Positions 1 to 29,234 of a stretch of DNA of 29,234 bases are shown piece by piece. The translations under genes and the position numbers were made by a program. The stretch's first letter is position 1; every line of letters starts with the position of its first letter. The stretch comes from a virus (lineage: Duplodnaviria; Caudoviricetes). The notes below the pieces were generated by a model. The model was not told the origin of the DNA. It saw nothing but the letters and a program-made list of their open reading frames with translations, and did not search any database. The DNA lies in the IMG/VR virus record IMGVR_UViG_3300033076_001163, positions 1 to 29,234 of that record; one strand, written 5' to 3'.

Positions 1-245
1 GCTGGCATGAAAAGGCCGGTGCCAAGATACAGCGATCGGAACTGCTTCGAGCTTGATCCTAGATCGATCGCGTTATCCGTAAGGGGCGCAAGCGATACGC
101 GCAGCGCAGTGCTAAGCACTTTGCAAAGCGTAACCGCCTCCACTCCAGGGATGTAGGCGCGGGTAAGAGCCTGCGAACAGGCGTCAGCGTAAGCCGTGCC
201 TACCAGGGTAGACAAGGCAACCAATGCAGCAAGTATTTTTTTCAT
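1..245 (-). CDS. Partial (3'-truncated) protein with N-terminal signal peptide and fibre-like motif
   Basis: Not in ORF track. ATG at 245 after GAGG; reads MKKILAALVALSTLVGTAYA-DACSQ...APLTDNAIDLGSSSKQFRSLYLG and stays open to the window edge. Confidence 0.8.
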   Translation of the reverse strand, partial: MKKILAALVALSTLVGTAYADACSQALTRAYIPGVEAVTLCKVLSTALRVSLAPLTDNAIDLGSSSKQFRSLYLGTGLFMP

Positions 246-251
246 ATTCCT

Positions 252-971
252 CTAAACGGTTTCAATCTTCCGCGGCCGCCCGCGCTTCTTTGCTATTTCT
301 GTTCCAGCGTCGCCCGATACGATTGAGTCGGTTGGCGCTTCTGTCTCAATTCGATCGCCGCTCGCACTGAAAAGCATCGCTTTCATCGATTCGATCTGCT
401 GTTGCAGCTCGACGATCACTTTTTGGCTGGCTTCCTGCTCTCTCTTCAGAGCCATCACTTGCTCCAGCGACTTATTGCCAACCTGAGCTTTGACAAACGC
501 CCGAGCAAACTCGCGAACCTCGAAGCCGTGCGGGATTTGCCCGCAAAGTACATCCGAAGCATCCGCGAGCTGCTCGATCGTGTGGCACCCCAGAATTTTC
601 AGTTCTGTGGCGATGTGCTGCGATATGAAAGGAGCCTCTTCTACAGGAATCCCGACAGGACCCATCCGGCCCTCTCGAAACGCTCTGTAGTGCTTCCAAT
701 GCTCCCGCCTATGAAACTCTTCCGCATGGCCGTCAGTTTCGTTTGTATCCCCTGGCGTTTTGATGTGAACACACTCAACGATCTTCTCGTATGGCGTGAC
801 CTTTCCATCTGCTGCCTTGGCATAGCGGATCTCTTTTTTGTTGTAGAACCGCACATATTGACGACCGGGAGCCCCTCCGATTCTCTTGCCGTCCTGAATG
901 TCGTTAACATCCAATCCGTCAAGTGTCGGCGATCCGAAGGGGTTGAGAGATGTAAGCGGGTTAATTTGCAT
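252..971 (-). CDS. Phage protein of the head module with coiled coil and C-terminal AT-hook-like motif
   Basis: 239 aa, SD GAGGAG; contains GCHTIEQLADASD (helix-hairpin-like) and KKRGRPRK; lies downstream of the capsid/decoration genes. Confidence 0.8.
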   Translation of the reverse strand: MQINPLTSLNPFGSPTLDGLDVNDIQDGKRIGGAPGRQYVRFYNKKEIRYAKAADGKVTPYEKIVECVHIKTPGDTNETDGHAEEFHRREHWKHYRAFREGRMGPVGIPVEEAPFISQHIATELKILGCHTIEQLADASDVLCGQIPHGFEVREFARAFVKAQVGNKSLEQVMALKREQEASQKVIVELQQQIESMKAMLFSASGDRIETEAPTDSIVSGDAGTEIAKKRGRPRKIETV

Positions 972-997
972 GGTGGTTTTAGCTCCTCACTCGTTAA

Positions 998-1477
998 TTA
1001 GTCCTGACAGTTGGTCACAAGACGCTGAACGGCGATACAGTCGGCAGCCTCAGCGGTTGTGATTGTTTCAGTAAGGCAGAGACCGGCCACTAGATCGGTG
1101 GCGGCGTCATCCACAACGCCATCAACTCCAGTCGTGTACAACTTGACCGATCCGGCGCAGTTGAGCGCGGCGTTGACCTTAAACTTTGTTACGCCATCTT
1201 CTCGCAGGAAGAACGGACCAACCGGAGCCCAGAAGTACTCCAGATCCGCTACTGCGAACTGAGGCACGCAGCATAAAGTTGGTTTTGCGCCTGAAGTTGT
1301 GGTCGTTCCTTCCTCGGCGTCGAAGTCGTTTTGCACCGTGCAAAGCGAGTAAGCAGCAATGCTGCCCGCCGCTTTGAAATACATATAGGTTGCGCCCTTG
1401 ACGTTGATTTCTGTACCGACCGCCGCTTTAGCGGTGAGGCCGTCCGATGATGTTAGGTTGTAGTATCCATTTAACAT
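998..1477 (-). CDS. Probable capsid decoration/cement protein
   Basis: 159 aa, Ala/Thr/Gly-rich beta-type sequence immediately after the major capsid gene; SD AAGGAG. Confidence 0.65.
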   Translation of the reverse strand: MLNGYYNLTSSDGLTAKAAVGTEINVKGATYMYFKAAGSIAAYSLCTVQNDFDAEEGTTTTSGAKPTLCCVPQFAVADLEYFWAPVGPFFLREDGVTKFKVNAALNCAGSVKLYTTGVDGVVDDAATDLVAGLCLTETITTAEAADCIAVQRLVTNCQD

Positions 1478-1490
1478 GCGTTTCTCCTTT

Positions 1491-1520
1491 GAAATTAAAT
1501 GCCCCCCTTTTCAGGGGGGC
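1491..1520 (-). terminator. GC-rich hairpin after major capsid gene (weak terminator or mRNA stabiliser)
   Basis: Minus strand GCCCCCCT-GAAA-AGGGGGGC (1520-1501) followed by ATTTAATTTC. Confidence 0.6.
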
Positions 1521-1527
1521 TAGTTTG

Positions 1528-2505
1528 TTAGCTGTCCCACATAATGAAGGAGAGCCCGGCGCCGTTGCAGGTGAACTGCCCGATACCGACAGTGATGCTG
1601 ATGTCAACTAGCTGATTGACGGATACGCGATCGGGAACTGGTTGGAAGTTAAAGCCCTTGTACATCTTGAGGGCGAAGTTCTCCAACCGAATACCGTAGC
1701 AGCGATCGGTAGCGATGCGGCTCAGTCCCGAGAATACGCGGCCGTTAGCATTAACCATCGTCATGCCTTCGATCACGACGTTATCGAAGTTAGCTTCAAG
1801 CATTTCCTGATTCTGCGTGAAGCGCTGTTTGGCGCTCATCGCATCGCAGGCAGCGTTGAAGTAGGTTGATCCAGCAAGGCAAAGCTCTGGCCCACCCTGG
1901 CGGAGCACCTGATTCTTTGAGTACCGCAAGCGGGACTCGATATTAGATGCATCCGTTGATCCGGTGAAGGTGGTCGGAGCGTCAACCGATACGTTACGGA
2001 TCGCGGTGTAGTCAGTACGAGCAAGACCGCCGTAGCTTCCCGATGTAACGGTCTTAACGATGTAAGAACCAATGCCCGCGAAAGCCTTTCCGCCGTAGCC
2101 AGTACCATCACCCTGGAGATCCTCTTCCATGCTATTCATGAGAGAATCTTCAGCAACCTGATTGCGCTGTTCGAGGAGATCCAGAAACTTGGCATCGCCT
2201 TCGTTCTGGGCACGCTCGAGCGCGTTAATTACGACGGGCACGACGATGATTTTCGGTGAATATTGAAAACCGGTAATCGTTTGGTTGTAACCGATCGCGA
2301 TCTCTTCAGTCGCATCGATGCGCTGAACGTAGCTGTTCTGAGCGTATCGAATATCTTCCCAGATTTCGCGGCCGCCGCTAATGGTTTTGACATTCCCCTT
2401 CTTCTTCAACATGAAGAGAAGCGGGTTATTGTCTGTTACTGCATCTGATACTTTCTTTTCCCGCTGCTCCCATGCAACGGATTGAATTTCTGATAATCCA
2501 GCCAT
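1528..2505 (-). CDS. Major capsid protein
   Basis: 325 aa from ATG 2505 (track extends to 2532); N-terminus SDAVTDNNPLLFMLKKKGNVKTISGGREI resembles phage capsid proteins; directly follows scaffold gene. Confidence 0.88.
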   Translation of the reverse strand: MAGLSEIQSVAWEQREKKVSDAVTDNNPLLFMLKKKGNVKTISGGREIWEDIRYAQNSYVQRIDATEEIAIGYNQTITGFQYSPKIIVVPVVINALERAQNEGDAKFLDLLEQRNQVAEDSLMNSMEEDLQGDGTGYGGKAFAGIGSYIVKTVTSGSYGGLARTDYTAIRNVSVDAPTTFTGSTDASNIESRLRYSKNQVLRQGGPELCLAGSTYFNAACDAMSAKQRFTQNQEMLEANFDNVVIEGMTMVNANGRVFSGLSRIATDRCYGIRLENFALKMYKGFNFQPVPDRVSVNQLVDISITVGIGQFTCNGAGLSFIMWDS

Positions 2506-2547
2506 GTGGCCCCCATTGAGGAGTAGCCACACGCAAAACGATCGGGG

Positions 2548-3588
2548 CTACTCGTTATGCAACTGCCGTAGCGCCGCCTCTGCTGCTTCGCGGTACGTTT
2601 TGAACCGCTTCACAGGCTCAGATCGTGACGATGAAGGTGCACGACCTGGAACGGGCGCCGCTGCGCGCTTTGATTGAATTAAGTGCTGTTGCGTGCTCTG
2701 GGACTTGGTAGCTGCTGGGCTGTCGTCAACCTTGCCGCCGTAGAATCGATATGCTTCTTCAAGCACTCGATCTACAGTGAGGTTCGGGATGCGCGCCTGC
2801 AAATTGGCCAGGAATTGCCGAGATAAATCGGAATTCCCAGAAACCAAGGTGCCTATATTGCTGGCGAGCGCGAGACCCGATTCGGATTCATTCAGATCGG
2901 GGTATTTCGCTGTACCAGCCGCATTTTTTTGAGCTTCAAAATTGGTCCAAGCGGATGACAGGTTCTGCCGTGCGCTTGCCAGCTTTTGTTGCTGCTGCTC
3001 CATGATAAGCGCGTCGACGGCTTGTAGTCTAGCGGTGACTTCTGCGGGCAATTCCGCCGCGCCCTGCTTGCCGGTTTCGATCAGCTCTGCGGGTGGCTCA
3101 ATTCCACGCGATCGAAGATATGCGGCGGCAGCCTGTTTAGGATCCGACTCTTTCAATTCCTTCCAGAGCTTTACCGCCTTTTGTATGGCGACGGTTGGAG
3201 AATCCTTGACCCCCATGCTTTGCAGATACGGATTAACGTCATTTGCAAGCTCTTTCAGGTGATTGTATTCGGCGGCGGCTGTTTTGATGTCATTCAAACG
3301 CTGAGCGCGACTCTTGTGTAGGCGTAGCGCTGCCTCCTGTTGCTTGCGGGATAGCTGGGCGAAGTCGGCTTTTTCCTCAGCGGTCCACTCGCCTGGAGCC
3401 GCAAGCGCTGGCTCTGCTGGCTTTTCTGGCTCCTGCTTGGCTGGCGCTTCCTGCTTCTCTGGCGCGTCCTTGGGTGCTTCGATCTGTTCGATCGCCGCCT
3501 CCAGGGACTCGCGAAGCCCGAGCCCTTCCGTTGATTCTACTGGCTCAGCGGATTCCTGTTTATTTTCTGTAGCGTTTTCCTCTTGCAT
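2548..3588 (-). CDS. Capsid scaffolding protein
   Basis: ATG 3588 with SD GGAGG; acidic Glu/Pro/Ala-rich N-terminus, APGEW motif, coiled coil, basic C-terminal helix; immediately upstream of capsid gene. Confidence 0.8.
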   Translation of the reverse strand: MQEENATENKQESAEPVESTEGLGLRESLEAAIEQIEAPKDAPEKQEAPAKQEPEKPAEPALAAPGEWTAEEKADFAQLSRKQQEAALRLHKSRAQRLNDIKTAAAEYNHLKELANDVNPYLQSMGVKDSPTVAIQKAVKLWKELKESDPKQAAAAYLRSRGIEPPAELIETGKQGAAELPAEVTARLQAVDALIMEQQQQKLASARQNLSSAWTNFEAQKNAAGTAKYPDLNESESGLALASNIGTLVSGNSDLSRQFLANLQARIPNLTVDRVLEEAYRFYGGKVDDSPAATKSQSTQQHLIQSKRAAAPVPGRAPSSSRSEPVKRFKTYREAAEAALRQLHNE

Positions 3589-4003
3589 CTCTTTTCCTCC
3601 CTGCAACATTGAAGGCGTCCATTCCGGTGGCGGCGGAAATTATTTCATTCTGGCGACGGCAAAGAGCTTTCGTTTCTTCCGACATCGGCGCAGTGCCGTC
3701 ATCAACCATGCGCACGGCTTCCCGCATGCAGCGCTTCCAATCCTGGCGGCGCCTCTCTTCCTCACGGCGCGCCTTTGAGCTGTCTGGCGCTAGTTTCTTA
3801 TCGGTTGTGATCGTTCCGGTGGCCTTATCGATAGCTCGCAGTGTAGATCGCGAGTCCGTCCACTGGCCGGTGGCCGGGTGTCGGTATGGCTGGATCGTGT
3901 CGCTAATGAAGATTGGAGCATCACCAAAGTAGTCATGCTGAGGCACTGGGTAGCCCTCAACTACTTTCCCCAGCGCTTTATCGTAATGGTAAACCTTACC
4001 CAT
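3560..4003 (-). CDS. Hypothetical phage protein preceding scaffold
   Basis: 147 aa; ISDTIQPYRHPATGQWTDSRSTLR motif recalls small proteins between portal and scaffold; overlaps both neighbours. Confidence 0.75.
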   Translation of the reverse strand: MGKVYHYDKALGKVVEGYPVPQHDYFGDAPIFISDTIQPYRHPATGQWTDSRSTLRAIDKATGTITTDKKLAPDSSKARREEERRRQDWKRCMREAVRMVDDGTAPMSEETKALCRRQNEIISAATGMDAFNVAGRKRDARGKRYRK

Positions 4004-4178
4004 CGATCACCTCATCGATTCCTAGAAGCATCATTAGTAAATAGAAGTCATCGTCTTCTTCTTTAATGATCTTCTTTATCCTTTCCAGCTCAGCGCGATC
4101 CTTTTCATCCCATGCCGACTCGCCCGGCCCGCTTGGTGGCATCCACAGCGACGGCTTGAGGTAGTAAAGGATCGTCAC
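3996..4178 (-). CDS. Small hypothetical phage protein
   Basis: 60 aa, GTG start, tightly packed in operon; acidic-hydrophobic C-terminus EEDDDFYLLMMLL. Confidence 0.65.
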   Translation of the reverse strand: MTILYYLKPSLWMPPSGPGESAWDEKDRAELERIKKIIKEEDDDFYLLMMLLGIDEVIDG

Positions 4179-4180
4179 GT

Positions 4181-5152
4181 TTAGTCTCTGAACTCCCCAT
4201 CTCTGAAAGCCGGATTAATCACGCCCACGATCTTGCCCTTTACCCTCAACCCTACAGGCTCATGGCCCGCCTTGATGCTCAAGACATAGCCAAAGTCGGG
4301 CGCATAGTATCGATGACGCCCATCGGCGAACATGCCGTAGTAGGGGAGCTTAGCTATTACTCTTCCGCCCTTCACCAGCTCAATCTGCGGCGCCTCCACT
4401 GGGATTATGGCGACCGGCTTATATGCGCGAGGCTCTGGCGGGGTTTCGTGCCGATCTGCGTGCGATTTCCAGAGGTAATTTTTCGGCAGCTTTGTTTTGC
4501 CTTTGTTGCGGCGTAGGTACCAAACGGATTTAATCAGATCGGGGGTAGGCCATGCCTCACGATCGGGGCGGGGCGTTGGATCGCTGCTGTTCTTCCGCCC
4601 GTTAAATGCCGGGTGCCAGAACCAAAAGATTTCAGCTTTCTTATGCTTCCGCTTAAACGCGCTCACGTTGGCATCGACTGAGCTAGTGCCGTCAAAGCTG
4701 TAGCAATATTTGCCACGCGGCGCAGCATGATCGCCGTGTACCTCGTTTAGATACTTCTTGCTTATTCCACCCGTCCAAGGGGTATTAAGCGGCACGCATG
4801 ATGGCGCTTCCTTGGCTACGATGTCGAGATATTTATCAGGCGCCTTGATCTTATGCTCGCAAAATGGAGAAAGGTAGAATTTGATCTTGGGAAACGCCTT
4901 GGCCACCGCCTCATATTTCCGGGCGAGCTGAGCGATCTTTGGGATATCGGCGTCCCCAAAATCGTGCGAATCGCTCCAAAGTAGTTGGATCTTAAACGCG
5001 ACCGGCTTTGCTACTTGGCACGCCTTACGGACTGCCTTTTCCGCATCGCCAAACGTCAGAGCAAACGCCGATAGCGCCGCGCCCTTGGGAAGGGCTGCGA
5101 TAGCTTTGGCGTCGAATTGAGCTAGGCCGAGCGTGTCGAGTCCAAAGATCAT
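4181..5152 (-). CDS. Hypothetical basic protein, possible glycoside hydrolase-like TIM barrel
   Basis: 323 aa, SD AGGA with TAATG overlap; starts MIFGLD, alternating beta/alpha pattern, SPFCEH and LNEVHG motifs. Fold is inferred. Confidence 0.6.
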   Translation of the reverse strand: MIFGLDTLGLAQFDAKAIAALPKGAALSAFALTFGDAEKAVRKACQVAKPVAFKIQLLWSDSHDFGDADIPKIAQLARKYEAVAKAFPKIKFYLSPFCEHKIKAPDKYLDIVAKEAPSCVPLNTPWTGGISKKYLNEVHGDHAAPRGKYCYSFDGTSSVDANVSAFKRKHKKAEIFWFWHPAFNGRKNSSDPTPRPDREAWPTPDLIKSVWYLRRNKGKTKLPKNYLWKSHADRHETPPEPRAYKPVAIIPVEAPQIELVKGGRVIAKLPYYGMFADGRHRYYAPDFGYVLSIKAGHEPVGLRVKGKIVGVINPAFRDGEFRD

Positions 5153-5394
5153 TATTCCTGAACTCCCTGATCAATCGCGTCCTGAATCTCAGCGTCGGCA
5201 TCTGCAATCTTTGCAGCGATTGCATCAAGCTGAGCCGCTACCCGAGCCTGCTCGCGTGCGAGATTCGCACGGCGCGATCTAGCTTGTGCAAGCGTCAGCG
5301 GGATCGTTCTTGTCACGACACCACCAGGAACCGATAGAGTTTGCGTCAGCTCAAATTCTGTAGCACTGATTTTTACGACTGTACCTGCTGCCAT
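5152..5394 (-). CDS. Small coiled-coil protein, possible fibre assembly chaperone
   Basis: 80 aa, SD TAAGGAG; heptad-like C-terminal half; follows fibre-like gene. Confidence 0.65.
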   Translation of the reverse strand: MAAGTVVKISATEFELTQTLSVPGGVVTRTIPLTLAQARSRRANLAREQARVAAQLDAIAAKIADADAEIQDAIDQGVQE

Positions 5395-5404
5395 ATTTTT
5401 CTCC

Positions 5405-6349
5405 TTAACTTGTTACCTTCATGACTTTGGCGGTCATGTGCCACGCGATATTGGTAGTGGCTGCTCCCGTGACTTGCAAAAGCACGTTAGCACCGCTCCC
5501 CGCGAACGTTACGTCATACCCGGGGATATCTTCAGCGGTGAAGTCGTTACTAGTAGCGCCGATCTGGGTGGCGGTCCCGCCGATATTTTTCCAAGCTGAG
5601 ATCCTCTTGTATGCCGCGCCGTCATTAGCTGTCCCAGATACGCCACCCGTGCGGCGATTTACTACCACCGCCTCAATATACATCGTTGTGTTTGCATCGG
5701 CGGCAAACGTGTGAATCGTTGTAGGCGTTGCGTTTGTAGTGGCGACGTAATTCTGGATTGTTTCTTCTAGGATTGCGCCCGTTGCGGTCGTGCCGAGCCG
5801 CATAACTGGCGTGCCACCGGCTAAAGCCTGAGCGCGGAAAACTGGCTTTGTAGTCGTGTCGGTATCGCCTTTAATGTAGAAGCAATGCCCCATCGGCATT
5901 TCGGATGCGAGCGTGTTGAACGCATATTCCGCATCCCAACAGAACCACGTTCCTCGCCCCTCGTTTCCAAAGCCAGAGCGGTAGGTAGTAATGATGCCGG
6001 TGTTCGATCCCGCAGAATCGAAATAACTGCCGATGTACATTTGATCGCTGAAAAGGTTCAGTAATTCAGCATCCACCAGCGTCGAAAATTGTGAAAAGAA
6101 ACCGCAGTCTGATTTGGCCTGAAAGCCGGGATAGCTCACGGCAAGAAACGCCGACAGGTTGCTAGAGTCAGAAAACGACGCCGCGTTAGCACCAGCGATC
6201 AGTGTGCCGTTGAAGTCGGCATCAAAATACGCCTCACCAACTCCATTATTGGTATTCTGTAAGCGCCCGCCGTAGCTGAAGAGTAGATCGCCAGAGGTCG
6301 ACCCGGTGATAGGGCCAGTAACGTGAGGAATTGGCGTTTTGTAAATCAT
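5405..6349 (-). CDS. Fibre/spike-like structural protein
   Basis: ATG 6349 overlaps upstream stop (ATGA); Gly/Thr/Ala-rich; C-terminal beta domain TTNATPTTI...LQVTGAATTNIAW resembles phage fibre tips. Confidence 0.65.
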   Translation of the reverse strand: MIYKTPIPHVTGPITGSTSGDLLFSYGGRLQNTNNGVGEAYFDADFNGTLIAGANAASFSDSSNLSAFLAVSYPGFQAKSDCGFFSQFSTLVDAELLNLFSDQMYIGSYFDSAGSNTGIITTYRSGFGNEGRGTWFCWDAEYAFNTLASEMPMGHCFYIKGDTDTTTKPVFRAQALAGGTPVMRLGTTATGAILEETIQNYVATTNATPTTIHTFAADANTTMYIEAVVVNRRTGGVSGTANDGAAYKRISAWKNIGGTATQIGATSNDFTAEDIPGYDVTFAGSGANVLLQVTGAATTNIAWHMTAKVMKVTS

Positions 6350-7827
6350 GGCCATTCCGTCCAAAGGAGAGTAGCACTGCCGCTAGAAGTAATTGCGTTG
6401 ATCGCGCACGTTGGGATCGCATCGCCCATTAGTATTAACTCAGTGCCTGCTCTGAGAATTGTAGTAAACGCGGTAGTCGTAGCGGCTGCGGTGCCGAATG
6501 CTATATAGATGTCAGTTGTAGAACTTAGATTCCACAGCCAGAGCATTGTGCGCGTTGAATCTGCCACGATCGGATTAGAATTTACGCTCGTTATCGTTGC
6601 AGATGATTTCGTGGGATTCGTTGTAGTCGATTGAAACGGAATGGGTCGAACCAAAAGCCCACTATCGCTAATTCCCTGCGCTGTTGTTTGCTGGATCAGT
6701 TTATTGCCATTTCCATCCTGGCAATTGATTACCCCCGCGCCTACCTGTACCCATTGCCGACCGAGCGAATCGAGGCGCGGAACCGCATAATCATTACTCG
6801 CAGGGGTGAGAGTACCAGGTGCGTCTACCCGCTGCATAAGTGCAGCGACACCCGTGTCAGTAGCGCCCACGACGGAATCAATCGCCTTGCCTAAGTTGGT
6901 GGCCCCAGTGCCAGGTACTTCGCTTGTGATCGTTGTGCTCGTTAGCGTGACTGCGTGAGTGCCTACACCCGGCGCAGGCTCAGCCCCAAAGGTGGCAGCA
7001 TAGATGCCCACGTTCACAGTACCAGAAGAGAGCGCGGCCCTGTTAATTCTTATGTGCGTTGCGCCCGGTGCGTAAATCTTCCAGCCGCGCGAAGTGCTCG
7101 AAATGGTGCCGGTAGCACTTTCGACGGTGTTGGAATCTAGCCGCGTGCCTTGAATCGCAAAGTAGTTAACCTCGTTATCGTAGGAAACTTGCAGGTTGGC
7201 AGAAAACGAAGTGTAGGTACCGCTGATAATTAATGTGCATCCATTCGCGCCATTCAGCGCCAAACTGACACCGCCAGCAGAAACTGTTGTTATCGTTCCC
7301 GCGGTTGATGCTATGGCGCCAGGCACCACCGAAGCATTGCCAACCTGGCGAATATGCAAACCGCGCTCAGAGCCAGATGGGGTAGAGGTCGAGGAGGTGA
7401 GCGCGTTGCCTGCCCCGTCTCGCAACATTGCTGATGTCAGCAGCCCATTACCAAAACCACCGACCCAGTCGTCCGACTTTATCGGATTTACAGTCAAATT
7501 ATCAGCGGCTTCCATCCCCGCAGTCATAAGCGGGCGAGGCGTGGAAAAGTCGTCTAGCCAGACCTCCCACTTAGACGCAATGTCGGCAAGCTGCGCAATT
7601 TCCGACAGTTGATTTGCTGATGTTGCCGCACCGGTGGGAAGGGGGATCGTTCCGCTTAGCGTAGTCGGCAGCGGATTAGATGCCGACACTCTTGAGGGCG
7701 TGTACTCATCGCCAGACACCGCGCCTATATCGATCGCCACCGCTTGCCGCGTGCTGCCATCAGCCTGGCGATCAACGTCAACCGGATAAGATCCTAACGG
7801 ATTGTTAGCTACTTTTTGAGCCGTCAT
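6346..7827 (-). CDS. Fibre-like structural protein (head or portal associated)
   Basis: 493 aa, Ser/Thr/Gly/Ala-rich, modular (VSASNPLP, LPTGAATSANQ, PGTGATNLGKAID); ATGA-coupled to portal. Confidence 0.68.
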   Translation of the reverse strand: MTAQKVANNPLGSYPVDVDRQADGSTRQAVAIDIGAVSGDEYTPSRVSASNPLPTTLSGTIPLPTGAATSANQLSEIAQLADIASKWEVWLDDFSTPRPLMTAGMEAADNLTVNPIKSDDWVGGFGNGLLTSAMLRDGAGNALTSSTSTPSGSERGLHIRQVGNASVVPGAIASTAGTITTVSAGGVSLALNGANGCTLIISGTYTSFSANLQVSYDNEVNYFAIQGTRLDSNTVESATGTISSTSRGWKIYAPGATHIRINRAALSSGTVNVGIYAATFGAEPAPGVGTHAVTLTSTTITSEVPGTGATNLGKAIDSVVGATDTGVAALMQRVDAPGTLTPASNDYAVPRLDSLGRQWVQVGAGVINCQDGNGNKLIQQTTAQGISDSGLLVRPIPFQSTTTNPTKSSATITSVNSNPIVADSTRTMLWLWNLSSTTDIYIAFGTAAATTTAFTTILRAGTELILMGDAIPTCAINAITSSGSATLLWTEWP

Positions 7828-10385
7828 CCTTCCCGCGTGTCCTCAATAACATAGTCGGTCGCGAGGCCGCTTTCGTCCCGCGCTACCTTCAACCGGCGCT
7901 TAACTACCGGGGTAGGTAGTGTCACGTTAACGACCGGCGGCGCTGCTGGAGTGCTTGAGATCTGGCCGATCCTGGCGCCTTGCAATTCAAGCGACGCGCG
8001 AAGCTGTTCAAGTTGGTGCTCAGCTTGTAGGCGCTGCTCAGTCATTACCCGTTCTTTGATGTCCAGATCTGAGCGCACGGCGTCTAGTTGCTGCTGAGCG
8101 GCTCGCAGTTGCATTTCGTATTCCGCCACCCGGGCGTCTAGCATTTGCTGGAATTGCGTAGCATCACGCTCATCAGTGAGCTTCCTGAGTTGTAAGATCA
8201 GCTCGTCAGACCTAAGCTGTAACATCTGCTGTTGAGCTGCCATTTCCGATTTAAGCTTCTCATAGCCTAGCTGTAGCTCAGCCGATGCCTCTGCTGATTG
8301 CGATTGCACCTTATATGCTTCTAGCTGCTGTTGGATTTGAGCGGCGGCGGCGTCCTGATTCAGCTTAAACTGCTCAAGCTGTACCCTCATTGACTCCATG
8401 CCTTGAGCCTGATTGAGCTTGGCAACCTCTAGCCGCTCATCGCTTTGGATCTTGTACTGCTGAATCGCCTGCTGGATCTGCAATTCTTCGCGCTTCAATT
8501 GCGCGGCGGTTTCATCCTTATTGAATGGCGCTTCCGCTGTTTTCGCCGCTTCGATTACCTGATCGATCGCCGCGGTAATTTCGTTTTGGAACATCTTGCC
8601 CTGACGGAATCCTTGGATCAGGAATTTCAGGGCGTGCAGCTCAACTACCACCAATTTGGGCGAACTCTGGGCGATAGACGCCACCTTTTCAATGGCCGCC
8701 GTCATTGTGTTTACCAGCTCCAAACGGCGCGCCTTGTCATACTCTTCATTAAGCGCAATCGTTGAATCGGTTTCTAGCTCAATTCTAAAGCGCTTGGTTT
8801 TGCTCTTGAGCAGATCTAGCGCTGCCTGGTAGCGCGGCTGATGATCCGGCGGAAGGGTGCGGGGTAGTATGTACTGCTCTAAACTTGCGTCCTTGAAGTT
8901 GCGCAACGCCATCTGGCAGATGAGTTCGTAGGATGCCCGCACGAACTCTTGCATTTTCGCTTGTGCTTCGCTGATCTGATTGAGCGCGTATTTCTCTTGC
9001 AATTGGCGCTCGCCAAAGGTGCGATCGGTTTGATCTGTAACAAAACCCTGGAGCAGGTCGCTAGTCCCGGTCAGTTTGTAGCAAACATTGAGCCGCTGCT
9101 CTAAAGCGCCGTAAAGCTGATTGAGCCCGTTGATGAGCTGCTCGACCGGAATGAATTGCACTACAGCATCAAGCGTACCCCCGGCATTGGCGAGCGATTG
9201 CGCCAGATTCGGCACCCCGATCGCGTCAGCCTCAGAAAGCTCGTTAAGCGCCTCTTGCAATCCGTTCACGTTATTATCGAACAGCAAGCGCACGCGGATC
9301 GCTTTCGTCACAGACACCATGCGCGTAAAGATCTGATGAATGTCATCGATCAGATCTTCAAGCTGAGCGAATTCGGGAACGGGCCAGAAATCGTCAGTGG
9401 GTTTGTTCAGAACGAACGGGGGAGGGCAGGGAAAGAAGCTATCCAAGTCATAGGGGCCGCGCTTCTCTTTCAGATCTTCCGCGTAGTCCTCATCATCCTT
9501 GCCCGGGTACTCCTTGGGTTTGATGAAGCCCTGCCCCTCATCAGCGAACCAATAACACTCACCCTCATAGAGATCCCAATACTCCCAGACCTTGATTGCT
9601 GGCGCTTTTTTTGCCGACTCATCGGAATTTGACTTATCGTCACTATCGGATGGCAGAGTGGATAGAGCAGCGCGGCCGAATACCTCAGCGAATTGCCGTT
9701 CCGAATAGTGCTCACAAAACGCGATCCGCTTTACCCGCTCCCATCGGCGAACATCGGGATCGATCAAAATATCTTTGTATAGTACAGGCTCAAGGCAGAT
9801 CTTTTCGTTCTCAACGTCTATTAGCTCATCAGTTTCGATGAAATAGCCTTCATCATCCTGGCCAATTTCATCAGTGATAACCACGTTACCGAAGGAATCA
9901 TAAAACGCGATCTCGCCTGTTTCCTCATCCTGCTGGGGTGTGATTCGCTCCCGCACAGGCTCCCGCACCTCATCGCGCTCGTAGTAGGCGCGCACCTGGC
10001 CAAAGTTAGTTGCGATCCCGTCATCGCGCACTGCCGACATTACGTCAAAAAAGTCGAACGTCTTAGCGAGATTTATCGCCAGCCGCTCATAGCAAAGCGC
10101 CGCCGTGGCGCCGATATTGTCGGAGCCGTCCTGGGTTGTGTCCTTGCCGATTGGAATACCCACCCGCGAAAGGATAAGCGGCTGGCGTATTTTGAATATT
10201 GACCACCAAAGCGGATATTTTTGACGGCGGCGCGAGCTGTTCGGCGTGTTGGAAAATAGCCGCGTGTTTCTCTGCTTTCTCTTAATTTCGTTCCAGGATC
10301 GATCGGCTACGGTAAGCCAGTCCCGCCGCGCTTTTTTGGCATCTTCTATAAATGCCTTGGCTTCCTCAATTGTTAAGTTGGGCAT
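7824..10385 (-). CDS. Portal protein with long C-terminal coiled coil (P22-like barrel)
   Basis: About 853 aa directly after terL; KVWEYWD and FFPCPPP motifs; Gln/Glu-rich coiled-coil tail of about 200 aa. Start ATG 10385 or GTG 10394. Confidence 0.88.
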   Translation of the reverse strand: MPNLTIEEAKAFIEDAKKARRDWLTVADRSWNEIKRKQRNTRLFSNTPNSSRRRQKYPLWWSIFKIRQPLILSRVGIPIGKDTTQDGSDNIGATAALCYERLAINLAKTFDFFDVMSAVRDDGIATNFGQVRAYYERDEVREPVRERITPQQDEETGEIAFYDSFGNVVITDEIGQDDEGYFIETDELIDVENEKICLEPVLYKDILIDPDVRRWERVKRIAFCEHYSERQFAEVFGRAALSTLPSDSDDKSNSDESAKKAPAIKVWEYWDLYEGECYWFADEGQGFIKPKEYPGKDDEDYAEDLKEKRGPYDLDSFFPCPPPFVLNKPTDDFWPVPEFAQLEDLIDDIHQIFTRMVSVTKAIRVRLLFDNNVNGLQEALNELSEADAIGVPNLAQSLANAGGTLDAVVQFIPVEQLINGLNQLYGALEQRLNVCYKLTGTSDLLQGFVTDQTDRTFGERQLQEKYALNQISEAQAKMQEFVRASYELICQMALRNFKDASLEQYILPRTLPPDHQPRYQAALDLLKSKTKRFRIELETDSTIALNEEYDKARRLELVNTMTAAIEKVASIAQSSPKLVVVELHALKFLIQGFRQGKMFQNEITAAIDQVIEAAKTAEAPFNKDETAAQLKREELQIQQAIQQYKIQSDERLEVAKLNQAQGMESMRVQLEQFKLNQDAAAAQIQQQLEAYKVQSQSAEASAELQLGYEKLKSEMAAQQQMLQLRSDELILQLRKLTDERDATQFQQMLDARVAEYEMQLRAAQQQLDAVRSDLDIKERVMTEQRLQAEHQLEQLRASLELQGARIGQISSTPAAPPVVNVTLPTPVVKRRLKVARDESGLATDYVIEDTREG

Positions 10386-11865
10386 ATCCGGCACGTTTAA
10401 GCAGTTTATTGACGGTCGGGCGCGCTTCCTTTATCGCACGATCTACCCTGGACTGCATAGGTATCAGTCTCTCGCGTATCACTGAATCTGTATGAGCCAT
10501 GCACGCCAGGCGCACCGAGTCGGGCGCGTGCGTTGTCTCCCCGTGCTCAGCGGCGTCCTCTTTTTTTGATTCGCTTGGATGGCGGGGAATTGCGGGGATG
10601 TAATCGCGGGCGGCTTTGCAGCGCTTGCAGAAATAAATCATCGGCGCGCGCTCACCCTCTGTTGTTTTAATACCAATCAAACGCGAGCGAACTTGTGACC
10701 AGCCAACTACTCGCGAAGTATCGCCGCGCGTAAGCGGCACGCCATTTTTCAAAAAAGTTATGTCGATACCTTCGCCGCCACGATCCTGGAATGGGAGCGA
10801 ATCGGTCAGGGTTATCAGATCGCGGTGATTCGGCTCAGATCGCGCAATAATGCCGGAAGCGATCTCTTCGTTCCGCATCCTGATTCCCTTAGCTGGCTCC
10901 TCTGGATCGCACCCGTACCATTCGAAGTAGCAAACCAGAGCGCCGCGCGGATACCACCGCTCCCGCCTCTGGCTATCGCGGAATGGCTCACCATCAGATA
11001 CCGCCCACCAGTGAACACAAAACGGCTCAGCGCTGCCCCAGTCGAACGTTCTGAATCTGTACCAGTGTTGAGGTGGGATAAAGTCATCTACAGCATGGAT
11101 CGAGTCCTCGTATTCTGGGAAGAATTCGCCAATGAGCTGAGACCAATCGCCAGTATCAAGCGCCGCTGCGATCGCGGCATCGCCGATACCAGAAAGCCGC
11201 CCCGCGTGCTCCACGGGATCGACGCTCGGATTGTCAGTGTAAAGGCTCGGTATGTACTGGCGCTCGAATCCATCGACTAGCCGAATTTCCTCATTCGGCA
11301 GCAGGTCAACAAAGTTACGGCGGAAAAATGGCACCGAAACGCCGATCGGGTTTGCAGTGTAAATAATTCGCGGGAATTTACCCCGAGCCCATTCGGGCAG
11401 CGCCTCTTTCATTTCGGCAGGCATACGCACCCAGGCGCGGAAGAATCGGATTAGGCGCTCTGGAATCTGCGTAGCCTCATCAATTACAAGGACGTGCTTT
11501 TCTACACCCTGAGCAGAATCAAATTGCCGCTCATCTTGGCAATGCTGAAATTGGATGTTTGACCCGTTCCAAAACGCGACCCCGTCCTTGGTAATCGACA
11601 CCTGGCCGCCACTGACGAGCGGCTCTAATAGGCGCTTAAAGCCGGTCGGCCCTTCCACATGATTCGCCCAGATGTCTTTATAACGCTTGCGAATTAAAAC
11701 GCATTGAAGATTAGGGATGCCCAGACACCAAGTCGTGAGCGCCACCCGCACGAAATGGGACTTCCCACCTTCGCTCGCACCCCCAAAAATTAGCTCCCGC
11801 GCTGGCGTTGTGAGGGCGCGAAGCTGGCGCGGCCATAAATCAAGGCGAAGCTCTATGGCGGTCAC
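10366..11865 (-). CDS. terL: Terminase large subunit
   Basis: Walker A GGASEGGKS, Walker B VLVIDEAT, coupling motif TANP, nuclease motifs FDWG and HAPDSVR. Confidence 0.96.
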   Translation of the reverse strand: MTAIELRLDLWPRQLRALTTPARELIFGGASEGGKSHFVRVALTTWCLGIPNLQCVLIRKRYKDIWANHVEGPTGFKRLLEPLVSGGQVSITKDGVAFWNGSNIQFQHCQDERQFDSAQGVEKHVLVIDEATQIPERLIRFFRAWVRMPAEMKEALPEWARGKFPRIIYTANPIGVSVPFFRRNFVDLLPNEEIRLVDGFERQYIPSLYTDNPSVDPVEHAGRLSGIGDAAIAAALDTGDWSQLIGEFFPEYEDSIHAVDDFIPPQHWYRFRTFDWGSAEPFCVHWWAVSDGEPFRDSQRRERWYPRGALVCYFEWYGCDPEEPAKGIRMRNEEIASGIIARSEPNHRDLITLTDSLPFQDRGGEGIDITFLKNGVPLTRGDTSRVVGWSQVRSRLIGIKTTEGERAPMIYFCKRCKAARDYIPAIPRHPSESKKEDAAEHGETTHAPDSVRLACMAHTDSVIRERLIPMQSRVDRAIKEARPTVNKLLKRAGYAQLNN

Positions 11866-12149
11866 TTTGTTTTTTCACCGATGATCACCGCTACACTTTC
11901 AATCTTGCCGGACAGCTCTACGTTTTGCTGAGGCTTGCCGTACACGCGATCAAGCACCTGTTGAGCGGCTTTAAGACCTTCCATCATTTGCCGCGGATTC
12001 TCGCGAGCTTGGCTTATAGCGAGCTTAATTAACTCAACAGAGTCCGGGACTAGGGGCAGCAGTAGATCGCGCGCCATAGCCGTTTTGCGGCCCTGTTCTT
12101 TGGTCATTCCGGCAGGGTTTCGGATTTCGCCCTTCTGAATTTTGGCCAT
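11862..12149 (-). CDS. terS: Probable terminase small subunit
   Basis: MAKIQKGEIRNPAG N-terminus (KGxxxNPxG type) and LDRVYGKPQQNVELSG C-terminus; overlaps terL start. Track start 12218; ATG 12149 preferred. Confidence 0.72.
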   Translation of the reverse strand: MAKIQKGEIRNPAGMTKEQGRKTAMARDLLLPLVPDSVELIKLAISQARENPRQMMEGLKAAQQVLDRVYGKPQQNVELSGKIESVAVIIGEKTK

Positions 12150-12192
12150 CGTACTGTCCAGCAAAGCACTGAATTTATTAGACTGCTTTACT

Positions 12193-12546
12193 TTAAGCCC
12201 TCGCGCGCCCATATTCAACGCGGCGGCGCATGTTAGGCTTCCACCGCGTGGTCATATCAGGCAGCTTGTATTGTGATCTTATGCGGTTTCCCGTTGTAAC
12301 GGGGTCTGCAAAAATTGCGTAGCAGCACCAGCCGAAACTAAACGGCGGTTGGTTTTGATTGATCGGCGTATTGAAAAGCCAGCGCACCGCCTCAGCGTGA
12401 CCGGATGCGGCGTCATGAAGGGCGCGGAGAATTACCGCCTTTATTAACCGTTCTTCCGGGGTATCACCGGCCGCCCACTCACAAGCAACGGCCGGGATCA
12501 AAACCTGCATTGATCGCATGGGTATTTGGACGCTGGGGATTATCAA
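12193..12546 (-). CDS. Hypothetical phage protein, possible transcription regulator
   Basis: Helical motif EERLIKAVILRALHDA...AVRWLF...FSFGWCC; lies between HTH gene and terS; start uncertain (TTG 12546 or a later ATG). Confidence 0.65.
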   Translation of the reverse strand: MIIPSVQIPMRSMQVLIPAVACEWAAGDTPEERLIKAVILRALHDAASGHAEAVRWLFNTPINQNQPPFSFGWCCYAIFADPVTTGNRIRSQYKLPDMTTRWKPNMRRRVEYGRARA

Positions 12547-12833
12547 TCGATTCCCCGCGGGTTAATTGCGTCCTTTCGTTGATTGCGCTGGACGTTTTTC
12601 GCGTCCTTTCTGAATTCGCTCCAAAACCGTTCGAGGGTTTCCCCGCTAAGCTCGTAAAGCCGCTCCAGGCGAGCGGGTGCGTAGGATTTCCCCTCTGTTT
12701 CGAAGGTTTTGTAATGGGTGACCTGCATCCCCATTTCCTTCGCCATTCTTGTGACTGACCAGCCGCGTTTTGTTCTGACCCATTTTGGTAAGTGCATGTG
12801 TCTGATTTCGCGCGGGGGTAAATTTATGGCCAT
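12543..12833 (-). CDS. XRE/Cro-like helix-turn-helix regulator
   Basis: VRTKRGWSVTRMAKEMGMQVTHYKTFETEG fits the XRE HTH pattern; sits at the divergence point; no C-terminal S24 peptidase domain. Confidence 0.8.
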   Translation of the reverse strand: MAINLPPREIRHMHLPKWVRTKRGWSVTRMAKEMGMQVTHYKTFETEGKSYAPARLERLYELSGETLERFWSEFRKDAKNVQRNQRKDAINPRGID

Positions 12834-12842
12834 AGTTAATTT

Positions 12843-12895
12843 GATGCACTGTAAACCTTTACACTGGCATCGAACTACTATATGATGCAGTGCAT
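12843..12895 (+). promoter_or_regulatory. Rightward sigma70-type promoter overlapped by operator-like palindromes
   Basis: TTTACA (12858-12863)-17 bp-TATGAT (12881-12886); palindromes GATGC..TGTAAA-CC-TTTACA..GCATC (12843-12871) and ATGCA-G-TGCAT (12885-12895). Confidence 0.72.
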
Positions 12896-12932
12896 AGGAT
12901 GTAGTCTATAAGATTATTCGATAGGTTACAAT

Positions 12933-13235
12933 ATGAAGCGAGATCAATTCCAAAAATTAAGCCGCCTAGAGCAAGGCCAGTACCTACACTCTGAGCTCTG
13001 CCGCCTGGCCGAACTGCTCGAATCAATCGAGCTCGAGGAGGGCCAGACCACAGACTACGCCCGGCAGATCGCCGAATCGTGCGGATGGCGGTTTTGCGAC
13101 CACTGCAACGGCTTAACCGAAACGCGTGACGAGTGGGGGAACTGCGAGAAGTGCAGCGCTGAATCTGAGGCATGGGCCAAGGAGCGCCGCGAAATGGAGA
13201 AAGATTATTTTTATAACGTAATTGGAGGAAAATAG
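12933..13235 (+). CDS. Hypothetical protein with CxxC..CxxC zinc-binding motif
   Basis: 100 aa; CDHC and CEKC pairs; first gene of the rightward operon. Confidence 0.75.
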   Translation: MKRDQFQKLSRLEQGQYLHSELCRLAELLESIELEEGQTTDYARQIAESCGWRFCDHCNGLTETRDEWGNCEKCSAESEAWAKERREMEKDYFYNVIGGK

Positions 13236-13237
13236 TT

Positions 13238-13957
13238 ATGAATGAAGTACCGCAAGCCGTAGAAGCCGCCTTAATCGGCGGCGATCTTAGCAAGCTGAGC
13301 AGCGAGCAGCGCGTCGTATATTATAACCGCGTCTGCGAAAGCCTTGGGCTAAACCCGCTTACAAAACCTTTTGAATATATAACGCTAAATAGCAAGCTAA
13401 CCCTTTACGCCCGCCGCGATTGCACCGACCAATTGAGGGCGCTCCGTAAAGTCAGCGTAATAATCAAGAGCCGTGAGAAAGCTGAGGATTGCTATATCGT
13501 GACGGCGCAGGCGTCTACGCCAGATGGCCGCACCGATGAAGCGATCGGAGTTGTAGCAATCGGCAGCGCACGGGGCGAAGCGATGGCGAATGCGCTCATG
13601 AAGGCAGAGACAAAAGCAAAGCGCCGCGTGACCCTATCAATCTGCGGCTTAGGCTGGCTGGATGAGGCCGAGCTTGAAGATCAGCCCCGCCAGGAGCGCG
13701 CCGTAGCTGATGCGCCAGCGCAACTAGTTGACGTTTCAGCTACGATCAAACAAGCCGCCGCAGAGGGTAAAACCTACGAATACGATCTCAGCGACTGCGA
13801 AGAAAACACCAAGAAATTGATCGTAGGGCTCATGAAAAAGGACGGATTTTACGCAAGCCAAGAAACCCGCACCTATCACACCATGAAACCGATCGCCTTG
13901 GATAACGCGAAAGAATACCTCGTCAATATGCCCGAAACGGCAGAGGTGGCAGCATGA
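13238..13957 (+). CDS. Single-strand DNA annealing protein (RecT/Red-beta/Rad52 superfamily-like)
   Basis: SD GGAGG; CESLGLNPLTK and NALMKAETKAKRR motifs; adjacent to Gp157-like gene. Confidence 0.72.
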   Translation: MNEVPQAVEAALIGGDLSKLSSEQRVVYYNRVCESLGLNPLTKPFEYITLNSKLTLYARRDCTDQLRALRKVSVIIKSREKAEDCYIVTAQASTPDGRTDEAIGVVAIGSARGEAMANALMKAETKAKRRVTLSICGLGWLDEAELEDQPRQERAVADAPAQLVDVSATIKQAAAEGKTYEYDLSDCEENTKKLIVGLMKKDGFYASQETRTYHTMKPIALDNAKEYLVNMPETAEVAA

Positions 13958-14454
13958 ATTTATTAGAGTGCTCAAAAGAATTTTGGCGCGCCATAGAAGC
14001 GCTACACGCCGAAGCCGAGGAGACTGGCGAGTGGCCGCTTGATGCGAATGAGCGTTTAGATCAAGCCTCAAGCAATTTCGTAGAAAAATTACGCAACGCG
14101 GGGGTGGCGTATAAATCGCTTAAAGCGAGCGCCGAAGCCGTGCACGCGCAAGCTGATAAGCTCAAGAGCCGCGCTGAGCGGCTTGAACGGCAAGCCGAGC
14201 ACCTGCGGGCATACATTCAGATGAGCCTACCCGAGGGCGAAAAATTTGAATGCCCTGAAGTTGCGATGCGGTGGCGGCAGTCCGAGCGGGTGGAGGTTAC
14301 CAACATCCTAGACGTTCCGCCTGAGTACTGGCGCGAAAAAGTTACACGCGAACCGGACAAAACCGCTCTAAAAAAGGCGCTTAAAGAAGCGAAGCCCGGC
14401 GAATGGATACCAGGCGCGAAGCTTGAACGTCGAATGAATTTATCGATTGAATAG
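13954..14454 (+). CDS. Siphovirus Gp157 family protein
   Basis: Coiled coil followed by VPPEYWREKVTREPDKTALKKALK...IPGAKLERRMNLSI signature. Confidence 0.85.
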   Translation: MNLLECSKEFWRAIEALHAEAEETGEWPLDANERLDQASSNFVEKLRNAGVAYKSLKASAEAVHAQADKLKSRAERLERQAEHLRAYIQMSLPEGEKFECPEVAMRWRQSERVEVTNILDVPPEYWREKVTREPDKTALKKALKEAKPGEWIPGAKLERRMNLSIE

Positions 14455-14500
14455 AATTTTTCTAAGAAACAAACAAAGCGCATGAGCGAGAACCAAAAAT

Positions 14501-15367
14501 ATGAGCACCACGATCTCGCTTTACTGCGCAAACAAGGCGCCAGCGACCCAAAAAACATATCTACAAGTGTGGCATGAGTGGATCGAGCACTGTCCCGATC
14601 CGCTCACTGCCACCGCTAAACATGCAGCCGCATATTTAAGCGGCTTAAATTGCGCGGACAATACCCGCCGAAAAAAGCTCAACATTCTACGCACGCTGTA
14701 CGGCGTGCTCCTTGATATGGGCGAAGCGCCCGCGAATATTTTCGCCCAGGTTGCGCGATTCTTGAGCGCCCGCAAAGCTCAGCAAGTCAGACCCACCCAA
14801 AGGCTCAGCGCTCGCGATGTGCGGCGCCTGCTCAAGGTCAAAGCGGGCAGGCCGTGGAATACCGTGAGAGATCGGGCGATTTTCGCGATCATGTTCGGGT
14901 GCGGGCTGCGGCGATCTGAAGTAGTGCGGCTCAATTGCGATGATGTGCGCGTGTCGGTTGAGGGCTGCCGATATTTGCGGTTAGTCGATACCAAAGCCGG
15001 AATCGAGCAGGAGCAGCCCGTGCCGATCTGGGTATGGCGCCACCTATCAAAGCTAATCACGGAGCGGGCAGGGCAGGGGGCGAAGGACGGCGATCCGCTT
15101 TTTTGTTCGTTCGGCAATTTACATCACCGCATGACCACATCGGCACTATGGAAACTGTGGAAGTTGTACGCCAAGCGCCTTGAGCTCGATCCTCGTGTGA
15201 GCTGCCACGCAGCGCGGGCCACGTTTGCAACCGCCCTGCTGGAAGCTGGCGCGGCATCGGATGAGGTGCAGCGAGCTCTAAGACACAAAAGCCCCGGCAT
15301 GGTGTCGGCATACGATAAGCGGCGCAAAGCGCTGGCGGATAATATTGCCTGGCGAATAAGATTTTAA
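14501..15367 (+). CDS. Tyrosine recombinase (integrase or Xer-like resolvase)
   Basis: Catalytic set R (GLRRSE), K (DTKAG), HxxR (HAAR), H (LRH), Y (AYD); 288 aa with no arm-binding domain. Confidence 0.93.
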   Translation: MSTTISLYCANKAPATQKTYLQVWHEWIEHCPDPLTATAKHAAAYLSGLNCADNTRRKKLNILRTLYGVLLDMGEAPANIFAQVARFLSARKAQQVRPTQRLSARDVRRLLKVKAGRPWNTVRDRAIFAIMFGCGLRRSEVVRLNCDDVRVSVEGCRYLRLVDTKAGIEQEQPVPIWVWRHLSKLITERAGQGAKDGDPLFCSFGNLHHRMTTSALWKLWKLYAKRLELDPRVSCHAARATFATALLEAGAASDEVQRALRHKSPGMVSAYDKRRKALADNIAWRIRF

Positions 15368-15468
15368 TCTGATATAGAGATTCCGAGTCCGTTGTTCCAT
15401 CGAAAGATGGGTGCAGCGAAACTAGTTAAGACCTGTCCATGCCGACCAAAGCTGAGACAGGTTTTTTT
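15366..15468 (+). ncRNA. Candidate small structured RNA or structured 3' UTR
   Basis: Three successive hairpins: AATCT/AGATT, CGTTGTTCCATC-GAAA-GATGGGTGCAGCG (G-U pairs favour plus strand), then the terminator stem. Confidence 0.35.
15431..15468 (+). terminator. Rho-independent terminator after recombinase gene
   Basis: ACCTGTC-18 nt-GACAGGT running into a T7 tract. Confidence 0.65.
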
Positions 15469-15563
15469 ATTTCTGCATAACCCCCTAACCCCACTACATT
15501 AAATCTTTCACTTTTTGCGTCTTTTTTTGTTGCGCGCGCATCTCATCTGTATTACAAAGGTAA

Positions 15564-15856
15564 CACATTAGGGAGATGGTTATGAACTTATGGAATTGCA
15601 AAGAATGGCAGCAAGTAACCGGAGAATATTTCGGCGTGTCCTATGTTGGAACGGTTAGAAAAACCGAATCGAGCGATATTATGGTTCACGTTTACATTAA
15701 TTTGGAATCGCCGATTGTGGTGTTCGGCGATGTAAGACGATCAATCGTAATCTCTGGAAGCGCCGTAAAGGGCTCGCCGTTTGAAGGCCGCACAATTAAA
15801 GCATTATAGATAAACAAAGCCCCCGAGAGGGGGCATATTAGATGGATGGTTATGAA
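15564..15856 (+). repeat. Start-associated direct repeat CAYATTAG-NNN-GATGGTTATGAA (2 copies)
   Basis: 15564-15586 and 15834-15856, 19/23 identical, 270 bp apart. Confidence 0.75.
15576..15809 (+). CDS. Small hypothetical protein (beta-rich)
   Basis: SD GGGAG; ATG 15576 or 15582; shares start-region repeat with next gene. Confidence 0.72.
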   Translation: MVMNLWNCKEWQQVTGEYFGVSYVGTVRKTESSDIMVHVYINLESPIVVFGDVRRSIVISGSAVKGSPFEGRTIKAL

Positions 15857-16079
15857 TAAATACACTTACAACGGCAAACAAATTACACTAACGCAGCAAG
15901 CATATCTAACTGGGAAGTACGGCAACGCCGTATATAAGGCCGCCGCAGTCGATGACGACGGCAATGAGTACATGGTTATCTGGCACCCCTACGACCGCTC
16001 CGGCAAGGGATGCGAGGATGAGAGCGATGCCTGTAACTGGGATACTCCGGCCGAGATTAAGCTGACAGCGGAGGTGTAG
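15846..16079 (+). CDS. Small acidic hypothetical phage protein
   Basis: 77 aa; YKAAAVDDDGNEYMVIW...DESDACNWD motif. Confidence 0.78.
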   Translation: MVMNKYTYNGKQITLTQQAYLTGKYGNAVYKAAAVDDDGNEYMVIWHPYDRSGKGCEDESDACNWDTPAEIKLTAEV

Positions 16080-16145
16080 AGAGTTCGGCCATCCCTGTGG
16101 GGGTGGCTCACTCTCGGCAATTTCGCCGAGGTTTTCGGGGGTTTT

Positions 16146-16376
16146 ATGCGCAAATTGAAAACACGCCGCACGGCGTATGTAATGTCTGGTAGCTTTGCGA
16201 TGGCCAGTCTTTTGACTGGCTGCGCAGGAATGGAGATCGGCGGAAGGGCTGGCCTGTACCGGGTGGACGAGAGGCAAGAAAGCCAGGCCACGCGGCGGGA
16301 TAGTACAAAGCCGTTAAAGTGCTGGTTTGTCGACTGCCCGCCTGTAGCTGTTCGCGGAGGTGGCTATGACAAGTGA
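16146..16376 (+). CDS. Predicted lipoprotein
   Basis: Basic N-region, hydrophobic stretch and lipobox LLTG-C at residue 26. Confidence 0.7.
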   Translation: MRKLKTRRTAYVMSGSFAMASLLTGCAGMEIGGRAGLYRVDERQESQATRRDSTKPLKCWFVDCPPVAVRGGGYDK

Positions 16377-16527
16377 AATTGAGCGGGAGCGCTTTTTCAC
16401 GCTGTCGAAGCTATGGTGGTGGCTTGTATATACGCTCATGCTGAGCGGTGCGCTGTCACTGTGGATCTTTGGCCGCGTGCAATTCTGGGGCGAGTCAGCC
16501 GCAGTAGGTTACGAGGCTCGCGAGTAG
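16366..16527 (+). CDS. Small single-pass membrane protein (53 aa)
   Basis: Not in track. SD GGAGG 16356-16360; MTSEIERERFFTLSKLWWWLVYTLMLSGALSLWIFGRVQFWGESAAVGYEARE. Confidence 0.75.
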   Translation: MTSEIERERFFTLSKLWWWLVYTLMLSGALSLWIFGRVQFWGESAAVGYEARE

Positions 16528-16572
16528 GTGCTTTTATTAGGTTTTGGGGGGATCGCTTATGGATAATTATGT

Positions 16573-16728
16573 ATGGCAACAGATAAAGAAAACCCTGAGA
16601 CCTTTAGGGCATCAAGGCATGTGCGAAAGCTACTTGCTGAGCTCGTCAAGAAGTATGGGGAAAACAAAAGCCGTATTATTTGCCGGGCCATTGAAGAGCT
16701 GCACAGGAAGATTTTCGAGCCTAAATAG
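16573..16728 (+). CDS. Ribbon-helix-helix (CopG/Arc-like) DNA-binding protein (51 aa)
   Basis: Not in track. MATDKENPETFRASRHVRKLLAELVKKYGENKSRIICRAIEELHRKIFEPK: beta strand, helix ending in G, then NKSRII..AI helix typical of RHH. Confidence 0.78.
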   Translation: MATDKENPETFRASRHVRKLLAELVKKYGENKSRIICRAIEELHRKIFEPK

Positions 16729-16780
16729 CGTTTTTTATATTGCCGCCCAAACGCGGCGGGTGTAGAGGAAAAGAACAATA

Positions 16781-16924
16781 ATGCCGCTCGGCTGTTTTTT
16801 TTCTGCCCCTCGCTAGTTCACCAGAACTAACTAACGGCGGAAGAGACAGACGGAAAAAAGTGAAGCGCCTTGAGTGATAAGCTCTAAGGCGCTCCTAGCG
16901 GCATGAATCTTCGAGGGATTCATG
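16781..16924 (+). promoter_or_regulatory. Structured RNA leader (multi-stem) sequestering the next gene's RBS and start codon
   Basis: Outer stem ATGCCGCT/AGCGGCAT closing two long hairpins; overlapping hairpin CATGAATC..GATTCATG covers GAGGG and ATG 16922. Confidence 0.65.
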
Positions 16925-17116
16925 AACCGATACAATTCACTTAACACAATCATTCGCGCTCGTCACTGGAGAGATCCGCACGGCGAGCTAGTTCACGCAC
17001 AAAAGATTGAGGCGATCTGGCCTTGGATCAAGGGCGCGATCCTGCTGGCGCTGTTTATGCTCAGCGCTGGCGTGGTCATGGCTGTATTTGCTGCGGTTTG
17101 GGGGCTGGTAGCATGA
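16922..17116 (+). CDS. Small membrane protein translationally coupled to the replication gene
   Basis: 64 aa, SD GAGGG, hydrophobic C-terminal half; TGA overlaps initiator ATG (ATGA 17113-17116). Confidence 0.7.
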   Translation: MNRYNSLNTIIRARHWRDPHGELVHAQKIEAIWPWIKGAILLALFMLSAGVVMAVFAAVWGLVA

Positions 17117-18012
17117 GCACCTGGTTTCGCCACGATTGCGATGCACACGCAGATCCCAAGCTGGCCACCGTGCTGGCCGAAAAGGGCGCTGAGGGTTACG
17201 GCGTTTACTTTCTGCTGATCGAAGCGCTGGCGCGAGAAAGCTCGCACGAGCTGAAGGTGTCGATATTGCCGGGGCTGGCGCTCAAGTGGGGGCAGAAGGC
17301 CGATACCTTGAAAGCCTATATCGAGTACTTCACCTCGCTTGATCTGCTAATTTCCGACGGCGTTGTATTTTATTCGGCATCGCTCAAAACAAGGATGCAG
17401 CAGATTGACGCAAAACGGAGCGTTACGCGCGACCGTGTAACGCGTTACAGGAGCGTTACAGATCCAAGTGTAACGCCGCCCCAGAGCGTTACACAAAAAA
17501 GTGTAACGCCTGAGCCTCAGCGTTACACCTCTAATCTAATCTATTCTAATCAGATCAAATCTAATCAAATCAAATCTGAGAGCGTTACACCGAAGCCTGT
17601 AACGCCCGAGCCGCCGCCCGACCCCTACGCAGTCTACCGCAAGCACGTCGATAAGGTTTTGAAGGTGCCCGGCGATCCGCCTGAGCCCTGGGAAAGTCAC
17701 AACCTGTACATCGGATCTGGCAAACGTCCGTGTCGGAACGCTGAGCATGTTTGGTTAACGCCGCAACAGCTTGTGGAGCTTTGGAAGCTTTACGACGACA
17801 CCGCAGGCCGCGATCAATCGATCCCGCTGTTCTACGACGCGTTAAAGAACACGCAGGCCGCAGCGCAAGCCCACATCGACCAAGGCAGGCCGATCGAGAG
17901 CTTCAAAGCCTACAACCACCTATCAAGCTGGAAACTGCAAGACGCGGCAAACACGCGGGCGGCAGTTGCTCGCATGACTCGAAACATCGCTAAGGAGCTT
18001 AGCCACCCATGA
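17113..18012 (+). CDS. Phage replication initiator (DUF4373/Lin1244-like N-terminal domain)
   Basis: MSTWFRHDCDAHADPKL...GAEGYGVYFLLIEAL; low-complexity linker encoded by iterons, as in lambdoid O genes. ATG 17113 preferred over track start 17023. Confidence 0.82.
   Translation: MSTWFRHDCDAHADPKLATVLAEKGAEGYGVYFLLIEALARESSHELKVSILPGLALKWGQKADTLKAYIEYFTSLDLLISDGVVFYSASLKTRMQQIDAKRSVTRDRVTRYRSVTDPSVTPPQSVTQKSVTPEPQRYTSNLIYSNQIKSNQIKSESVTPKPVTPEPPPDPYAVYRKHVDKVLKVPGDPPEPWESHNLYIGSGKRPCRNAEHVWLTPQQLVELWKLYDDTAGRDQSIPLFYDALKNTQAAAQAHIDQGRPIESFKAYNHLSSWKLQDAANTRAAVARMTRNIAKELSHP
17420..17605. repeat. Replication origin: iterons GCGTTAC-N10-GTAACGC plus AT-rich pentamer tract
   Basis: Full copies start at 17420, 17453, 17486 and 17582; half sites at 17442 and 17520; TCTAA/TCAAA-like repeats 17530-17577. 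Confidence 0.88.
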
Positions 18013-18353
18013 ACGATTTCAGGCAACAAACTACGACCACCGACGACCTAAAGCAGCTATTTCCAGACCTAACCCCTGTCAGCGAAGCGCCGCCGATTGA
18101 ATCGCAGGCGCAGTTTGAGGCGGAATGGTTCAAGCGGTACAGCGCAGCGCGCGTCGAGGGCCGCACGAAGATCAGCTACTGGGAGGTTCAGAACCCGCAC
18201 CTGTTGAAATGGCAGAGCGATCGATTTGATAAGGTTTTATTCAGGGTCAAACCCAAAATGATTTTCCCGCAAGCAAAGAAGGCGTCCAAGCAGGCCGCGA
18301 TTGGCTACGAACAAAAGAAGGCGATCGGCCATGAGCCGACGTTCAACGAATGA
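18009..18353 (+). CDS. Hypothetical protein downstream of initiator
   Basis: 114 aa; ATGA overlaps at both ends; no P-loop. Confidence 0.72.
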   Translation: MNDFRQQTTTTDDLKQLFPDLTPVSEAPPIESQAQFEAEWFKRYSAARVEGRTKISYWEVQNPHLLKWQSDRFDKVLFRVKPKMIFPQAKKASKQAAIGYEQKKAIGHEPTFNE

Positions 18354-18655
18354 GCATAGCAAGACCCGGCGATGTCCCGCCAGAAACATGGCGGCGCTTT
18401 TGTGAATACCACAAAGCCAACCCGGAAGTATGGCGACAATTTGAGCGCTTCACGCTTGATGCCTGCTCCCGCCGTAGGGCGATCGGCGCGAAGGCAATCA
18501 TGGAGCGCGTGCGGTGGGAGACTGAGATCGAGCGGGGTGAGGAGTTTAAGGTGTGCAATTCATACACGGCATATTATGCGCGGGTGTTTGCGGCGAAGTA
18601 TCCGCAGCACGCGGAATTATTTGAATTCAGAACGATCAAGGGGGTGGCAGCGTGA
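18350..18655 (+). CDS. Hypothetical phage protein
   Basis: 101 aa; YHKANPEVW...ERVRWE...FKVCNSYTAYYAR motif; coupled overlaps at both ends. Confidence 0.8.
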   Translation: MSIARPGDVPPETWRRFCEYHKANPEVWRQFERFTLDACSRRRAIGAKAIMERVRWETEIERGEEFKVCNSYTAYYARVFAAKYPQHAELFEFRTIKGVAA

Positions 18656-19407
18656 AGCCGTATTTTGAGGAGGCTGGCACAACGATTTACCACGGCGATT
18701 GCCGCGAGATCCTTATTGCGTTGCCCGATGAATCAATTGACTGCATTTGGACCGATCCGCCCTACGGACACAAGAATGCCGACGGTGACTTTCTTTCTAA
18801 ACGTTCAGAAATTATGGGCGACGGCATCGGCACAACTCAAAGCCCGATCGCAAATGATGACCAAGAGTCAATGCGTGCTGTAGTAGATTATATGTTGACT
18901 CAGGCCGCCCGCTTGCTACGGCGCGATTCTTGCTGCTGCTGCTGCTGCGGCGGCGGCGGGCCATCGCCCACATTTGCCTGGCTCGCACAACGAATGGATG
19001 AGGGCGGTCTTAGTTTTTTCCATAGCGTGATTTGGGATAAGAAAAACCCCGGCATCGGCTGGCGATTCAGGCGACAGCACGAAATGATCATGGTGGCACA
19101 CCGCAGCAGCGGCTCCCTGCGGTGGAATGACGAGATCGGAGCGCTTAGGAACGTTCTGTCGGAGCCAGCACCAACCGATCGCGTACATCCAAACGAAAAG
19201 CCTTTGGCGTTGGTAGCGCGATTCCTGGCGCACATGACAATGCCCGGCGATACAATCCTAGACCCCTTCATGGGCAGCGGCACAACCCTAGTCGCTGCGA
19301 AGAATCTCAACCGCAAAGCAATCGGAATCGAGCTAAGCGAAAAATACTGCGAGATCGCAGCCAAGCGATTGAGCCAACAGGTTATGAATTTCGAGGGATC
19401 AAAATGA
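18652..19407 (+). CDS. Orphan beta-class N6-adenine/N4-cytosine DNA methyltransferase
   Basis: DPPY (motif IV) before HPNEKP and DPFMGSGTT (motif I); no adjacent restriction gene. Confidence 0.94.
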   Translation: MKPYFEEAGTTIYHGDCREILIALPDESIDCIWTDPPYGHKNADGDFLSKRSEIMGDGIGTTQSPIANDDQESMRAVVDYMLTQAARLLRRDSCCCCCCGGGGPSPTFAWLAQRMDEGGLSFFHSVIWDKKNPGIGWRFRRQHEMIMVAHRSSGSLRWNDEIGALRNVLSEPAPTDRVHPNEKPLALVARFLAHMTMPGDTILDPFMGSGTTLVAAKNLNRKAIGIELSEKYCEIAAKRLSQQVMNFEGSK

Positions 19408-19634
19408 CACTAACACGATTCGCCATAGAGCTAGACATCCCCGAGCTGGAAGATCGCGCCGCTGACATGCGCCGCAGAGCTGAGCGAGGGCCACGCGGTA
19501 CGGGGATCAATGGCGGGGTGTATGTCAGGGATGAGAAAGAGATCGCCACGCATCGCCAGCACAATCTTAATTTGGCTGAAGCGTGCGAGGATCTGATCGC
19601 AATGAAGCGGAAGGAGGTCGATCGGCTGCTATGA
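19404..19634 (+). CDS. Hypothetical protein
   Basis: 76 aa; ATGA overlaps at both ends. Confidence 0.7.
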   Translation: MTLTRFAIELDIPELEDRAADMRRRAERGPRGTGINGGVYVRDEKEIATHRQHNLNLAEACEDLIAMKRKEVDRLL

Positions 19635-19831
19635 CTGATGAGAAAATGCTGGGCGAGATGGTGCGGGCGTGGATACAAGGCGATGCGTTTGTAGAATTCA
19701 TGCAGAGCATGATGTACGGCAAGCGAGTGCAGGATCTGACCAAAGAGGAGCTTTGTTTTTGTCTCCACGGAATGATGATTGAAAAAGAGAGTTGGAAAGA
19801 TAGTTATTTCGCAGCGAGGGATCGAGTATGA
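19631..19831 (+). CDS. Hypothetical protein
   Basis: 66 aa from ATG 19631 (ATGA overlap, AGGAGG upstream); track start 19583. Confidence 0.65.
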   Translation: MTDEKMLGEMVRAWIQGDAFVEFMQSMMYGKRVQDLTKEELCFCLHGMMIEKESWKDSYFAARDRV

Positions 19832-20070
19832 ACAAACTAAACAATTTCGTTTCTGGGCTCATAATCGCGGCGATCTTATCGACCGTCCTCGCCACGATAC
19901 TGGCGATGTTTGGACCACGAGAGGCTAAAGCCTCCCAAGGTTCCTGCGCCTGCCGCGAACTAACCCGCATCCGTGTTTTGCTTGAACAGCAGGCCGGAGT
20001 CGTCTGCAACGAATATCGATGTTTACCAGCACCGACGCCGACTGCGGGGAGCGGGGAGCCGTTAGAATAG
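19828..20070 (+). CDS. Small exported or membrane-anchored Cys-containing protein
   Basis: Hydrophobic N-terminus ending AKA-S, four Cys, PAPTPT tail. Confidence 0.65.
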   Translation: MNKLNNFVSGLIIAAILSTVLATILAMFGPREAKASQGSCACRELTRIRVLLEQQAGVVCNEYRCLPAPTPTAGSGEPLE

Positions 20071-20087
20071 TTTGATAGGAGGTGAGT

Positions 20088-20519
20088 ATGGGAATAGATG
20101 CTAGAGGTCTGGCGATCTGGCCTACCGCTGTAGAGCAAAAGCTGAAATCGAGGATCGGTATTTTTGCTACGGCTTTCTGCGGCTATCCAGAGCCGAGGTG
20201 GAGGTCTGAGGCTGAGATGGAAATAAATTTCTATATGGATCGCTACTTTGGTCCGGGTTACGAACGAAGCCAGAACACCCCAAATCAGACGCGGTATATG
20301 AAGTTTTTAATAGAAGCCGGGGCAGAGGTTTACTATGGGGGTGACAGCTCGAATGTAGTGATGAAGGTGTCTACCGAGTATTTAAATCGAATGGAAGAGA
20401 TCTTCTTTTATGCGTTCATCCATGAGCTAGCGTACTACGATCACAACATTCCACAGGATTTATGGGATGGCGTCGAGTACCAAAGCGCCATCGAGTATTA
20501 CCCGGAGGATCGACCATGA
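20088..20519 (+). CDS. Hypothetical protein
   Basis: SD AGGAGG before ATG 20088; about 143 aa, Tyr/Glu-rich. Confidence 0.7.
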   Translation: MGIDARGLAIWPTAVEQKLKSRIGIFATAFCGYPEPRWRSEAEMEINFYMDRYFGPGYERSQNTPNQTRYMKFLIEAGAEVYYGGDSSNVVMKVSTEYLNRMEEIFFYAFIHELAYYDHNIPQDLWDGVEYQSAIEYYPEDRP

Positions 20520-20568
20520 ACGACAAAGAAACCATCACCTATCGCGGCGAGGAGTGGGAGGTGGGGGA

Positions 20569-20796
20569 GTGAGTAGATATCCAAACGACGGGCGAGCGTT
20601 AAACGAGGCTGAGCTGAAAGCCCTGGCGGAGTTGCAGGATCTTTGCGCACGGCACGATATGAGAATTACGCCGTGGTTTGATACCAGTATCAAGAATTGC
20701 GTAGCCATTCGCATCGACGGTGGCCTGATCATAACTACGGATGTTTCTCACCTGGGGCTCAGTTTGGTGATTAAGAAAACTGAAGAGGATCTTTGA
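20569..20796 (+). CDS. Hypothetical protein
   Basis: 75 aa from GTG 20569 after a G-rich SD; the longer track start overlaps the previous gene. Confidence 0.6.
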   Translation: MSRYPNDGRALNEAELKALAELQDLCARHDMRITPWFDTSIKNCVAIRIDGGLIITTDVSHLGLSLVIKKTEEDL

Positions 20797-21110
20797 AACC
20801 CCCACAATTTCTACGAAACGCCGTAGCCACCGCACGTTGGCTCGATCTATCGATCAAAGAACAGAAAGATTTTATCTTTTTAGCTCAAATACAACAAAGT
20901 ATCGAAGCAACATGGCAGCGCAAGCGAGGTAAGCGGAACTGGTACGACTTCGCATTAAGCCAGATCGCAACCAAGCGCATAGAGATCGATTTGTACGCAA
21001 TGCCCGGCGATCCCGTTCTAAATGAACCGCCGAAACTTACATACTCTGTGCAGTATGGATATTTGCCAACAATGGCCGTTGTGGTTCCTAGTTTAGGGGG
21101 CAAGCTTTGA
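20793..21110 (+). CDS. Hypothetical protein
   Basis: 105 aa; TTG start in TTGA overlap, SD GAGGA. Confidence 0.62.
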   Translation: MKPPQFLRNAVATARWLDLSIKEQKDFIFLAQIQQSIEATWQRKRGKRNWYDFALSQIATKRIEIDLYAMPGDPVLNEPPKLTYSVQYGYLPTMAVVVPSLGGKL

Positions 21111-21667
21111 AACCCCTCACCATAACCATCAACCCCCTACCGCGAATCGTTCGGATCGATCTGCGCGGCGATCTGTCGGCTCTGCCGAGCGTGACGAATC
21201 GGCGCATCATTTGCCGGGGGCGATTGATTAAGGAGCCAAAAGCGCAGCAGGCGATTCACGATCTGACCTGGCTCTTTAAGCAAGAATCAAACCTGATCGC
21301 GCCCCTAGTACGATTCGGCGCTGAGCCCGTGCACGTTATCGCAATCCTGGGCGAGCGGTACGATCGGCTAGGGCGCAGGCGATCGCGGTGGGATTCTCAC
21401 AACATGGCGAAAGTCATCGGCGATTGGCTGCAAATGATCGAGGTTATCGACGATGATCAGCGCGCTGAGATTATGTGCGTTAAGCGGATCGATTATTTTG
21501 GGGACGATCAACTCCTGACATCGATCATTATTCAACCCAAAAAACGGGTTGCAAATTGCCTTGGAGCGTTCGTCCATCATGTTAACGAGCAGAGTTTAAC
21601 AGTGGCGATGACGGACAAAGATCTGCCCGTTGATCTGATGGCGCCCCAAGGCAAGTTATCTAATTAA
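21107..21667 (+). CDS. RusA-like Holliday junction resolvase (divergent)
   Basis: LPSVTN N-terminal motif and RWDSHNMAKVIGDWLQ...IDDD matching the RusA RxDxDNxxKxxxDxL..DD pattern. Confidence 0.72.
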   Translation: MKPLTITINPLPRIVRIDLRGDLSALPSVTNRRIICRGRLIKEPKAQQAIHDLTWLFKQESNLIAPLVRFGAEPVHVIAILGERYDRLGRRRSRWDSHNMAKVIGDWLQMIEVIDDDQRAEIMCVKRIDYFGDDQLLTSIIIQPKKRVANCLGAFVHHVNEQSLTVAMTDKDLPVDLMAPQGKLSN

Positions 21668-21893
21668 CTTCCCAGGCCGCTTTTCTGCGTGCTGGTATAG
21701 CGCCGCTCTTATCGGCTGCTTTTGATAATATCCCGTGGCCGGTAAGCCACGCTGCCACAAACTCAGCAATTGGCACCCACGGCGGTGGTATTACGCCCGC
21801 TAGGATTAGTTGCGACAGGACCGCACCTAGAAGCACTTTCCAGCCCTTAAGCGGTCCCAGATGAATCAAAAAACTAATTATTCTACCTAACAT
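21660..21893 (-). CDS. Putative holin
   Basis: 77 aa from ATG 21893 (SD GAGGGG); LKGWK, two hydrophobic segments, basic C-terminus; last gene of late block. Confidence 0.6.
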   Translation of the reverse strand: MLGRIISFLIHLGPLKGWKVLLGAVLSQLILAGVIPPPWVPIAEFVAAWLTGHGILSKAADKSGAIPARRKAAWEVN

Positions 21894-22152
21894 TTCTATC
21901 CCCCCTCGTTTGGTTTTGCTCAATATGGCCTAGCCTTTCCTTCACTTCCCTAAGCTCACTCATCAGAATATCAAAGCGCGCTTCCATGACCTCATGCGCC
22001 GACATTACCTGATGTTGCTGCGTAACTAATGACGCGCTTTGCGCTTCGACATATTGGATCCAGCGATTCGCCGACCAAAGAAAATACGCGCCGAACATCC
22101 CGAGCGCGCTCACAAGTAGTCCAATGACGTTTAGCTTTGCAGCAGTGCCCAT
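21883..22152 (-). CDS. Single-pass membrane protein with coiled coil (holin/XhlA-like lysis-associated)
   Basis: 89 aa, SD GAGGAGG, N-terminal TM segment then heptad repeat. Confidence 0.6.
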   Translation of the reverse strand: MGTAAKLNVIGLLVSALGMFGAYFLWSANRWIQYVEAQSASLVTQQHQVMSAHEVMEARFDILMSELREVKERLGHIEQNQTRGDRNVR

Positions 22153-22158
22153 ACCTCC

Positions 22159-22530
22159 TCATGGTGTGTAGGTAATGTACGTTAAATTAATAACCGCCGC
22201 GGCGGTCACTACGTCAATGGTTAGAGCTTCATTAGTTGCGGTCTCAAAATAGCCTTCTTCAATGAATGGGATGAAATTCATGAAGCCGCCCGTTGCGGGC
22301 GGCAGGTACAGCCCGAAACGTGAAGTTGCGCCCGTTTTGATGGTCACGAAAGATATTCCGGCACCGCCGCTGCTTTGCAATGACATTGCGTATACCCGGT
22401 GCCGTTGCGTTGCGTTGGCGGCCAGGATCGTTTGCCCGGCTCCAACCGCAAAGCCGAAGTATTGAGTGGTGATAGGGTACACTTGCCCATTGATCTGAAT
22501 CTTGCGGATAGAATCGACCGTAGCGATCAT
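22159..22530 (-). CDS. Small beta-sandwich virion protein (putative)
   Basis: 123 aa, Thr/Ala/Gly-rich; ATGA-coupled to upstream gene. Confidence 0.65.
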   Translation of the reverse strand: MIATVDSIRKIQINGQVYPITTQYFGFAVGAGQTILAANATQRHRVYAMSLQSSGGAGISFVTIKTGATSRFGLYLPPATGGFMNFIPFIEEGYFETATNEALTIDVVTAAAVINLTYITYTP

Positions 22531-25400
22531 ACGTTTTCAATGCCCCCGGCGTTCTTGTGATAGATTCGCTTAAATCGCGGCATTGCCTGCTCTTTGAGCC
22601 CGCGCACAAGCTCTTGCTCTTTTCTGCTGAGGGCTGATCCGTTCAGCACCTTCGAGAGAAGCCCAGATCCGAGATAGTGAGCGGCGTAGAGCAAAAATGG
22701 ATCATCGCCAAACTTGGCGCGGTGCTCATCTGTCAGCTTTTTAACCGCCACCAGCGAGGCGTCTAGATCCATCGGATCGTCTAGCCCTAACGATTTGGCC
22801 GTGGCTTTCACGAACTGAAAGCCGCCCGATGCGGATGATTTGGGATTCTTAGCGGTAGGATTGCGCCCGCTTTCCGTTTCGTACAAGGCCGACAGATATG
22901 GATCGCGGTCAATATCAGCCTCAACCTCTTTCACTGGCCTACCCATATTCTCCTCGGAAAACAGGTCCTTAGCTACGCTCCCAAGATCGTTGGAAGTAGG
23001 ATCGAAAAAACTGGTAAGGTCTAGGAATGGACTACCTTGATCGGCTTGCCGCCCTAATTGGCTCGATTGCCTCTGCTCAAACTCCCGCTGTTTTGGCGGT
23101 GCTGGCTGTTCTCGTTTTGCTCCAGTATTTGAACCGCCTGGCGGATCGCCTTGATCGCCTTTCTCGGAAGGTTGACCTACTGAATCAGAAGCCGCCGCCG
23201 CACCTTGGGCGGTAGGCATCACCGCTTTGATTCCTTCCCTAGCACCCTGAGCCGCAGCCGTTTTAGATATAGCCTCGCTAACAACTCTGCCGATGTCTGA
23301 TGGCTTTGCAGCGTCGAGGGCTGAGAGAGCTTCTCTAGGATCTTTGAGCGCTCTTGCAAGTAGATCATCGAAAGCCGAAGCCGCACGAAATGAAGAATTG
23401 CCCAGGGTGCGACCAGCAATAGATCCAGCAATCGCGCCAGGAACAGCAAGCAAAGCGCCCGTAATGGGATCAGGCGCCATTTTGAAGGCGGTATATGCCC
23501 CCACGCCAGCACCAGCAACGCCAGGGCCGCCAGTAGAATTAAGAGCAAAATTCCCAAAAAGCCCCCGATTCGAGTTGATCATGCGCTGAGCTTCATAGCC
23601 ACGGCGCGCGGTCTGCGAATTGCCAGTGAACGCCAGCTTAGCCGCCCGCGCCTCTGCTGCTATATCATCCAGCACTAGCCTGAATTTATCTAGCTCAGCC
23701 TCCGTGAATATTTCCTTAAATTGCGGCAATTTTTCTTCAAAGAAGTCAGCCCATTGAGATTGCGGCCGGGCGTCGAGCTCCTTAACTAGCGCTTCTTTGT
23801 AGACTGGGCGAATGTCCTGGCCACCAAGATCGGCCGCCCTGATCTGCTTTTGCAGTTTGTCTGGCGATGATAGACCCTCATTGATTAGTGTTGCGTTATC
23901 TACGGTGCCACCCTGAAGCGCAACCTTTTCTGTGGCTAGAGTTCCTCCGGTGCCGTCTTTCTGTCTCTTGAGCGTTTGCAGCTCTTGTGCTGTTTTGCTG
24001 CGAGCAATTAGCCATTTTTTCTGCTCTGTTATTGGTAGCAGCCCCGCGTCTACGTTTGATTGAACAATGTCCCGGACGTGTCGCTCTACTAGCAACGCTA
24101 CAGACCGGCTTTGGACTTCCGGCTCGGATGTAGCGTTTCGAAGCCGCCGCGCTACCTCCAAAGCCCTACCGCGCAGATCTTGAAGGCCGCCCATATTGGC
24201 GATCCCTTCATCAGTGCCAGCCTGTAGCGCCTTGAATCTGGACACGAGCCCGGCTGCGCTGTTTTCAAGCGGGACCGTTCCATCCCATGTAATTTCTTTG
24301 ATCGCTGCATCGAACTGATCATCAAGGCCGCCCAGCCTAGTATCTACAAGCGATTTCCTATCGAGAGCCGCCCACGCCGATTCGGCATCATCCGCAATTG
24401 CCTTGCCAGCGGTCCTGAGAATGTTCTCACCTTCCTTGCTGATGTCTCTTATGTGAGTTCCAGAAACTCGATCACCAGTAACTTGCTTAGACCTCAGCGC
24501 CGCACGCTCTTCAGCCATTGATCTTAGGCCGGTATTTCTCATCTGTTCAGCAGAATCGGCAAGTCTGGCAATTCCTGGATCGTCAATCTTTTCGGCAAGC
24601 GGGCGAAGCGCTTGTAGTTCGGTTTGCGTTGCTGAGGCGGCCGCGGCGTTTTCTACGGCCGTTCTGAGATCGCTGGCGCTTTTGCTAGACGCCCGCTCTA
24701 GTGTCCTGCCTACCGCAGCTCTGGCTGGCCCGTCACCAAAAAAATTGCGCAGCATAGGAAACTGCGAAACTGTTGGCCCAACTAGCTCGCCTGCTTCCTT
24801 AACTAGCGTTTTGACTCCAGCCGGGCCAAGGCTGGCGAGTAGGTTTCCTACCACCGCCCCGGCTTCTGGATCGGCACCTACTTCGGGAGCGATTTTGCGC
24901 CCGGCATACGATCCAGACCCGCCGAGCAGGCCGCCTACAACCATTGCCGCAGGACCAAACGGCCACGACGCCGCAGCATTTTCAGCAACATCAGATCCCC
25001 ACTGTCCCAGCTCGGTAGTGGGCCGGGTAGATCCGTCCACTCCTAATCTCAATAATGTGTTATTGGCGTTTTCTTCAAGCGTTGGAACATCTTCATTATA
25101 TCGCAAACCAAGCGGGCCATGCGGGGTTATGGCGAACGGGTTCAGATATGTGTTTGCCTTATCGATCAGGTTGGTAGTAGCGATAAATCCGCGCCGCGCC
25201 GCGTTGCCTACCCCCATAAGCTCATTCATCAGGCTATACTCTTCCGGCCGATCTATAGCCGCGGGGCCGACCCAATCGGATGAATCTAGCGCGCTAGATA
25301 GCGGCTCGGCTTGCGGCGGTGATAGATCTACCCAGTCCGACTCACCAGAGACGCCCGCGTTCCCGCTGGGGGTTATATCGACCCACTCTTCATCAGCCAT
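22527..25400 (-). CDS. Large internal virion/ejection protein with C-terminal lytic transglycosylase domain
   Basis: 957 aa; Gly/Ala hydrophobic segments; C-terminal ETESGRNPTAKNPKSSASGGFQF...AAHYLG (ES, GxxQ and AYNxG-like SLT motifs). Confidence 0.85.
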   Translation of the reverse strand: MADEEWVDITPSGNAGVSGESDWVDLSPPQAEPLSSALDSSDWVGPAAIDRPEEYSLMNELMGVGNAARRGFIATTNLIDKANTYLNPFAITPHGPLGLRYNEDVPTLEENANNTLLRLGVDGSTRPTTELGQWGSDVAENAAASWPFGPAAMVVGGLLGGSGSYAGRKIAPEVGADPEAGAVVGNLLASLGPAGVKTLVKEAGELVGPTVSQFPMLRNFFGDGPARAAVGRTLERASSKSASDLRTAVENAAAASATQTELQALRPLAEKIDDPGIARLADSAEQMRNTGLRSMAEERAALRSKQVTGDRVSGTHIRDISKEGENILRTAGKAIADDAESAWAALDRKSLVDTRLGGLDDQFDAAIKEITWDGTVPLENSAAGLVSRFKALQAGTDEGIANMGGLQDLRGRALEVARRLRNATSEPEVQSRSVALLVERHVRDIVQSNVDAGLLPITEQKKWLIARSKTAQELQTLKRQKDGTGGTLATEKVALQGGTVDNATLINEGLSSPDKLQKQIRAADLGGQDIRPVYKEALVKELDARPQSQWADFFEEKLPQFKEIFTEAELDKFRLVLDDIAAEARAAKLAFTGNSQTARRGYEAQRMINSNRGLFGNFALNSTGGPGVAGAGVGAYTAFKMAPDPITGALLAVPGAIAGSIAGRTLGNSSFRAASAFDDLLARALKDPREALSALDAAKPSDIGRVVSEAISKTAAAQGAREGIKAVMPTAQGAAAASDSVGQPSEKGDQGDPPGGSNTGAKREQPAPPKQREFEQRQSSQLGRQADQGSPFLDLTSFFDPTSNDLGSVAKDLFSEENMGRPVKEVEADIDRDPYLSALYETESGRNPTAKNPKSSASGGFQFVKATAKSLGLDDPMDLDASLVAVKKLTDEHRAKFGDDPFLLYAAHYLGSGLLSKVLNGSALSRKEQELVRGLKEQAMPRFKRIYHKNAGGIENV

Positions 25401-26463
25401 TGGGCACGATCCTTATTTCGCCGGTTTTGATATTCTTTTGAATCTTATACCCCAAGGGAGCTTGCACGAACGGCACCACGGAATCGGTTGGAAATTTTCT
25501 GCGCTCGGCTTCTTTCAAGTAAAAATTCCGCTTAGAGTTGAACTGCTCTGCTGTCTCTCGATAACGCCGCGTTGCTATATCAACTAGACCCTTCCGCACG
25601 GAGTCCGGTAGTTTTGATTTGCCTTCAAGAGCGCCCCGGATGTCAGCCTTCCATCCCTCGGGGATGGCACCAGATCCGCCAAGCGCGTCAGCTTCGCCTT
25701 GATTTGTAACCGCGCCCGGCTCAATAGCTTGGGCGGCTCCTTTGATTAGTTCATAATCCGACGTGCCGGACGGATCCTGCGATGCGCGCAAGACGCTCTT
25801 ATATCCTCTTTCTACCAAGTCAAAACGCAGATCGTTTGAAGCCTTAACCATTTCGCCGCGCAGCGAGGCAATGTCATCTTCTAGCGATTGCTCCTTTGAG
25901 AACTGATCCTTTTCAATCTGCCGCTTTCGATCTTCTGCTTTAATCTTGGGACTCTCAGGATCTTCTACCCCAAGCTTTTCATAGGCCGCATTCTTCCCGC
26001 TGATCTTGCCCTGCTCCTCAAGGGCTGCGCGCTCGCCTGCCATCATATTGGCGAGCTTTAATTCCGCTACCTTATCGCGTAGCTGCTCCTTCCGTTGCGC
26101 CATCTTGGCAGCCGCTCCCAATCTCAGCAGATCAAAAGCGCTTTCATCGACGCCAGCGGGCGCGGCCGCGCTCATGGGATCGGCGCTGAGTTGCGGCATG
26201 ACGGAAGAAAGTGCGCGAAGTTGGCTTGCCTCCCTGTTCTTAGCATATCCAGAGAGCGCGCTACCTAGAAACGATTGAGCAAGCGCAGTGCCGAAAGCCT
26301 CAGCCGGACTCCAGGTCCGGGTGTCAAAGCGCGGCGCAAGTATCGCCTCGGATGCGGTGCGCCACGGATTAGAAGCGGCGATATTCTGAGCGAAGCCCAG
26401 GATATCGGTCGGCTCTATTACGGCGCGACCAGAATCGAGGAACTTGAGAAGATCTAGGCTCAT
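25393..26463 (-). CDS. Putative DNA ejection (internal virion) protein
   Basis: 356 aa, helical, IEPGAVTNQGE motif; middle gene of a three-gene ejection set. Confidence 0.68.
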   Translation of the reverse strand: MSLDLLKFLDSGRAVIEPTDILGFAQNIAASNPWRTASEAILAPRFDTRTWSPAEAFGTALAQSFLGSALSGYAKNREASQLRALSSVMPQLSADPMSAAAPAGVDESAFDLLRLGAAAKMAQRKEQLRDKVAELKLANMMAGERAALEEQGKISGKNAAYEKLGVEDPESPKIKAEDRKRQIEKDQFSKEQSLEDDIASLRGEMVKASNDLRFDLVERGYKSVLRASQDPSGTSDYELIKGAAQAIEPGAVTNQGEADALGGSGAIPEGWKADIRGALEGKSKLPDSVRKGLVDIATRRYRETAEQFNSKRNFYLKEAERRKFPTDSVVPFVQAPLGYKIQKNIKTGEIRIVPNG

Positions 26464-27497
26464 ACGTTAAACCCCGGCGCTGTTCCATTGAATACCGGCC
26501 CATTATCAGGCTGGCCGCCGCCGCCCCTCTTCTTTGCTTGTAGCTGCTGCTCGTTCAGTTTCAGCGTTTTGTTGAACTGATCAACGTTCATATTGTTGCC
26601 GCTGATCTGGCCTAGAAGTTGCGCTAGGATGTTGGCCTGATTTTGGTTGCCTCCCTGATACGGCGTGAAGTTGCCCGCCTGACCCTGCGCAGTCTGACCG
26701 AGCTGGCCAAGTACATTGGCCTGCGTTGCGTAGCTCTGATCGCGTGTCATTACGGCCTGATTACGCGCCTGATCGTCTAGCGCCTGATACTTACTATCGA
26801 TCTGCTGTAGCGATTTGCTCCAGAGGCTGTCAGGCGATGCATCGATCGGGATCCCGCGGTTTGCAAGTTCCTGCTTTGCCGCTTCCATTTCGCGCGCTTT
26901 GTTTTGCGCGTTATCTTTAGTGAAGTAGGCATAGTTTGCATCAGCCGCCGCTTGTGCTGCGTTGCCAGCATTTGCAAAGCCGGTTGCAGCATTAACAAAC
27001 GCATCATTAGCGGCCGTCAGCCCAGCGCCACCAGTTTGCTGGATCTTCACCTGTCCAGTTACCGGATCCCGCGTAACGGTCTGGGTATTTCCAAAGGAGT
27101 CCGTTTGAACTCCTGGGTTATTCATGTTGAAATTGCTTTCAGTGTCATCAAGTCCGGCGCTGCTGACGGTTTCTACCGCCTTATCAGCATCGATTGCCCC
27201 GGTCTTCTCATTGATGCCGAGATCCTTACCCTCAACGCCGCCAGTCGTTTGAACTGTATCGGGGGCCGCTGGCTCTGCTGGCGTAGCGGGCTGGGACGCC
27301 TTCGAGGCTTTGAACTGCTCAAGGGTTTCGCCTTTCTTGATTGACTCTAGCCGCGCCTGAGCCGCCTTTATTTGCGCAGCTTTCTTGGGATCTTTCCCGT
27401 ATTTCTTGATGAATTTTTCGGCATTTCTCCGCTCGTTTTCTCGCGACGCTACCGGGGGAATTACGTTCCCTGATTTGCTCAATCTTCTTTTTGCCAT
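26460..27497 (-). CDS. Putative DNA ejection (pilot) protein
   Basis: ATG 27497 (TAATG overlap); Gln/Asn/Ala/Gly-rich, LANRGI motif; follows tail tubular gene. Confidence 0.68.
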   Translation of the reverse strand: MAKRRLSKSGNVIPPVASRENERRNAEKFIKKYGKDPKKAAQIKAAQARLESIKKGETLEQFKASKASQPATPAEPAAPDTVQTTGGVEGKDLGINEKTGAIDADKAVETVSSAGLDDTESNFNMNNPGVQTDSFGNTQTVTRDPVTGQVKIQQTGGAGLTAANDAFVNAATGFANAGNAAQAAADANYAYFTKDNAQNKAREMEAAKQELANRGIPIDASPDSLWSKSLQQIDSKYQALDDQARNQAVMTRDQSYATQANVLGQLGQTAQGQAGNFTPYQGGNQNQANILAQLLGQISGNNMNVDQFNKTLKLNEQQLQAKKRGGGGQPDNGPVFNGTAPGFNV

Positions 27498-29038
27498 TAG
27501 CGCACCCCTCCCTGATCTACCCACACATTCATAGCCAGCAGCGAGAAACCCACGCTCATGCTGCTGTTCGTGTTTCCAGTAATATCTAGTTGAACGTAAT
27601 TAGAATCTATCCCACTGTTGAGTAGTACGTTAGATACGCCCGTACCGGGTGAGGGGATCAGCTGCGATGTCGTTTGCCGCTGGCCGAGATTGCCGATCAG
27701 CGTATACCCCATGAGCCCATAGGCGTCCGACTGCATAATCAACTCAATGCCGGTCACCCGTGACACTCCGAATTTATCGGTAGGCAATGGCGCTGTTCTT
27801 AGCTGAGCGCGAATCGATGCCGTAGAGCCGTCATAGGTGTCATCGACGTAGTTGGATTTCCCTTCCGATTTCATGATCACGACATCGATGGAAAGCCCGT
27901 AATAGACATCACCCTGAAAGAACGTGGCGCAATAAAGCCGCGGCACGCCGTCAGCGTAGAACTCAAACCAAGCGCCATTATCGAGCGAGTAGACCAGCCG
28001 CATGGCACCAAGATCGGCTTTCGTTCCGTCATAATCGACCACGCCAGGGATGCAGATGACGATCCGATTCTGTACGTCATCATAAAGCCCCTTCAGGCCG
28101 TATGAATTGAAATACTGGGGGAATATCTGCTTCCATCGCTTAGAGTGAGAATTGGACGGCGCATTCTTGATCGCGAACTCTTGGCCCTGCTGAAATAGCG
28201 CTCGCATTGAGATCAGCGCTGATTCTGTAATCACGTAGGTATCGCCCAGCACGTTGATCGTCGAGTGGTAGTATAACGGGCGTGGAATCTGAAAACGGCC
28301 GATGATCTGCCAATTGGCGGCGTTGGGATAATCGCCGCTATAAACTAGTACCTCTCCGCTCTGGAAGATAAACGCTAAAACGTTTTCCTGTTGAATGCCT
28401 TCAGAGAGGGAAACCGAGGCTATGGCATAGAGGCTGCTCTTGCTTGATACGATCTGATCTAAACTAACCTTAGTAACAGCCCCAGCGATCGAAGCGATCC
28501 CGCTGTAATAATAAGCCGACTGCCCGCGAACTACGAAATACGCGCGGTTCTTGTAGACGGCGCCGCCGAACGGTATGTCGGTACCCCATCCAGTATAACC
28601 AAGATTTCCCCAGGCGGTTCCATTCCAATATTGCGGGCCGGGGAATGCTGAAGGCTGTAGGTTCAACTCTGAAAAATACATCAAATAATTGTTGAATTCG
28701 AGCGTGGCTACCTCATCATCACCACCCACCCCGAGCGAATGCACGACCGTTCCAGCGCCCGCGCTAGTAATGTCTTTCCATTGCAGGTTTGCAGCCCCGT
28801 TATCGTACAGCACGAACATTTTTTGCGATGTTCCGCTGCCGTAGGTCGTGATGTTTAACGGCAGATTCCCCGTTCCGGCATTCTGCGTGGTGTGCCTTGA
28901 ATCGCCGTTCCGAATCCTGAATTCCCCATCCTCACTGATCCAATTATAGGCGCGCTCGCAGTATGGCGACTCGATCACCGCAAGCGGCAGATCAGATCGC
29001 TCGCCTCCGTATGGTGGGGGTAGGGGGATCGCTCGCAT
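27497..29038 (-). CDS. Tail tubular/DNA stabilisation protein (P22 gp10 or T7 gp12-like beta-propeller)
   Basis: 513 aa, beta-rich, starts IPLPPPYGG, contains YKNRAYFV and GEVLVYSGDYP; precedes ejection genes. Confidence 0.75.
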   Translation of the reverse strand: MRAIPLPPPYGGERSDLPLAVIESPYCERAYNWISEDGEFRIRNGDSRHTTQNAGTGNLPLNITTYGSGTSQKMFVLYDNGAANLQWKDITSAGAGTVVHSLGVGGDDEVATLEFNNYLMYFSELNLQPSAFPGPQYWNGTAWGNLGYTGWGTDIPFGGAVYKNRAYFVVRGQSAYYYSGIASIAGAVTKVSLDQIVSSKSSLYAIASVSLSEGIQQENVLAFIFQSGEVLVYSGDYPNAANWQIIGRFQIPRPLYYHSTINVLGDTYVITESALISMRALFQQGQEFAIKNAPSNSHSKRWKQIFPQYFNSYGLKGLYDDVQNRIVICIPGVVDYDGTKADLGAMRLVYSLDNGAWFEFYADGVPRLYCATFFQGDVYYGLSIDVVIMKSEGKSNYVDDTYDGSTASIRAQLRTAPLPTDKFGVSRVTGIELIMQSDAYGLMGYTLIGNLGQRQTTSQLIPSPGTGVSNVLLNSGIDSNYVQLDITGNTNSSMSVGFSLLAMNVWVDQGGVR

Positions 29039-29234
29039 TAGTCACCGCCCATCCGCTTGCCCAGTAATTTGCCCAGCCGATCGTATTCCTTATCTTTCTC
29101 GGTTTTTATGGTAGCGTTCGGCCCTTTCATGCGCCTGCGAAGCTCTAAAAGCTTCTGCTGAAACTCATTCAATACCGGCGCGTTGTTAACGTCAGCTTCT
29201 ACATTCTTGACGCCCTCCGCGACCTGCTGCTGCT
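29038..29234 (-). CDS. Partial (5'-truncated) hypothetical protein
   Basis: Open frame QQVAEGVKNVEADVNNAPVLNEFQQKLLELRRRMKGPN...MGGD ending TAA 29040-29038, overlapping next ATG. Confidence 0.65.
   Translation of the reverse strand, partial: QQQVAEGVKNVEADVNNAPVLNEFQQKLLELRRRMKGPNATIKTEKDKEYDRLGKLLGKRMGGD

Follow-up and report, generated by a model that had tools for sequence, protein, structure and literature searches.

A conserved structured leader and a predicted antisense RNA upstream of the replication initiator of an uncultured tailed phage

Ahead of the replication initiator of an uncultured tailed phage lies a structured leader whose shape and gene neighborhood recur in a distant relative, and whose opposite strand carries the signature of an intrinsic terminator. 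The sequence studied is the whole contig of 29,234 nt (hereafter the window). On balance, we favor a model in which the conserved leader acts together with an opposite-strand antisense RNA of about 75–80 nt, which covers the ribosome-binding site and start of a 64-codon ORF (ORF64) and likely dampens the operon that holds the initiator. Gene order, leader fold, minus-strand terminator signature and a promoter-like site in the distant relative L132 are established by sequence and computation. The minus-strand terminator is the strongest signal at the locus; it was absent from an earlier note on this DNA, which had proposed an RNA-gated, plasmid-style replication control. Judged from its sequence, the leader appears to be a real, conserved RNA control element outside the Rfam catalogue, and RNA control of the ribosome site of the leader ORF is likely.

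The phage contig, its relatives and the gene order

Profile searches with the 42 ORFs of the window identified a major head protein, a portal, a terminase, a Gp157-family protein, a tyrosine recombinase, a DNA methylase and the initiator. No terminal repeat is present in the 29,234 nt. The recombinase (288 aa; 14501–15367, plus strand) is Xer-like, i.e. an integrase or resolvase. An XRE-type HTH regulator (12543–12833, minus strand) is oriented divergently from the early operon and heads the packaging operon; between this gene and the early operon, strong sigma-70-like promoters (12.6 and 9.7 bits) are arranged back to back at 12833–12933, and L132 has them too.

L132, a contig of 10.5 kb, was recovered through the recombinase and is the only syntenic locus that emerged from scans of viral, metagenome and genome sequences. 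Its genes follow the order HTH regulator, ORF100, ORF239, Gp157, recombinase, lipoprotein-like ORF, small membrane ORF, RHH gene, leader, membrane ORF and initiator; it differs from the window by an additional 68-aa ORF between leader ORF and initiator. The check for synteny in relatives that the earlier note had proposed thus came out positive for gene order and leader shape, in this single relative. CheckV assigns L132 a completeness of 28%, which suggests a phage genome near 37 kb; hence, the window is probably a fragment. Closer relatives come from contigs of the runs X2 and X3 of one other study, short pieces approximately 88–98% alike to the window, in which one leader hairpin (P2, see below) is retained nearly invariant and the remainder of the leader is swapped. 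The leaders compared are accordingly two full-length ones (window and L132) and two partial, near-identical ones (X2 and X3). X1, which may be the sample that the window comes from, was left out of the relative counts; its contigs end at a trinucleotide run within the DNA methylase gene (18923–18965, encoding six Cys and then five Gly), which may hence mark a weak spot of the assembly or a tract that varies. Another candidate, L053, was ruled out as a relative by its integrative-element layout.

Two further sites upstream of the RHH gene were noticed. Positions 15368–16079, 3' of the recombinase and its terminator (15432–15468), form a variable slot, occupied by two 77-aa ORFs in the window and by one different, Cys-rich 79-aa ORF in L132. 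Directly 5' of the lipoprotein-like ORF lies a second conserved structured element (window 16079–16145; L132 8742–8805), a long hairpin whose inner stem displays four double changes. It shares bases with a mutually exclusive terminator-like hairpin that is followed by U's and an SD, and it looks like a terminator/antiterminator switch.

The RHH-family gene (16573–16728, plus strand) encodes a small putative DNA-binding protein of 51 aa. That such a gene is present had already been claimed, and the claim is substantiated by the protein family, by the homolog in L132 (58 aa, 41–46% identical) and by the predicted fold. Taken alone, the protein of the window matched no RHH profile, and the assignment needed the relatives. 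A profile search gathered a family of 51 proteins, and the RHH_1 cut-off was passed by two of 41 scanned; the family profile matches CopG weakly (E 0.33), and the atlas neighbors of the L132 protein are Arc, RHH_1, RHH_3, NikA and HicB clusters at 0.93. The AlphaFold model based on 36 sequences (pLDDT 90.9) proposes an extended N-terminal segment followed by two helices; an earlier model from only 2 sequences was poor. The ORF differs from that of a close relative at 18 positions in all, and seven of the eight listed changes fall on third codon positions. No SD precedes the ATG; the gene is possibly leaderless, and promoter-like sites upstream of it are modest (5.9 and 6.1 bits), and no operator was identified. 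Just 5' of the gene, an SD-preceded ATG opens an overlapping ORF in another frame in both phages (window 16559–16765; L132 about 9225–9425). The changes in the close relative favor the RHH frame over this overlapping one.

ORF64 (64 aa; 16922–17116, plus strand) contains one predicted membrane helix. The leader ORF of L132 (60 aa) has the same membrane profile and no sequence similarity; since both proteins keep one membrane helix in unrelated sequences, the protein may matter in itself. As described previously, ORF64 overlaps the initiator gene by an ATGA (17113–17116).

The initiator (299 aa; 17113–18012, plus strand) belongs to the Lin1244 type of phage replication initiators (Pfam Lin1244_N, 2.4e-7; PHROG replication initiation protein, 7e-12), and its N-terminal domain matches initiators of tailed phages, e.g. 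LBR48 and EF62phi. An unrelated phage initiator (L081, 2513–3505) has only the C-terminal domain in common with it (28%, residues 171–291), a likeness that, from the sequences, would be a sign of domain shuffling. The repeats of the origin that had been suspected inside the initiator gene are indeed found there: the probable origin (17418–17605) consists of four 26-nt inverted-repeat units, three of them at 33-nt spacing, and an AT-rich run of pentamers (17530–17579). In the L132 initiator gene, the AT-rich run is the same and the repeats are different ones. The repeat motif is widespread, with 49 loci in IMG/VR, about 35 of which lie in initiator-like ORFs by eye (one confirmed by phmmer). 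On the minus strand at 17495–17528, the repeats form a second terminator-like hairpin with U6 inside the origin.

The label "plasmid-style" is not supported for this origin. Repeats and an AT-rich tract are located in the linker-coding part of the initiator gene, as in lambdoid internal origins; in the sections of the source available, the lambdoid norm is given as iterons accompanied by an AT-rich tract midway along the initiator gene, as in lambda O with ori-lambda (PMC7466680). The origin is an ordinary lambda-type one inside the initiator gene. Unlike lambda O, the initiator of the window has a Lin1244-type N-terminal domain and an unassigned C-terminal domain, and the repeat sequence is different.

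Leader fold, minus-strand terminator and predicted antisense RNA

The gap between the RHH gene and ORF64 amounts to 193 nt (16729–16921). The 144-nt multi-stem leader reported in the earlier note is present (16781–16924) and folds, taken as 16780–16926, with a z-score of -5.26 (0 of 200 shuffles); the L132 leader alone (9472–9606), mostly different in sequence, reaches -5.80 with the same junction and SD hairpin. Folded independently, both leaders show the same layout: the closing helix P1, then the long hairpin P2, an A-rich linker, hairpin P3 and, abutting it, hairpin P4. P1 (16781–16788 with 16897–16904) closes a three-way junction, P2 spans 16792–16853, and P4 (16902–16924) is predicted to cover the SD (16913–16917) and the ATG of ORF64, all on the plus strand. 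A further hairpin, P0 (16731–16769, plus strand), is located directly 3' of the RHH stop codon, with a counterpart at the matching place in L132. By eye, two of the eight P1 pairs are changed on both sides between window and L132, five are unchanged and one is mismatched in the window. P3 and P4 have little or no sequence in common between the two phages; the P2 apex (TTCACCAGAA, 16817–16826) and a run of six A's (A6) are identical. The apex region (window 16814–16829; L132 9501–9516) is invariant in every relative seen and single-copy. Possible roles are a loop bound by a protein or a palindrome in the DNA; a repeated operator was ruled out, as only one copy exists in each phage.

A covariance model built from the window alone retrieves the L132 leader as its best non-self match (E 5e-4, with 16 matches at E 5 or below in 39,756 bases). 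The leader structure model found no match among 93 other initiator-region loci, and 90 matches to a leader pattern were attributed to chance, except for the one in L132's own contig (the structure model matched one of 93 sources). MAFFT misregistered the two leaders structurally, and RNAalifold yields almost no consensus on that alignment (-1.35 kcal/mol). Searches with blastn found no match to the leader in phages or plasmids, and Rfam models (CopA, sar, C4, isrK and others; E up to 5 and 10) gave chance matches only, with E 1.9–3.7. Two other candidate features were rejected: a plus-strand terminator in the leader, and base pairing between the end of the RHH coding sequence and the SD hairpin as suggested by the L132 fold, which shuffles reach in 10% and 42% of cases.

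In both phages, the 3' strand of P1 doubles as the lower strand of the long form of P4, and P1 competes with the lower stem of the SD hairpin. The predicted cost of opening the ribosome-binding site is 6.7 kcal/mol with P1 and 12.5 kcal/mol without it in the window, and 5.7 versus 14.7 kcal/mol in L132. P1 accounts for about 32% of the predicted ensemble in the window and for only 0.7% in L132. The proposal that SD and ATG are locked in a hairpin is only partly retained: the long hairpin form, about 57% of the predicted ensemble, has the AUG base-paired, but the GA of the SD is part of the loop, and the alternative form with the closing helix (about 32%) leaves the AUG largely unpaired.

On the plus strand, A6 (16854–16859) lies 5' of P3; the minus strand therefore reads a hairpin followed by U6. 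The predicted intrinsic terminator (16854–16895, minus strand; hairpin 16895–16862, the sense P3) has a stability of -18.3 kcal/mol and tops the 26 terminator-like sites found at the window's 66 U5 tracts; that of L132 (-13.9) ranks second of eight among 23 U5 tracts. These ranks come from a custom, looser scan carried out after the folds had been inspected, and a stock terminator scanner lists the site in neither phage. None of 400 dinucleotide shuffles per leader reached -13, in the window or in L132. A comparable terminator within 500 nt upstream occurs in one of 60 other Lin1244-type loci (20 of the 80 loci were too short and were left out). Furthermore, P3 is better folded on the minus strand than on the plus strand (-19.8 versus -18.3 in the window; -16.2 versus -13.0 in L132), and its A.C mismatches on the plus strand of both phages pair as G.U on the minus strand. 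Elsewhere the strand bias is different: P0, with six G.U pairs, folds better on the plus strand, and P2 and P4 are mixed. X2 and X3 have kept A6; the eight pairs of their P3 stem that are visible in a 30-letter loose end comprise, by eye, four unchanged pairs, three double changes and one C.A on the plus strand, i.e. U.G on the minus strand. The minus-strand terminator signature is seen in three lineages.

The predicted antisense RNA (16853–16931, minus strand; 5' end taken from L132) would span the SD and start codon of ORF64. In both phages, the predicted RNAs (79 nt in the window, 75 nt in L132; z-scores -5.1 and -7.5) form two hairpins with the anti-SD in the first loop. A promoter-like site for the RNA in the window (16938–16966, minus strand) is weak: its score of 3.4 bits is reached by 15% of random slots and falls short of the median of the background (4.5). 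In L132, a promoter-like site of 8.9 bits (0.6% of random slots) lies at an almost equal offset within the first codons of the leader ORF and sets the start at the foot of the first antisense hairpin. The promoter weights are E. coli-like values and may not fit the host. In X3, positions 16861–16957 are replaced by 99 unlike letters between flanks that are each about 90% or more alike, and the swapped span coincides approximately with the predicted antisense RNA and its -10 region. Swapping is expected of specificity cassettes, as in plasmid incompatibility groups, and the replacement in X3 fits this pattern. Taking these sequence features together, an antisense RNA is probably made from the opposite strand of the leader.

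Proposed mechanism and alternative explanations

The control we propose would begin on the sense transcript, where P1 would draw the lower strand from the SD hairpin and half-open the ORF64 start (a predicted gain of 6–9 kcal/mol in both phages). The antisense RNA would start within the first ORF64 codons and display its anti-SD in the first loop; by invading the SD hairpin and the 3' strand of P1, it would stop ORF64 translation. The lost translation would then lower the amount of initiator, by coupling or polarity, and the RHH protein would repress the promoter of its own operon. The step from ORF64 to the initiator is the weakest one. Of 20 plus-strand junctions, 11 have a four-base overlap, and so do 10 of the 11 that begin with ORF64 (two starts were chosen by hand to fit an overlap), and the ATGA was rejected as a special coupling signal, since such overlaps are routine in this operon. 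Opening the initiator start is predicted to cost 13.3 kcal/mol, or 7.9 kcal/mol with ORF64 held unpaired; shuffled flanks match this start in 40–72% of cases, i.e. it is no more closed than expected by chance. In L132, the start of the 68-aa ORF that intervenes between leader ORF and initiator is open. Given the routine overlaps, the unremarkable initiator start and the extra ORF of L132, coupling is no more than a possible route. From the RNA gating of the initiator that had been suggested, synteny, the leader structure and a likely RNA control of the ORF64 ribosome site are supported, and translational coupling to the initiator is a conjecture. That the antisense RNA affects the initiator can be proposed tentatively; the effect could be exerted via polarity rather than coupling.

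What, then, if the RNA were directed at ORF64 itself? Type I toxin-antitoxin systems and kil-like small membrane toxins provide a model for an antisense RNA that silences a small, maybe toxic membrane protein and not the initiator. Both leader ORFs encode a strong hydrophobic helix despite their unrelated sequences, which a pure leader peptide would not need, and the ordinary overlap and initiator start just described are compatible with this idea. However, ORF64 matches no toxin family, lacks a terminator of its own and stands at the head of an operon whose overlapping genes begin with the initiator; we regard silencing of ORF64 for its own sake as quite unlikely.

Two further observations count against the antisense model: it leaves the P2 apex unexplained, and the late operon converges on the early operon without a terminator found at the junction, so that the minus-strand terminator could stop read-through. 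It is conceivable, though rather unlikely in our judgment, that the terminator merely catches such transcripts, or those of stray antisense promoters, where the early operon has its last free gap, and that the sense leader alone sets ORF64 translation. The late genes end overlapping the last early ORF at 21660–21667, where no terminator-like site is listed, there is almost no intergenic room between ORF64 and 21667, promoter-like minus-strand sites occur at 20869 and 21527, and the antisense promoter of the window is weak. Yet the terminator-like site at 17528–17495 would catch read-through earlier. Moreover, the good promoter of L132 sits exactly one hairpin upstream, the anti-SD occupies the loop of the first hairpin in both phages, and the segment swapped in X3 coincides with the predicted RNA span, all of which speaks against mere read-through control.

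The three-way junction also invites comparison with the processed same-strand immunity RNAs of the P4 CI and P1 c4 kind, which pair with flanking boxes. The layout of CI comprises a stalk, a major hairpin, a short A-rich linker and a minor hairpin, and the leader resembles it with its stalk, its major hairpin with invariant apex, its A-rich linker and its minor hairpin. By eye, the L132 linker can pair with the U-rich arm of P0 over 11 bp (two G.U), but that of the window over only 6 bp. A complement of apex or linker is conserved neither upstream nor downstream in a form shared by both phages, so target boxes of the CI/c4 type were rejected, and Rfam had no match at E up to 5 and 10. We consider a same-strand immunity RNA very unlikely.

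The earlier note further suggested that the phage may persist as a plasmid-like prophage, in which case RHH protein and antisense RNA would exert full plasmid-type copy control and keep the initiator low during lysogeny. The layout is like copG-RNAII-repB and copB-CopA-tap-repA, as far as the consulted parts of the sources describe them (PMC4485353, PMC5717011). The seven closest recombinases are found on contigs of at most 35 kb, none within a long host contig, and the recombinase is a short, Xer-like enzyme of the sort carried by many plasmid prophages; the available portion of the same source, however, does not treat tyrosine recombinases as diagnostic (PMC8026635). No partition gene was found among the 42 ORFs of the window or in L132, both incomplete contigs, and the origin is lambdoid in the sense of the available part of PMC7466680. 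The suggestion also overlaps with the antisense explanation and adds a claim on life style. A plasmid-like prophage is therefore unsupported by our analysis, and full copy control of this type appears unlikely. Its broadest version would be a family of uncultured tailed phages in which a lambda-type origin is subject to complete copy control in the manner of plasmids, with an RHH autorepressor, a leader acting as three-way-junction switch, an exchangeable antisense cassette defining incompatibility or immunity groups, an initiator throttled via a membrane leader protein, an unintegrated prophage, and the P2 apex as a further input. This, too, we hold to be improbable.

Comparison with known control systems

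If the preferred model, i.e. dampening of the initiator operon by leader and antisense RNA, is true, the few phage RNAs acting on replication genes are joined by a pair of leader and antisense RNA absent from the catalogue, and a plasmid-type control logic is set before a lambdoid origin. The mechanism class itself is classical (RNAII, CopA, sar, OOP). The cassette differs among phages otherwise about 90% alike and thus offers a ready test of RNA-based incompatibility or immunity. A literature search, which reached few subscription papers and no supplements (the latter could hold unlisted phage RNA motifs), found no description of the element.

In P22, sar follows the RHH gene arc in the order arc-sar-ant. 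Tap of plasmid R1 is a short peptide, and the R1 origin is located outside repA, in contrast to the origin of the window inside the initiator gene. A pseudoknot of the IncI1 repY-repZ type was rejected: a 5-nt complement of the P2 loop occurs at 17105 in the window, and none at the matching places in L132.

Structured RNAs ahead of a small ORF in an operon are known from P4 CI, P1 c4 and IsrK; according to the part of the source at hand, CI limits the P4 replication genes and IsrK of Gifsy-1 acts via a coupled small ORF (PMC4825925). These RNAs are encoded on the same strand and pair with separate boxes, which were not found in the window. Phage cis-antisense RNAs of a size similar to that predicted here are P22 sar and lambda OOP (68–77 nt); in the excerpts available, sar blocks translation initiation of ant, and OOP is made from pO in the lambda replication region (PMC12197685, PMC5415839). 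The control by sar is directed at an antirepressor and that by OOP at the 3' end of cII, and neither RNA spans the first start codon of a replication operon.

Among plasmids, the R1 locus copB-CopA-tap-repA combines a repressor gene, an antisense RNA spanning the intergenic stretch and a leader ORF before the initiator, in the accessible text of PMC5717011, and the window has the same sequence of elements with a predicted antisense RNA across the gap. The coupling of repA to tap is proven in R1, whereas coupling in the window would be hypothetical. pMV158 carries the RHH-type repressor gene copG, the opposite-strand RNAII ending in an intrinsic terminator, and then repB, as outlined in the portion of PMC4485353 consulted. 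The window likewise has a small RHH-type gene, a predicted opposite-strand RNA over the gap and then the initiator; a predicted intrinsic terminator on the opposite strand of the leader, as expected of a countertranscript, is found here. RNAII is a single hairpin of 48 nt that acts directly on repB of a rolling-circle plasmid. Unlike this RNA, the one predicted in the window comprises two hairpins and lies across a membrane ORF of 64 aa, and three additional helices occur in the sense leader; blastn found no sequence similarity to the leader in plasmids. By analogy of function, the locus would be most like copG-RNAII-repB of pMV158 and CopA-tap of R1, with sar and OOP as phage precedents.
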